A stretch of DNA of 64,000 bases from positions 256,124 to 320,123 of the forward strand of contig JBHLLT010000001.1 in the NCBI GenBank assembly GCA_048938855.1. Reading direction: 5' to 3'. Position numbers and translations under genes: made by a program. This document shows positions 1 through 64,000 of this stretch, in pieces. The stretch is from Promethearchaeota archaeon. GTDB lineage: Archaea; Asgardarchaeota; Lokiarchaeia; Sigyniarchaeales; SOKP01. The stretch's first letter is position 1; each line of letters opens with the position of its first letter. The notes beneath the pieces were generated by a model that made no database searches, was not told where the DNA came from, and saw only the letters and a program-made list of their open reading frames with translations.

Positions 1-2825
1 TTGAATTTAAAAACCTTACCAGGTTTTAAATCGTTAATTTGAAGGTATTTTGGAAAGCTCTCTTTTCTCTGAAAATTGAGATAAGATGGAGTTTTTAAAG
101 ATATTTGTAAATCCTTAAAATCATAATTCGAAGGATTAGTTAATTTGAAGTTTAAATAAATTTCATTACCAATAGTTTTGATATTTTTAAAGAAAAGAAG
201 ATCTCTTGAATCAGGTATTTCAGATTCAATTTTCTGGAAATATAATTTTTCATTTATTATTTTAGCATCTAATTTATTTTTACTAATGAATTTAAGAACT
301 ATCTCTTTCAACCTTTCGATATCTATTTTAATGTAATTAGAGAGTAGATCAAGTCTGATAGGGTTAATCATTTTAAGATAATACTTTATCTGGTTAAGAT
401 ACACCTTATTATTAGATCTTCTCACAAAATTTTTTGACTTATTTATCAATAATTCTTTCGAGGCATTAATTTTATTGAGATAAGGTCTTACATACAAGTT
501 AAAAACATTATTGTCTTCAAAGATATTTTCTCTTCCTAAAACTGCTTCAATTTGTTTTTCGGTATCTTCAATATAATTCTGAATTTGGGTTGTATTCATT
601 TCTATTAATCGCTTTGCATCTGTGAATTCATTTTTTTTTATTAGAATTTCAAGTTTATTAGTAAGTTTATCGAAATCCTCATTGAATGCTTTCATACCTT
701 CAATCCTTTCTGTAATAATTGATTGTATATGACCTTGAAGTAGTTGGAAATTTAATTCATCATTAATTCCATTTATTTCTGTACTTCTTTCATTTTCAGT
801 TTTCACTCCTGGTTGAGTTAAGAAATTGATAAGCTTATCTTTCATTGATTTTATTTTAAGATCAAGATCATTTAGATATTCTTGGATATCAATTTTTGTT
901 GCAACCCATTTTTGTAGAAGACTCTTGAAAATTTCATTAAATTCAACATTATGTATTAGTAATTCTCTAATGTCTCCATCAAGTTTAAAAAGTTTATTTC
1001 TAATTTGCGTAATTAAACCAAGTTTATCGTCTTGGCTATGGATACTTTGACCATTGTAAATTTCTTCATTGAATTCGATTTCAAATTTCTTTTCTTTTAT
1101 ATAATCAAATTCTGCTTTCAAAACATCAATTCGATTAAGAAAAATTTTTATCTTTTCTTTCAGATCATTCTCAAATTCAGATTTTTTCTCTTCACATATA
1201 TCTGATATGAATCCTTTAATAATGCTTAATTCCTCAATAATTTGGACCCTCGTTTCTTCCCATTCTTCAATTAATTCGAAAGCTAACCTTCTATAATCAA
1301 ACTTTTTTATTAGACTATCAAACTTCTTAATTTTTTTGAGAATTTTACGGTATTTTCGGTTTACTTGAATTTCTGTATCGTTAAACTTGAAGTTTTGAAT
1401 ATAAGAATTTAATTTTTCTCTAAATTGAGCTGGGATTTTTTGGAATTCAGCAATTTGTTTTTCAAATATGGATAATTCATTATTAATTCTATCAATTGTT
1501 TCATCGATATTAGGGAATTTTGACTTAATATTTTTTAAAGTGTAAATTATTTCATCTTTAACTTCTGGATCCTTTTCAATGCTTAAAGCATTATTCAATT
1601 CTATAGTTATCCACACTGCTATCTTTTTACTCTCTAAAATAAAGCATAAATTTTGAAGTAAGATTATTGTTTTCTTTCTTTCTCGCCAAAATCGTGATTC
1701 CAACTGATATATAATTTTGGTAATCTCATTTTCTATTTCGATTTGATATTCTTCAAATAACCGTTTAAATACTAATACAATACCTTCTCGAATATTTTCA
1801 GATGGATTTTCTAATTCCTCAAATAAATAAGGAAAAATTTCATTGACATTATCTCGGCATAAATGAAAAATTGCATTTATCAAAGAATTACGATAATTAG
1901 AATCACTAGCATCTAAAAGGGAATGTAATAAATTTGCCCAAATTTGATCAAAATTATTTTCAGCAATATTCACAAGGGCTTCAATAATTTTAGATTGAAT
2001 TCTATAATCTTGTTCCTTTAAGATGGTTATTAATTTAGGAATTATTGATATTATCTCTGATGATTTTTCTTTACCTATCTCTCCAAAAAGCCAAATTATG
2101 AGCTCTTTTACCCTATTCTCCTCATTGTAGAGAAGGTTTAATAAAATATAAAATAGTTTCTCTTTTGTTAAGAAGTAAGTCCCATGAATTTTCAAAAGTT
2201 CTGCTGCTGCTCTAGCAACATCATCGTCTTCATCTCGTAGATTAATTATGACCATTGATAATAGAGGTTCTAAATTTCGAATTTTTGTATAATCCTGATT
2301 TAATACTTTTTGTATTGTTTTGATTACATTTAATTTTACTTTCCAGTCATTATCCAGAAGTTTTTCTGTATATTCTTCAATGATTTCCTGTAATTCCTGT
2401 TTTTCGATATATAAAGATAAAATTAGATTTCCAATAATTTTTACAGTTAATCTCCTTACAGAAGAATCTTGATCATATAAGCGTTTTCTGATTTTTTCAA
2501 GTAGCTCAATCAAAAGATTGGGTCTAAATAAACTTATTTGATATGAAATTTCTAATGAAACTAATCTAATCCAGGAATCAACATCATTAATAAACTGATT
2601 TATAGTTTTAATCGTTCTCATTGAAATTGAAGGTGATTTGTCACAAATTAAATTTAATAAGCTAAGAGCACGATAAATCAATTCCTTATCAGATTGATTT
2701 TCGTAATTTTCTATAATTCCAAATAACTCTTCAGCTGCTTTTTCATTATATCCATTAACAATTAGACTTTCTATTCTTTCAGTATCTAAAGATTCTTCAG
2801 AGTCTAAGGGTTCTTGAGTTGTCAA
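1..2825 (-). CDS. Large HEAT-repeat protein (N-terminal HEAT solenoid, helical/coiled-coil middle, PCI-like winged helix, Ig-like beta domain); 3' end runs off the window
   Basis: Not in the ORF track. I translated both ends by hand and they are in the same frame; the middle was not checked codon by codon. TTG at 2825 gives (M)TTQEPLDSEES...FINDVDSWIRLVSLEI...RLYDQDSSVRRLTVKIIG (HEAT-like D..VR repeats). Near the window start it reads IRLDLLSNYIKIDIERLKEIVLKFISKNKLDAKIINEKLYF, then IYLNFKLTNPSNYDFKDLQISL...INDLKPGKVFKF. Confidence 0.8.
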   Translation of the reverse strand, partial: MTTQEPLDSEESLDTERIESLIVNGYNEKAAEELFGIIENYENQSDKELIYRALSLLNLICDKSPSISMRTIKTINQFINDVDSWIRLVSLEISYQISLFRPNLLIELLEKIRKRLYDQDSSVRRLTVKIIGNLILSLYIEKQELQEIIEEYTEKLLDNDWKVKLNVIKTIQKVLNQDYTKIRNLEPLLSMVIINLRDEDDDVARAAAELLKIHGTYFLTKEKLFYILLNLLYNEENRVKELIIWLFGEIGKEKSSEIISIIPKLITILKEQDYRIQSKIIEALVNIAENNFDQIWANLLHSLLDASDSNYRNSLINAIFHLCRDNVNEIFPYLFEELENPSENIREGIVLVFKRLFEEYQIEIENEITKIIYQLESRFWRERKKTIILLQNLCFILESKKIAVWITIELNNALSIEKDPEVKDEIIYTLKNIKSKFPNIDETIDRINNELSIFEKQIAEFQKIPAQFREKLNSYIQNFKFNDTEIQVNRKYRKILKKIKKFDSLIKKFDYRRLAFELIEEWEETRVQIIEELSIIKGFISDICEEKKSEFENDLKEKIKIFLNRIDVLKAEFDYIKEKKFEIEFNEEIYNGQSIHSQDDKLGLITQIRNKLFKLDGDIRELLIHNVEFNEIFKSLLQKWVATKIDIQEYLNDLDLKIKSMKDKLINFLTQPGVKTENERSTEINGINDELNFQLLQGHIQSIITERIEGMKAFNEDFDKLTNKLEILIKKNEFTDAKRLIEMNTTQIQNYIEDTEKQIEAVLGRENIFEDNNVFNLYVRPYLNKINASKELLINKSKNFVRRSNNKVYLNQIKYYLKMINPIRLDLLSNYIKIDIERLKEIVLKFISKNKLDAKIINEKLYFQKIESEIPDSRDLLFFKNIKTIGNEIYLNFKLTNPSNYDFKDLQISLKTPSYLNFQRKESFPKYLQINDLKPGKVFKF

Positions 2826-3035
2826 TGCGGTAGATAAAAATTTTATTTTAAAATTTACTTCAAATATCTCTTCTATCAAAGTAGTATAAATATGTATATT
2901 TATATTAGATACTTCAATAGAACTATATACTCCTACCGTAGTTCAATGGATAAATCTATAAATTAATTTTTTGACTAAATCTCACAATTAACACAATTTC
3001 ATTATTAATATCAAAGTTGAGTAAATTTTCTAAAC

Positions 3036-4004
3036 GTGAGAAATATGCTTGAAAACCTATTTACAGAATTTTGTGATAATGTTTATAAAATCTCTGAAGT
3101 TTATCGTTTCGAAGGAAGATTTAATGAGGCAATGTTATTCTTCGAATCTATAAAGCCAATATTAGACTTTGATAATTTAAGAAATGAGGATAAAGCTCGA
3201 ATTCTAATACAATTTGCTAAAATTAGAATGGATCATAAGTTTCTAAAGGATTTTGATTATAGTGAGGAAATGAAGATGCTTCAAGATGCTCAGAAATTAG
3301 CTGAGTCATCAAATGCAAAAAGTGTCCAGGCAGATGCTCTTGATCTTTATGGAAATTGTATTTATCGTACAAGAATTCTAGAAGGAGATTTTGAGGAAGC
3401 ATTGAAATATTACGATGAAGCTCTATCTATACGGACTCAGATACAGGATAAATTGGGAATTACTTGGTCTTATTTTCATTTAGGTATTTATCATGAAAAC
3501 AAAAAAGATCCCGATGAAAAAGATCATCAAACTTCATTTGAATATTTTGAAAAAGGTTTAAAAATTGCATTGGAGGAAGATTTTAAACTTGAACAATCAT
3601 ATCTTTATCGACATCTAGCAGGTCACTATGCATATAACAGGGATGACCTAAATAAAGGTCTCGAATATTTTAAAAAATCAGCAGAACTAAGAGAAGAAAT
3701 CGGCTTTATTTTTTCATTACAATTTGCTTATTTTGCTATAGGTTTTATTTATTTCATGAAAAAAGATTTAGTAAATGCTTTAGAGTATTTTAAGCAAACT
3801 TTTGTTGCCGCTGAAAAGGTGGAACGCATAAAACCCTTAATGGTTCTCATACATAGACGTGGTAATGAAATTGTAGAAGAGATAGGCGTAGATGCAGCTA
3901 TTAATTACTATAGACTTATGATTAATGCTGCTAAACCAATTACCCAAGTAGACGGAATTGAAGAACTTGAAATTAAAATAAAAAGATTATCAAAAAAAGA
4001 ATAA
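3036..4004 (+). CDS. Tetratricopeptide-repeat protein
   Basis: Repeated TPR-like units, e.g. GDFEEALKYYDEALSIR and GLEYFKKSAELREEIG. Confidence 0.85.
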   Translation: MRNMLENLFTEFCDNVYKISEVYRFEGRFNEAMLFFESIKPILDFDNLRNEDKARILIQFAKIRMDHKFLKDFDYSEEMKMLQDAQKLAESSNAKSVQADALDLYGNCIYRTRILEGDFEEALKYYDEALSIRTQIQDKLGITWSYFHLGIYHENKKDPDEKDHQTSFEYFEKGLKIALEEDFKLEQSYLYRHLAGHYAYNRDDLNKGLEYFKKSAELREEIGFIFSLQFAYFAIGFIYFMKKDLVNALEYFKQTFVAAEKVERIKPLMVLIHRRGNEIVEEIGVDAAINYYRLMINAAKPITQVDGIEELEIKIKRLSKKE

Positions 4005-4026
4005 GAAATTAAAAATTGTTTATTAT

Positions 4027-4575
4027 TTATTCAAATAGCTCAATAATAGCTTCCCCAGGGGTTGCTATTCTTTCTCTGTACGTGAGAATTCCTTCTGGAA
4101 CTTCTTTAGTCTTTACTAAACCACGTTTAATATCTTGCTCAGAGATGTACCCTCTTTCACCAGCCTCAAATTGCTTCACAATATTACCATCCTTATCTTT
4201 TATATCAACATTAGTTATGGTTGTTTGTACTACATCAAAATAAACTCTATTGCCTTCTATTTTATTAACTTTTGCTTCAGTAAGTAGAAGGTCTCCGCAT
4301 CTTACCATTCCACGCATCTGGACACCAATATCGATAAGGTTTCCATATTTTCCATGTTCGAGAAAATCTTCAAACAGTTTTGAGATAAAACCAAAACTAA
4401 GTAATCCATGCCCAATAACACCTTTAAGTCCTGCTCTTTCAGCTACGATATCATTAGTATGAATAGGGTTAGTATCTCCCGAAGCTTTGGCGTATTGTTT
4501 TAATAAATCTCTTGTGATTCCATCAAATTCAGTTTTCAAAACTTGTCCAACTTTTAAATCTGAAATTTTGACCAT
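4027..4575 (-). CDS. MaoC-family (R)-specific enoyl-CoA hydratase/dehydratase, catalytic subunit
   Basis: Hydratase-2 motif YAKASGDTNPIH and IGHGLL. Start moved to ATG 4575 (MVKISD), which has an AAGGAGG RBS upstream and avoids overlap with the upstream gene. Confidence 0.85.
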   Translation of the reverse strand: MVKISDLKVGQVLKTEFDGITRDLLKQYAKASGDTNPIHTNDIVAERAGLKGVIGHGLLSFGFISKLFEDFLEHGKYGNLIDIGVQMRGMVRCGDLLLTEAKVNKIEGNRVYFDVVQTTITNVDIKDKDGNIVKQFEAGERGYISEQDIKRGLVKTKEVPEGILTYRERIATPGEAIIELFE

Positions 4576-4576
4576 T

Positions 4577-5077
4577 TTAATAACCTCCTTTACGAAAACC
4601 AGCGGAAATTGTGATATTACAAACTGGTTCGTTATTTTGATTTTTAACATTTACTAAAAAGTCAGTAATGAACAGCATGTTTTTTTCTATTAATCTAGCA
4701 TCAATACATTTTCCCGTTACTGTTAATTTATCTCCTGGTTTTACATCAACACACCCTTCCCAATTATATCGATTTCCTGCATGTATTAATTTTCCTAAAT
4801 CAATTGCAAGCCCTCGTTCTTTTCCATCTTGATTTAATTTAAACCCTAAAAGTAGCTTATAGATAGCTTTTATTGTATAGAAATTGGCAAATGCATGACA
4901 AGCAACGACACCCTCTTCCTCTGAGCCTATATATTTTGGGTCGGTTATACCGTAAACTTTAGCAAAATTAACCATGTTTTTATATCTAATATTTACAGTC
5001 GTAGAGCCAGGAATATCCATCCCTTTTATATTATCAATTAAAAATTGAGCATTTTTTTTCATTTTTTCAATATCCAT
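4577..5077 (-). CDS. MaoC/FAS1-like hotdog-fold dehydratase partner subunit
   Basis: FAKVYGITDPKY...LIHAGNRYNW...VKPGDKLTV matches the N-terminal-type hotdog half. Adjacent to the MaoC gene (HadA/HadB-like pair). Confidence 0.7.
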   Translation of the reverse strand: MDIEKMKKNAQFLIDNIKGMDIPGSTTVNIRYKNMVNFAKVYGITDPKYIGSEEEGVVACHAFANFYTIKAIYKLLLGFKLNQDGKERGLAIDLGKLIHAGNRYNWEGCVDVKPGDKLTVTGKCIDARLIEKNMLFITDFLVNVKNQNNEPVCNITISAGFRKGGY

Positions 5078-5217
5078 GTTGATTTCACTCTTGATTTTAT
5101 TGACTTTAATTATGATATTAATTATAATTTAAGTTCAATTTAATTAAAACTTTAATTTTAGTCGTAAAATTTAACAAAAATATCATTAAGGAGTAGTTAA
5201 TTTGCTTGAATTATCTA

Positions 5218-5940
5218 CTATATAATTTTAGTGTAAATTTTATCTTCTGGTTTAGTTGATTTAAAGTAATTTGAGATTCTTAAGGTGTTTTTAGTTCCGT
5301 TTAAAATAATACAAGATATCTTATTTTTATCTATTAGAGTTGTGGTATAAAGATCAATTGGAGTGGTTTTTTCTTTTAATAACTCACTTTCAGATATTGG
5401 CTCAGTACTTTTCTGTAATTTTACAATATCTTTTAATTTTGAAATAGGAATCTCTTGTATAACCTTATTTTCGTTATTTAAAATCCCATCGACATCCTTA
5501 ATTAAGAAACATTCATTTAATTCAAGTTCTTTTGCGATAAATAATGATATAGAATCAGAGCTAACATTCCAACTGTGGGGTAACTTATCATTTTCTTTTA
5601 AAAATTCATATGGCAAAAATATACAAAATATTTTTTTTATTTCTTTTAATTCTTTAAAATCTTCAATAACTGACAAGTTGGGAAATTTTTTATTTAACTC
5701 TAATCCATTATAATTCATAGAAATAATCCCCATCCAATGAGCAATTTCTTCAGTAAACTTCAATTCACTATATATTTTGCGAATGAAGTTTGCAAATGAG
5801 CCACCCCCAGGAATTAAGATTATTTTATCAAATACATTATCATCATACAATTGATTCAATTGAGAAATTGTAGAGTTTAAATCTTCAAAATTGTCTAAGA
5901 TTTTCCCTCCAACTTTAAAAACAGCTATTTTTTTATTCAT
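5218..5940 (-). CDS. mfnE: Amino-acid-kinase family protein, MfnE-like (5-aminomethyl-3-furanmethanol phosphate kinase)
   Basis: KVGG, IPGGGSFANFIR, AHWMGI, LPHSWNVSSDSI, KDVDGI. Overlaps the mfnF-like gene by 4 nt. Confidence 0.75.
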   Translation of the reverse strand: MNKKIAVFKVGGKILDNFEDLNSTISQLNQLYDDNVFDKIILIPGGGSFANFIRKIYSELKFTEEIAHWMGIISMNYNGLELNKKFPNLSVIEDFKELKEIKKIFCIFLPYEFLKENDKLPHSWNVSSDSISLFIAKELELNECFLIKDVDGILNNENKVIQEIPISKLKDIVKLQKSTEPISESELLKEKTTPIDLYTTTLIDKNKISCIILNGTKNTLRISNYFKSTKPEDKIYTKII

Positions 5941-7031
5941 TTTCCTATATTTAAATTATTTAATTCATTATATAATGCCCCTGCAACAGCAAAAGCAGAT
6001 GAGCTAATCTTGTCTGGTATATTAGTTAATTCTTCAAATTTAATAATATTAGTATATCCTAAATCTATTAATGGTTTTTTTACTAGAAAATCAGCTGATA
6101 AGCCAGTTACTACAAATTGGGGGTTATCAACAAATACCTTAAATCTTATTGTTAAATCATCCATAAATGCTCTAATTTCTTGTATAACTATACTCACTTG
6201 TTTCAGGTAAATGAATTTGGCGATAGTGTCTAAATCTTCTTTTAAAACAGTTTCAACATCAGTGCAAATTATTCTTGAAAGTCGAGCATAACAGTTTTCT
6301 ATGGATTTAGAACGTTTATCAGCAGTATCATTAATATATTCTGCCTTTGTAATATTGTTCAAGATCCTATGCACATCAGAAATTAATGCAAATTTTTCAA
6401 ACGAAATACGTACTTTCTTTCCTTTATACGGAACATGATGAGTAATAGAAGGAATCGTTGCTCTCAAGCCACCAGTATAAATTAGTTCATGATTAATTAA
6501 ACGAGAAATATCATCCTTTCCTTGTGGTACTGGAACTGAGTTTAAAATAGGAATAATATCTATTGTAGTTGATCCAGCATCAATTAAAATGCAATTTGAT
6601 ATAAATACTCCCAAAAACAAGGCAGTTGAAGCCCAGTTAGCTCCAGCAATTAATTGGTAATTAGATTTAGCCTTTTCGTAATTAAAGAATTGACAAGTAT
6701 TTGTAATGAATCTTAATTTCTTTTTATTAAGAATCTTTTGGATTGCTTCTAAAATTAATAATATGCCCTCTCTTTTAGTTTCGAATGCATCAGAAAGTTC
6801 TGCTGTAATGGTAACAGCGACATTATCAACCATTTCAAGGTTAAAATTAGTTGATTCGAACAACTTATCAATAACTCTTAACAGCATCACTGGGATATCT
6901 TTTATAGTCTTTTCCCAGAAAGGAAAATGTTCAATATAAGAATAAGATTCTTCAATTTTGTCCTCTTTATAATACAATAGAGCCGCTTTTGTATTTGCCC
7001 CTCCTATATCTAAGCCCAATATGATTGTCAT
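5937..7031 (-). CDS. mfnF: Hydantoinase/oxoprolinase-family protein, MfnF-like (methanofuran biosynthesis)
   Basis: GLDIGGANTK, TAELSDAF, ANWAS, DAGSTTIDIIP, ELIYTG, TADKRSKS..CYARLSRIICTD. Confidence 0.8.
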   Translation of the reverse strand: MTIILGLDIGGANTKAALLYYKEDKIEESYSYIEHFPFWEKTIKDIPVMLLRVIDKLFESTNFNLEMVDNVAVTITAELSDAFETKREGILLILEAIQKILNKKKLRFITNTCQFFNYEKAKSNYQLIAGANWASTALFLGVFISNCILIDAGSTTIDIIPILNSVPVPQGKDDISRLINHELIYTGGLRATIPSITHHVPYKGKKVRISFEKFALISDVHRILNNITKAEYINDTADKRSKSIENCYARLSRIICTDVETVLKEDLDTIAKFIYLKQVSIVIQEIRAFMDDLTIRFKVFVDNPQFVVTGLSADFLVKKPLIDLGYTNIIKFEELTNIPDKISSSAFAVAGALYNELNNLNIGK

Positions 7032-8071
7032 TCATTACCTCTGAATTTTTCTTTTAGTACCCTTATTATCGTATCAAGATTCTCTCCTGTAAGAGCGTTA
7101 GTTAAGTAGACATCTTTTTGATCAAGGTTTAGTTGATTTATTAAATTCTGGATTTCTGAATCTTTTGCTAAATCCATTTTATTAAATATAACTATAATTT
7201 CTATCTGCCGTTCTTTTGAAAAATTAAGTCTGATTTCGTTGTATAAATCAATTTGAGATTCAATATCATAACCACAAGCAGGGGTTGGGTCAAAAATAAA
7301 TAGAATTAAATCAGAAATTAATCTCAAAGCCAAAATTGCCTGCAATTCAATCTGATTTCTTTTCACCATTGGACGATCCAAAATCCCAGGAGTATCTAAA
7401 CATTGAATTTTGATTTTATCAAATCTTCTCTCGATTTCTAAATGCCCCATAATTAATTTTTTCGTAGTAAAGGGATATTCTTTAACTTCTATTTTTTTAT
7501 TTGTAGAAATGTTTTTCACTATACTGCTTTTACCTACATTTGGATATCCCGCAACCACAACGCAAGGCATGGTATAATCAATAGAGGGTATTTCTCTCAA
7601 ACGACCTCTTATTTTATTTAAATATTCAAGGTTTTCATTTTGCTTGTTTATGATTGACGAGATCCTTCCAAAAGCTGCTCTTCTTAGTTGATCACCCTCT
7701 TTTGGTGCTTCAATTCTATCCAATTTTTTAATATACTCATGCTCTATCTTTCTAAGAACTGGTAAAATTCCATTAATTTTTCCGAGAGTAAGTTTTAACT
7801 CATCAATATCAACCAATATAGATGCTAGCTCTCTGTAAAAATCAGGGAGATCATCAATAATTGGGACCATTCGTATTACTGTTTGAATTCTCTCTATAAG
7901 TTCTTCAATAGCAACTTTAATCCTTTTAGATTCTTTCTTTTTTGCCTTAATTAATATTGGCGCATTTTGAGATACTTGAGCTGAACTCTTCATACCTCTT
8001 TTGAAAGCTATATCTAAAAATTCTTTTGAATTTGGAACATGATAGAATTCATTAAAAGGATTTTTCATCAA
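7028..8071 (-). CDS. NOG1-family GTPase (ribosome biogenesis)
   Basis: GYPNVGKSS, YPFTTK, DTPGILDRP, NKMD, plus an N-terminal helical NOG1 domain (FYRELA). Confidence 0.93.
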   Translation of the reverse strand: MMKNPFNEFYHVPNSKEFLDIAFKRGMKSSAQVSQNAPILIKAKKKESKRIKVAIEELIERIQTVIRMVPIIDDLPDFYRELASILVDIDELKLTLGKINGILPVLRKIEHEYIKKLDRIEAPKEGDQLRRAAFGRISSIINKQNENLEYLNKIRGRLREIPSIDYTMPCVVVAGYPNVGKSSIVKNISTNKKIEVKEYPFTTKKLIMGHLEIERRFDKIKIQCLDTPGILDRPMVKRNQIELQAILALRLISDLILFIFDPTPACGYDIESQIDLYNEIRLNFSKERQIEIIVIFNKMDLAKDSEIQNLINQLNLDQKDVYLTNALTGENLDTIIRVLKEKFRGNE

Positions 8072-8107
8072 AACTCATTTTTTTTACTGTTATTAGGAAA
8101 GAATAAA

Positions 8108-8638
8108 CTATATTTTATCTCGAATTGTTGTTATTTTCTTCTCAAGTTCAGATATTTCTTTTGAATGATTTACAATCTCTTTAGGTATTGATTTATATAA
8201 TTCTAAAAGATATTCATATCTTCCTAAAACTCTTAAATATTTTCCTAATTTTTCTTCTTTTTCAGCTTTAAATAGAAGTAGATTAATCTTTTCAATTTTT
8301 TGTTTCATATCTGGAGAAAGAAATTTTTGTTCTGCTATTTTCAAATCATTGGATGGTTTCTTTTCTTGTATAACCATTTCACTTCTCTTCTGGAAATTTT
8401 TTTCTGATTTAGTCTTTTCAAATGTATCTTGTTTTTCATATTTTACTAGATTTCTCAATTGGGTTATGCGTTTATCAAGCATTCCAATTTTACCATGATA
8501 TCCTAATTTTACATATATTTCTTTTGCTTTTTCTAATAAAGAAACTGCTACAACGTAATTTTTTGTATTAAACTCTTCTTTTGATCGACGTTCTAATGAT
8601 TCTGCATTTTTTTCAAGCTCGTCAAAAGGTCCAGGCAT
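8108..8638 (-). CDS. Hypothetical helical (TPR-like) protein
   Basis: Charged helical ORF with two TPR-like units. Probable start is ATG 8638 (MPGPF); the track uses 8650. Confidence 0.6.
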   Translation of the reverse strand: MPGPFDELEKNAESLERRSKEEFNTKNYVVAVSLLEKAKEIYVKLGYHGKIGMLDKRITQLRNLVKYEKQDTFEKTKSEKNFQKRSEMVIQEKKPSNDLKIAEQKFLSPDMKQKIEKINLLLFKAEKEEKLGKYLRVLGRYEYLLELYKSIPKEIVNHSKEISELEKKITTIRDKI

Positions 8639-8843
8639 TTCAACTATCACAAATTAATTTTTATATTAATAATATTGCTTATCAAATAAGTTCATGATTT
8701 CTACTTTTTTAAAGATATTAAGAAATAAAAATTTAACAAAATTAGTATTTTAGTTTAGTAAAAAATTTAAAACGATATTGATTATGATCTAAATTTAACA
8801 GATTCCAAAGATCGCATTAAGATTAGTATATATGGTTTAAATT

Positions 8844-9932
8844 ATGAAAAAGTATAATGTAAGCATTTTGGGTGCTACAGGAATGGTTGGGCAAAATTAT
8901 ATTAAATTATTACATAACCATCCATGGTTTAATATTGTAGATGTTGCAGCTTCTCCTAGATCTGCTGGAAAGCCTTACAAAGAAGCTGTAAACGCTAAAT
9001 GGCAAATGTCTATTTCAATTCCAGACAGTATTAAAAACCTAGTCATAAGAGATGTTCAAGACTTTAAAGATATTCCCAAAAATCTTGATATAATCTTCTC
9101 TGCTGTTAGTATGCCCCAAAAAGAGCAAATCAAAGAATTAGAGCTTAAATATGCAAACAGAGGTTTTCCAGTAATTAGCAATAATTCAGCTCATCGTTGG
9201 ACTCCTGATGTCCCAATGATAATTGCCGAAATTAACCATGAACATGTAAATATTATACCATTACAACAAAAAACTAGAGGGTTTACAAATGGTTTCATTG
9301 TCGTAAAACCTAATTGTTCACTACAAAGTTATCTTACTCCTATTTATGCTTTAGAGGAAGCAGGATTTAAAGTAGATAAATTAGTCATCACTACCTTGCA
9401 AGCAGTTTCAGGAGCGGGTTATACTGGTGTACCCTCTTTAGATATTATAGATAATATAGTTCCATATATAGAAGGAGAAGAAGAAAAAACAGAACAAGAA
9501 CCTCTAAAAATTCTGGGTAAAATTGGGAAAACGGGTATTGAAATTAGAAATGATATAAAAATTAGTGCAACTTGTACAAGAGTTCCAGTATCCGATGGTC
9601 ATACTGCAAGTGTAAATATGAAATTTAAAGAGGATGTGCCCACACGGAAAGAAATTATACAAATTTGGACCTCATTTAAATCAGTACCCCAAGAATTAGA
9701 ATTACCATTTGCTCCTAAAAAGCCAATATTATATTTAGAGAATATTGATAGGCCTCAACCTAAGAAAGATAGAGATAATGATAAAGGAATGACTGTAACT
9801 GTTGGAAGATTAAGAGAAGATAGTGTTTTTGATTACAAATTCGTTTCTTTAAGTCATAATACGGTAAGAGGAGCTGCTGGTGGAGCGATTTTAAATGCAG
9901 AATTATTAATCTCTAAAGGATTCGTAAAATAA
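8844..9932 (+). CDS. asd: Aspartate-semialdehyde dehydrogenase (archaeal/fungal type)
   Basis: GATGMVGQ, KPNCS, QAVSGAG, CTRVPVSDGH, SHNTVRGAAGG. Confidence 0.95.
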   Translation: MKKYNVSILGATGMVGQNYIKLLHNHPWFNIVDVAASPRSAGKPYKEAVNAKWQMSISIPDSIKNLVIRDVQDFKDIPKNLDIIFSAVSMPQKEQIKELELKYANRGFPVISNNSAHRWTPDVPMIIAEINHEHVNIIPLQQKTRGFTNGFIVVKPNCSLQSYLTPIYALEEAGFKVDKLVITTLQAVSGAGYTGVPSLDIIDNIVPYIEGEEEKTEQEPLKILGKIGKTGIEIRNDIKISATCTRVPVSDGHTASVNMKFKEDVPTRKEIIQIWTSFKSVPQELELPFAPKKPILYLENIDRPQPKKDRDNDKGMTVTVGRLREDSVFDYKFVSLSHNTVRGAAGGAILNAELLISKGFVK

Positions 9933-9940
9933 CCATTAGA

Positions 9941-11521
9941 TTAAAATTCATGTTTATCGATGATTATTGGTAATAGTAATTTTGCTAAAGCTATTGGACT
10001 CTTCTTTTTAATTAATAAATAAAATGGAAATTCTGGAAAGACTTTGAAATACTTCTCATTCTTCAACATTTTTATTATTTTAAACTTAGGGAAAAGAGGA
10101 ACCTTTGATTGGCTGAGTATAAAATATTTTAAAATATTATGAAGCAGTAATTTATCCAAAACAAATACTCCAGCGATAAAACCAAATTTTGAAGCGAATT
10201 TTTCTTGAATTGAAGATAATGAGTTATTGTTTCTTGTTAAAAGTTCATCTTTATCGATAATTCTTATATTGGATAGAGTACTTTCTTCAAAGCTTAATAG
10301 AAGAATATATTTAATTATTCCTTTAGACAACATGTTTTGATTTTTCCCTGTATTCTTGATATATTCCTGATCTGTTATAATACAGAGTATTTGAAAATTT
10401 AGTCCAAAAGAAATGTCAATGTAATTGAATAGAAATTCGGGAATTGCCCAGTGAGAGAGTTTCTTAAGATTTAGATTAAATCCAAATAATCGAATTATAA
10501 ATCTAATAAATGTATTGTAAATTCTGGGACGAGGAACCATATCCCAATGATTATCAAAACTTCGATACCAAAATAAAGCTTTTTGGAGTAAAAATGATAT
10601 ATTATCTTTTTTTAATGGAATAAATAGTTCAAAAAAATCTAAAAGAAAGGAGATCACATCATCCTGTTTTATGAAATATGAATTATTTGTCTTTAATTGT
10701 TGTTGAATTAGATCTAGATTGTATGACATATCTGAATCGCTTAACTTAATATCTAACTCTTCTGGAGTTAAGATGTTTAGCGTTAAATTAGATTTCCCCA
10801 ATTTAGATACTTCTTTCTGCAAATGGAGTATTACTTTTATACCACTTCCTTTCATGAATATGGAAATATTAAATTCTGGGATAGATTCTTCCATAAATTT
10901 AAATAAATTTAGTAATCTAATTTGATCTAATAATTTTAAACTGGCTTTGAAAAATTTAATAATTATAGGTTCGGGATATATCATGATCAAATTTTGATTA
11001 ATGATATCTTGGAGTAAGTCCATGGAACGTTCTAAAAATTCATAAAATGAGATTTGTTCTAAGTCATCACAATGTTTGTTAATCAAATCTATTGCTTCTT
11101 CATTAAATAAACGAATTGATGATATTCTAACCTTTTTTGTTTTTAATATGGCTTTTTGCACTTTATCAAACAAGTCATCTAGATTCTCAATATCTCCACT
11201 TTTAATCCGAATTAAATCATTAGAGAGCGATTCAACAGTTTCATGTATACCTGCTTTCTTTGTTTTATATAGGTAAAGCCCTTGAAGTTTATTTTTTTTA
11301 TCAGCATTGGTAGTAATAATATCAAGGATATTCTGTTGGTCATTAATAAATCTTGGATACAAAATTTCAAAGAATTGGTACAATAGATTCGCATTTATTG
11401 AAATTGGGGTAAATGGTATTCTAAGATGTTCCTTTACATTCTCGGGTTCCTGTAGAATATATCTATTTAAATTGAATTTTAGTATTTTTATCCAATTTTC
11501 CTTGAAATTTTTATTGATCAA
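9941..11521 (-). CDS. Hypothetical protein
   Basis: 526-aa ORF, 4 nt downstream of the DUF362 gene. No family recognised. Confidence 0.7.
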   Translation of the reverse strand: MINKNFKENWIKILKFNLNRYILQEPENVKEHLRIPFTPISINANLLYQFFEILYPRFINDQQNILDIITTNADKKNKLQGLYLYKTKKAGIHETVESLSNDLIRIKSGDIENLDDLFDKVQKAILKTKKVRISSIRLFNEEAIDLINKHCDDLEQISFYEFLERSMDLLQDIINQNLIMIYPEPIIIKFFKASLKLLDQIRLLNLFKFMEESIPEFNISIFMKGSGIKVILHLQKEVSKLGKSNLTLNILTPEELDIKLSDSDMSYNLDLIQQQLKTNNSYFIKQDDVISFLLDFFELFIPLKKDNISFLLQKALFWYRSFDNHWDMVPRPRIYNTFIRFIIRLFGFNLNLKKLSHWAIPEFLFNYIDISFGLNFQILCIITDQEYIKNTGKNQNMLSKGIIKYILLLSFEESTLSNIRIIDKDELLTRNNNSLSSIQEKFASKFGFIAGVFVLDKLLLHNILKYFILSQSKVPLFPKFKIIKMLKNEKYFKVFPEFPFYLLIKKKSPIALAKLLLPIIIDKHEF

Positions 11522-11525
11522 TTAA

Positions 11526-13013
11526 TCAGAGCGCCTCCCATAGTTTTAATTTATTATTTAAGTCTCCATTATACCAATACCCGTTAATTTTTGTATATAG
11601 ATTCAGATTTGGTAACTGCTTTTTACCAAAATATTTTAATATTAATTCTAAGCACTCAAAAAAACTAGGATAACAACCAGGGAATTCCAGAATATTTTTA
11701 TTTTGCTTTACTTTAACTTTTGATTTCTTTTTCGATATTTTTTCTTTGAAAATCTTGTTTTTTGCCTCTCCAATAATATTTTTTTTGGATTCAATAATTA
11801 ATTTTCGAAAATTATAATTTTTTGTTGTAGATATGGCGCAGTCTCCAAAAATAAAATAATTATTAGTTTGATTTGGTTCTGTTGGATTTTTTCCAATTAA
11901 AAATGAATTCTTACCATTGTATTTCAAATCTTTTCCCATATATGTTTTCATAAAATTTAATAGATGATAAGCCTGATTATAGCATCCTGAGCAATAGTTG
12001 CCAGAGCTAATGGTCATATTCCTTACTCTAATATCTGTAAGTTCTGAGACACATTGTACGATATCAGTTTGGACCGCTTCAATTTTTTCACCCAAAATCT
12101 TGATACCAGATAATGTAGGAACTTCAATATTCTTATTATTGGCAGCTACCATCATTTCGTTGCTACTACTATCAAGATTTAATATATTTAATGTAACTAC
12201 ATCAACAGAAATTAGATCAACTCCAATAACCATTAATTTAGTTTTCTTTAATTTAGAATCTTCATATATATATGGTCCAGCACCTTCTAAAGTGAAAAAT
12301 AAATCATTTATAATTAAATTGGGCTGCCTAATAGAATATGCATCCAAAATAGTGGAAATTAAATCTTGCTTATATTGATCATGAACTAAATTTTCTCTCA
12401 AATTATTTCCTATTACTCGATATTTCGGAGGAATAATTGAATACAAGTTAAATAAAGATAAATTTAGCGTGAATAAAGGATTTACATTAATCTGGTTAAG
12501 AGATATAAATTTATCTGAATTAAGAATTATATTTGGAATAAAATACTCATTACCATTTATTTCTACAAGAGAGAGTGATTTCTGTTTAATTTTCTTTAAA
12601 TCATCCTGACTTAACTCCTTATTCCCATAAATATCACTATTATCAAGAAATACTAAATCTGCCCCAAGAGCTTCAAAAAATTCTTTTAAATTTAATAAAT
12701 CAGAAATAATTTTAATAGGAATCCCTTCCACTGGATAACTACCCAAATATATCCTAGCTGCTCCAGCTTCTTTACAAGAGATAATAAGTGCTTTTAATAC
12801 GTCAAAATTAGTATTAGTTGGAAAACCTCCTGGTAGATTTAGATTAAATTTAATAAAAATTTGATCATCTTTATTAATAAAATTGGAAATCCCTCCAAGT
12901 TGTTCGATTCCTTTTAATAAACATTCCTTTGGAGTATTAGCTTTACTTATTACAACTTCTGGTTTCTTTGATCTTGATGCAGTTAACATAAAGAATGTAG
13001 TTTCGCAATTCAT
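11526..13013 (-). CDS. DUF362-domain protein with a C-terminal Cys-containing (Fe-S?) domain
   Basis: LGGISNFI...IFIKFNL...TNTNFDVL, LEGAGP, DLISVD; C-terminal CSGC...GDCA...PGCYP. Confidence 0.75.
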   Translation of the reverse strand: MNCETTFFMLTASRSKKPEVVISKANTPKECLLKGIEQLGGISNFINKDDQIFIKFNLNLPGGFPTNTNFDVLKALIISCKEAGAARIYLGSYPVEGIPIKIISDLLNLKEFFEALGADLVFLDNSDIYGNKELSQDDLKKIKQKSLSLVEINGNEYFIPNIILNSDKFISLNQINVNPLFTLNLSLFNLYSIIPPKYRVIGNNLRENLVHDQYKQDLISTILDAYSIRQPNLIINDLFFTLEGAGPYIYEDSKLKKTKLMVIGVDLISVDVVTLNILNLDSSSNEMMVAANNKNIEVPTLSGIKILGEKIEAVQTDIVQCVSELTDIRVRNMTISSGNYCSGCYNQAYHLLNFMKTYMGKDLKYNGKNSFLIGKNPTEPNQTNNYFIFGDCAISTTKNYNFRKLIIESKKNIIGEAKNKIFKEKISKKKSKVKVKQNKNILEFPGCYPSFFECLELILKYFGKKQLPNLNLYTKINGYWYNGDLNNKLKLWEAL

Positions 13014-13065
13014 ATATTAAATTAATAATATAAAATAATGAAAGAAATAAATTTTAAGTTAAGTA

Positions 13066-13944
13066 ATGTGTAAAATGTCAAAAATAGATCTTGGTGATTA
13101 TATAAATCAAATTCCTTCGAATAACTTAGGAATAGATATGGGACAGACCCTCTCGAAATTAGCATATATAGAAGGAAATGAATTGACACTGCATACTTTT
13201 CCAACGCAGGAAGAAATTTCCTTGATTGAAAAGGATCTGAAATCTAAAGAGGGACAATTTTCTGAATATAATTTTACAGGGGGGAGGAGTTATAATTTAT
13301 TTAGTGAATTTTCTAAAAAATTTAAGACAAATCTTATAAACGAATTTGAAGCAAATGCTTTAGGAATTAAATTTTTATATAATCTGGAAAAAAAGAAAGA
13401 CCTTCCACGTTCTTTGATAGTAAGTATAGGGACAGGGACTTCAATTGTGTTATTAGATGAAAATTTTAAACATTTAGGGGGATCAGCCCTAGGTGGTGGA
13501 TTTTTTATGGGCATAATAAAGGCATTATTTAACATAAATGATTTCAATGAAGCAATAGATTTAGCAAAAAAAGGTAATCGATATAAGGTCGATTTAAAAG
13601 TGTCAGATATTTATTCCGCCGAAGATAATAGGATTGATTCAATTTTTAGAGAATTTACAGCAGCATCATTAGGAAAGATTAATTATGATTTTAATATGAA
13701 TTCATTGGCTAAAGAGGATTTTATTAATTCTATAATCAGTATGATCGGTGAGAATATTGGTACGATTGCTATTAATATGTCAGATATAAATATTGTAAAA
13801 AATATTGTCTTTTGTGGAGGAGTTTTAATAGAAAACAGGATTTTGAAGCAAATATTATCTCTGCTATGTAAATTCAATGGTAAAAAAGCGATATTCTTAA
13901 AGAACTCAGAATATTGTGCTGCTATTGGAGCACTTTTATTCTAG
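13066..13944 (+). CDS. coaW: Type II (fumble/CoaW-like) pantothenate kinase
   Basis: GIDMGQTLSK, NEFEANALG, SIGTGTSI, GGSALGGG, DLKVSDIY, ASLGK, AIGAL. Start may be 13075. Confidence 0.85.
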   Translation: MCKMSKIDLGDYINQIPSNNLGIDMGQTLSKLAYIEGNELTLHTFPTQEEISLIEKDLKSKEGQFSEYNFTGGRSYNLFSEFSKKFKTNLINEFEANALGIKFLYNLEKKKDLPRSLIVSIGTGTSIVLLDENFKHLGGSALGGGFFMGIIKALFNINDFNEAIDLAKKGNRYKVDLKVSDIYSAEDNRIDSIFREFTAASLGKINYDFNMNSLAKEDFINSIISMIGENIGTIAINMSDINIVKNIVFCGGVLIENRILKQILSLLCKFNGKKAIFLKNSEYCAAIGALLF

Positions 13945-13977
13945 ATCATATGATTTAAAGACATATACTATATTATG

Positions 13978-14047
13978 TGTGCCCATTTGGAGATCAATAA
14001 TCATTGAATTCATAAATAACCTCATAAAGACACTATAAATGGGCACA
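13978..14047. repeat. Intergenic inverted repeat with 11-bp perfect arms (TGTGCCCATTT / AAATGGGCACA)
   Basis: Arms at 13978-13988 and 14037-14047, extendable after two mismatches by TATTA/TAATA. Confidence 0.75.
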
Positions 14048-14124
14048 ATTAATATTATTTAATAGGATATATAATTCTTTCATTCCAAACAAATATTATC
14101 TTTATCAATTAGCCCCTTAATACA

Positions 14125-14140
14125 AGGTATTTTAATACCT
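14125..14140. promoter_or_regulatory. Palindrome AGGTATT-TT-AATACCT upstream of the SIS/PHI gene, candidate operator
   Basis: Perfect 7-2-7 inverted repeat about 85 nt before the start codon. Confidence 0.35.
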
Positions 14141-14223
14141 CAAGTGTGAATAATATTGATCAAAATATATTTTTTGGATCTTTCCTTATATAAAATATTG
14201 GTCTAAAAACATTGAGAATAATA

Positions 14224-14880
14224 ATGGTTGATAAAACTAACACAGAACAAAACCAGATTAAAGTAAATGGTCGGGCAAAAGAAATTCTTTTTCGTGCAAT
14301 GGACATAATTTTGAAAAACTTGGAAGAAAATGTTCAGCATCTTAAAAAAGACAAATATTTTACATATACCCAAAAATTCATTGAGTTAGTTCATAATGGG
14401 ATAGTCAATAAGCGAAAGTTTTTTTTATTAGCCTCAGGAAGGAGTGCTTTTGTACTTCAAACTTTTTCTACTCGTTTAGTCCATCTTGGCACGGAAGTTT
14501 ATATGGTGACCAATTTAGCGTCAATACCGGCATTAACAGAAGATGATATTTTAATTGTACTCTCGGGATCAGGAACGACTAAAATAGTGGTCTCATTATT
14601 GGAGAATTATGTTAATAATGTAAAACCTTACGCAATAGTCTCCATTACTTCTCATACAGAATCAATCATCGGAAGAATTGCTGATATTACAATTAAATTA
14701 AAGGGTCGAACAAAGAAGGATATGACTGATCCTCAAGATGATCAAGCCATCTTAACAACTGAAGGTACCCAATTTGAAATTGCAGCATTCGTATATCTTG
14801 ATTCAATTATAGCTGAGTTAGCAGTAAGAATGGGTAAAACAAATGCTGATATGCTAAAGAGACACTCAGAATCGATCTAA
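14224..14880 (+). CDS. hxlB: SIS-domain protein, 6-phospho-3-hexuloisomerase-like
   Basis: ASGRSAFV...RLVHLG, LSGSGTT, ITSHTES, GTQFE, MLKRH. Confidence 0.75.
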   Translation: MVDKTNTEQNQIKVNGRAKEILFRAMDIILKNLEENVQHLKKDKYFTYTQKFIELVHNGIVNKRKFFLLASGRSAFVLQTFSTRLVHLGTEVYMVTNLASIPALTEDDILIVLSGSGTTKIVVSLLENYVNNVKPYAIVSITSHTESIIGRIADITIKLKGRTKKDMTDPQDDQAILTTEGTQFEIAAFVYLDSIIAELAVRMGKTNADMLKRHSESI

Positions 14881-14932
14881 TCTTAATTCTTTTTATTTGA
14901 ATTCTCTTTTAAAAAGGAGATTTATTTTCCAT

Positions 14933-15325
14933 TTATTCAAAACTAAATTCTTGAATTAAGTTAGCAATATGCTCCTTAAATTCTTCTTTTATTAATGTGT
15001 AATATGTATATTTTCCTTTTTTCCATCCTCGAATTAATCCCACTTTTTCTAATTCTCTCAGATGATGTGAAATTGAAGGTTGAGATTTGTCTAAAATTGC
15101 TTCTAATTCACATACACACCTTTCTTTATTCATCAAGGCGGTCAAAATAACTAAACGTTCTTTATTACTTAATGCATTAAAAAATTCTAATAAAGAGTTT
15201 AACATATCATTAAATTTTAAATCTTTTCCAATTTTTTGTAGATTTTTGAAGTAAGCATCACCATCAGTACAATCATCGCATCCGCATAATGTATCTTTTA
15301 TTTTCGCTTTTCGATCGACTTTCAA
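14933..15325 (-). CDS. ArsR/SmtB metal(loid)-sensing repressor
   Basis: FNALSNKERLVI, RCVCELE (alpha3 Cys site), SQPSISHHLREL; extra N-terminal CGCDDC. Confidence 0.92.
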   Translation of the reverse strand: MKVDRKAKIKDTLCGCDDCTDGDAYFKNLQKIGKDLKFNDMLNSLLEFFNALSNKERLVILTALMNKERCVCELEAILDKSQPSISHHLRELEKVGLIRGWKKGKYTYYTLIKEEFKEHIANLIQEFSFE

Positions 15326-15409
15326 TTGAGTATCACATTATATTTATATTCTTACTATTATATAACGCATGAAATTATAAAAATTTTATCTATATTTATA
15401 ATTCTAGAT

Positions 15410-15433
15410 TCACATCGAAATATTTTTATATGA
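15410..15433. promoter_or_regulatory. Imperfect 12-12 inverted repeat overlapping a TATA-like box; candidate ArsR operator
   Basis: TCACATCGAAAT|ATTTTTATATGA, 9 of 12 pairs complementary. Contains TTTATA (15425-15430) preceded by CGAAA, between divergent arsR and the hgcA-like operon. Confidence 0.45.
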
Positions 15434-15514
15434 TACATTCTATTAATATTTCAAGTGCTGTAAAATCAAAATTAAGTTGTTATTAGGGGATGGTTACTCA
15501 TAGCAGTAGTATAC

Positions 15515-17161
15515 ATGCGAAAACTAGAAGAAGAACCAGAAACTTATGATTCTAAATTTACTGTATTAACAAAAGGAGTGAATCTTGAGGTACAAGACTG
15601 GATTTTAGATCGAATTAATGGCTCTGAATCAATATTAGAAATTGGATGTGGCACAGGTACTCTAGCAACAAAAATGGCGCAAAAAGGAAATAACGTAATT
15701 GCAATTGATAAAAACTTTCAAATGATTAATTATGCGATGAAAAATTTTCCCTCAGATTTATCTGGCGGAAAACTATTATATCAGACGGGTTCGTTTACAG
15801 ATTTAGCCACACCCCCTCGCTCTCAAGATTTAATCGTAAGTAAATTTATGTTATCTGAATTACGCCCTTTAGAACAGCAAATTTTTCTTAGAAATGTATG
15901 GAAAATGCTGAAACCCAAAGGGCGTTTAATTGTAGCTGCCGAATTTGTACCTACTGGCTTTTGGAAGATTTCATTTAAATTGAAAAGATGGCGATATAAG
16001 AAAAAATTAAGACGTTTACGAATTCAAAGCACGCATCTAGTTAAATGGTTTTATAAGTATCTAGAACCAATAGGTTATAAAATCAGTACTCTTGTAAAAT
16101 GGAAACATGGGTCAATTCAAGCCATAGAACTACAAAAGATTAATGACAATGGAACCAATGAACCTGGATATTATAGACCTAAAATTAAAAGATTTTCTGG
16201 ATTCCGATCTCAATTAAGAATTTATCGTTGTATTTTCACAGGACAAGTTGATAGGGTACCTATAGAACCCGGCATTTATAAATCTGGAAATCCTGATGAA
16301 AAATCACCGATAATTGTCACTGCAAATTATGAATTTACGTATATTAAAGTTATGCGTGATCTTAAAGGTCTAGACGCATGGGTATTATGTGTTGATTCAA
16401 ACGGTATAAATGTATGGTGTGCTGCTCGTGGTAACGATTTTGGAAACAATCAACTTATTGAAGCAGTAGAAGCTACAGGGATCAGAAATATTACTCAAAA
16501 GAAAACATTAATATTACCCCAACTTTCAGCAGGGGGTATTGCAATACCTCAACTTCCCAAAAATTCAGAGGAATTTCCTTTTAGAGTTAGATATGGACCA
16601 GTTTGGTCTAAATCAATTCCTCAATTCCTTGAAGAAAATCCTGCTAAAAAGCCTGATAGAATGAAACTAGCTCGATTTACACCTTACTATAGAATTCGTG
16701 CTGGAGTTACTCATATCTCATTTTTATTCCGAAAAATCTTCATCCTACCTTTAATTGCATTAGTTCTTCTGTTCTTAATCCTGACTTGGTTTAATAAATT
16801 ATGGTGGGTTGGTGAATTATCACTCTGGATAATTATCGCAAATTTAATTTTTGTATTATTTTTTCCAATCTCAGGTTTTACGAGGAGATTTATTATAAAG
16901 GGTATTTTTTTCGGGATAATTAATGTAATTCTCTTGGGAGGATTGGCTTATTTGATCCATAACAATATATATTACGTTCTCTGGCAGTTAGGTTTTTATT
17001 TTTGGGTGACTTATTTCTCAGTAATGTCATTTAGTGGGTACACAATGGCCACAAGCCCTAGAGAAATCCAAGAAGAATATCCCATTTTTAATTTAACGAA
17101 TAAAATTTTAATTATCCTAAGTATAGTCCTTCTGACTTTAGGATTTTTTTTTACAACATAA
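15515..17161 (+). CDS. hgcA: Class I SAM-dependent methyltransferase fused to an HgcA-like corrinoid-binding membrane protein
   Basis: N-terminal ILEIGCGTG (SAM motif I) and LKPKGRLIV. Central IEPGIYKSGNP..SPIIVTANY..., GINVWCAARG (16409-16432 encodes NVWCAARG), LILPQLSA.G, YGPV. C-terminal TM helices followed by FSGYTMATSP. Symbol denotes homology; function unproven. Confidence 0.85.
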   Translation: MRKLEEEPETYDSKFTVLTKGVNLEVQDWILDRINGSESILEIGCGTGTLATKMAQKGNNVIAIDKNFQMINYAMKNFPSDLSGGKLLYQTGSFTDLATPPRSQDLIVSKFMLSELRPLEQQIFLRNVWKMLKPKGRLIVAAEFVPTGFWKISFKLKRWRYKKKLRRLRIQSTHLVKWFYKYLEPIGYKISTLVKWKHGSIQAIELQKINDNGTNEPGYYRPKIKRFSGFRSQLRIYRCIFTGQVDRVPIEPGIYKSGNPDEKSPIIVTANYEFTYIKVMRDLKGLDAWVLCVDSNGINVWCAARGNDFGNNQLIEAVEATGIRNITQKKTLILPQLSAGGIAIPQLPKNSEEFPFRVRYGPVWSKSIPQFLEENPAKKPDRMKLARFTPYYRIRAGVTHISFLFRKIFILPLIALVLLFLILTWFNKLWWVGELSLWIIIANLIFVLFFPISGFTRRFIIKGIFFGIINVILLGGLAYLIHNNIYYVLWQLGFYFWVTYFSVMSFSGYTMATSPREIQEEYPIFNLTNKILIILSIVLLTLGFFFTT

Positions 17162-17205
17162 ATTTAAAAAAAATGAAAGATGTATAAAAATAGGAGGTAA
17201 GTAAA

Positions 17206-17568
17206 ATGACAGAAACTAATCTTGAATCATTAAATTTTTCTGAATTTATTAAAGATGTCTTAATTTTTATTGATAAAGACGTATGTAATGGTTGTGGGCT
17301 TTGTGCAGAATTATGTCCGTTCGGACTTCCACAAGCTAATAGTTCAGGAAAATATGAGATAAGTAGACCGGAATTATGTACAGAATGTAGTGCCTGTAAG
17401 AGAAATTGTCCAGTTCAAGCAATTATCTTGAATGAACGTAAAGGATGTGGATGTCTTTGGAACGCCCGAGGAGTAGCAAAGAATAAGAAAAAGGGCATCA
17501 CAGTTGAAAATTCATGTGGATGCGGACCAACTAACGAGAACAGCGTAAATAACAGTTGTTGTGGATAA
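17206..17568 (+). CDS. hgcB: HgcB-like 2x[4Fe-4S] ferredoxin
   Basis: CNGCGLCAELCP and CTECSACKRNCP, then GCGC and a C-terminal SCGCG...SCCG tail. AGGAGG RBS; directly downstream of the hgcA-like gene. Confidence 0.85.
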   Translation: MTETNLESLNFSEFIKDVLIFIDKDVCNGCGLCAELCPFGLPQANSSGKYEISRPELCTECSACKRNCPVQAIILNERKGCGCLWNARGVAKNKKKGITVENSCGCGPTNENSVNNSCCG

Positions 17569-18523
17569 GTTGGATATAAATTCTAAAAAAGGCTTATTTT
17601 TTGGAACCATAACAGTTTTCTTAGTGGGACTGCAACCTGTAATTGCGAATTCAAGGCCCGAAATTATAGATGCATTTATTTTTGCTGCAATTACAGCTTT
17701 AATCGAAGCCGTAGTTTTCCTTCCATTATATTATCTTGAAAGAAGAAAATTAAGTTCAAATCAAGAAATTGACACAAATAAGTCTTTATTGAATGGCTGG
17801 AAAAAAAAAGATAATATAAAATTGCTTGTGTTGATTGGATTATCTTTTGCAATTATTCCAATTTTATTATATATTGGTTATGAAATTACAGGGTCAACAA
17901 ATAGTACCATAATCTTAAAATCTGAAATCATTTTTGGTTTATTATTTGGTTTTTTAATATTAAATGAAAAAGTCACTAAAATTCAAGTTATTTTTTGCTT
18001 AATTTTATTTATTGGATTGTTTTTCACAGTTACTAAAGGATTTACTAACATAAATGAATTGAATATAGGAGTGTTGGTTTTAATCATAAGTGTGGCTTCA
18101 TTTACTTTTATTCATTCTTTAACTAAAGTCAAATTTGATAAAAATGAATTATTTCCTACTCAAATTGTATTTATTAGAAATTTACTAAGTGGATTATTGC
18201 TATTAGTGCTCTATATTATCTTTTTCCCTATAAAGAACCTTCAAATAGTCTTTAATCCTAATTATTTTTTGTATTTTTTATTTATGGGTTTGGATTATGG
18301 ATTTAGTCTATACTTTTGGTATAAAACATTAACCTTCATCCAGATTGGCACTGCTACGATAATTAATTCTCTAACTCCATTCTCCACAGCATTCTTCGCT
18401 TTTATTATTCGCGGCGATCCTTTCACTTTATTTCATCTTATTGGTGTAATTATCATAATAATTTCTATTATTGTAATTGTAAGAGAAAAAGAGAATAAAA
18501 AAGAATTGGAGGTTCAAAATTAG
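17561..18523 (+). CDS. EamA/DMT-family transporter
   Basis: About 10 TM helices in two repeats (ILNEKVT..Q; IIRGDPFT). GTG start overlaps the hgcB stop by 8 nt. Confidence 0.88.
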   Translation: MDKLDINSKKGLFFGTITVFLVGLQPVIANSRPEIIDAFIFAAITALIEAVVFLPLYYLERRKLSSNQEIDTNKSLLNGWKKKDNIKLLVLIGLSFAIIPILLYIGYEITGSTNSTIILKSEIIFGLLFGFLILNEKVTKIQVIFCLILFIGLFFTVTKGFTNINELNIGVLVLIISVASFTFIHSLTKVKFDKNELFPTQIVFIRNLLSGLLLLVLYIIFFPIKNLQIVFNPNYFLYFLFMGLDYGFSLYFWYKTLTFIQIGTATIINSLTPFSTAFFAFIIRGDPFTLFHLIGVIIIIISIIVIVREKENKKELEVQN

Positions 18524-18620
18524 GATTCGAGTTCGAAGTTCGTTCTAAGTTCAACATTATCATCTATTTATAGTATAAATTCTTATTAAATATAATAAAA
18601 TCTATTAAAAGTGAAATTTA

Positions 18621-19199
18621 ATGAAAAAAAGTAAAATTATTCCAAAAGCATATTTATTTCCAATGCCAGTTGCCCTTATTGGGGCAAATGTAAATGGGAA
18701 GCCAAACTTTGAGACACTTGCGTATGTTGGTATTGTAGAAGCTAATCCTCCAATGATTTCAATAGCTTCTTGGGAAACTCATTATACTAACATCGGGATC
18801 AATCAAAATCGAACTTTTAGTGTTAATACACCAACCGAAACTATAGCAGAATTAGTGGATTATTGTGGTATTGTTTCAGGAAAAGAAGAAGATAAGTCAG
18901 AAGTATTTGAAGTTTTTTATGGGGATCTCAAAACCGCTCCCATGGTAAGCCGTTCACCGTTAAATCTTGAATGTGAGGTTATAAAGACTTTTAAGATCAC
19001 AGAATTAGTAGATATCGAGAAAGGGCATGAAATCTTTATCGGAAAAATAGTAAATGTCTATGCAGATGAGGATATTTTAACAGAAGGGATACCTGATATT
19101 GCTAAGTTGAAAACTTACTTGTATTCAATAAACAACTATTGGAAAATTGGCAAAAAATTAGCATCAGCTTTCGAAATAGGTAAAAATTATAAAAAATGA
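18621..19199 (+). CDS. Flavin reductase / flavoredoxin family protein
   Basis: FPMPVALIGANVNGKPNF, DYCGIVSG, TAPMV...LNLECEV, HEIFIG. Confidence 0.9.
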   Translation: MKKSKIIPKAYLFPMPVALIGANVNGKPNFETLAYVGIVEANPPMISIASWETHYTNIGINQNRTFSVNTPTETIAELVDYCGIVSGKEEDKSEVFEVFYGDLKTAPMVSRSPLNLECEVIKTFKITELVDIEKGHEIFIGKIVNVYADEDILTEGIPDIAKLKTYLYSINNYWKIGKKLASAFEIGKNYKK

Positions 19200-19227
19200 A
19201 GTAAAAACCAAATTGCTTTTGATTAAA

Positions 19228-19794
19228 ATGAGTATTAAAAAATTAAATAAACATGTTATTGAAGGGAATCTACTCAGTCCACTCTCCGTGATTTTGGTGG
19301 GCGCAAATGTTAATAAAAAACCGAATTATCTGGTAATTGGATATAGTTGCCCATTTGATTTTGGTAAATATATTTTCTTCAGCTTATATCCAAAACGTTA
19401 TACTGCAATCGGTATTCATGAGAATATGACATTCAGTGTAAATATTCCTTCGGAAGATCTCGTGGAAAAAGCTAATATTTGTGGAAGTAAATCTGGACGA
19501 GATATTGATAAAAGTGCTCTCTTTGATAATTTTTACGGAGAATTAAAAACAGCGCCTATGATTCGTGAATGTCCAGTAAATATAGAATGTAAAGTACATG
19601 AAATCCTCGACTATGGTGATGGTGAAGGAATTATCGGTAAAGTAATTAAATCTTATGTAGATCAACAATACACTGTGGAAGAAGCAGGAAAAGTGAAACT
19701 TGATTGGAGAAAGATCCACCCGATTATTTGGACCACTGGAGGAGATTTTAATTATTATAAATTAGGAGAACGAATTCTTGTTAAAGAAAATTAA
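19228..19794 (+). CDS. Flavin reductase / flavoredoxin family protein (tandem paralog)
   Basis: GANVNKKPNY, CGSKSGR, KTAPMIRECPVNIECKV. ATG 19228 preferred over TTG 19213. Confidence 0.88.
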   Translation: MSIKKLNKHVIEGNLLSPLSVILVGANVNKKPNYLVIGYSCPFDFGKYIFFSLYPKRYTAIGIHENMTFSVNIPSEDLVEKANICGSKSGRDIDKSALFDNFYGELKTAPMIRECPVNIECKVHEILDYGDGEGIIGKVIKSYVDQQYTVEEAGKVKLDWRKIHPIIWTTGGDFNYYKLGERILVKEN

Positions 19795-19814
19795 ATATAA
19801 ATAGGCGAATTAAA

Positions 19815-20150
19815 ATGTCAGAAATTTTTCCTGAACCTGTATTAAAATTGCCAAGGGCAGATATACCAATAGATGGACTTAAAGCATTTATTGCCCAAGG
19901 GGACTACTTTCAAATTTTATACATGGAATTTGAAAAAGATGTAATTATTGAGGAACACTCTCATGAGAGTCAATGGGGGGTCATTCTTGAGGGTCAAATT
20001 GATTTAAAAATAGATGGTAAAGAGTTTGTATTTACAAAAGGCGATCGGTATTTCATTCCAAAAGGAGTAAAACATTCAGCTAAAATCTATAAAGGGTATG
20101 CCGATATAACCTATTTCAACCAAAAAGATAGATATAAAGTTAGAACATAA
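19815..20150 (+). CDS. Cupin-domain protein
   Basis: EHSHESQWGVILEG...GDRYFIPKGVKHSA. Confidence 0.9.
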   Translation: MSEIFPEPVLKLPRADIPIDGLKAFIAQGDYFQILYMEFEKDVIIEEHSHESQWGVILEGQIDLKIDGKEFVFTKGDRYFIPKGVKHSAKIYKGYADITYFNQKDRYKVRT

Positions 20151-20265
20151 ACTTATAATTTTAAAGTTTTTTCTTTCTCGTTTCTTGAATTTAATACAAG
20201 ATCCATAATTTCAGCACGCAATTGTTCATTCTGCCAGTTTCTCTGAATATCTATACTTTATTATC

Positions 20266-21684
20266 TCATCTTTTCTTAATAGATCTTTTCCAAAATATAA
20301 AGCCAATTGATAACACTGTAGCACCAATTATAATGCCGGCTGATATGAGAATAAATAATTCAATCGGGAATGGATTAATCTCTATACCATCATCCCATAT
20401 TGGAAATCTATCTTGAGCACCCCCTGTTCCTCCAATTCCATTATATGGGATATCTCCTATCCCGTCATCATTTTCATCCTTACCATCATAATCATACCAT
20501 AGATTTCCTATTATTCCATTATCCCAACGATTATTAGAGCAATTATCTAGAGCATTTACCCCAAGGGGATTATTAAAAATATTTCTGTAAAAGAAATTAT
20601 AATTGCATTCAACAGTATAGTTTTCTATAACAACTCCAAATTGTGAATTATTTATGATCCTATTATTGAAGAAGGTATTATTGTTGCATCCAGTCTCTAG
20701 CATTACACCTATTTTATTATCTTGTAGTTCACTATGAGATATATTGTTGTAATCACACCAATCTTCAATATATATACCATATCGACTATTATTGTTAGCT
20801 GTATTGCCGATAAGAATATTGTTATCACATTCCCCTTCAAAACTTATCCCGTACCAATAATTATTACTGGCTGTGTTATTCAGAATTAAATTTTTATCAC
20901 AAGACATGTACAAATAAATTCCAAAATTTTGATTTGTCGTGAGATCATTACCAACCGTATTATTAGAAATTATATTATTGTTACAATCATTCTCTAAATA
21001 AATGCCCCCAATATCTCCATTATCTTTAGCTATGTTGCTAAAAATTGTGTTATTATTGCAATTATCTTCTAAAACAATACCCACATAGCCATTCTCCCTA
21101 ATAAAGTTAAATTCAAATGTATTATTATTACAATGATTAACACAATCAATACCGACAGCATTATTGTTATCTATTACATTCCATGAGAGGGTGTTATTTT
21201 TACATCCGTTATTTAAAATAATTCCTCCAAAATTGTTATTTGAACAATCATTATTTATTAAAGTTCCATTGCATGTATTTTCTAACTTAATCCCTGCATC
21301 AAGAGAATTAGAGCCAGCATTATAAATACTACAATTTTGAATTATGAATTTCACAGATTTGGAATTTTCAATTAAAATTCCACTTCCAGTATTAGAAAGT
21401 GAAGCATCAATAGAACAATTTTCAATGTAATAAATTCCATCTTTTTCATTGCACCAATCAAAAGTACTAACTGTATTCGACCAATTATCATTATCACTGG
21501 CATCTATATGGACATAATTTGGAAAATAACCATAAGCCATTTTTATTTTGAATCCATTATTAATTTCATTAATTTTTTCCGAATTAATATTGTAAGATTG
21601 TATTATTCTACCGCTAATGGCATAAGTCATAAATAGGATAAATATAACGCTAATTATAATAACCTTTTTGTTAAATTTAATCAT
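20266..21684 (-). CDS. NosD-like right-handed beta-helix surface protein with a C-terminal TM anchor
   Basis: Signal/TM N-terminus, about 10 GI.L...C.NN.I..N repeats, GNLWYDY.G.D..DDGIGDIPY, C-terminal TM plus basic tail. Confidence 0.9.
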   Translation of the reverse strand: MIKFNKKVIIISVIFILFMTYAISGRIIQSYNINSEKINEINNGFKIKMAYGYFPNYVHIDASDNDNWSNTVSTFDWCNEKDGIYYIENCSIDASLSNTGSGILIENSKSVKFIIQNCSIYNAGSNSLDAGIKLENTCNGTLINNDCSNNNFGGIILNNGCKNNTLSWNVIDNNNAVGIDCVNHCNNNTFEFNFIRENGYVGIVLEDNCNNNTIFSNIAKDNGDIGGIYLENDCNNNIISNNTVGNDLTTNQNFGIYLYMSCDKNLILNNTASNNYWYGISFEGECDNNILIGNTANNNSRYGIYIEDWCDYNNISHSELQDNKIGVMLETGCNNNTFFNNRIINNSQFGVVIENYTVECNYNFFYRNIFNNPLGVNALDNCSNNRWDNGIIGNLWYDYDGKDENDDGIGDIPYNGIGGTGGAQDRFPIWDDGIEINPFPIELFILISAGIIIGATVLSIGFIFWKRSIKKR

Positions 21685-21980
21685 TTTGTCATTATCCCCT
21701 CTTTTATTCTTTAAAGCAAAAAATTGATTTTTCCTACTTTAATTAAAGTTAACATTTTTTAATTTTTTCCATTTATATTTAGATTTCATCCATTTTGCCT
21801 ATTTAAAGGCCAACGATGGAAATGTATACCACTTTATTGAAAAAAATATTTAAAATTATTTAAACTTCTGGAGTTTAAATTACATAAGCAGGAAAAAGTG
21901 AATAAGTAATTAGAAAAAACAAATAAGAAAAAAGAAAAAAAATTTAAATTAATTTATAATTTCCAGCCCAATAAATTGTT

Positions 21981-22199
21981 TTACTTGTATTTAATTGACA
22001 GGAGAAGGTCGTTCTTTGTTATTTTCTTCCTATTTGCATGCATTGTAAAGGTTCTTGCTTGTTCAGTTAAAGCACTTGCAGTTTTTTCTAAATGATCAAT
22101 TAATAAGTCAACTGCATTTCGAGCTACAATGCTAGCGCCCTGTTGCTTCATCAATCGGCGAATTGGGCTCCATGCGAAAGAATGTTTCTTTTTAGCCAT
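21981..22199 (-). CDS. Archaeal histone (HMf-like histone fold)
   Basis: SPIRRLMK..GA..V...A....HANRKKITKNDL; GGAGG RBS upstream. Confidence 0.92.
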   Translation of the reverse strand: MAKKKHSFAWSPIRRLMKQQGASIVARNAVDLLIDHLEKTASALTEQARTFTMHANRKKITKNDLLLSIKYK

Positions 22200-22398
22200 T
22201 TTTTATTCCTCCAACTTTTTAACTAAAATTTTATAAAATTTGAGTTTTTAATTTTTTTTGAAGTTATTAGTAAAGTTTCTTAGATAATATAATATCTGAA
22301 GAGTTATTTAAATGTTATGGCAATTCAGAAGAGTGTCATGAGTTAAATGAAAAAAAATTTACGACAAAAAATTTAGGTTATCAAAAAAGAGTCACCAT

Positions 22399-22425
22399 CT
22401 ATGATCATTCAACTGTTGATCATAG
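22399..22425. promoter_or_regulatory. Perfect 9-9-9 inverted repeat CTATGATCA-N9-TGATCATAG in the histone/psmB intergenic region
   Basis: Read directly from the sequence; regulatory role is inferred. Confidence 0.5.
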
Positions 22426-23001
22426 TGAAGATATGAAATGTTTTTGTTATTATAAAAATTATTCAAAGTTGAAAATTGATAAAATAGCTTTTAATATAAG
22501 TTTCGCTATGATTTAGTGGAGAATTAATAATTATAAAATTGATAAAAGTGATCCGCAACAAATGTTAATGTCATCATTTATGTGATCATATGACGGTCAA
22601 TCATTCGAAAAAGTTGAATTAATTTTTATAGAATCAAAATTATTCTCATCTTGAAATTGCTTAAATCTTCTATAATATAGGGCTTTTTGACTTGTAATGA
22701 CGAATTATAAAATTTTATATGAAAAAAAATAATCCCCATGCAATAACTTGATATCAATTATCTGATCTCATCGAATTAGTCATAGATGAATTAAAAAAGA
22801 AATTTTAATCTCAATCTAGGGATCATGGAAGGAATCGAAATATTGAAAGTCATAATTTTATCATGAGAATAAACATCAGTAATTTTTAGAGTTTAATAGC
22901 AAAATTTTATAATTTAAAAGAAAAATTTTAATTAAATCTGATTATTTATATTATCAAAATATAACTAAATTATTCTTTAAAGAGATTCTAAGAGGATTTT
23001 T

Positions 23002-23622
23002 ATGAGCGAACAGCAAATTATGGTTCCTGGGGCTGTAGGAGTTGCAATTAAGTGTAAAGATGGGGTTGTGCTTGGAAATGACCGCCGCGCGACGTGGGGT
23101 TATACTGTTACAAATAAATCAACCCAAAAAGTTTTTAAGATAACTGACTATATTGGTTTAACGTGTTATGGGCTTATAGGCGATTTTCAGATACTTGTTA
23201 GGATTCTCCGGGCACAGGCTAACTTGTATGAGTTAGAGACAGGTGACCGAATCTCCACCAAAAGTATGGGAAAATTAGTGTCTAACTACTTATATTCACG
23301 AAAAATGGCGCCCTTATACACAAATCTAGTCATAGCAGGAATGGATGAGGACGGACCAAAATTATATACCCTTGATGCTATTGGTTCTCTTATGGAAGAT
23401 GATTATGGAACTGCTGGAACAGGAATGCTACTTTCAATTGGAATATTAGAAGCGGAATACAAGAAAGATATGACAGTTGCTACAGGTGAAAAGTTAGTAG
23501 AAAAAGCAATCAGAAACTCGATATCTCGAGATGCAATGACTGGCAATGGAATCGATATTTTAACATTTACTAAGGATGGTGCTAAAGAGAAATATTTTGA
23601 GATTAAAGAGCTGGGAGAATAA
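23002..23622 (+). CDS. psmB: Proteasome beta-type subunit (lacks catalytic Thr1)
   Basis: GVVLGNDRRAT, KVFKI, GLIGDFQ, LDAIGS, SRDAMTGNG. The N-terminus reads PGAVGV rather than GTTTVG. Confidence 0.92.
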   Translation: MSEQQIMVPGAVGVAIKCKDGVVLGNDRRATWGYTVTNKSTQKVFKITDYIGLTCYGLIGDFQILVRILRAQANLYELETGDRISTKSMGKLVSNYLYSRKMAPLYTNLVIAGMDEDGPKLYTLDAIGSLMEDDYGTAGTGMLLSIGILEAEYKKDMTVATGEKLVEKAIRNSISRDAMTGNGIDILTFTKDGAKEKYFEIKELGE

Positions 23623-23740
23623 ATTCTAATCCCCTCTATTTTTATATTTAAAATGTTCTGCTTTTTTACCATTAAGATTTTATTAAATGAAAGCATACTA
23701 ATTATTAGATTCTCATGTATTCCTAACGGGTAAAATCAAG

Positions 23741-25801
23741 TTGAATTTTTCTAATAATAAATTTAATGATATAAAGGAGATTCATGGTTTCGCGAAAACT
23801 GAGATTCTTGATATTAAAAATACTGTTTTAAAACTCAAATCTGAAGATCCTAATGGAAGTCAACTCAATGATTATCTAAAATCAAAACTTCATCTTTCTA
23901 CTGAAATTTATGATAATTACTCGAATTATATCCAGGATCTGAAAAGTTTTGCAGATAGGTATTTATTAACTACTGAATCATCTGATTATTTTTATTTAAA
24001 AAATGGACTATTAGAAGAATTACAACAATTTTCGGATAATTTACAAAATCTTAGTTCTAATATAAGGAACGTTAAAAGGATAATAAAAAAGAGTACAGTT
24101 TTAGACGATTCTTTAGAGAAGATTGAAGAATTGCTTAAAGATAGTACCCATCTAGGATCTGAAATCCAACAATCAATTAAAGATTTTCAATCTATTCATG
24201 AAGATTCATTAAGTATTTGGACTGAAATTAACAGAATTAAAAATTTAAATTATAAGTTAAATGAAGTTCCTCCTTTAATAGAAGAATGGAGTGAAATTAA
24301 AGAATTAATTACATTCATTATAAGTCTTAATGATGTATTTCTAAATAAAAGTAAGAAAGATAAAAAAGAACGAATCTTAACATTTCATTTTGAAGAAATT
24401 TATCAATTTTTCTATTCAAAAGATGAAAATAAGATAAAATTCTATTCTGATTTGATTTATCTTTTATATTCAAATAGCGTATACGAAACTTATCAGGGAG
24501 AAGAATTTATTAATATCCTTGAGAGAAAAGAGGTTATTCAAAATCTTAAGGATTATATCAATCCATTGCTTATTCAGCTAATTGAAGAAAAATTACAAGA
24601 AATCTTGACTGAGATCGAAGAATTCGATTTAAAAGAGAAAGATGATATTGTAGATTTCAAAAATCTCAAACAACAAAAAATAAGCATATTTTTACCCAAA
24701 ATAGTTGATTATTATATTTTGGGATTGGAAAGAAGTTTCCAAGAAAAAATCCATGATGTAATTGAAGCAGATAAATTTGAGGAAATTACTAGTTTTTATT
24801 ACAAAAAGATTGAAGATTTTTCTGGAAAAATTAATGAAATCGAAGATTGGATATTAAATATAGAAACATTTCTAACTCCTTATGAAAATATTACAATTTC
24901 GTTAAGAAAAATATTTTCAAATGTTTCTTCTGAAATTTTTCGAAGAAAAAATGAATATTTGAGTTTTATAAAGACAGTTAAGGATGAAGAAACAAGAGTT
25001 GAAATTAGAAAGTTCGTATCAGATAAAATCTCTGAAGTGAATGATTTAATTAGAATTTATGAAGATGAAGCATCGATTATAATAAAGGAGGAGTTTCCTC
25101 AACTTAAAAGGATTAGAGAAATCCTAAAAGATTACAGTGAAAGAATCTCAAAAGTAAAAGAATCTGTATATAAAAGGTTGGATTCTGTTAAAACTGATGA
25201 TGTAGATATGTACCAAGTAATAAAATATTGGGAAGACAGTTTAAATAGAAAAAGACAACAACTGACATTTCTAATTTCCTTACTTCTTAATAAGATATTT
25301 AAAAGTTTTAAAGATTTAATTGAAAAGGAAGGAATATTGTTCGCAACTATTACTGAAATCACTGAACAGACGGAAAATTTTGAGGGATTACCTTTAAATT
25401 TTGCCTTATCATCATTTTTAGCTGAGAAATTATCAGAAGATGAGTTAAAAGAAAGAATTACTGAGATTAAATCAAAAGTAAATCAATTAAATAATTCTTT
25501 GGGGCTATATCAAGTAGAACTAGCAAAACTGGAGACAATTTTAGCAAATCGAGTTAAAATAAGAAAAGGTATCTCCGCTTCAAATGTACAATGTACCGTT
25601 TGCCATAAATTTATTAATTTTGCTAGTGATAAAGTAATAACTTGTCCTTTCTGTGGCAGTACATATCATTATTTATGTGTCGCTTTTTGGCTTTCAAAAT
25701 ATAATTCTTGTCCTATGTGTCAAAACCATTTTCTTGAACCTCATTCAGGTTTATTTGAAGATGATGATGAGCCAGAATTACAAAAATATGAAGAGCTTTA
25801 A
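23741..25801 (+). CDS. Long helical/coiled-coil protein with a C-terminal RING-type Zn finger (putative E3 ligase)
   Basis: CTVC-x13-CPFC-x4-HYLC...W......CPMC at the C-terminus, followed by an acidic tail. Confidence 0.8.
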   Translation: MNFSNNKFNDIKEIHGFAKTEILDIKNTVLKLKSEDPNGSQLNDYLKSKLHLSTEIYDNYSNYIQDLKSFADRYLLTTESSDYFYLKNGLLEELQQFSDNLQNLSSNIRNVKRIIKKSTVLDDSLEKIEELLKDSTHLGSEIQQSIKDFQSIHEDSLSIWTEINRIKNLNYKLNEVPPLIEEWSEIKELITFIISLNDVFLNKSKKDKKERILTFHFEEIYQFFYSKDENKIKFYSDLIYLLYSNSVYETYQGEEFINILERKEVIQNLKDYINPLLIQLIEEKLQEILTEIEEFDLKEKDDIVDFKNLKQQKISIFLPKIVDYYILGLERSFQEKIHDVIEADKFEEITSFYYKKIEDFSGKINEIEDWILNIETFLTPYENITISLRKIFSNVSSEIFRRKNEYLSFIKTVKDEETRVEIRKFVSDKISEVNDLIRIYEDEASIIIKEEFPQLKRIREILKDYSERISKVKESVYKRLDSVKTDDVDMYQVIKYWEDSLNRKRQQLTFLISLLLNKIFKSFKDLIEKEGILFATITEITEQTENFEGLPLNFALSSFLAEKLSEDELKERITEIKSKVNQLNNSLGLYQVELAKLETILANRVKIRKGISASNVQCTVCHKFINFASDKVITCPFCGSTYHYLCVAFWLSKYNSCPMCQNHFLEPHSGLFEDDDEPELQKYEEL

Positions 25802-25817
25802 CTGATTTTAAATAAAT

Positions 25818-26474
25818 TTATAGCTGTGGTGGAAACAAGATTATATTAAAAATCAGATAGAGTCCAAAAATTATCATAAACCCTCCGCAAATAATCAAAA
25901 CATATTTATAAACCTTGACATTCAAGGATTTCCCTCCAAGATAAACAAAGAGAGAAATAGGAACGTACCAAACGAAATCTCCTAATTCATGACCTAGAAA
26001 GAATAAAACGATACCAAAAGGATTTTGAAATGTAATATTTAGACTGATCATTAAGGCTACGCCCATTGCGCTCCACCAAAATAACCAGTATGGATTAGTG
26101 ATTGAATAAAAGATTCCCCCTAGAAAACTATTTCCTTTAAATACACATTTATTTTCCTCTTCTATATTGAATTTTATTTCATAGCGCTTTTTAAAAACTT
26201 CTCGTATTGTTAGAGTCCCAAATGTTATTAAACAAGTACCGCCGATTATTCCGATAAGGATTAAGAAAATATAATTTTGGATTAAAAAAGAAGCTCCTAA
26301 TAGTAATAGTAGGATTAAAGAAAGTTCTAGCACAGCATGGCCTAAAACAATAAAAATTCCGGTAAATGGATTTCTGCTTTTAAACGTTTTGTAAATGGTG
26401 AATGTTAATACTGGTCCAGGAGATAAAGCACCTGTAAGAGCAACTAAAAAGGAGATAATAAAGATTTCAATCAT
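25818..26474 (-). CDS. LysE-family translocator
   Basis: GALSPGP, GHAVLE, NPYWLFWW, GHELGDFVWY. Confidence 0.9.
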   Translation of the reverse strand: MIEIFIISFLVALTGALSPGPVLTFTIYKTFKSRNPFTGIFIVLGHAVLELSLILLLLLGASFLIQNYIFLILIGIIGGTCLITFGTLTIREVFKKRYEIKFNIEEENKCVFKGNSFLGGIFYSITNPYWLFWWSAMGVALMISLNITFQNPFGIVLFFLGHELGDFVWYVPISLFVYLGGKSLNVKVYKYVLIICGGFMIIFGLYLIFNIILFPPQL

Positions 26475-26936
26475 TTAAATACCTATCAACCGAATAACTA
26501 CAACTAGAATAACTATTATAGGAATTATCAACAGTAACAGCCATAAGTAAGCTCGTAAAAAACCCCTCCCGACTGATTTAAGTCCATCTTCCCATTTTTC
26601 TTGTGTTTTTTCCTGCCAGTTTTTGAAATCTTCACTGAATTTTTTCGTTTGGGCATCCCATTGCTCTTTTGTCTCTAATCTACGCTGTTCCATATCTTGA
26701 GTCCATTTTTGCAGTTTTTTATCCCAATCTTGCTTTACACCAGCAAAGAATTTATTGACTTTTTCCTTGTTTTGTTCCCATATTTCTGTATTTTTCTTAG
26801 TTTCTTCCTCTAGGGAAGTTTTAAATTTTTCAAAACCATCTTTCATCACATCGATGAAGTTTTGCCAGCCTTTTTGAAAGGGTTTTTCATTTAATTTTTT
26901 ATTATCAGAATTATCTGAAGTATTTTCATTATTCAT
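26475..26936 (-). CDS. Tail-anchored amphipathic-helix protein
   Basis: Trp/Phe-periodic charged helical region and a single C-terminal TM. Confidence 0.7.
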   Translation of the reverse strand: MNNENTSDNSDNKKLNEKPFQKGWQNFIDVMKDGFEKFKTSLEEETKKNTEIWEQNKEKVNKFFAGVKQDWDKKLQKWTQDMEQRRLETKEQWDAQTKKFSEDFKNWQEKTQEKWEDGLKSVGRGFLRAYLWLLLLIIPIIVILVVVIRLIGI

Positions 26937-27053
26937 AATTTCTTGTTAATTAATTTTAATATTTAAATTCATTAATTACATTTCAATTATTTACCATAAT
27001 TATTTATTCATAGATAAGATTCTTTATAATTTTTGAAAATAGAAGTTTTTATT

Positions 27054-28433
27054 ATGGACTTTAGCATTATACAAAAAACCCCTTTATACGATTCCTTATC
27101 AGATGTGGGAAAAAGAATGTTCCTTCCAGATGGGATTTTTTATTGGGCAAAACGAGCAAAAGAAGAAGCAGAATTAATAGGAACTCTTGGAGCAGCTTAT
27201 GGATTTGAGAAAGATTTTATTCATGGTGGAAAAAGTGATTGGTTACCATGTTATTTGAAAGAGATTACAGATTATTCAAAACTTACGGTTAAAGATATTG
27301 TTCCATATACATCAATTGGAGGTTTATTTGAAACAAGGGAATTTTGGAAGAATTGGATAATTCGTAAATCCTTATATGGCAATGATGAAGTATCTTTATT
27401 ATCTCGTCTAAAAAAATATATTACCACCCCAGTAATAACGGGAGGGATAACTAATGGCATTTTTCAAGCTTGTTCACTTTTTTTAAATCCAAGAGATTCT
27501 ATTATCGTGCCGAATAAAAGATGGGGAAATTATGATAATATCGTAAATAAATTCATTGGAGCAAAATGTAAATCCTTTGAATTTTTTAAAAATGATAAGA
27601 TAAATATTGAAGGAATAAGAGAGGCGATTGATGTTGTAGCTCAAAGCCAAGAAAAAATCATATTACTCTTGAATTTTCCCAATAATCCAACAGGTTATGT
27701 GCCTACAAAAGAAGAAGGTTCTAATATTGTTGCCTTGTTAAAAGAGAGTCAGTTAATACATCGTAAACCTATTATTGTGCTAGTCGATGACGCATACGAG
27801 CCATATATGTTTAGAGACAATGTATTACAAAGATCAATTTTCTATGATCTGCATCAATTGAATGAAAATATTATTCCAATAAAGCTAGATGGGATAACGA
27901 AAGAACTTCTAGTTTATGGCGGGCGTATTGGATTTATCACATTGGGATTAAAGCCAAGCTGGATAGAAAATGAGGAGGAATTACAAAAATTAAAATCTGA
28001 AATACATAATAAATTTGAAGGCTTTATTCGTGCAACTATATCAAACTCTAATAGTTTTTACCAAGTACTTACCTATAAATTATTCCAAGAAAAGGGAATG
28101 GAACAAATTATAAAATCAAGAAATGAAGTACAAAATTTACTTAAAAAAAGACATGATTGCATTAATTCTGAGCTAAAAAAAATAGAAAATCCAAGTATTA
28201 CGATTGATCCAAATTCAGGAGGATTTTTTGTCTTTTTAAACTTAGATAAAAATAAAATAAAAGCAACAGAATTTGCAGATCACTTATTACAACAATATAA
28301 AGTAGGGATTATACCTATTGAGAAGTTAAATGAAAATGTTAATGGAATTAGAATTGCTTATTGCTCTATAGATTTAAATGAGATACCAGAATTAATAAAA
28401 AGAATCAAATTAGCTTTAAATGATTTTTCTTAG
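27054..28433 (+). CDS. PLP-dependent aminotransferase class I/II
   Basis: NFPNNPTGY, DDAY, DGITKE...YGGRIGF, IRIAY. ATG 27054 preferred. Confidence 0.9.
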   Translation: MDFSIIQKTPLYDSLSDVGKRMFLPDGIFYWAKRAKEEAELIGTLGAAYGFEKDFIHGGKSDWLPCYLKEITDYSKLTVKDIVPYTSIGGLFETREFWKNWIIRKSLYGNDEVSLLSRLKKYITTPVITGGITNGIFQACSLFLNPRDSIIVPNKRWGNYDNIVNKFIGAKCKSFEFFKNDKINIEGIREAIDVVAQSQEKIILLLNFPNNPTGYVPTKEEGSNIVALLKESQLIHRKPIIVLVDDAYEPYMFRDNVLQRSIFYDLHQLNENIIPIKLDGITKELLVYGGRIGFITLGLKPSWIENEEELQKLKSEIHNKFEGFIRATISNSNSFYQVLTYKLFQEKGMEQIIKSRNEVQNLLKKRHDCINSELKKIENPSITIDPNSGGFFVFLNLDKNKIKATEFADHLLQQYKVGIIPIEKLNENVNGIRIAYCSIDLNEIPELIKRIKLALNDFS

Positions 28434-28586
28434 TTGAAATTTGCTTTTTCTTAAGAAAATAATATAATAATATTATCTTAGTTTTTATCAAAATTTTTAT
28501 AAACTGATTTTTATAATGTTATTAAAAAATTAATTTAATTTAAACAAAAATAATTGTTAATTAACTCAATATAAGCAAATTATAAT

Positions 28587-29612
28587 ATGAGCAATATTAA
28601 AATGAGTAAATTATTTTTAATCGATCAAGGAAATTTAAAAGAAATCAATAAACCAATCTTTTCCAGTGGAGATGTTTATCTATTAGACATTGAGAATACA
28701 ATTTTCGTCTGGATAGGTAATAAATGCTCAGTAGATGAGAAAACTGCAGGAGCTGCTCACGCGCGAACACTAGATCAACAACGTGGCGGTGCAGCTAAAA
28801 TTATTACAGTAGATCAAGGCCAAGAATCAAATGAATTTATGAAAGCAATTAGTCCTATGGGGGCGATGAAGATTGTTGAAAAGAATTTTGCTAAAACCCT
28901 ACTTAAAGATGTGACTACTGGTGACTGGGCAGGTTTTACAGAATGGAAAAATGTTCTCTACCGAGTTTCTTCAGAAGAATTCGAAGATATTAATGCTATG
29001 AAAATGATTCAAGTTCCCTTTAAAAAAGATTCATTAGATACAGAAGATTGTTTTGTCGCAGATTTGGGGAATAAAGTCTACATTTGGCAAGGAAAAGCCT
29101 GTACTGTAACTGAAAGAGTTAGAGCAGGACAATGGGCACGAGCTATAGATGTTGACAGAGCGGGATTGCAGCAAGAAACTATCTTTGAAGAGGGGGATGA
29201 TGCTAAGTTTATGGCTGCTTTAGACAGAGGTGAGGATTATAAAGAATCCGATGCTGTCCAACTAAAAGCAGAATCAGTACTAGAAGGTATAGATGAAGAT
29301 GACAAGATTGCTGCAGCAATTCAACCTGAGTTTAAGTCTGAAGTTAGAGATGTGTCACCAAAGGAATTACAAGCGGATATTTCTGAAATAAAGGCTTCTG
29401 GAGCCGCTCCAGGGATTCCTGGTAAAACAGATACCTCTATTTTAACGGTTGAGAAAATGGAAGGTCGCCGTAAATGTCCTGAATGTGGGACAGATGATCC
29501 CCACATGATTCACGAAAGTATTGATAAATCCAATATAGTTTTAGATTATCCACGAATTTATGGCAAAAAATATCTCTGCGGTCAATGTGGCTGCAATTGG
29601 CGCGAGAAATAA
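28587..29612 (+). CDS. Two-domain gelsolin-family protein with a C-terminal Zn ribbon
   Basis: Gelsolin repeats FSSGDVYLLD...IFVWIGNKCSVDEK..A..A and SLDTEDCFVADLGNKVYIWQG....ER; C-terminal CPEC...CGQC. Confidence 0.9.
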   Translation: MSNIKMSKLFLIDQGNLKEINKPIFSSGDVYLLDIENTIFVWIGNKCSVDEKTAGAAHARTLDQQRGGAAKIITVDQGQESNEFMKAISPMGAMKIVEKNFAKTLLKDVTTGDWAGFTEWKNVLYRVSSEEFEDINAMKMIQVPFKKDSLDTEDCFVADLGNKVYIWQGKACTVTERVRAGQWARAIDVDRAGLQQETIFEEGDDAKFMAALDRGEDYKESDAVQLKAESVLEGIDEDDKIAAAIQPEFKSEVRDVSPKELQADISEIKASGAAPGIPGKTDTSILTVEKMEGRRKCPECGTDDPHMIHESIDKSNIVLDYPRIYGKKYLCGQCGCNWREK

Positions 29613-29709
29613 CCCAAAAAATAAAATAAATGTTTTTTCTTTCCTTTTTTTAAAAAAACTTAGTGTAGATTGAAGTAAAGTAATTCTTTTAAATTAAAAT
29701 CATTCTAAT

Positions 29710-30777
29710 TTAGGGTTTTTGAAGATCTCTGCGCATTAGTTTGATTCTTTTTTTAAGTTCGATTATTTCTTTTTCTTTTTCTTCGAGATCTGATTCTAAT
29801 TTCGATTTTTCATCTTTAATTTTCTGAAGTTCTTCTTTTTGTTTTGTATCACTAGGTTGTTTCAACTGTTCTCTCAATCCTTTTACTTCTTGTGTTTTAT
29901 CATCAAGCATACTTCGCATATTAGCGAGTTCTAATTCGAACTTTCCAGTTATGTTTCCGGCCTTTTTATGCGCTTCTTCCAATTTTTCCTCGTAACGTTC
30001 AAGTAATTCTTGGATAGATATGTTCTTTTGTTTTAATTCTTCGATTTCCATTGCCAAGGTTTTGTTTCTTTCTACTTTCTTTTCGAGATCTTTCTTAACT
30101 AGATTGAATGTTTCTAACTGTTGTTGGAGATCATGAATTTTTTGGTCAGAGTTCTTTAAATCATTTTCAATCTTAAAAATCTCTTTCTCTTTTTCGGTAA
30201 TGATTTCATCCTTTTTTTCTAGAAGAACCTCAACTTTTTCAAATTTAGATTTTTGGATTGTATCATTTTCAAGATACTGTAATTGCTCCTTTAATTCTTT
30301 TACGAGAACTTCTTTATCATCCAATTTTTTTTGCAAATCTTCACTTTTAACTTGATCTGCTTGTAATTCCTCTAATTGAGAGGTTAAATCTTTTATCTTT
30401 TCTTCTTGTTCGCTTGCAGATGTATTGAATTTTGAGGTTTGTTCTTCAAGTGTAGAGGTTAAATTTTCAATTACATCATTTTTATTCTCTATAGTTTCAT
30501 ATAATTTTTGAACAGCTTGATTTTGGGAATCGGAATCTTCTGCTTTTTGAGACAATTCTTGAACTGTCTGTTCTAAATTTTCTATCGTTTCATTTTTTTC
30601 AGTAATTTCGCCAATTAATCTTTTATTTTCTTCCATAAAGAAGTTCAATTGTTCTTTAAGGTTATCATCAGGTTCTGCACTAGGTGGTACTTCATCTTTT
30701 TCTTCTACCCAACCGAGTTGACCTAAAGCCTCTACAATAGATTTATCGTTATCTTCTTCACGATCTTCCTCTGCCAT
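29710..30777 (-). CDS. Long coiled-coil protein
   Basis: About 300 aa of E/K/L/Q heptads after an acidic N-terminal head. ATG 30777 has a GAGGTGA RBS. Confidence 0.8.
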   Translation of the reverse strand: MAEEDREEDNDKSIVEALGQLGWVEEKDEVPPSAEPDDNLKEQLNFFMEENKRLIGEITEKNETIENLEQTVQELSQKAEDSDSQNQAVQKLYETIENKNDVIENLTSTLEEQTSKFNTSASEQEEKIKDLTSQLEELQADQVKSEDLQKKLDDKEVLVKELKEQLQYLENDTIQKSKFEKVEVLLEKKDEIITEKEKEIFKIENDLKNSDQKIHDLQQQLETFNLVKKDLEKKVERNKTLAMEIEELKQKNISIQELLERYEEKLEEAHKKAGNITGKFELELANMRSMLDDKTQEVKGLREQLKQPSDTKQKEELQKIKDEKSKLESDLEEKEKEIIELKKRIKLMRRDLQKP

Positions 30778-30802
30778 ATATTTAAAATCACCTCTCAATC
30801 TA

Positions 30803-31312
30803 TTAAATTTTATTATTTTCTATATCTATATAACTTTTCCTACCTTTGCCAAAAACGTATTTTTTATCGAGAAAAAATTTCGTGAGATATCCTATACAAA
30901 GTGCTACAAAAACACTTATCTCAAATGGTGTTTTTAGAAAGTTTCTCAACAAAAATTGAATTCCGACATTTTCTATTGTAGTAAGAATTGCGAAACCGAA
31001 GTATTTTGTGAATTCAATTGAAGTTTGTTTCGATCCAGTACCACTTCTTTTAAATACTATATGTTTATCTAAGAAGAACTTTATAATATATGTAATTCCA
31101 ACTGCTACAATAGAGCCAATTAATTCTGGCATATTATATGGATTAGTGGAACAATAAAATACTTGAAAGAATTCTATTGAGCCTAAACTAGCACATATAA
31201 AAGGGGCGAGAATTTCATTTAATTTTTGAATTAAATAATTAAGACCAATCATAACTGCCGCAAATGTAAAGTAAAGCAGCATTTGTCTTTTTATATCGTT
31301 TTGTTTATCCAT
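30803..31312 (-). CDS. GtrA-like membrane protein
   Basis: Two repeats ending KFFLDKHIVF / KFFLDKKYVF; four TM segments. Confidence 0.75.
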   Translation of the reverse strand: MDKQNDIKRQMLLYFTFAAVMIGLNYLIQKLNEILAPFICASLGSIEFFQVFYCSTNPYNMPELIGSIVAVGITYIIKFFLDKHIVFKRSGTGSKQTSIEFTKYFGFAILTTIENVGIQFLLRNFLKTPFEISVFVALCIGYLTKFFLDKKYVFGKGRKSYIDIENNKI

Positions 31313-31325
31313 ATTTTACCACATA

Positions 31326-31619
31326 TTATTTAATATTTAATTTTTCTCCACAATGGTAGCAAAACTGCGCTTTAGGCTCTGTTATTTCTCCTCCACATTT
31401 CTGGCAGTATCTTACTACCCCATGTTTATTGTGGTTATATGATGAAGTTTGAGGAATTTCCTTTTCATAAACTTTATCCTTATTTCTTATAGTGCTAAAA
31501 GAGAATGGTAAAAGACAAATAATTGGAATAAAGAAAAAGTAGTCTATTAATAATGATAAAACTAAGAAAACAATAAAAAGCGCAATGAAAACTAAGTTTA
31601 AAACAATATTTCGATTCAT
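31326..31619 (-). CDS. Small membrane protein with a C-terminal zinc ribbon
   Basis: N-terminal TM hairpin, then YCQKCG...AQFCYHCG. Confidence 0.8.
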   Translation of the reverse strand: MNRNIVLNLVFIALFIVFLVLSLLIDYFFFIPIICLLPFSFSTIRNKDKVYEKEIPQTSSYNHNKHGVVRYCQKCGGEITEPKAQFCYHCGEKLNIK

Positions 31620-31668
31620 TATTAGCTTAAACTAATTTTATAATAAAAAGGTAATCATAATAGAACCC

Positions 31669-32247
31669 TTATTCTTCAAGACGTTCTTTCCAAGAATCTT
31701 TTCTTGGCTCCTCTGGCGCATTTGAAGAAACATACGATGAGAGTCCTACACCTTGTTGGGGTGAGACAATCCCCATTATTTCTCTCACTTTACTTTGTGT
31801 TTTTCCTCCCATCCCTGTTAGCCGTTTTACTAACCAAATAAAGAAAGAAAAGAAGACCGAGAAGATTAAATAAATTGCGACCCATCCACTCCCGAAGATC
31901 AAGATAGGGAAGGGCAATAATCCACTTGTATAATCAGCATAAATTAGTCCTAACACCATAAAAATTCCAATAAATACGATACATCTCAGACATAAAGGAA
32001 TCATCTGCTTCTTCATCATTAATTTCATGAATTGAGTAGACTCTTGCTGAATTTGAGCCATTTGTTGATAATCTCCCATAAGTTGAGCGTTTTTCAAACG
32101 CTCCCGGAAATTTACTGCTCTTTTTCTCATATCTTGTAAAGTTTCTTTTGTTAATCCTAAATAGTGGTTAAGAACTAGTCCGAGTGCTATCATACCCAAA
32201 GTGAGGAATATTATTTGAATAACTACAAATACTTCTGATATAAGCAT
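31669..32247 (-). CDS. DUF106 / EMC3-TMCO1 (Oxa1 superfamily)-like membrane protein
   Basis: TM1, Met/Gln-rich coiled coil, TM2, then LLPFP...GWVAIYLIFS (typical W..xY motif). Confidence 0.7.
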   Translation of the reverse strand: MLISEVFVVIQIIFLTLGMIALGLVLNHYLGLTKETLQDMRKRAVNFRERLKNAQLMGDYQQMAQIQQESTQFMKLMMKKQMIPLCLRCIVFIGIFMVLGLIYADYTSGLLPFPILIFGSGWVAIYLIFSVFFSFFIWLVKRLTGMGGKTQSKVREIMGIVSPQQGVGLSSYVSSNAPEEPRKDSWKERLEE

Positions 32248-32314
32248 AATTTATCACTATATTATGAAAGCTATTCTACAAATTAAATTTTTTGAATTCT
32301 CATTTTTCACATTT

Positions 32315-33391
32315 TTATCTTAATTTGCCTTCTAAAAAACCTTTAACGTATTTAGCATACACAGTCTTCCAACGAGTTGGGATTGATGATGCTATCGCAC
32401 ATCCCAGACGACAATTATTACAAAAATCGTAATTATCATGCATCTGCATTACTTCTTTTACTTTATGAGAGTTATAGATACTAGATATAGGGTACTTTAA
32501 AGCATTAAAGCTTAAAATTGAATGAATTTTGCATGGATAATTAATAAATCCATCATGACTAATAAATAAATATGCTTCTGCGACATGGCAACGAAGGGTT
32601 TTTTGAAAGTAATTAGGGGTACCACCAAAACCTCCTTTCTCCACTACCTCGACGCTTATTGGATCAGTTAATATGTTACTATATTTTTTCCTTAATGAGC
32701 GTATTAAATTTGCCCATCTAGATATATTTGGTATCAATTTTTCAATGTCTTGGATTTGATAACTTTTGTTCTGGTAATCCCTTATTATATCTTCACAGGG
32801 ATATAACTCAATCGAACATCCTAATCTTTCAGTCAATTGGCAAATATCATCTAATAGATGGATATTATCTTTCATAACTACTGTACTGATGATGGGTTTG
32901 ATATCATATTTATTAGCAAGCTTTATAGAATCCATTACTTTATCAAATACTTTAATTCCTCGCATTCTATCATGTAATTCTGCTGTAGGATAGTCCAGTG
33001 AAAGTAGAATATAGTCTAATCCTTCCATTTTGTTTTTTTTAAACAAGTTAGGCAGTAAGTATCCATTAGTAGCTATTCCATTCATAAAGTCGTGTATTAC
33101 TCCAGTGTAATATATTAACTCAGGTAAATCTTTTCTCAAGGTTGGCTCACCTCCAGTAAAAGAAAGAGAGAGTGCTCCTAATTCAGCAATTTGATCAATT
33201 AGATATTTTATTTGATTAGTAGTCATATCTGTTCCCAAAACAGATTCTGGTAAAGAATGTATAGAACAAAATGAACATTTTCCATTACAACGTAGAGTCA
33301 GCTCAATCTGAGCAGAGTAGGGAATTCTTTTACTTGTAAAATTATTTAGAATAAAATTTCTAATGTATTGAATCCATTTATTGACTCTCAT
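32315..33391 (-). CDS. Radical SAM enzyme with a C-terminal SPASM/twitch-like domain
   Basis: CNGKCSFC, FTGGEP, TNG; C-terminal C...PC...CNNCRLGC. Confidence 0.9.
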   Translation of the reverse strand: MRVNKWIQYIRNFILNNFTSKRIPYSAQIELTLRCNGKCSFCSIHSLPESVLGTDMTTNQIKYLIDQIAELGALSLSFTGGEPTLRKDLPELIYYTGVIHDFMNGIATNGYLLPNLFKKNKMEGLDYILLSLDYPTAELHDRMRGIKVFDKVMDSIKLANKYDIKPIISTVVMKDNIHLLDDICQLTERLGCSIELYPCEDIIRDYQNKSYQIQDIEKLIPNISRWANLIRSLRKKYSNILTDPISVEVVEKGGFGGTPNYFQKTLRCHVAEAYLFISHDGFINYPCKIHSILSFNALKYPISSIYNSHKVKEVMQMHDNYDFCNNCRLGCAIASSIPTRWKTVYAKYVKGFLEGKLR

Positions 33392-33608
33392 TTGAGGAAT
33401 TTAAATGTTCACCGCTCGTCCATTAATATTTTTATAATTATGTATTTAAAGTATAAAGAAATTAAAAATCTAACTTAAAGGTTTCATAATTTAGACTTTT
33501 ATAAAAATATCGTGTTTTATGGAACCAAAAAAAAATAAAAAAAAGGACTGTATGTATTATAAGCGCTCATTAATTTAATCAATTAACTTAATTTGAAAAT
33601 ATGGGGGT

Positions 33609-33953
33609 TTAATATTCGTATCCGCAACTTTTGCAAATATATTTCTTGGCATATATTTTTACACCGCCCATTTGATGTAATACTTGGCTCTTATCTTCAT
33701 GTGTGGTAAAAGCGGTGCCTCCGCACTCTGGACAAATTCTACGACCTTCAACTGGTGGTTTTTCTTCCATTCGCGCCTCTTCTTCTTGTTTATTTACTAT
33801 GGTTGATGGTTTGATAGTTGTAGCAGTGGTTGCAGTTGAAGCTGAGGCTATAGGTGCAGAGCTTACAGAAGTAGGCTCAGTTTTCAATACTTTATCTAGC
33901 TTAGAATTAATTTCTTCAAGTAATTTCAATACTTTTTGCTCGAATTCTGACAA
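33609..33953 (-). CDS. Small coiled-coil + S/T/A linker + Zn-ribbon protein
   Basis: VLKLLEEINSKLDKVL; EGRRICPECG...KKYICKSCG; AAGGAG RBS before the TTG start. Confidence 0.8.
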   Translation of the reverse strand: MSEFEQKVLKLLEEINSKLDKVLKTEPTSVSSAPIASASTATTATTIKPSTIVNKQEEEARMEEKPPVEGRRICPECGGTAFTTHEDKSQVLHQMGGVKIYAKKYICKSCGYEY

Positions 33954-34201
33954 AAAAGGTCTCCTTTGAAAATTTATTTTTTAATTTTAAAACTATTTTT
34001 TTTAACAATCTAATCTAAGTTAGATTTTATATATTTTAGTAAAATGAAACATGTAGAAAAGATCATTTTAATTTTTAATTTAAGTGCATTATCCCGATAA
34101 GTTCTAATATTAATTGACGGATTTATCTCATCAGAATAATTTAATTATTAACTAATATATATATTCAATTTAAAACATAGTGATGTGAGCGTGTTTTATA
34201 G

Positions 34202-35683
34202 ATGGAAAAATTAGTTTTTGCATATATCTCTGATTGTTTAGATCCAAAGGATTTAATCCTTGCAGCGAGTATTCGTGAATTTGGAGAATCTTTATCAGAT
34301 TATCCGATTTGGGTGTTAGTTCCAAAATTGAAGGAAAAGATAGATAATGATATGAAAAAATTATTTTTATCTCTGAATGTTGATCTAATTCCTCTTTCAA
34401 CAGAGGAGGAGCCAAAATTTCCTTTTATTACTCATGTTCTTGCTGCTGCAAATGCCGAATCATTAGCAAAAGGAAAAGCAAAACTTCTTGCATGGCTAGG
34501 TTCAAATACTATCATTTTTAATGAACCGAGACACTTTCTATTAGATAATGATAAGATTTTAGGTTATCGACCAGTTCATCACACAAACATTGGATCATTT
34601 TACAATGAACTAATAGATCCATTTTGGGAACTAGTATATCAAAAATGCAATGTGTCTGAAGAACAGATTTTTCCGATGAAAACACATGTAGATCATAACG
34701 AGCTTCGACCTTACTTTAATGCAGGTTGTTTAATTATTAGACCAGAGAAGGGATTACTTCAGTCATGGTGGAATTCATATAAAAAATTATATAATGAACA
34801 ATATTTTAAAGAATTTTATGATAAGAATTATCTCTATGCTATTTTCATTCATCAAGCAGTCTTATCAGGTGTTATTCTTTCAACCTTGAAAAGGAATGAA
34901 CTATATGAACTACCATTTGATTATAATTATCCATTAAATCTATATTACAACTGTCCATTTACTTATCGGGTTAAAGATGTTAACAATTTAATTACGGTTC
35001 GGTATGAGGATCTAGGAGAACTGAATAAGGTTCCTATTCAAGATCCTTTGAAAAGTTGGTTAGCAAATCAAATAAATAAGTTCTATCTAAAAACATTATC
35101 CTCCGCTGAGAAAGTTAAATTTGGAAAAGTTGCTTTAGTTTATCCCATCCCTATCATTCTTGCTGGAGCACTTGTTAATAATCAACCTAACTTTGAGACA
35201 TTGGGAGACGTGGGAATAATGGGTATTAAACCTCCACTTGTTTATATTTCATCTGGTCAAGATCATTATACAAATAAAGGAATCCTCGAACATGGAACCT
35301 TTAGCATTAATTTTCCAACAACTCAACTTCTAGCAAAAACTGATTATTGCGGAATAGCATCTGGAAATGATGTAGATAAATCAAATTTATTTAGTATTTT
35401 CTATGGTGACCTAAAAACAGCACCCATGATTCGAGAATGTCCTGTGAATTTAGAATGTAAAGTGATCAAGAAATTCTCAATTCAACATCGACAGATATTT
35501 ATTGGAGATGTTGTGCAATCTTATGTTAATGGAGATTATGTGATTAAAACTGAAGAAGGGTTGAATATTGCAGATATGGTAAAACTAGACCCTATTATCT
35601 ACTCATTAGATAATCATTATTATAAAATTGGCAAAATAGTTGGAATAGGATACCAAGAAGGTAAGAAAATTAAAAGTAATTAG
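34202..35683 (+). CDS. GT8-like glycosyltransferase-fold domain fused to a flavoredoxin/flavin-reductase domain
   Basis: N-terminal YFNAGCL, HQAVLS, LPFDYNYP; C-terminal YPIPIILAGALVNNQPNF...KTAPMIRECPVNLECKV. Confidence 0.75.
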   Translation: MEKLVFAYISDCLDPKDLILAASIREFGESLSDYPIWVLVPKLKEKIDNDMKKLFLSLNVDLIPLSTEEEPKFPFITHVLAAANAESLAKGKAKLLAWLGSNTIIFNEPRHFLLDNDKILGYRPVHHTNIGSFYNELIDPFWELVYQKCNVSEEQIFPMKTHVDHNELRPYFNAGCLIIRPEKGLLQSWWNSYKKLYNEQYFKEFYDKNYLYAIFIHQAVLSGVILSTLKRNELYELPFDYNYPLNLYYNCPFTYRVKDVNNLITVRYEDLGELNKVPIQDPLKSWLANQINKFYLKTLSSAEKVKFGKVALVYPIPIILAGALVNNQPNFETLGDVGIMGIKPPLVYISSGQDHYTNKGILEHGTFSINFPTTQLLAKTDYCGIASGNDVDKSNLFSIFYGDLKTAPMIRECPVNLECKVIKKFSIQHRQIFIGDVVQSYVNGDYVIKTEEGLNIADMVKLDPIIYSLDNHYYKIGKIVGIGYQEGKKIKSN

Positions 35684-35701
35684 AGAGAATTTCACAATTG
35701 G

Positions 35702-36103
35702 TTATTGATTTATTTTTGGTAAATCCCTACTTGCAATAATATTGATATCAAGTCCGAGAACATTTTTAATTAGAATATCTCCCATTTTTATTGGAGCTTT
35801 AACTTTTACTTTTGCGATTTCTTTAAGAGTATCCTTCAGTTTCTCTTTTGGAATAGGTTTTTCAGATCTCACAGGTACTAACGGTAAAAAACCAGACTCT
35901 ACTTGCATGGTCGTTGTTAGAATTCGTTTTGGAGCGACAAATTCTTCTCGTGCATATTCTTCTCCCCTTTTACAAGAATGTCCTTCAATTATTAATTCTC
36001 CATTAACGTTTTCAACGTGTACAAGGCAACCTGTTGGGCAAATTATACATCTTATATCCTTAAAGCCTTCAGGAAGCTCAATTTCATTAGATTCGGTTGA
36101 CAT
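35702..36103 (-). CDS. DUF1667 (CxxC) small subunit of the GlpA-like oxidoreductase cluster
   Basis: CIICPTGC...GHSCKRG..YA..E...PKRILTTT. Confidence 0.88.
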   Translation of the reverse strand: MSTESNEIELPEGFKDIRCIICPTGCLVHVENVNGELIIEGHSCKRGEEYAREEFVAPKRILTTTMQVESGFLPLVPVRSEKPIPKEKLKDTLKEIAKVKVKAPIKMGDILIKNVLGLDINIIASRDLPKINQ

Positions 36104-36125
36104 ATCTCATTACCTCTTTATATGA

Positions 36126-37424
36126 TCAATCCTCTTCAATTAAAACCTCAGGTCGTGGAATAACTTCGACTTCTAAGGTTTTACATTCAGGATCTATTTG
36201 TTGCTCATTTAAGTTTAATTTGATTTCAATCATTTCGCTGGGTATAACGTATCTTCTTTTCCTTTTGTATATTATTTTATTTTTTTCATCTTTAAGTTGA
36301 ATAAGAAGTCTTCTATCAGGTCTTTTAACTCTTAATGTAAAAATTATATCTTTTGATAACTCGGTGCGATTAATTAAGTCGGGCTTTATATAATTTACAT
36401 TTTCACCAGATTTACAAACTATTTGATCTTTTTTCTTAATTTTTATACTAAATCTCTCTTTAATATATTCGACGGCATTTAATCCGGCACGCTTTGCTTC
36501 TGCAGTAACTAAATCAACTAAATCATGAACTTGCAAAACATTACCACATGCAAAAACTCCATCAATAGTCGTTTCTAAATTGTTATCAACTACTGGACCT
36601 CCCATTTGTGATATTTCTGCTCCTGCTCCTCTAGTTAACTCATTTTCAGGAATTAATCCAACTGATAACAGAAGAGCATCACATTCAATAAATTTATCAG
36701 ATCCAATAACTCTATCAAAATTACGATCTACTTTTGAAATTGTTACACCTTGGATTCTATCTTTTCCATGAATTTTTGTTACGGTATAGCTAGTTATTAA
36801 GGGAATTCCATAATCTTCCAAACACTGTACTTCATTTCTTATTAATCCACTTACATACGGTTGAATTTCTACAACAGCTTTAACTTGACAACCTTCCCAG
36901 GTTAAGCGACGAGCCATTATCATCCCAATATCTCCACTTCCTAAAATAACATAAGTTCTACCGGGTAAATATCCTTCAATATTTACAAATCTTTGAGCTT
37001 GTCCAGCAGTGTAAATTCCTGCAGGTCTAAAGCCCGGAATGTTAATTGCTCCTCGAGTTCTTTCGCGGCATCCCATTGCAAGAATAATTGCTTTTGCTTT
37101 AATCTTTATTAATCCTTCTTCTTTGTTTACAGCATAGATTGTTTTGTCTGGTGTGAATTCAATAACCATTGTATCTAATTTATAAGGTATTTTTAATTCT
37201 ATGGCTTGGTTTATAAATCTTTGAACATACTCTGGCCCAGTTAATTCTTCTTCAAACTCATGAAGTCCAAAACCATTATGAATACATTGTAGAGTAATCC
37301 CTCCTAATTCTTTGTCTCTCTCGATAATTAAAACATTTAGGTTTGCTTTCTTTACAACAATAGCTGCAGCCAAACCCGCTGAACCACCACCTATTACTAC
37401 AACATCTACATCATAATTTTTCAT
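36126..37424 (-). CDS. FAD/NAD(P)-dependent oxidoreductase (second subunit of the GlpA-like cluster)
   Basis: GGGSAGLAAA, QCIHNGFG, ELTGPEY, MGCRERTRG, GSGDIGMIMARR, GNVLQVHDLVD. Confidence 0.9.
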   Translation of the reverse strand: MKNYDVDVVVIGGGSAGLAAAIVVKKANLNVLIIERDKELGGITLQCIHNGFGLHEFEEELTGPEYVQRFINQAIELKIPYKLDTMVIEFTPDKTIYAVNKEEGLIKIKAKAIILAMGCRERTRGAINIPGFRPAGIYTAGQAQRFVNIEGYLPGRTYVILGSGDIGMIMARRLTWEGCQVKAVVEIQPYVSGLIRNEVQCLEDYGIPLITSYTVTKIHGKDRIQGVTISKVDRNFDRVIGSDKFIECDALLLSVGLIPENELTRGAGAEISQMGGPVVDNNLETTIDGVFACGNVLQVHDLVDLVTAEAKRAGLNAVEYIKERFSIKIKKKDQIVCKSGENVNYIKPDLINRTELSKDIIFTLRVKRPDRRLLIQLKDEKNKIIYKRKRRYVIPSEMIEIKLNLNEQQIDPECKTLEVEVIPRPEVLIEED

Positions 37425-38890
37425 TCTCCCACTCCTCCTCTTTCACTTTCCAAGACAAAATTTTTAGTTTTTCCCAGTAAGAAATTAGAGTCTTCTCCTC
37501 TCTTTGTGATTTCTTCATAAGATTTATTTAATTCTCTTGATAGGATCTCAATAACGCGAGGTCGACAGAATCCTCCTTGACATCGACCCATACCTGGTCT
37601 ACATCGGAATTTTACACCATCAACCGTATTAGCACCAACTGGAGCATGAATTGCATCGATTATTTCTTTTTCGGGAATAGTTTCACAACGGCATATAATT
37701 CGACCCCAGGTTGGGTCTTCTTGTATTCTTTTATCCAGTTCTTCCTTCGAAAAATCTTTAAATCGTTCGGGTTTAGGCCTGATTGGATTATAATCTTCCT
37801 TTTCTTTTAATTCAACACCTAATAATTCCAGAAACTCAATTACTTTTTCTGCAATTGCAAAAGTTGCTGTTAAACCAGGAGATAAAATCCCTGCGACGTT
37901 TATAAGGCCATAAACATCTGTATTGTCAATAATGAAATCATAGGAATCTGGAACCGCTCTTAATCCTGCAAAATTTCGAATTGAACTCCTCACAGGAAGC
38001 TTTGGGACTAATTTTACACCTCCATCCAAAATTTCTTTTAACCCAGCAGTGGTTGTAGATGTATCTTCAGGATCGGTCAAATTTTGAGCATTTGGCCCAA
38101 CAAACGTATTTCCATGGAGTGTGGGGCAAACCAAAATTCCTTTTGATATCTTGGTAGGAATTGGGAATAGTATTTTATTTAATTGAATAGCATTGCGATC
38201 AAAAAGGATATATTCACCCTTTCTAGGCATTATACTAAAATAATCCAAACCTAGCATTTTAGAAATTCTAGCTGCATGTAATCCAGCGGCATTAATTAGA
38301 TTTCTTCCCTGAAATTCACCCTTATAAGTACGAACTGTGAAAAGATAATCTTGATGTTTAATCTTCACACACTCATGGTTTCTAAAAAATTTTACACCAT
38401 TCATTGCTGCATTTTCTGCCAACGCAAAAGTTAATTCATATGGGCTTGCAAGTCCTGCAGTAGGGGCATGTAATACTCCAACAACTTCATCCGTTAAATT
38501 AGGTTCCAATTTTTTAATTTTCTTTTTATCTAGTATTACTTCTAATTCGGGAATTCCATCTTCAGTTCCCTTTTTTCTCTCTTCCTCTAATTTTTCGATT
38601 TGATTATCCTCTAATGCTACTACAAACGATCCTATCCGCTTGAATGGAAAATTTAATTCTTCTGCCGCTTGGGTATATAATTTATTCCCTCTAATACATA
38701 AATATCGTTTAACATACTCTCTTGAAGATGCATAACCTGCATGTATTACCCCCGAATTAGCCTTAGTAGTTCCAGACGCAATTTCTGCCTCTTTTTCTAA
38801 TAAACATATCTTCAAATCATATCTTGAAAGAGTACGGGCAATGCAACAACCAGTAACCCCGCCTCCAATAATGATTACATCATAAATCAA
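37421..38890 (-). CDS. FAD-dependent glycerol-3-phosphate/2-hydroxyacid dehydrogenase-like protein with a BFD [2Fe-2S] domain
   Basis: GGGVTG, TTKANSGVIHAGY, PRKGEY, SPGLT, ICRCE...GMGRCQGGFC. Confidence 0.88.
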   Translation of the reverse strand: MIYDVIIIGGGVTGCCIARTLSRYDLKICLLEKEAEIASGTTKANSGVIHAGYASSREYVKRYLCIRGNKLYTQAAEELNFPFKRIGSFVVALEDNQIEKLEEERKKGTEDGIPELEVILDKKKIKKLEPNLTDEVVGVLHAPTAGLASPYELTFALAENAAMNGVKFFRNHECVKIKHQDYLFTVRTYKGEFQGRNLINAAGLHAARISKMLGLDYFSIMPRKGEYILFDRNAIQLNKILFPIPTKISKGILVCPTLHGNTFVGPNAQNLTDPEDTSTTTAGLKEILDGGVKLVPKLPVRSSIRNFAGLRAVPDSYDFIIDNTDVYGLINVAGILSPGLTATFAIAEKVIEFLELLGVELKEKEDYNPIRPKPERFKDFSKEELDKRIQEDPTWGRIICRCETIPEKEIIDAIHAPVGANTVDGVKFRCRPGMGRCQGGFCRPRVIEILSRELNKSYEEITKRGEDSNFLLGKTKNFVLESERGGVGE

Positions 38891-39028
38891 GGAAACACTG
38901 ACCTTTCTTAATATATTTTTTATTAAAACATCTAAAATGAATATTTAAATCTAATCTTAAAAAATATAAATACTTTTAAATTTGTTAAAGAGAAAATTAG
39001 TTTTTTCTAATTTATTTATTTTGTTTCT

Positions 39029-39349
39029 CTACAAAATAGTAGCAAAAAGGAACCATAATAGGTTGAACACAATTGCCAATATTATTAAAATCTTTGTTAC
39101 TGGATTAAATAACGTGTTTTTTAATGCTTTTGTTGTTTTTAGTTGCAGTTCATTTTCTACTAGGTTTTCGAGGGAATTATTAGTAGAAGTTGCTTTTTTC
39201 ATGTGAATTGAACCTAAAAACCTTGGATTTGTAAGACTATTAATAACATCATTTAGATGATTTGAAAATAATTGCTTTTTCTTATTAATAGATTGGAGTT
39301 GATTAAAATCGGGGTTAGCTGTAGAGTTATTATGATTGGTTTGATTCAT
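39029..39349 (-). CDS. Hypothetical tail-anchored membrane protein
   Basis: 106-aa ORF with a single C-terminal hydrophobic helix. Confidence 0.6.
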   Translation of the reverse strand: MNQTNHNNSTANPDFNQLQSINKKKQLFSNHLNDVINSLTNPRFLGSIHMKKATSTNNSLENLVENELQLKTTKALKNTLFNPVTKILIILAIVFNLLWFLFATIL

Positions 39350-39477
39350 TTTTTTATACTTTTTAGTAATGGTAAAATTTCTATATCATGAATAAAAAAT
39401 CAATTCAATCTTAAATTCCTTTCGATTATAGAAAAAAAAGATATATGTTCAAATTACATTAAAGAAATATAACATTC

Positions 39478-39867
39478 TTAGCTAGGGTCTTCTAAAGAAT
39501 CAATTATATAATTCTCAAAGCCTATAAATATACGAATATTATAACTAACATTTTTCAAAACTTCATCATCATAAACTTCAAAAAACTTTTTTGAGATTTT
39601 TTTTAATTCATTTAAGACCTTCTTATCCTTAATTTTATTTGATGAATTCGCTACAAAAATATAATCGTTTTTCTTAAAGATACTATAACGAATGCTACTC
39701 AACTCAAAGTTCGAAAGTCCTCCCTCAGTAAGAGTTTCTGCGTAAGTGTTTAATGCAATCATTAATCCCCCAAAAATTTGTGATCCCATTTTCGAATCAA
39801 TAACCCGACTATATACTGTTAATCCACTTTCAGTTAATATCCATAAATCTCTTAAAAGTTTTGCCAT
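39478..39867 (-). CDS. Longin/roadblock-like domain protein
   Basis: LWILTESGLTVYSR...QIFGGLMIALNTYA...LSNFEL..YSI....YIFVA...LKKISKKFFEVY gives a beta-beta-alpha-beta-beta-beta-alpha pattern. Start at ATG 39867. Confidence 0.7.
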   Translation of the reverse strand: MAKLLRDLWILTESGLTVYSRVIDSKMGSQIFGGLMIALNTYAETLTEGGLSNFELSSIRYSIFKKNDYIFVANSSNKIKDKKVLNELKKISKKFFEVYDDEVLKNVSYNIRIFIGFENYIIDSLEDPS

Positions 39868-40026
39868 AACCACCACTAAAGGTAAATAGATTTTTATGTA
39901 TTTATGATACAAGTATTTATTTATTAAAATTAGGATTTCAAAAATTTTTTATATAATTTGGTAAGAATAAAATATATCTTAGTCCTTTACCAAATTATTA
40001 TAAAGACCTTATATAAAACATTGAAG

Positions 40027-41769
40027 ATGGACCCTTATTATAATAAAATCTCCAATCCTTTATTAAAAAAATTCAAGGGAATTGTAGGAGAAAAAGCTTC
40101 TTTTGATGATTATGAAATAAGATATACTTATGCTTTTGGAGGTTCTATTTTTAATAAAGAGTGGATACCAGAATTAATCTTAATACCACAAAACACAAAA
40201 CAAGTTTCTGAGATTTTAACTTTAGCTAATAAAAATAAGATTCCAATAACGCCTCGAGGAAGCGGTACAAGCTTATCATCGGGCTCATTAAGCCCGTATG
40301 GAGGTATAATATTAGATTTAAGTCAAATGAATGGAATAATAAAGGTAGATATTGAAAATAATTTAGTTGAAGTTGAACCAGGAGTAATCTGTGATGATTT
40401 AAATGAAGTATTAAAGCCATATGGATATTTTTTTCCTCCAGATCCCGGATCGAGTTCTGTTGCGACGATAGGAGGAATGGTTGCTAATAATGCAGGAGGG
40501 ATTCAAGCCTTTAAGTATGGTGTTACAAAAAGTTATGTTTTATATTTGGAGGTAGTGTTAGCAGACGGAAAAATTTTAAATTTGGGGTCAAATGTTTTAA
40601 AATCAGTATCATCATATAACATCAAAGATCTTTTTATTGGTTCTGAAGGCACTTTAGGTGTTATTACAAAGATAGGTTTAAGAATTCGCCCTTTACCAAA
40701 AGCAAGGAAATTAGGTTTATTTATTTTTGAAAATGTTGATAATTTAAAGGAAGCTGTTTTAGAGATAAGAAGAAAAGGGATTATACCAAATTTATTGGAA
40801 TTTATGGATAAAGTCATTTTAAAGGCAGTCACTGAATTTTTGGGTGGTGAATTCTACGATTTTCCAGATGGATACGTTTTATTAGCTGAAGTTGACGGAT
40901 ACACTAAAACTGAAGTTGAAGAATCATTTGCAGCTATGTTTGATATTATTATCCAAAAAAATCCAATCTATCATAAAGTTGCTTTAACAGATGAAGAAAG
41001 AGAAAGATTAATCCTTGCTAGAAAAGCAAATCTCCCTGCATTATCAAGAATAAGACCAAATACATGTGTTGAAGATTGTACCATTCAAATTTCAAAGTTT
41101 TCTGAGGTTATTAAAAAAATTGAGAGTATACCTAAGAAAATTAATGCTAAAAACTTATTAGTGGCAATTATATGCCATATGGAAGGAAACCTACATCCTA
41201 CATTTCTATTTAATGAAAATGATCAACAGGATGTAGAAGACTTCAGAAAAGCGATAGATTATTTGTACAAAGAAATCATAATCCCTGCAGGAGGTTCAAT
41301 TACTGGTGAACATGGAATTGGAAAAATCAAAACCCCTTATTTAGAGCTAGAACATGACAAAAATGTTATTAATTTGATGATACAGATTAAGAAATTCTAT
41401 GATCCTAACATGATATTAAATCCGGGAATCGGAAAGGGTGATTTTCGAGAGATTAAATCTTCAAATATAAAACGAGTTCTGAAGAAACAGTCTGATGGAA
41501 TATTAGAACTGAAATGTATGAGATGTGGATTTTGCATTTCTTGTCCTTCAAGGATAAATTATGCTTTAGAAACTTACAGTCCAAGAGGTAGGTTATGCCT
41601 ATTAAACGGTTTAGTACATGGTGATTTAGAGTTAAATGATTTAATAATAGATGTCTTTCACACATGTACTTTATGTGGGCTCTGTCAAACTAAATGTCCT
41701 GCTGGTGTAAATACAACAGAAATTTTTGAAAAGACTCGGGAAATAATTCATGAGGGCTGTAAAAAATAA
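40027..41769 (+). CDS. GlcD/D-lactate-dehydrogenase-like FAD-linked oxidase with a C-terminal 2x[4Fe-4S] domain
   Basis: PRGSGTSLS, PPDPGS, GSEGTLG, EGNLH, GEHGIG, NPG; CMRCGFC..CP and CTLCGLC..KCP. Start uncertain (39958, 40021 or 40027). Confidence 0.88.
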   Translation: MDPYYNKISNPLLKKFKGIVGEKASFDDYEIRYTYAFGGSIFNKEWIPELILIPQNTKQVSEILTLANKNKIPITPRGSGTSLSSGSLSPYGGIILDLSQMNGIIKVDIENNLVEVEPGVICDDLNEVLKPYGYFFPPDPGSSSVATIGGMVANNAGGIQAFKYGVTKSYVLYLEVVLADGKILNLGSNVLKSVSSYNIKDLFIGSEGTLGVITKIGLRIRPLPKARKLGLFIFENVDNLKEAVLEIRRKGIIPNLLEFMDKVILKAVTEFLGGEFYDFPDGYVLLAEVDGYTKTEVEESFAAMFDIIIQKNPIYHKVALTDEERERLILARKANLPALSRIRPNTCVEDCTIQISKFSEVIKKIESIPKKINAKNLLVAIICHMEGNLHPTFLFNENDQQDVEDFRKAIDYLYKEIIIPAGGSITGEHGIGKIKTPYLELEHDKNVINLMIQIKKFYDPNMILNPGIGKGDFREIKSSNIKRVLKKQSDGILELKCMRCGFCISCPSRINYALETYSPRGRLCLLNGLVHGDLELNDLIIDVFHTCTLCGLCQTKCPAGVNTTEIFEKTREIIHEGCKK

Positions 41770-43052
41770 TGAAATTTGATTATGGATCGAATGGCATCGA
41801 AATAAATTTAGACCCTAATTGGAATATAACAATTCTTAAACCATTAAAACAGCCTCCTATTGACAATCCTATTATAAAAATAAGAGAATCAATTAACCAT
41901 CCAATTGGAAGTTTACCTCTTAAAGAGATTATTAAGAAAAAGCGCAAACTAAAAACAACCTGTATTGTCTCGAGCGATGTAACTAGGCCAGTTCCTTCCA
42001 ACTTGATTCTTGAAGCTTTAATCGAGGAGTTAAATACAAATGGTATTGATGATAATCAAATCACAATCTTGATTGGTACAGGATTACATCGCCCTACTAA
42101 TGAAAATGATTTGAAAACTATTTTAGGAAAAGAATTACAAGGTCGATTTCGAGTAATCAGTCATCGTGCAAACGAAAATGATTCTCTGATCCAATTAGGA
42201 GTTTTAGACAATGAGATCCCTATTTTAATTAATAAACAGTATTACACTGCGGATTTAAAGATTTTAACTGGTTATGTTGAACCTCATTTCTTTTTTGGAT
42301 TTTCAGGGGGTCGTAAATCTATAGTTCCCGGCATTGCGGGAGCAGAAACCATCCAAGCTAATCATTCAGCTGAAAATATTAATTCAAAATTTGCACGATT
42401 CGGAATTTACAGTAATAATCCCTTACATAATCAATCTATTGAAATCTCTAAATTTGTAGGAGCAGATTTTATTGTAAATGTGTGTATTAATGAACAACAT
42501 GAAATTGTGCAAATTACTGCTGGAGATCTTATTAAGGCTCATGAAAACTTAGTAGATTATCAATTAAAGCATATCTTTAGGGAAATCAAGAAACCTTACG
42601 ATATAGTTATATGTGGAAATGGAGGTTATCCTTTAGATCTTAATTTATATCAGGCAGTAAAAAGTATGGCGATTGGAGAGATGGCTGTAAAAAAGGGTGG
42701 AACTATTATTACTGTAAATCAATGTATTGAAGGAATTGGTCAAGAAAAATTTAAAGAATTGATATACTCTGACATGAAGCCTAGTGAAATCTATCAAAAA
42801 ATAGTAAATAAGGAAATTGTAGTTGCTGATCAATGGGAAATTCAAATTCTTTCTCGCATTTTAATGAAAACAGATGTATTCATCATATCTGAGCTGGATG
42901 CAGATGAAATTGGTAATATTGGTTTAAAATATGCTAATACTGTCGAAGAAGCTATTGAGAGTTGTCTAAAAAAATATGGTCCTAATGCTTCGATACTAAT
43001 ACTACCTAATGGCCCCCTAGTGCTTCCATTATTAAAAAAAATTAATAATTAA
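41769..43052 (+). CDS. larA: Nickel-dependent lactate racemase family protein
   Basis: SDVTRPVP, GTGLHR, EPHFFFGFSGGRKS, GGYPLDLNLYQAVK, DQWEIQ. Overlaps the dehydrogenase stop by 1 nt. Confidence 0.92.
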   Translation: MKFDYGSNGIEINLDPNWNITILKPLKQPPIDNPIIKIRESINHPIGSLPLKEIIKKKRKLKTTCIVSSDVTRPVPSNLILEALIEELNTNGIDDNQITILIGTGLHRPTNENDLKTILGKELQGRFRVISHRANENDSLIQLGVLDNEIPILINKQYYTADLKILTGYVEPHFFFGFSGGRKSIVPGIAGAETIQANHSAENINSKFARFGIYSNNPLHNQSIEISKFVGADFIVNVCINEQHEIVQITAGDLIKAHENLVDYQLKHIFREIKKPYDIVICGNGGYPLDLNLYQAVKSMAIGEMAVKKGGTIITVNQCIEGIGQEKFKELIYSDMKPSEIYQKIVNKEIVVADQWEIQILSRILMKTDVFIISELDADEIGNIGLKYANTVEEAIESCLKKYGPNASILILPNGPLVLPLLKKINN

Positions 43053-43324
43053 TTACTATATGTACGTGTTATTATCACACAATAAAGTGAGGCATAAACG
43101 CAATTTAAGACTCCGATTGTGTTTAAATTTTAATTTTTGATATCGGTTTTCAATTTTAAAATTTATCTTTATGCATATTTTTTAATACAAAGTTTTTTAT
43201 AAATTATTTAGGATTAATTTTGATTCCCTTGTGAATCAATAGGTATAAGAATAACTAGTATTGGCAAGAATCTAAAACTTTAGATTTAGTCATACAAATA
43301 ACTCTAGGCTTAGGGGAAAACATT

Positions 43325-45055
43325 ATGAAATTGAATATCGGAAATGGCCGGTTTCCTACCATTAAATTCGCAAGCTTTTTCTCAGTTACCATAAATTCGG
43401 TTTGTATTTTCTTAGGTATCAATTATTTATTGTTTCCCTCTTACTCCATTATATGGAATGTCTTTGGAATTTTTCTTCTAATCACGTTCTTTGTGAACCT
43501 TACATTGATTTTTATTAACTCAAACAAGGAGAAGGGAAGGAGTAAATTTTCCACTAAAATGAACTTATTCAGTTATATCTATTTGGTATATATCATTCTT
43601 GCTATAGTCTGTATGATGCTAGGTAATTTACTTATTTCTGTAACTTACTCTAATAACCTATTTGATAATCTTTTATCATATACCTTAATTTATCTTTTTT
43701 ATTTTGGTACTTTAATTATAGGAATTATATATGCTGTCTTTGGAAATAGAACGTATAACAATATAAAATCTGGAATTGAAAACAATTTTTCTGAAAAACG
43801 CCTCATATCTAAGTTTGTGAAGACTAAAAGAATATTAACAAAAATAGTAACAGTAATTTCCAGAGTCACATTTATCATTGGTATCATCTTTGGAATTGTT
43901 ATTTTATTTGGCTCTTTTGAAATTATTACTACTTTTATGGCAATAGTTACAGGTCAATTTGGCACGTTCTTCTCCATAATTTTTTTTGCTAATACTGTTC
44001 TCCTTATAAAATTGAAACATCCTCAATGGAATACCAAGAAATTTTATAGAACCGCTTTAAGTGGTTTTTTAATTTCTGGATTATTAATTTCACCTTTAGC
44101 ATTAACCCAATATACTATAAAAAGTATTGAAAATAACTTTTCAGATACATTTGGTTCAGACTGGAGAGAAAGAATACCTTCTGAAGTCAATAATTACTTT
44201 TTACAAACACCCTTCTCTTTGACAAGTTACTTTTTAGGTTGCCCTCCTAAAGATTGTAGAATTGAACAAAATATTCTCTTTTATGATGATGAAGGAATAA
44301 AACTATACTTTGACGCTTATATGCCCTTGAATAATGATGATAATCTTCCTGGGTTTAATTCCACGATTGTTAGAATCCATGGAGGTGCTTGGGTTTCCGG
44401 TGATAAAGGTATGATGAATATGATGCAAATGAATAAATATTTTGCTGCTCAAGGATATAGAGTGTTTGATATTGAATATGGAATTGATATCAATCCTTTA
44501 TATGCCCTAGATCCCTTAACACCTGAGTATAATAAAGGTAATTTTGATATCGACGATATGATACGACATATTGGTGCATTTACAAATTATTTAAATCTTA
44601 ATGCAGGCATTTACGGTGCAAATTTGGATTCTGTGTTTATTAGTGGAGGTTCTGCCGGAGGACACTTAACTTGTGCTGTGGCCTTAGCTATGGCGAGTGG
44701 AAATTATACAGATATATTCAGTGATAATTTGACTATAAAGGGGTTAGTCCCTTTCTATCCCGCTAATGATCTTATGAATTTTTTCGGAATTAGTGGTAGT
44801 GATGAGTTTAAACACCCTGAAAAACTAATTGAGAGTGATAGTCCTCCGTGCCTTATCTTTCAAGGAACCCATGATATAATTAATTATTTTAATATTGCTG
44901 AAAATATTCGAAAAACATATATAGATCATGCAAATGAAAACTGCGCTATATTATGGATGCCCTTTGGAGGTCATGCTTCTGATTTCTATTTCACAGGTTA
45001 TTATAATCAAATTTTCTTGTATTATATGGAAAGATTCATGTATCTTTATCATTAA
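43325..45055 (+). CDS. Membrane-anchored alpha/beta hydrolase (HSL-like esterase/lipase)
   Basis: About 7 N-terminal TM segments; HGGAW, GGSAGG, QGTHD, GGHA. Confidence 0.88.
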   Translation: MKLNIGNGRFPTIKFASFFSVTINSVCIFLGINYLLFPSYSIIWNVFGIFLLITFFVNLTLIFINSNKEKGRSKFSTKMNLFSYIYLVYIILAIVCMMLGNLLISVTYSNNLFDNLLSYTLIYLFYFGTLIIGIIYAVFGNRTYNNIKSGIENNFSEKRLISKFVKTKRILTKIVTVISRVTFIIGIIFGIVILFGSFEIITTFMAIVTGQFGTFFSIIFFANTVLLIKLKHPQWNTKKFYRTALSGFLISGLLISPLALTQYTIKSIENNFSDTFGSDWRERIPSEVNNYFLQTPFSLTSYFLGCPPKDCRIEQNILFYDDEGIKLYFDAYMPLNNDDNLPGFNSTIVRIHGGAWVSGDKGMMNMMQMNKYFAAQGYRVFDIEYGIDINPLYALDPLTPEYNKGNFDIDDMIRHIGAFTNYLNLNAGIYGANLDSVFISGGSAGGHLTCAVALAMASGNYTDIFSDNLTIKGLVPFYPANDLMNFFGISGSDEFKHPEKLIESDSPPCLIFQGTHDIINYFNIAENIRKTYIDHANENCAILWMPFGGHASDFYFTGYYNQIFLYYMERFMYLYH

Positions 45056-45402
45056 TTTTATTAAATATAACTATTCAAGCAAAAACCTAGTATATTTTTC
45101 AATTAAATTTGATTTTTCTCCTTCTTATAAATTATAAATCCCACTAAAATCCCCCCATTTCAACTGTTCGTTGACATATCACAAATTTGTAGAGTTAAAT
45201 ATTTATATAATGATGTTTCTTAAATAGACATAGTCAATAAAAAAATATTATACAAAATTATAAAAATTATAATTTAAAGCCGATATAAATTTATACAAAA
45301 GTGATCACTAAGATCAAAGAATAAATACAAATATCGATCAATATCAAAATTGACGAATGGTTAAACAGCCGAAAAAAATAATACAATAAAGTGTGAACAA
45401 TT

Positions 45403-46335
45403 ATGAGCTATAGAGATAGATTACGTTCAACAAAAACTGGTACAGAGAGTGAACTTAGCTGTAGTTCAGATGCTCAATGTTGCAGTAGTCCTTGTATTGA
45501 ATCTCGAGATGGAGATAATGTGTGCTTAAATTGTGGTATGGTTATTGAACGCAATTTAGTAGGAAATGAACGAAGAGCTTACACTATTGAAGAAGTAAAC
45601 AAAAGAAGAAGAACAGAGCCAAGATGGAGGGAATTTGGACCCCGAACGATGCTACCTGCTTCTAAAGTAGACTCTAAAGGAAGACTTATAAATGCCCGAG
45701 GGAAAACATTATTCTCACGATTATCAAAAATTCAAAATTCATTAATTTCAAGTATTGAACGCAATTTTTGGGAAGCAAAACCTAAACTCAAAATGCTTTC
45801 TAGTAAAATGAATATTCCTGAATATATAAAAGAAACCGCTTGGAAGATTTATTCAGTCGTAGCTAAGAAAAAGTTAACCATGGGTAGATCTATTGATGGA
45901 TTCATTGCAGCATCATTATATGCAGCAATTAGAGTACATGAATTTCCAAGATTATTAGAGGAAGTTTGTGAAGCTTCAATGACTCCAAGAAGGACTGTAC
46001 ACCGCTCTTTAGGTATGGTTGTTAAGGAGGTACTACCTGAGCTTAATTTGAAGTACAAACCGATCACAGCAGAACAATTAGTCTTTAGATTTGGAAATGA
46101 CTTAGGTTTACCAATGGAAACTCAGAAAAAAGCAATAAATATGCTTGTCGAAGCTTCAAAAAATGGATTATTACGAACAGGTAAAGATCCAAAAGGATTA
46201 GCCGCAAGCGTTATTTATATGGCTGCAAAAGCAGGAAATCATAGAAAGACACAGGCAGAAGTCTCAGAAATTGCGAAGGTTACAGAGGTAACTTTAAGGA
46301 GTCGCTCTAAACAGATAAAAAACAAGCTCCAGTAA
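45403..46335 (+). CDS. tfb: Transcription initiation factor IIB (TFB) paralog
   Basis: Zn ribbon CC...VCLNCG; cyclin repeats MGRSID..AASLYAA and TGKDPKGLAAS; TQAEVSEIAKVTEVTLRSR. Confidence 0.93.
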   Translation: MSYRDRLRSTKTGTESELSCSSDAQCCSSPCIESRDGDNVCLNCGMVIERNLVGNERRAYTIEEVNKRRRTEPRWREFGPRTMLPASKVDSKGRLINARGKTLFSRLSKIQNSLISSIERNFWEAKPKLKMLSSKMNIPEYIKETAWKIYSVVAKKKLTMGRSIDGFIAASLYAAIRVHEFPRLLEEVCEASMTPRRTVHRSLGMVVKEVLPELNLKYKPITAEQLVFRFGNDLGLPMETQKKAINMLVEASKNGLLRTGKDPKGLAASVIYMAAKAGNHRKTQAEVSEIAKVTEVTLRSRSKQIKNKLQ

Positions 46336-46343
46336 AGAGATCA

Positions 46344-46375
46344 TCCGATTTCGGACGAGGAAAACAATTTTTTTT
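46344..46375 (+). terminator. Possible terminator after tfb (TCCG-ATTT-CGGA hairpin followed by a T tract)
   Basis: Short GC stem 9 nt after the stop, with an oligo-T run at 46368-46375. Confidence 0.35.
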
Positions 46376-46497
46376 ATTTATCTTTTTTTAATATTTTATT
46401 TATTATTCTGATTTATCAGATTAAGAGAGATTTTGACCTAAATTAGAGATTAGAAAAAAAATGTCTTAAATTAGATATAAAATTGATATTCGTAATA

Positions 46498-46824
46498 TTA
46501 GTAAGAAGCTACCTTAATATCAATAATTTCTACAATTTTTAACCACAAGTGATAAGTAGTGGCTTCATTTGGTAACTTAAAGATAAAGAGAACCCTTAAA
46601 CCATCAATCTTAAATTCATTTGGTAGATTTATTGGTTCATAATGAATACTATCATCAGATATAATACCATAAAAACCTCCGTCATCTGGATAATACTTAA
46701 TTTCACCGGTTCCAAATATATATTTATTATTAGAACCATACATAAAAGATACAATTATAAATCCTAAACAGGTTCCGATTATAAGTAAGATCAATGTAAA
46801 ATTTAATTGCTTTTTTTCTCTCAT
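46498..46824 (-). CDS. Small membrane-anchored OB-fold-like hypothetical protein
   Basis: N-terminal TM; GEIKY....GGFYGIISDD..HYEPINLP.EFKIDGLRV. Confidence 0.7.
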   Translation of the reverse strand: MREKKQLNFTLILLIIGTCLGFIIVSFMYGSNNKYIFGTGEIKYYPDDGGFYGIISDDSIHYEPINLPNEFKIDGLRVLFIFKLPNEATTYHLWLKIVEIIDIKVASY

Positions 46825-47117
46825 TGGTTTTTAAACCAGATTAAATATTGGGTTCCAACTTTTTTTATCATCATTAGGTATATAAATGTTAGTATGCAGA
46901 ATTAGGTTTAATTTAATATCTTTATTCTCAAATGCATGAGATTCTTGAGATTATTTTCATTTGAACTGAGTGATTAGTGAATTTTGGTTATATTTATTTT
47001 GTATCAAAGAAACTTACTGTCCACCCTTGTATTCTATTTTAGTGCTGAATTAACCTTTTTTAAATAAAAGTATTTATATGACTAGGTCTCAAGTATAAAT
47101 AATATTGGTGAATTAAA

Positions 47118-48320
47118 ATGGATATTGTTGAACTGTTATTAAGCATTTTAAGTTTAATTATTGGCTACCTTTTAGGAGCAATATTACCAGCGTTTTTCTT
47201 TGGAAAATTAAAAGGACTAGATATAAGAGAGGAAGGAGATAAGAATCCAGGAACTACAAACGCATTTAGAGTATTAGGACTCCCTTTTGCTATTCTAACA
47301 GCACTATACGATACCTTGAAAGGATTATTAGCAATGTTAATAGCGTACTGGTTCGGCGTTAATCTTATTTTTTGGCAAATTAGTGGACTAATGGTGATAA
47401 TCGGTCATGTCTTTCCATTTTATTTAAGATTTAGAGGTGGTCAGGGAAATGCGACTGCTACGGGGCTGCTTCTTTTTTATCTTCTTAATTATCTTTCCAG
47501 TAGTTTTAGTATATTTTATGTCTTGATATTTCTGCTGATACTTGTAATTATATTTACATATATATCTAGAGCTGGAAGTCTTTTGCCTGTTATTTTGTTT
47601 CCTGTACTTGGTTATTCAGTATTTATATTTTACCCTACAAGTGGTTTAAATCTCTTTTTTGTTTTAATCCTTGTCCATATTGGAATGGTGGGAATGTATA
47701 AAGTGATTACAGAAAAAAAACTGGTAATTAAAGATGAAGCGTTTTTGAAAAATTGGTGGAGAGTTGCCATAAGACCTGTAGCATTGCTTTTTCTTATTTT
47801 TGTATACCTTGATCGTGCTTTTGGTCTTTCTCTGATTGGAATTGTCTGCTTATGTTTTATTGCTCTTGACATCTTTCGTTTTCTTCATAAACGAACGAAT
47901 GTACTATTAACAGAAAAAACCCAAGTAATTTTCAGAAAGGGAGAAGAAAAGCGATTTTCATCAATGACGATTTTTATGATTTCTACATTTCTCATAGTGC
48001 TTTTTTTTGAGATAGAAATTGCTGTAATTGCTTTGGTTTTTCTTGTTTTTGGAGATATGTTTGGTAAAATATTTGGTTTAGCGTATGGGCGTCATAAAAT
48101 ATTTGAGAAAACACTTGAAGGGACTCTTGCACATATAGGAGCTGTAATCGCTACAGGATTTATACTTTTTACATCAATAGATATCAATATACTTATATTA
48201 ATTTCTGGTGGAATTGCTGCTCCCTTGATCGAGTTATTACCTATAGGAATTAATGATAATTTTACCGTACCGATAATTAGCGGAGCTGTTATGACTGCTG
48301 TTGATTTCTTTTTTGTATAA
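47118..48320 (+). CDS. plsY: PlsY-like acyltransferase fused to a CTP-dependent polyprenol/diacylglycerol kinase-like domain
   Basis: GYLLGAI, DIREEGDKNPGTTN, YDTLKG, GHVFPFYLRFRGGQG; C-terminal FGDMFGKIFG..YGRHK..KTLEG and INDNFTVP. Confidence 0.85.
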   Translation: MDIVELLLSILSLIIGYLLGAILPAFFFGKLKGLDIREEGDKNPGTTNAFRVLGLPFAILTALYDTLKGLLAMLIAYWFGVNLIFWQISGLMVIIGHVFPFYLRFRGGQGNATATGLLLFYLLNYLSSSFSIFYVLIFLLILVIIFTYISRAGSLLPVILFPVLGYSVFIFYPTSGLNLFFVLILVHIGMVGMYKVITEKKLVIKDEAFLKNWWRVAIRPVALLFLIFVYLDRAFGLSLIGIVCLCFIALDIFRFLHKRTNVLLTEKTQVIFRKGEEKRFSSMTIFMISTFLIVLFFEIEIAVIALVFLVFGDMFGKIFGLAYGRHKIFEKTLEGTLAHIGAVIATGFILFTSIDINILILISGGIAAPLIELLPIGINDNFTVPIISGAVMTAVDFFFV

Positions 48321-48424
48321 TAATTTTTTTTCTTTTCTTTTTTTTCTCTTGTAGGAAGTACGGATTCACCCTTTTTCTTTAAAATAAGATTATAAGTGTA
48401 TATTTTTATCTTTTTTATTAGGGT

Positions 48425-49165
48425 ATGAGCTATATAGAAAAAAAATATTATATTAAGATCAACGAAGTTTTTGATAGTTTATCAATCTTGGATAGTGCTC
48501 TACTTAACGAATTAAATAAGAAATCTGTTAAAAATATTAATGAAGTCGCTAAGCTTTGTGCTGAATTTAATCATAATGTAAACATTATTCTCAAGAAATA
48601 TTATCCCGAGATAAAAGAAATGAAAGATAAACTCGAGATAAAATCACATCTGAAATTTTATTATGATTTAATCTTTAAATTAACGGATTTAGTCAAGCAT
48701 ATTGAAAATTATCAAAAGGTTGATCAAGAGTATTATGATAAATTAATCGAGTTCATACATGATAAAAATTTCTTGATTTCTGGAAAGTATAAAAACATTT
48801 GTGCTCAAGAATTAACTGCTTTTTATGACCAAAACTCCCGAAATGCTTTAGAAAAGGTTCTCATTGAAAAGATTGAGCGTAAAAGTAGACAATTTTTTAC
48901 TTTCGGTTCATTAGAAGAAGAAGTCAAAAAAATTGCGAAACTTGCAAGAGCTAAATCTATTAATATCACAGTAGCAGACGAACTGAGTAAGGAAGAATTA
49001 GAGTCTGCTAAATCGATTATAACATTTGAAAGTGAGGATCCATCAGATATTATTGATTTAGATAGAATTGGCAGAGAACTGAAAAATTATTTAGAGTCAA
49101 AAAAATATGTATGTCATCTAAGAGATAATACTATTATTACGGATGCTAAATTGCTTCCAGATTAA
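48425..49165 (+). CDS. Hypothetical protein
   Basis: 246-aa helical ORF; no family recognised. Confidence 0.7.
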   Translation: MSYIEKKYYIKINEVFDSLSILDSALLNELNKKSVKNINEVAKLCAEFNHNVNIILKKYYPEIKEMKDKLEIKSHLKFYYDLIFKLTDLVKHIENYQKVDQEYYDKLIEFIHDKNFLISGKYKNICAQELTAFYDQNSRNALEKVLIEKIERKSRQFFTFGSLEEEVKKIAKLARAKSINITVADELSKEELESAKSIITFESEDPSDIIDLDRIGRELKNYLESKKYVCHLRDNTIITDAKLLPD

Positions 49166-49263
49166 GGAATTAATCATTCTTTCTAAAATCTTTTGATTAG
49201 GGGATTTTATATGCTTTCCCATAAAATATTTAATGTTTGTACAATTTATCTTGATGATTTTCG

Positions 49264-50739
49264 ATGGCTAAAAAGAAAATAGAGGCTCCTATAACAGGCA
49301 TTACCGTGTCAAAAGAAGAGGATTTTTCTGGTTGGTACACGGAATTGATTAATAAAGCAGAATTAGCTGATATTAGATATAATATTAAGGGTTTTGTTGT
49401 ATACAGAGAATGGGCAACCCTTACAATTAGAAAAATGTACAAGAAAACAGAAGATTTGTTAGATAAAAAAGGTCATCTTCCTTTAACAATGCCTTCTCTT
49501 ATACCAGAATCAAATTTTTTATTAGAATCTCAACATGTGGAAGGGTTTACTCCAGAAGTGTTCTGGGTTACTGAAGCAGGGAGTTCTGGCAAATTATCTG
49601 AGCGTTTAGCATTGCGTCCAACAAGTGAGACTGCTCTTTATCCGATGTATTCTTTATGGATAAGAAGTTATAAAGATCTACCATTTAAAAGATATTTATC
49701 TTGCCAAGTCTGGAGATATGAAGGAAAAATGACAAGACCTTTCTTTAGAGGAAGAGAGTTTCACTGGATTGAATCACATAATGTATTTGCAACAATGGAA
49801 GATGCGTTAGAGCAAGTAAAAGAGGATATGGAATCAACTTATCAGATTCTTAGGGATGAATGCTGTATTCCTTTAATATTTTTCCAGAGACCAGAATGGG
49901 ATAAATTCCCAGGTGCTGTTCATACATATGCAGCTGACGCGCTAATGGGTTCAGGAAAGGTTCTCCAGTTACCTTCAACACATCTGTTGGGACAAATATT
50001 TTCGAAACCATTTGGAGTAAAATTTGTTGATAAAGATGGAGAAGAGAAATATGGTTATCAGACTTGTTATGGACCAGCTCAGAGCAGAAATTATGGTGCT
50101 ATGATTGCGTATTTAGGAGACGATAAAGGTTTGGTTCTCCCTTTTGATTTAGCACCAATTCAAATTATTATAATCCCCATCATATATAAAGGAAAAGAAA
50201 AAAAAGTGCTGGACAAAGCAAAGGAAATCTATGATCTCTTTAAAGACAACTATCTTGTAAAGGTAGATGATTCAGATGAATCAGTTGGAAATAAATTTTA
50301 TTATTGGGAATTGAAGGGTGTACCCCTCAGAATCGAAATTGGACCAAAGGATATAGAAAAACAGCAAATAGTTCTTGTTAAAAGACATGATGGAAAGAAA
50401 TATCATATAAAGGAAGGACAATTGAAAGAAAAGCTTGAGGAGATCGCCCAGAATTACACTAACGAAATAAAAGAAAAATCTTTAGTTGATTTTGAGTCTC
50501 AAGTTGAATGTGTTTATGAAAAGGATGCAGCTATCGAAGCGATAAACAATGGAAAAATTGTATGTTGTGGTTTTTGTTCAATTGATATGGATGGATATCA
50601 TTGTGCTGAAGTGGTCGAAAAGGATATTGGTGGATTTGTTCGTGGAAAAAGAGTTGATGAAGAAAAGCATGAATTTGCCACTTGCGTGATATGTGGAAAA
50701 CCTTCTAGTTGTACAGTGTACATAGCAAAAAGTTACTAA
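49264..50739 (+). CDS. proS: Proline--tRNA ligase (archaeal/eukaryotic type)
   Basis: FSGWY, ALRPTSET, RPFFRGREFHW, WELKGVPLRIEIGPKD, C-terminal AKSY. Confidence 0.97.
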   Translation: MAKKKIEAPITGITVSKEEDFSGWYTELINKAELADIRYNIKGFVVYREWATLTIRKMYKKTEDLLDKKGHLPLTMPSLIPESNFLLESQHVEGFTPEVFWVTEAGSSGKLSERLALRPTSETALYPMYSLWIRSYKDLPFKRYLSCQVWRYEGKMTRPFFRGREFHWIESHNVFATMEDALEQVKEDMESTYQILRDECCIPLIFFQRPEWDKFPGAVHTYAADALMGSGKVLQLPSTHLLGQIFSKPFGVKFVDKDGEEKYGYQTCYGPAQSRNYGAMIAYLGDDKGLVLPFDLAPIQIIIIPIIYKGKEKKVLDKAKEIYDLFKDNYLVKVDDSDESVGNKFYYWELKGVPLRIEIGPKDIEKQQIVLVKRHDGKKYHIKEGQLKEKLEEIAQNYTNEIKEKSLVDFESQVECVYEKDAAIEAINNGKIVCCGFCSIDMDGYHCAEVVEKDIGGFVRGKRVDEEKHEFATCVICGKPSSCTVYIAKSY

Positions 50740-50791
50740 TATTTAGCTAAATATATTAATTGTAAATTCTTATTTTTATCAGTGATCTAAT

Positions 50792-50968
50792 ATGTCATCT
50801 AAAGATAAAGTTCTGGATGCGTTTAAAAGTAGTAATAAACCTTTACGTCCTGGTGAAATAGCTGAACAAGTAGGGATTGAATCTAAGGAAGTATCGAAAA
50901 TCATTAAAGAATTACGAGAAGAAGGGAAAGTATATTCACCCAAACGTTGCTACTATGCAATTAAATAA
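50792..50968 (+). CDS. Small winged-helix DNA-binding protein (58 aa)
   Basis: Not in the ORF track. MSSKDKVLDAFKSSNKPLRPGEIAEQVGIESKEVSKIIKELREEGKVYSPKRCYYAIK*. Confidence 0.85.
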   Translation: MSSKDKVLDAFKSSNKPLRPGEIAEQVGIESKEVSKIIKELREEGKVYSPKRCYYAIK

Positions 50969-51031
50969 ACAAAAAGCCTTAATAAATGATTTTTATTTCT
51001 ATTTTTAATATTAGTTTCAGTTGATTCAGTA

Positions 51032-51823
51032 ATGGTAAAAATTGATTTTCATGTACATGCACAAAAACTCGAAACTCTTCTAACAGATAAACCAGAATTT
51101 TTAGAAAAAGAATTAATATTAGAGTCCATGGATGAAGCAGATATAGATTATTCTGTACTCCTTGTTGTTGCTAAGCAAGGAGAATTAGAAAATACGAAAA
51201 AGATGAATGACCAACTATCGGAAATCTGCCATGATGAACAAAGATTATTTGGTTTCGGGTCTATCCATCCCTTGGACGGAAAAGCAGCATTGGAAGAAAT
51301 GGAACGTTGTATTCAGGATTTGGATTTACGGGGATTCAAATTCCATCCCTTAATTCAAGAAATAGACGTTGGGGATCCTTCATTAGTTAAAATATTTCAA
51401 AAAGCTGCTGAATTAGAAGTTCCAATTCTAATTGATTCATGTGATCCTAGAGATGCAACACAAGATACTAAATTCTTTAATTTGGCCATTACCTGCCCTG
51501 AAACCAAAATTTGTTTTGCTCATGTTGGTTTACATCGTTTTATGAATTATTTCATTTTTGGGTACCTTAAAGATAACCCTTATTTCAAAATGAATGTGTT
51601 CTTTGATCTTACTGGTATTTGTTCTATTTTTAAGGATTCACCATTCCATAATCAAGTTCGTTGGATTACCGAGAATCTTGGATCAGATCGACTTCTTTTC
51701 GGATCAGATTATCCTGGAAATGACCAAAAAAATTCTATTGAGGATATTTATAGCTTTGGTTATCCAGAGGATTGGCTTCCGAAAATTTTAGGGGAAAATG
51801 CAATGAAGTTATTAAAAATTTAA
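51032..51823 (+). CDS. Amidohydrolase-2 family protein
   Basis: IDFHVH, GFKFHP, FAHVG, LLFGSDYP, ILGENA. Confidence 0.9.
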   Translation: MVKIDFHVHAQKLETLLTDKPEFLEKELILESMDEADIDYSVLLVVAKQGELENTKKMNDQLSEICHDEQRLFGFGSIHPLDGKAALEEMERCIQDLDLRGFKFHPLIQEIDVGDPSLVKIFQKAAELEVPILIDSCDPRDATQDTKFFNLAITCPETKICFAHVGLHRFMNYFIFGYLKDNPYFKMNVFFDLTGICSIFKDSPFHNQVRWITENLGSDRLLFGSDYPGNDQKNSIEDIYSFGYPEDWLPKILGENAMKLLKI

Positions 51824-51928
51824 CTCAATATATAAATATTTTATAGAGCCTCCTTATATTTATCACTCCTTAAAAGTTATAAGAATTTCTTTAAAAAAGA
51901 GAAATTAAAAAAAGAAAAGATATAAACT

Positions 51929-52093
51929 TCAATGAGAGTAATTTAGTGGGATTGATTTATTTTGTTGCTCTTTTATAAATTTAGTTTCAGAATTGATATA
52001 GCCGCAATTTATGCATTTTACAGTCTTTGGTGGAAAATAATTTAACACTTTTGGCATTTTCATTGAAGCACAATTAGGACAATAATAATACAT
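51929..52093 (-). CDS. Small zinc-ribbon protein (54 aa)
   Basis: Not in the ORF track. MYYYCPNCASMKMPKVLNYFPPKTVKCINCGYINSETKFIKEQQNKSIPLNYSH*. Confidence 0.7.
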   Translation of the reverse strand: MYYYCPNCASMKMPKVLNYFPPKTVKCINCGYINSETKFIKEQQNKSIPLNYSH

Positions 52094-52182
52094 TTTTCAA
52101 ACCCTTCGATTCAAATTATTATTATCTTAATTTAAGGTTTTTAAGAATCATTAAAAACTACTATAATTTAATTTAGATTGTA

Positions 52183-53085
52183 ATGAATGATTTTATCCAA
52201 CCTATTTCAGAGGAATTTGGTAAAATTAATTTCATTGAAGGGGCAAGAGATGGTAAATATCCGTATTCAAACTCTTTACTTATAGGAGATTTCTTGATCG
52301 ATACTGGAATTTCCAGTAGATTAGTAAGAAAACTAAAACGACTTTATCCAATCAATAATGTATTGATTTCTCATTGGCATGAAGATCATACTTCAGGTAA
52401 TAGATTATTACCTAAAGCTAAATTTTATATTCATCTCAAAGACAAGTTTTTAATAGAAAATGTTGACAAATTTAATGAATTTTATGGAATCTCTAATTCT
52501 CCAGCAGAAGAAGAATATGATTGGCTTATGAAAGGTTTAAGGCTTGAGAACTCTAAAATTGATTATATTTTAGAGGATAATCAAGTTATAAATGTTAATA
52601 GTGATTTTAAGATAAAAGTTATACATACCCCAGGGCATACAGCAGGGCATTGTGCATTTTTAGAATTAAACTCTGCAATAATATTTTTAGCTGATATTGA
52701 TTTAACTAATTTTGTATTTTATGCAGGTATTGATTCAAATTTAGTCGATTTTGAGGATTCGATTCATAAATTGAAGATATATCAATTAAATGCAGCGGTT
52801 TCAGGACATCGAGGGGTGATTGAAGGAGATAGAAATATAAAAGAAGAGTTGAATAAATATTTATTAATAATTCATAAACGAGATAAACGAATTTTATCCT
52901 ATCTCTCAGAAAGTACTCCAAAAAATGTAATAGATTTTAAAAATAGAAATTATATCTATAAATATTATAGTCAATTTAAAGAATATGAAATTATCGCTGA
53001 AATGATAATGATTCAAAAGCATTTTGACAAATTTCTTGAAAAAGATTTAATAGAAGAAAAAGGAAATGGTTATGTGTTAAGCTAA
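52183..53085 (+). CDS. Metallo-beta-lactamase-fold hydrolase
   Basis: LIDTG, SHWHEDH, HTPGHTAGH, ADID, SGH. Confidence 0.9.
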   Translation: MNDFIQPISEEFGKINFIEGARDGKYPYSNSLLIGDFLIDTGISSRLVRKLKRLYPINNVLISHWHEDHTSGNRLLPKAKFYIHLKDKFLIENVDKFNEFYGISNSPAEEEYDWLMKGLRLENSKIDYILEDNQVINVNSDFKIKVIHTPGHTAGHCAFLELNSAIIFLADIDLTNFVFYAGIDSNLVDFEDSIHKLKIYQLNAAVSGHRGVIEGDRNIKEELNKYLLIIHKRDKRILSYLSESTPKNVIDFKNRNYIYKYYSQFKEYEIIAEMIMIQKHFDKFLEKDLIEEKGNGYVLS

Positions 53086-53101
53086 AAATGGAGGAATATT
53101 T

Positions 53102-53872
53102 TTGAGAGATATTGTTTTATATGAAAAAGAGGACGATATTGGAAGAATTGTATTAAATAGCCCAGAAAAAAGAAATGCTATAGATTTAGAAACCCTAAAA
53201 AGGTTAATTGATGCATTTAAAACTAGTGCAGAGAATAATGATATATGTGTTATTTACACTGCAAATGGCAAAGACTTTACTGTAGGCGCTGATCTAAAAT
53301 ATGGATATGCACTACTTACGGATATGACCCGCACGTTAGAATCTGTTGAATTTTTAGAATCATTCCAAAATTTAACGAGAAGTATGATTTCTCATCCTGG
53401 GATAATAGTTGCGGGTCTTCATGGATGGGTAATAGGTGGTGGATTTGAACAATTATTATATTGCGATTTGCGAATTGCTGCTAATAATACCCGAATTATG
53501 CTTCCAGAGCTAGGGGTAGGATTATTCTTTTCAAATGCTTCTACAAAACTCTTACCAAGAATTATTGGAGAGGGGAAAGCAAAAGAATTGATGTATTTAG
53601 GCTCAGAAATAAGTGCTGAAGAAGCCCTTAATATAGGATTAGTGAATCAAGTCTGTAAACCAGAAGGATTGAAAAGGATTCTTAAACGAACAGCTAATAC
53701 AATAATACAATAAGACCATCTTGCTCTAAAATGGGCAAAAAGGTTAATAAATAAGAATCAAGAAGAACCAATTGAGACTGTTTTAGATGAAGAATTACGT
53801 GTAATGATCTTGACGGGGCAATCAGCGGATCTTAAGAAAAGGCTCGAGAAATTTGTGAAAGATAAGCGCTGA
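53102..53872 (+). pseudogene. Enoyl-CoA hydratase/isomerase interrupted by an in-frame TAA at 53711-53713
   Basis: FTVGADL, GWVIGGGFE, LPELGVGL. The frame continues after the TAA as DHLALKWAKRLIN...ETVLDEE...SADLKKRLEKFVKDKR to TGA at 53872, the normal crotonase C-terminus. Confidence 0.75.
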
Positions 53873-53920
53873 TTTATTCTTTTTCTAAAGTTTTTTTTAT
53901 AATTCACAATTAAAATAAAT

Positions 53921-55051
53921 ATGGTTAGAAAAGACCCAATTTTGTTCAAAAAATATCCTAATTTAAAGGATAAAGTACCATGGATCCCTTTACTCTTAAA
54001 TTGCCCTACACCGGTTCAAAGATTAGCAAATTTAGAAGAATATTTCAATTTAGAAGGGCAAATTTACATTAAACGTGATGATATAAATCATAACGTTTAT
54101 GGTGGTAATAAACTACGTAAGTTTGAGTTTTTATTTGCTAATGCACTAAAAAGAAAGAAAAAAAAAGCGATTGTAACTTATGGAGGTATTGGTACTAATC
54201 ATGGTTTGGCATGTGTGATAGTATGTAATAGTTTTGATCCTCCTATAAAATGTGATTTATTTCTTTACAATCAGCCTCTTACAAAGCAAGTTCAACAATC
54301 ATTATTATTGTTTAAATATTTTGGTGCAAGAATGCATCTAGGGAAAAAAGACATAGGCACTTTTATTAAAGCATTATTTTTCTGGATTTTTCATCGTAAA
54401 TATGATTTTATTCTGCCTGGGGGAACTCCAATTTTTGGGAGAGGAACTCCATTAGGTACTGTAGGATTTATTGAAGCCATACTAGAATTAAAGGAACAAA
54501 TTGATAAAGGTTTAATGCCTGAACCAGAAATCATAATTGTAGCAGGTGGAACTACAGGAACTGCAGCGGGATTAACAGCTGGTTGTAAATTAGCAGGTCT
54601 AAATACAAAAATATTTTGTGTAGCTGTTTACAAAGATTTTCTTGCTAACGCCTCAAATTTAATTAGCAATGCAAATAAAGCGCTCAAATATTTACATAAA
54701 GCTGATAATAATTTTCCTAAAGTTAAAGTTTCTGAAAATGATTTCAAAATGATAAAAGGTTATATAGGTGCTGGATATGGCCATCAAACAATAAAGGGAC
54801 AAAAGGCAGTAAATCTCGTTTTTAATTTGGAGGGTAAGGAAAAAGGATTTCTTTTAGATACTACTTACACTGGAAAAGCAATGGCAGCTATGTTTGATTG
54901 TCTTAAGGAAGAAGAAAATCGAGATAAAATATTTTTGTTTTGGAATACATATAATTCAAATGATTTAAGTGAGTATTTTGATGAGATTAAGTTTGAGTAT
55001 AAAGCTTTGCCCAAGAAATTTCATAAGTTTTTTGAAAATCCCAGTCCTTAA
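53921..55051 (+). CDS. D-cysteine desulfhydrase / ACC deaminase family PLP enzyme
   Basis: PTPVQRL, IKRDD...GGNKLRKFEFL, TNHG, GTTGTAAGL, LDTTYTGKA. Confidence 0.9.
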   Translation: MVRKDPILFKKYPNLKDKVPWIPLLLNCPTPVQRLANLEEYFNLEGQIYIKRDDINHNVYGGNKLRKFEFLFANALKRKKKKAIVTYGGIGTNHGLACVIVCNSFDPPIKCDLFLYNQPLTKQVQQSLLLFKYFGARMHLGKKDIGTFIKALFFWIFHRKYDFILPGGTPIFGRGTPLGTVGFIEAILELKEQIDKGLMPEPEIIIVAGGTTGTAAGLTAGCKLAGLNTKIFCVAVYKDFLANASNLISNANKALKYLHKADNNFPKVKVSENDFKMIKGYIGAGYGHQTIKGQKAVNLVFNLEGKEKGFLLDTTYTGKAMAAMFDCLKEEENRDKIFLFWNTYNSNDLSEYFDEIKFEYKALPKKFHKFFENPSP

Positions 55052-55061
55052 AATCAGTAAA

Positions 55062-56051
55062 CTAAATAATTTTCAACCTCTGCAATAAACCCGTAATCAA
55101 AACTGGTAAAGCTATAGTAGCATCACACCATACACTTACATGTTTTGACTCTAAAGAATATTTTCCCCATGATTTTGCCTCAGAAAATGTACTTCCTGAA
55201 AGACCACCATCATATTCCATAGCAGTGTGAATTCGAACTGAATAGTTATATCCCATTTTAATAATTTTATCAAACTGATCTAACATAGGAAAGATTTGCT
55301 GAGCCCAATTTCTAGGAACACCACCACCTATTATAATTGTTCCGTATTCTTTAAAAGTTTTAACGATTTCCCCAAACTTTTTCACATCTCCTAAGATATC
55401 AAATTGAAAATCATATCCTTCATAATAGTCATATTTTAATAACTTTAATGCTAACTCTGAATCTGAGAAGGCTGGTATAAATATCGGTATGTTGTGTTTA
55501 GCAGCCAATGAAAGAATACAATCAACTGAGAGTTTACTCCCAATTTTTTTTAGAAATTCTGAGGGAGTAATTTGAATATTTTTTTCATTAAATGCAGTCT
55601 GAATAATTTCTAGCAATTTAATATCAGCTTTATCATAATTTTCTTCAGGCAGAAATATGTCATAAATCCTATTTATTCTATATTTAAATAATTCATCATC
55701 ATTAACATTAGGGCTTCCCAGATAATGTCCTATATTACTAGCGGCATCTACTAAATCGTGTGTAATATTGGCTCCTGTAGTTATTAAAACATCTATTAAT
55801 TCATGTTGAATTAATATCGAGATTAATTCTCCCATCCCTGCAGGAACCATTGCACCACTTAAAGTTAATACAGTGAGACAATTTTTATTTGTAACCATTT
55901 TTTCTAATATATCAAGAGCCAAACCAAGATTTCTTCCTTGAAAACCGCAGGATTTAAGCGCTATTAAAAAATCTTCAATATTATTGACATTTTTAGGATT
56001 GAAAGGTTTTACTTTTTTTATTAAATAATCTTCTTTTTGATGAGTTTTCAT
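55062..56051 (-). CDS. dys: Deoxyhypusine synthase
   Basis: GFQGRNL, TTGANITHD, INRIYD, GGGVPRNW, DGGLSGSTFSEAKSWGK, DATIALP. Confidence 0.93.
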   Translation of the reverse strand: MKTHQKEDYLIKKVKPFNPKNVNNIEDFLIALKSCGFQGRNLGLALDILEKMVTNKNCLTVLTLSGAMVPAGMGELISILIQHELIDVLITTGANITHDLVDAASNIGHYLGSPNVNDDELFKYRINRIYDIFLPEENYDKADIKLLEIIQTAFNEKNIQITPSEFLKKIGSKLSVDCILSLAAKHNIPIFIPAFSDSELALKLLKYDYYEGYDFQFDILGDVKKFGEIVKTFKEYGTIIIGGGVPRNWAQQIFPMLDQFDKIIKMGYNYSVRIHTAMEYDGGLSGSTFSEAKSWGKYSLESKHVSVWCDATIALPVLITGLLQRLKII

Positions 56052-56384
56052 AAATAAAATTAAATGCTTTAATAATTTTAAAATGATCTATTTGAATTTT
56101 TTCTAAAAGTCTTGAAATTACCTTATTAAGTTTAAAATAAATCTTTTAGTTGAGTATATATAAATTGAATCTTTAAGAGAGGGTTTACTTTAGCTTTTTA
56201 ATTCTTTTTAGTATCCTATTTCATTATACTAGAGAACTATAATACTGTATTATATTAATGGGATAATAGTTCCGAATATAAATGTTAAAAAATTTAAGTT
56301 ATGTCTTTAGTTTCAAATAATTTTAAATATAACTTTTAATATTAAGATCTTAATCGATAAGTATAAAGAAATAATGATAAAGTT

Positions 56385-56933
56385 ATGTCATTAGTCCCAA
56401 AAAAGGTATTCTTTGTTAAGGGTAAGGGATTTCACAAATCTAAGTTAGCTGCTTTCGAGCAAGCCCTTAGGGATGCAGGAATTGAAAAATATAATTTAGT
56501 AAATGTGTCTTCAATTCTCCCACCATACTGCATTGAAATTCATAAAGATGATGGGTTAAAACAATTACGGCCAGGTCAAATTGTGTTTGCTGTTATTGCT
56601 AGAGCGGAATCTAATGAATATAATAGATTAATTTGTTCCTCTATAGGTGTCGCTAAACCTGCAGATAAAGGACAATATGGGTATCTAAGTGAACATCACT
56701 CTTTTGGCGTAAAACCAGAGAATGTAGGAGATTTTGCCGAAGATTTAGCCGCAGAAATGTTAGCAACAACTTTAGGCATACCTTTTGATCCTGATGCAAA
56801 TTATGATGATAAAAAGGAAGTGTTTAAAATGGGAGGTAAAATAGTTGAGACGAAAAATATTACTTCCTATGCGACTGTAAGAGAAGAAAATGAATGGGCA
56901 GCTGTAGTTGCTGCAGCAATTTTTATCCTTTAA
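56385..56933 (+). CDS. pdaD: Pyruvoyl-dependent arginine decarboxylase
   Basis: AFEQALRDAGIEKYNLVNVSSILPP (SS cleavage site), YGYLSEHH, LAAEMLATTLG. Confidence 0.93.
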   Translation: MSLVPKKVFFVKGKGFHKSKLAAFEQALRDAGIEKYNLVNVSSILPPYCIEIHKDDGLKQLRPGQIVFAVIARAESNEYNRLICSSIGVAKPADKGQYGYLSEHHSFGVKPENVGDFAEDLAAEMLATTLGIPFDPDANYDDKKEVFKMGGKIVETKNITSYATVREENEWAAVVAAAIFIL

Positions 56934-58518
56934 TTTCTCTGAAATAATTAATATCTATATCTTTAAAACATGAGTCAATAGATTCAATCTCTTCTAATTC
57001 TCTAACAGATATACGACTTTTATCATTTGGATCCTTTGCAGCCCAGATCAATTTATTAAATCGCTGGTGATGATGATGAAACCTCTGATTAGCATATTCT
57101 TTTGCTTGTTTTGTGTAAAGGAGAAAGGGCCAATCACTTCCCTCCAATAATAAAAGCTCTCTAGCAGCTTGCTGTAAGACTCTTTTAGCCCGATCATTAG
57201 GATTGAGATTTAGATTCAAAACATTTTCAAATTCTTTAACCGAACCATTGATATAAGGCCAGATCCAACCATGTTCCGGATTCTTCCAAACTTGAAAATG
57301 ACCTCCTTCCCCCCAACTACTCTCCTTCATTTTTATTACTGAAAAACTGTCTTTAAATTTAGATATATAATCACTAATAGTGATTAATTCTATATTTTCG
57401 TTGTTATGAATCAACTCAAATATTTCATTTAACCAAGAGATCCCTTCCATCCACCAGTGACCATAAAGTTCAAAATCATATGGAGAAATAATAATTCCTT
57501 TCCTCTGGAATTTGTCTGAAAACTTTGTTAATTCCTCAAATACTAATGAAACAAAATGATTAGCATGATGTTTTATTGTTTGTTCTGCCTTCTCAATATC
57601 ATAGAGATGCTTTTCTCCTTTTCCAAATTTTTTATTGGTGATTCTCCAATAATGTAACCCTGACTCATGATCTTTTTTATGAAACTCTCTATAATATTCA
57701 TTTCCAGGATATCCTATTTTTGCATCCCATACTTGTCGACTAGTTTTTTGATTTCTGCCAAATACCGAAACTCCTGTTTCCAAGAGATATCCGAAATCTG
57801 TATCTAATCCAACAATACTCTTACTCTCTAAGAGCTCAGCATCTATTATTCCGTGAGAATCAACAAAAAAATATTCTATACCTGAATTATTTAACCAATA
57901 ATCAATACTTTGCCTCAAATTTCCATCTTTATATTCTTTAGGCCGGTAAGCACATTCAGGAAGCCATATACCTTTAGGATCTTTGTTAAAATACTTTTTG
58001 TGAGTATCAACAGCTATCTGTATTTGGGAAAAAATTCCAGAATCATTCTCAAAAAGTGGTAAAAATCCATGTGTTGCTCCACATGTAATCAATTCAATCA
58101 TTTCCTCATCTTGGAGCCATTTAAAAGTGCCTAATAAATCTCGATAATAATTATGATAAAAAGAATTTAATATATGCTCAAATTTCCTTAAGTAGTATTC
58201 AGCAATGGTTTTTCTTTCTTGATGATTTTCAAATCTCTGGATATCATTTTTTACTCTTAATATCAAATCTTCCATATATTCTGTAAACCGCTGTTTCATA
58301 TATTCATCTGCTAATTGCTCAGCCAAGATTGGTGTAATGTTTATGGTGATAGCTGTTTTTACTCCCTTTTCTTTCAATTCTCTTAAGATATTTAACATCG
58401 GAATATATGTTTCGTTCATGGCCTCCATAAGCCATTCTTCTCCTGCAGGCCATGTTCCCGACTTCTTACACCATGGAATATGTCCATGAAGAACTAAGCC
58501 AAAATATCCTAAAGTCAT
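56923..58518 (-). CDS. GH57 family 1,4-alpha-glucan branching enzyme
   Basis: LHGHIP, EEWL.EAM.ETYIP, THGFLP, WLPECAY, YDFELYGHWWMEG, SSWG, SDWPF. Confidence 0.92.
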   Translation of the reverse strand: MTLGYFGLVLHGHIPWCKKSGTWPAGEEWLMEAMNETYIPMLNILRELKEKGVKTAITINITPILAEQLADEYMKQRFTEYMEDLILRVKNDIQRFENHQERKTIAEYYLRKFEHILNSFYHNYYRDLLGTFKWLQDEEMIELITCGATHGFLPLFENDSGIFSQIQIAVDTHKKYFNKDPKGIWLPECAYRPKEYKDGNLRQSIDYWLNNSGIEYFFVDSHGIIDAELLESKSIVGLDTDFGYLLETGVSVFGRNQKTSRQVWDAKIGYPGNEYYREFHKKDHESGLHYWRITNKKFGKGEKHLYDIEKAEQTIKHHANHFVSLVFEELTKFSDKFQRKGIIISPYDFELYGHWWMEGISWLNEIFELIHNNENIELITISDYISKFKDSFSVIKMKESSWGEGGHFQVWKNPEHGWIWPYINGSVKEFENVLNLNLNPNDRAKRVLQQAARELLLLEGSDWPFLLYTKQAKEYANQRFHHHHQRFNKLIWAAKDPNDKSRISVRELEEIESIDSCFKDIDINYFREIKG

Positions 58519-58595
58519 TTGCACGAAAATTAATGTTTTATTTATAATTTAGTCTTATATGATTATTATATTCTTATGAAGAGTTGATATAAATT

Positions 58596-59762
58596 ATGAG
58601 TAAAAAAATAAAAGCTATAACAGCTCCCCCTAGTCATGAAGAGTTATCAAATCGTCTTAAAAACATAATAAAATTAATGAAAGAACAGGATTTGGATTAT
58701 TATATTGCATTTAATCCTGTAAATATATATTATTTAACAAATTTCGCATTTTATGTCCATGAACGACCGTTTATTCTAATAATTGAAAAAGAAGGAACAT
58801 TAAAAATGTTAATTCCTAAATTAGAGAAGGGACATTTTGAATCTAGAGTACGATGTGAAGTTGAGTTGGTTATATATTATGAATTTCCAGCTCGAACTGG
58901 GGAAAACTGGTATGATTATTATCAAAAAATAATTGATCCTCACGCTAAAGTAGGAATTGAGTCTGAATTACCAATAGGTATTGCTAATAAAACTCCTGGA
59001 GAAGTTGTTGTTTCAGATATTATTGATGAAGTTCGAATCATTAAAACTGAATATGAAATAGGTCGAATTTATCACGCATGTCGAGTAGTAAATAAGGGAC
59101 AAAAATTAGTGTTTAAAAAATGTCGTCCAAAAGTTCTTGAATTAGCTTTATATAAAGAAGTCAGTGATGCTATGACATCTAAAATTGTGCAAGATATACC
59201 AAATGCTAATTTTAGAATTTCAGAAACCAGAGGAGCTGTTTGGCCTCCTTCAATTTCTCATGATCCTCACTTAGTACCACAAATATTTGAGCCTATGGAA
59301 GAAGGAGGACCACATGTTTCAATAGTGTATGCTCAGGTAGATGGATATGGAGTTGAAATTGAAAGGTCATTCTTTTTAGGTTATGTTCCCGAAAAGGCTA
59401 AAAAACCTTTTCAAGTAATGTTCGAAGCGAGAGCTTTAGCTTATAGTATGTTAAAGCCGGGAATAATCATGAGTGAGGTGGATAAAGCAGTAAGGAATTT
59501 TATAATTGAAAAGGGGTATGGTGATTACATAATCCACCGTACAGGACATGGTCTTGGGATTACAGGCCATGAAGCACCTTTTTTAGCAGAAGGGTACGAC
59601 AGACCATTAGAAAAAAATATGGTTATTAGTGTTGAACCTGGAATATATATACCGGGAATAGGAGGATTTCGTCATTCTGATACTGTCTTAATCACAGACA
59701 CAGGATACCAAATACTAACCAAAGCTCCAGAAACTCTTGAAGAACTTATAATCCCTATTTAA
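58596..59762 (+). CDS. Xaa-Pro aminopeptidase / M24 family peptidase
   Basis: RIIKT..EI, HRTGHGLG..HEAP, SVEPGIY, GFRHSDTV. Confidence 0.88.
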   Translation: MSKKIKAITAPPSHEELSNRLKNIIKLMKEQDLDYYIAFNPVNIYYLTNFAFYVHERPFILIIEKEGTLKMLIPKLEKGHFESRVRCEVELVIYYEFPARTGENWYDYYQKIIDPHAKVGIESELPIGIANKTPGEVVVSDIIDEVRIIKTEYEIGRIYHACRVVNKGQKLVFKKCRPKVLELALYKEVSDAMTSKIVQDIPNANFRISETRGAVWPPSISHDPHLVPQIFEPMEEGGPHVSIVYAQVDGYGVEIERSFFLGYVPEKAKKPFQVMFEARALAYSMLKPGIIMSEVDKAVRNFIIEKGYGDYIIHRTGHGLGITGHEAPFLAEGYDRPLEKNMVISVEPGIYIPGIGGFRHSDTVLITDTGYQILTKAPETLEELIIPI

Positions 59763-59774
59763 TTCATTATAATT

Positions 59775-60281
59775 TTATTCAATATATTTTACAATTTTCT
59801 CTAATGCTTTTCTGGCTGTTGGTTCCGGAATCTCGCCTTTAATATATCCGAAAGGCAAGATAGTTAAAAGATGGTCATTATCCCCCAAACCAAGTATATC
59901 TTTTGCTTTTTCTCTATTCATAGCACCGATCCAACAAGTACCAATCCCTAAAGACCATGCCATTAATATCATATTCATCGAAACTAAGGATGTATCAATC
60001 AAATACCATTTAGGACTTGTTTTCATCTTAGCAACAATCGCAATTGCAACTGGAACTTCTTTCATAAATCTACCATAACTTATAGTTTTAGCTAATTTTA
60101 GCAAAATATCTTTATTTTTGATTACAATAAACTCCCATGGTTGACGATTTGAAGCACTAGGAGACCATCTTCCTGCCTCTAAAATTTTATTTAATTCTTC
60201 ATCTTCTATCGGCTTAACTTGATATGCCCTAATACTTCTTCTTCCTTTTAGAAATTTTAATAATAATTCTGGTTCAATCAT
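59775..60281 (-). CDS. Nitroreductase family protein
   Basis: RRSIRAY, SPSASNRQPW, LGIGTCWIG. Confidence 0.92.
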   Translation of the reverse strand: MIEPELLLKFLKGRRSIRAYQVKPIEDEELNKILEAGRWSPSASNRQPWEFIVIKNKDILLKLAKTISYGRFMKEVPVAIAIVAKMKTSPKWYLIDTSLVSMNMILMAWSLGIGTCWIGAMNREKAKDILGLGDNDHLLTILPFGYIKGEIPEPTARKALEKIVKYIE

Positions 60282-60495
60282 AATTGATTTTTTTTTTATT
60301 ACTTATTAGTGTTATATAATTAAGGAATTAGGGATACTTTTTTGAGTTTTCCAAAATATACAATTTGAAATATTCCATTTCTTAATATAATACACCTAAT
60401 AGATCTAAAACCGCAATATTCGAGAAACGAATTAAAAACGGTTTCAAGAAGAAAAGGTTATCCTCATATAACCTCTTGGTTTGCAAGCCTATGAA

Positions 60496-61746
60496 TTAAT
60501 CAGAATTGAAATAATCTGATTCAAAATTAGGATAAATTTTCTTTTTTCTTCCGTCTTTTTCAAATGTTATAAGACCAAGCTCAATTAATTTGTTTAAATG
60601 GTATTGAATGGTTTTGTGATCAACTTTAAATTTTTTAGTTATTAGGTTATTCCACACACCTGGATTTTTTTCAATCATCTCTAAAATCTCGATTGTTAAT
60701 TTACTTTTTTGTAGTTTTAAATCTACGTTAGATATTGGATTTTTTTGATAATATGGAAAATATGCAATAAAGTTCCCAATTCTCTTTTTACCAATTACTT
60801 TATACGTCAATAAAATATCAAGATGCCAAACTAAATTACCCGCAGCTAATCCTGTTCTTCGTAGTAATTCGTTGAAGTGTATTCCAGGTTCATTCAAAAT
60901 TAGATCTATTATCTTATTCCGATTCTCATTCTCTAAAACCTCATCTAAAGATAATCGATGTGCTCCTTTCTCGATTGGTACAGTTCTGGTCCTTAAATAT
61001 TGAAAATAATCTTTTTTAGAAATAGCAACTACTAATGTAATAATTGCGAAAACTATGACAGAACTTGTTATTATTAACCAGGTCCAATCCTCTTGAATCA
61101 TCTCCACTTCATAAAGTGTAATATAATAGTCATTATATGGTTGGAGATCAACAAGACTACTCTCTAAATAGTTTTCAGAGTTTGTCTCATTGAATTTATC
61201 AATTGTTTCAATTATTTGCCAAGAATCTTGACCAGATTCATATAAAGCTAATGAATAGGATGCATCAGGACTAATATCGTATTGTTGGATTTTTCTGTAT
61301 CTAATTGTTAAATTTTCAATTGTATTATTTACCCTTATTTTAAATATACAGTTATACCTATATTGATATCTAAAACTACCTCTTTGAGGGGATTGTAGAG
61401 GTTGCATAACTCCAAAATTTTGCATATTAGTCTTGCTTGATACATTTAATGAAATTGGGTTAGTACTATTAACTATGAAAAAAGTTTGGCGGTTTTCAAG
61501 ATTATTATCATATTCGATACTAAGATTAATTAAAACATTTGTAGACACTTCAAAAGTAAGATTGTTAAGAAAATTATAAGAAACTTTTTCATTTGGTTGA
61601 ACAATATCTTGAGTTGAAAATCCTGAGATAGTCTCTTTTCGAGCATTAATATTTACTAAAAAAAAATTGAATCCTATTAAAATTACTAAAATAGTGAGAA
61701 CAAAATACTTTAGTTCTTTTCTTTTATTTATATTAACAATTCTCAA
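60496..61746 (-). CDS. Membrane-spanning transcriptional regulator (ectodomain + TM + tandem winged-helix domains)
   Basis: N-terminal signal/TM, beta-rich N-glycosylation-site-rich domain, TM, then VLENENRNKIIDLI..EPGIHFNEL...WHL and a second HTH (NPG....I.......TIQYHL). Confidence 0.88.
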   Translation of the reverse strand: MRIVNINKRKELKYFVLTILVILIGFNFFLVNINARKETISGFSTQDIVQPNEKVSYNFLNNLTFEVSTNVLINLSIEYDNNLENRQTFFIVNSTNPISLNVSSKTNMQNFGVMQPLQSPQRGSFRYQYRYNCIFKIRVNNTIENLTIRYRKIQQYDISPDASYSLALYESGQDSWQIIETIDKFNETNSENYLESSLVDLQPYNDYYITLYEVEMIQEDWTWLIITSSVIVFAIITLVVAISKKDYFQYLRTRTVPIEKGAHRLSLDEVLENENRNKIIDLILNEPGIHFNELLRRTGLAAGNLVWHLDILLTYKVIGKKRIGNFIAYFPYYQKNPISNVDLKLQKSKLTIEILEMIEKNPGVWNNLITKKFKVDHKTIQYHLNKLIELGLITFEKDGRKKKIYPNFESDYFNSD

Positions 61747-61824
61747 TTATATTCTTTCCAAATTCTTTATTTTATATAATTTTTTAAAAAAAAAAAAATT
61801 TGTTCATTTACTTTCTTTTTCTAA

Positions 61825-62505
61825 TTACTTTCTTTTTCTAATACTTAACACTGAAACAACGGCAATAATTCCTACTGCACCTCCAATACTAAGAACAACT
61901 AGAAGTGTATTATCTGCTTGGGGAATTAATACGGTCCAATAAGAGAATTCGCTTGTTTCGGCTACTAAATATCCATCTTCAACTGTAGTTGGCACAAGTT
62001 CCCATTCTTCAGAACTCTCATTATAGCGTGCCCATTGGCCATTTTGGTTTCGATTATTTGCCTGAATCTTAAGTTGTGCATCACATGTACCATTACAATT
62101 TAATTGTATACAGAATCCTTCATCATATAAATATCTATGTTGGTTTCTCATTTGATAGGTGTACCCTTTCATTAAGCCTAGTTCTGCTTGTTCTTCTGTA
62201 CATGTCATATTCATTAATAAAGGTCCTGAGCCGTTAACTTCCAATATAAAATCTTTTACTCCGATTTCTGATGCATCACAATCTATATTTACTTCAAGAT
62301 CCACATTCGTCATTACAGTTATCCGTGTTTGCATTGCAAATCTGAACATCACCTCGTTATGAGCTTGAATTTGATAATTATAAAGATGCTCATTATTTAT
62401 TGGGACTTCAGTTGGGGTAGTAGCGAGAACATTAGTTGCACCGAAAATTGAAAAAAGCATTAAGAAAGCAAAAGCTCCAAGTGTTATTTTATTAAATTTT
62501 TTCAT
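61825..62505 (-). CDS. Secreted/surface protein with a C-terminal TM anchor
   Basis: Signal peptide; YNESSEEWELVPTTVEDGYLVAETSEFSYWTV; TM followed by RKRK. Start ATG 62505 (track uses 62523). Confidence 0.8.
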   Translation of the reverse strand: MKKFNKITLGAFAFLMLFSIFGATNVLATTPTEVPINNEHLYNYQIQAHNEVMFRFAMQTRITVMTNVDLEVNIDCDASEIGVKDFILEVNGSGPLLMNMTCTEEQAELGLMKGYTYQMRNQHRYLYDEGFCIQLNCNGTCDAQLKIQANNRNQNGQWARYNESSEEWELVPTTVEDGYLVAETSEFSYWTVLIPQADNTLLVVLSIGGAVGIIAVVSVLSIRKRK

Positions 62506-62679
62506 TTTTTCTTTAAACACCAAATTTGTTCTACTTAGTAAAAAAGAAGTTGGTATTAAAAGGATTAAGGAATATTTCTTCCCAATAACATTGAGAAAGG
62601 AGATTACAAATTAGTATAAGTAAAAATATTGAATTACGCTAACAATAATTCTTAATAGACTAATTAATGTATTTTCTAA

Positions 62680-63651
62680 TTAAAATTTATTTAGCAAGAG
62701 CTCATCAATTTGCTTTATCAAATCTGTTGATAACGGACCTAATTTTAATGCTTTAGCATTTTCTTCAATTTGTTTAACTGTCTTTGCTCCTGGTATTGGA
62801 ATTGTAGTCTCACTAGTAGCCATAAGATAACCAAGTTGCCCTTGAATTAGTGTTCTTCCATCTTGATTCATGATCCGCTTTATTTCAGGAAGTAATTTAT
62901 TAATCGTTAAATAACGTTCTTGAGAAAAATCAACTCCAGCTAACATGTGATCCTCTGCAATTTCAGTATGTTCATTATACTTGCCAGTTAGAATACCAGA
63001 AGCTAATGGGCTTCTAATTAATCCGATTAGATCGTTTTTCTCGCAGAGTTCTATCATTTGATTATTATGTAGAGTTAAGTTCATTGCATATTGTACTGAA
63101 TTGCAATTTTGACCTTCTGCGAACATTTTCATCCGTTCTGGATCATCTGTACTCCATCCATAGCCGCCGATCAAACCCTCTTCCACCAAATCTTCTAAAA
63201 GTAACTGAACTCTTTTTGCATCGTATGGATCATGTTGACTGGAATGCAATTGGTAAATATCAATAAAATCCGTTTGAAGTCGCTTCATACTAGCTCTAAT
63301 TGCTTTTCGAATATAGTCAGGACTAGTATTTTTCTTACTTGGAGTACGAAGATTCCCTTCCTCAAAAACACTGCCAAATTTTGTAGCAATTACAATGTCA
63401 TCTCTATATTCTTTTATTGCTTCACCGAGAACTCTTTCACTTCTTCCCACGCCATAGATATCTGCAGTATCAAATATGTTAATTCCTAATTCTATAGCTC
63501 TATGAACAGTTTTAATCGATTCTTCATCATTTACTTTTCCATAGGCAAGATATGTTCCATCAGATCGTATAAATGGGCCTCCAAGACCAAAACTTCCCAT
63601 TCCTAGGGCACTTACAGTTTTCTTGCTGCATTTTAGCTTTCTTTTTAACAA
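62680..63651 (-). CDS. Aldo/keto reductase
   Basis: VSALGMG, FDTADIYG.GRSE, IATKFG, LQTDFIDIYQLH, PIPGAKTVKQIEEN. Confidence 0.93.
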   Translation of the reverse strand: MLKRKLKCSKKTVSALGMGSFGLGGPFIRSDGTYLAYGKVNDEESIKTVHRAIELGINIFDTADIYGVGRSERVLGEAIKEYRDDIVIATKFGSVFEEGNLRTPSKKNTSPDYIRKAIRASMKRLQTDFIDIYQLHSSQHDPYDAKRVQLLLEDLVEEGLIGGYGWSTDDPERMKMFAEGQNCNSVQYAMNLTLHNNQMIELCEKNDLIGLIRSPLASGILTGKYNEHTEIAEDHMLAGVDFSQERYLTINKLLPEIKRIMNQDGRTLIQGQLGYLMATSETTIPIPGAKTVKQIEENAKALKLGPLSTDLIKQIDELLLNKF

Positions 63652-64000
63652 AAAATCACCAATCCTTAGAAGATAAAATTATTAGCAGTTTATTTTATAA
63701 TTTCACAGATTAGATTAACCAATCTTATCATTTATTAAGGATTTTTAGCAATTTATAGTTTTAAATGTTGAACTTCATTTGTAGTTCCAATCTAAAAGAT
63801 TCTATCAAAAAATCTAGGTTTTGTAATTTCTAGGCGATAAAATAAATCACACCATAGAAGTCTCAAATCTATCTCAATGATTATGTTATTTTGACTTAAA
63901 TTTTAATACTAGAATTTTGAAAATATTATTATAGCAAATCAAATTAAAATATTTATAAGGAATTCATCTTAAATCTAGTTTAATTTGAATTCAAATACAA

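Follow-up and report, generated by a model that had tools for sequence, protein, structure and literature searches.

A CpaM-like methyltransferase fused to a non-canonical HgcA relative, beside a predicted arsenic-type operator, in a Lokiarchaeial genome

Surveys with loose motif filters count sediment archaea of the kind considered here as mercury methylators, although the protein so counted falls outside the one clade with demonstrated Hg methylation. The locus described below, part of a 64,000-nucleotide stretch of a Lokiarchaeial genome (the window), raises the question of what such a protein does. Since it combines a SAM domain and a corrinoid domain in one chain with a predicted arsenic-type operator in Lokiarchaeia, the substrate, inducer and methyl path could be tested with two genes, and the architecture offers a means of testing what the HgcAB enzyme family normally does.

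On recomputation, four ORFs lie where the initial annotation placed them: an ArsR/SmtB repressor (14,933-15,325, minus strand; HTH_5; NF033788, 77.9 bits, cut-off 55) and, on the plus strand, a fusion ORF (15,515-17,161), an HgcB-like 2[4Fe-4S] ferredoxin with two Fer4 domains (17,206-17,568) and an EamA/DMT transporter (PF00892; 17,561-18,523) that overlaps the ferredoxin ORF by 8 nt. The fusion consists of a CpaM-like class I SAM methyltransferase domain (aa 1-207; 15,515-16,135) with motif I, ILEIGCGTG, at 15,632-15,658, an HgcA/CFeSP-type corrinoid-binding domain (PF03599; 16,196-16,690) and a transmembrane bundle (aa 390-547; 16,682-17,161); domain searches place Methyltransf_25 at aa 40-136 and CdhD at aa 235-339. 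The ORF is uninterrupted, as first described, but its length of 548 aa probably needs correction to 553, with an ATA 15 nt upstream (15,500-15,502) as the likely true start. Read in frame from this codon the sequence is IAVVYMRK where homologs begin MAVVYMRK, and 50 of 50 loci have a start-like codon in the matching position (ATG 34, ATC 9, TTG 3, ATA 3, GTG 1). A scan for bacterial promoters and terminators returned matches at chance level only.

An assembly artefact or chance read-through is ruled out, since the same fusion turns up repeatedly in Asgard archaea and also in a few bacterial bins. Of its 440 homologs, the best 120 consist almost entirely of full-length fusions from many independent assemblies (64-91% identical, 90-100% covered), and 52 loci were found in genomes of other species; the HgcB-like partner and the ArsR metalloregulator are likewise supported. 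When sequencing runs, available as contigs only, were placed on the locus, no single listed piece spanned the whole domain junction, so that this comparison adds little.

The corrinoid part has much in common with HgcA, as in Pseudodesulfovibrio mercurii ND132, namely a CFeSP-type domain with a cap-helix cysteine and a transmembrane bundle. Cys302 (16,418-16,420), the putative cobalt ligand and the equivalent of HgcA Cys93, is invariant together with W301 in 74 of 74 fusions. The surrounding cap helix (16,409-16,432) reads NVWCAARG, as in 52 of 52 fusions bearing the cap motif, rather than the NVWCAAGK of HgcA, and it passes the looser N(V/I)WCA(A/G) filter used by some surveys. The corrinoid part is 37% identical to an above-cut-off HgcA, and its top PDB match is 9a0b, a computational model of HgcAB. 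An AlphaFold2 model of the fusion (mean pLDDT 79.8) has five long transmembrane helices, the number expected of HgcA, while hydropathy gives four strong peaks. The scores fall short of the HgcA model (NF040863, HgcA_corrinoid; 172 bits, cut-off 275) and of the HgcAB-like model (NF043039; 179 bits, cut-off 285), the ferredoxin here being a separate ORF. Two tree analyses agree in excluding the fusion from the canonical HgcA clade (support 100/100) and place it in a Loki clade (100/99), with deeper branching reaching no more than 89/76; the alignment has 154 columns and CdhE sits on a very long branch, and neither the root nor the order of fusion events is read from it. The fusion is a non-canonical HgcA relative outside the canonical clade. 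Among 301 Asgard genomes, one carries an HgcA above the cut-off.

The N-terminal domain, an addition relative to HgcA, resembles class I methyltransferases on structure comparison, and its residues G46, G48, D65 and E143 are invariant in 74 diverse fusions. Of the methyltransferase models, CpaM fits the whole domain best (NF043040; 137 bits against a cut-off of 180), a CpaM cluster is among its top Atlas matches, certain Hodarchaeales fusions carry the NCBI name CpaM, and it is linked, as CpaM is, to an HgcAB-like corrinoid protein. A split form, CpaM plus an HgcAB-like protein, is already catalogued in NCBIfam, and the same genome encodes such a pair on contig C46, above cut-off at 256 and 363 bits. 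The two share SAM methyltransferase, corrinoid/transmembrane and ferredoxin modules and both lie outside canonical HgcA, but in the window the methyltransferase is fused, the ferredoxin is free with a Cys-rich tail, the unit appears to be under ars control, and both scores are below cut-off. Three architectures were seen (MT::A plus B, MT::A::B triple fusions, and split CpaM plus A::B), and in every one the methyltransferase accompanies the non-canonical branch and not the canonical clade. The fusion and its ferredoxin are kept across Loki-, Thor-, Hod- and Heimdallarchaeia, whereas a closed 4.4-Mb genome of the sister family showed none. In Lin et al. 2023 (PMC10083202), Thor- and Lokiarchaeota hgcA homologs are placed with the fused-HgcAB subtree; a term search of that paper found neither a methyltransferase domain nor ars context ascribed to the Asgard homologs. 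The literature searched, which did not extend to Zhang et al. 2023, yielded neither the CpaM name nor a description of the fusion.

The ferredoxin lies directly 3' of the fusion in 40 of the 44 loci with enough sequence. It has the diagnostic features of HgcB (PMC7305189), with two CxxCxxCxxxCP motifs, the Cys73 equivalent and C-terminal cysteines, and scores 49 bits with the HgcB model NF040864 (cut-off 99). The Cys73 equivalent lies in a GCGC motif with one extra cysteine (GVGC in HgcB) and the tail ends in a cysteine pair; among 42 orthologs the two Fe-S motifs are found in 41, GCGC in all, and the terminal pair in 41.

ArsR control and ars neighbours, features shared with canonical hgcAB, point to arsenic. 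The ArsR has the alpha3 CVC site (C70, C72) of As(III)-sensing members and an N-terminal CxCxxC (C14, C16, C19); its orthologs keep C70/C72 in 35 of 35, C14/C16 in 33 and C19 in 28. Where R773 ArsR has a third alpha3 cysteine, this protein has a Glu, and an N-terminal cysteine may stand in for it. The protein is 51% identical to a second ArsR of the same genome, encoded on contig C49 with the same predicted operator and followed there by acr3 and companion genes. A matrix built solely from arsR-acr3-type promoters outside this genome gave, over the 3.95 Mb genome, a 24-bp imperfect palindrome in the window (TCA.AT-N12-AT.TGA, 15,410-15,433; 27.7) and the C49 arsR-acr3 promoter (25.3) as its two top sites, the best score in 10 shuffled genomes being 23.2. 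ArsR would be expected to bind this candidate operator. Among 52 related loci, mostly from one family and not independent, Acr3 is encoded in 32 (immediately upstream in 30), ArsR in 33 and an ArsC-like protein in 5; Acr3/ArsR synteny and the shared operator make the arsenic link stronger than the initial annotation could see. Within the genus, loci without ArsR often have instead an upstream Cys-rich MarR, 57% identical to one that precedes arsM in other genomes, and a CVC-site ArsR lies upstream in 6 of 10 Thorarchaeial loci. No arsenic context was seen in 8 of 8 Hodarchaeales-type loci, the bacterial fusions or the split pairs examined.

Like ArsM (NF008823), the fused domain has a class I SAM fold and sits in an arsenic-operon setting, but it is not an ArsM: it reaches 25 bits where the cut-off is 263, lacks the catalytic Cys set and has a single cysteine, against eight in the ArsM of its own genome. 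Any arsenic methylation would for this reason run through the corrinoid. That ArsM is a true member (341 bits), which rules out the fusion as its replacement there and would make plain As(III) methylation by the fusion redundant. ArsM occurs in 24 of 71 fusion-family genomes and adjoins the fusion in two. A MerB search of the window's genome gave no signal anywhere, which is not to be read as absence of MerB.

We give about even odds (roughly 50%) to the reading that the locus encodes a methyltransferase that sits in the membrane, depends on a cobamide, belongs to the non-canonical, CpaM-associated HgcAB branch and is expressed within an arsenic (ArsR) regulon. The unit would load its corrinoid from SAM, respond to arsenic and methylate a thiol-bound metalloid. 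In the first step a thiophilic metalloid, with As(III) the most likely one, would bind the ArsR cysteines and release the 24-bp operator; the two [4Fe-4S] clusters of the ferredoxin would, by analogy to HgcB, reduce the corrinoid to Co(I); and the fused domain would bind SAM and methylate Co(I), while Cys302 serves as lower ligand. The domain, its SAM motifs and Cys302 are present, and the methyl transfer itself is probable. A predicted complex of methyltransferase domain, corrinoid domain and SAM scored 0.02, which is taken as evidence neither way. The ferredoxin's GCGC and terminal CC would then hold the thiol-bound metalloid as it receives the methyl group. An arsenic species as acceptor is plausible at somewhat less than even odds, and another soft metal(loid) is improbable. 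Export would fall to Acr3 or to further carriers with genes elsewhere in the genome; arsR, operator, fusion and ferredoxin apparently split off, in this lineage, from acr3 and its companions. That SAM methylates Co(I) of HgcAB with Co-S ligation (PMC11588087) and that ND132 hgcAB is As-induced via ArsR (10.1101/2022.10.17.512643) speak for this reading; that ND132 with canonical HgcAB makes no detectable methylarsenicals counts against it. The fusion had also been taken as a Rosetta-stone clue to how canonical HgcAB obtains its methyl group; the fusion is real, but the clue is weakened, since the domain tracks the non-canonical lineage and SAM itself methylates purified HgcAB (KD 33 uM), which has no such domain (PMC11588087), so that the extra domain may serve another purpose. 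A bolder proposal, distinctly speculative, is that fusion and ferredoxin form a cobamide-dependent enzyme that makes or breaks carbon-arsenic bonds, loaded from SAM by its own domain and unrelated to ArsM, that the HgcAB lineage originally did this chemistry, and that Hg methylation is a later side activity of a branch without the SAM domain.

One such purpose would be reactivation. B12 enzymes are known to be reactivated with SAM, as in the activation domain of methionine synthase, where reductive methylation rescues oxidised Co(II), and this lends some weight to a reductive corrinoid enzyme, cleaving C-As or C-metal bonds or dehalogenating, whose SAM domain only re-activates Co(II). Co-occurrence with ArsM, without replacement, fits a step on methylarsenicals, and HgcAB-catalysed halomethane dechlorination appears in a preprint (10.64898/2026.04.26.720869). 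Low-potential ferredoxin clusters could, however, re-reduce cobalt without SAM, and we count against it that no methyl-acceptor enzyme is conserved nearby; on balance it is unlikely.

That the locus encodes a working mercury methylase, an Asgard HgcAB carrying its own SAM domain and producing methylmercury like the canonical pair, is improbable, although the Cys93 and Cys73 equivalents, the transmembrane domain and the terminal cysteine pair are all there and the ferredoxin of fused HgcAB proteins, unlike that of the window, ends without a Cys tail. Lokiarchaeota have reportedly been put forward as Hg methylators by Zhang et al. 2023 (ISME J). Canonical hgcAB too is often found among ars genes (PMC7438021). 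Against this stand the two missed cut-offs, the placement outside the canonical clade, AARG in place of AAGK, the rarity of above-cut-off HgcA in Asgard genomes, and the lack of Hg methylation in both tested organisms with non-canonical fused hgcAB, a sister clade (PMC5893877, PMC10083202). Hg, proposed initially among the substrates, is doubtful as the physiological one; trace Hg methylation as a side reaction, rather than as the likely job, is somewhat unlikely, and the SAM-domain fusion with an arsenic-type operator makes arsenic the likelier element.

A further reading takes the substrate to be an organic compound of the membrane, such as a lipid, quinone or xenobiotic, and the arsenic neighbourhood to be a secondary recruitment in Lokiarchaeia. 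It would suit the resemblance of the methyltransferase domain to UbiE and phospholipid N-methyltransferases, a basic, aromatic helix (aa 150-175) that in the model could rest on the membrane, and the many lineages without metal genes nearby, but sits poorly with three separate Cys-rich regulator contexts, an operator shared with acr3 and a conserved Cys-rich ferredoxin tail; we regard it as improbable.

Under the preferred arsenic reading the exporter is not EamA, which had been suggested for this role: synteny rules it out as a dedicated exporter, with EamA next to the module in 1 of 52 related loci, the conserved transporter being Acr3, here on another contig. In the nearest relatives the ferredoxin is followed directly by flavin-reductase-like genes without EamA, which is a lineage-specific insertion and not a conserved part of the module. 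Two such flavin-reductase-like genes (PF01613; 18,621-19,794, plus strand) follow EamA in the window; their family occurs in 9 of 56 loci, the window included, and such genes lie downstream only in the window's sub-lineage.

Re-checking the window bears out the ORF positions given in the initial annotation, as well as its joining of a methyltransferase to an HgcA-like domain in one ORF, which domain searches recover and NCBIfam profiles match at scores below their cut-offs. The fusion frame at 15515-17161 encodes 548 aa. Its class I methyltransferase domain (aa 1-207) is best matched by the NCBIfam CpaM model (137 bits vs a cut-off of 180). After it come a CdhD-family corrinoid domain and a membrane bundle (HgcA_corrinoid 172/275; HgcAB_like 179/285). 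The cap-helix sequence is NVWCAARG, and all of the 74 diverse fusions compared retain Cys302. In the AlphaFold2 model (pLDDT 79.8), built with the cofactor absent and giving the cap helix at low confidence, a Rossmann methyltransferase is joined to an alpha/beta domain and a set of five long helices; among PDB entries the model most resembles 9a0b, a computational model of HgcAB, and after that class I methyltransferases. An identity as ArsM is ruled out for the methyltransferase domain by its single Cys and an ArsM model score of 25 bits. Translation probably starts at ATA 15500: homologs begin MAVVYMRK, and each of the 50 loci checked has a start-like codon at this position. ATC or ATA occupies the fusion start in 12 of the 50 (L004-L055; ATA at 15500-15502 in the window), and the AV[VT][YF]M residues after the non-AUG codon are conserved. 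The codon pattern suggests routine non-AUG initiation, perhaps keeping fusion expression low.

The downstream HgcB-like ferredoxin carries two 4Fe-4S motifs, a terminal Cys pair and a GCGC that falls in the HgcB Cys73 region on alignment; each of these features is present in 41-42 of 42 orthologs. A survey of how often the fusion occurs, as proposed in the initial annotation, found it recurring both among the best 120 of 440 homologs (nearly all full-length fusions, mostly named from Promethearchaeota bins) and in 52 loci from genomes of other species; the fusion is real. The ferredoxin directly follows it in 40 of the 44 surveyed loci having enough sequence. Acr3 is encoded in 32/52 loci, in 30 immediately upstream of the fusion, and an ArsC-like gene in 5/52, though the genomes are kin and such counts are not independent events. 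The proposed ArsR association holds (33/52), while the EamA transporter, also assigned to the module, occurs in 1/52 and is incidental. The most frequent gene order runs from arsR through an optional DUF166 gene, acr3, the fusion and the ferredoxin to two small genes, the first with a product whose thioredoxin-like character is a lead only. In the window's sub-lineage arsR directly faces the fusion; in an alternative one a Cys-rich MarR lies upstream, 57% identical to the MarR preceding arsM elsewhere, and in Thorarchaeia a CVC-bearing ArsR is upstream in 6/10 loci. Two genomes have a true arsM inside the arsR-acr3-fusion-ferredoxin run; at L053 and L138 an ArsM-like gene sits between acr3 and the fusion. 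No arsenic genes were found at the Hodarchaeales-type, bacterial and split-pair loci examined. Among minor observations, a gelsolin-domain protein is convergent to the ferredoxin at MarR-type loci (L111 5096-5932), and a 72-aa ORF at window 21981-22199 (-) looks archaeal histone-like by eye.

Another contig of the window's genome (C49, L003 6575-9160) carries an arsR-acr3 operon remnant with two small genes and no fusion, so that here the operon is split in two. An operator matrix whose training set consisted solely of acr3-type promoters from other genomes was scanned over 3.95 Mb: a 24-bp palindrome at window 15410-15433, a candidate operator, ranked first genome-wide (score 27.7) and the C49 arsR-acr3 promoter second (25.3), while the best score among ten shuffles was 23.2. 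Both small C49 genes are unnamed Asgard ones; the product of one (93 aa) contains a CACxC-like motif and gives weak thioredoxin-like matches in the Atlas (0.88-0.89). The genome's true ArsM is on contig C50 (L151 1450-3504), with another methyltransferase and a small Cys-rich gene ahead of it; no ArsR operator copy at that locus was among the top matrix matches.

Domain order, the cobalt-ligand Cys, SAM-binding motifs, the ferredoxin Cys pattern, the conserved operator and the ars context are direct observations. The fusion very probably binds a cobamide, which the ferredoxin would reduce; the fused domain would then transfer a methyl group from SAM to Co(I) (probability about 0.6), and this would pass to a metalloid that the ferredoxin cysteines hold in thiol-bound form. 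The likeliest acceptor is, tentatively, an arsenic species, a reading limited by the ArsM already present in the genome and by the finding that Pseudodesulfovibrio mercurii ND132, whose HgcAB is canonical, produced no detectable methylarsenicals. Purified HgcAB binds SAM (KD 33 uM) and is methylated without any such domain (PMC11588087), so the suggested Rosetta-stone clue to the methyl-donor step applies to the CpaM-associated branch and has no direct bearing on canonical HgcAB. An unlikely alternative for these proteins is a corrinoid enzyme that acts reductively or as a demethylase, with SAM serving for reactivation.

That the system is a true Hg methylase is improbable: its anatomy is like that of HgcAB, but it fails membership by motif, score and clade. 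In trees built on the corrinoid domain, the canonical HgcA-type sequences, which have the AAGK motif and no methyltransferase, group in a single clade (98 SH-aLRT in one tree, 100/100 in another) and all methyltransferase-fused sequences fall outside it, the window protein within a Lokiarchaeia clade (100/99). The placement matches that of Lin et al. 2023 (PMC10083202), in which sequences from Thor- and Lokiarchaeota group with the fused subtree; the position of the Asgard group relative to the fused-AB group is tentative here (89/76). P. furiosus and M. methylutens, the two organisms tested that carry non-canonical proteins, did not methylate Hg (PMC5893877); the Cys-rich ferredoxin tail kept in the window system is absent from their proteins, so the result does not transfer to it with certainty. 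An organic membrane compound as substrate is likewise improbable.

The methyltransferase, corrinoid/TM (A) and ferredoxin (B) modules occur in three arrangements: MT::A + B, as in the window, MT::A::B, and separate CpaM + A::B. The last is the catalogued CpaM and HgcAB-like pair, of which the window system is a rearranged form; the same genome encodes such a pair on contig C46 (L001 6341-8121), both members above NCBIfam cut-offs and the cap helix reading NVWCGACG. Publications already cover hgcA homologs in Asgard archaea and the linkage of hgcAB to ars genes; neither the fusion with a methyltransferase nor its arsenic operator was described in the literature searched, which did not include Zhang et al. 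2023, the paper of most relevance. The window contributes the split operon with an operator common to both parts, the connection of MarR with arsM, the pattern of non-AUG starts and the incidental place of EamA. More distant fusions are found in Hodarchaeales, Heimdall-, Ranarchaeia, Anaerolineae and Abyssubacteria bins. Across 301 genomes of the phylum, 550-610-aa frames with the corrinoid domain turned up in several families, and only one protein exceeded the HgcA cut-off. That protein (L056 732-2092, genome G025) is accompanied by a canonical HgcB on a short contig of a bin with 9% contamination, and reflects either transfer or mis-binning. In genome G089 (contig C14, 39095-39743), weak matches to both fusion ends, interrupted by stops, are possibly a decayed copy in the sister family.
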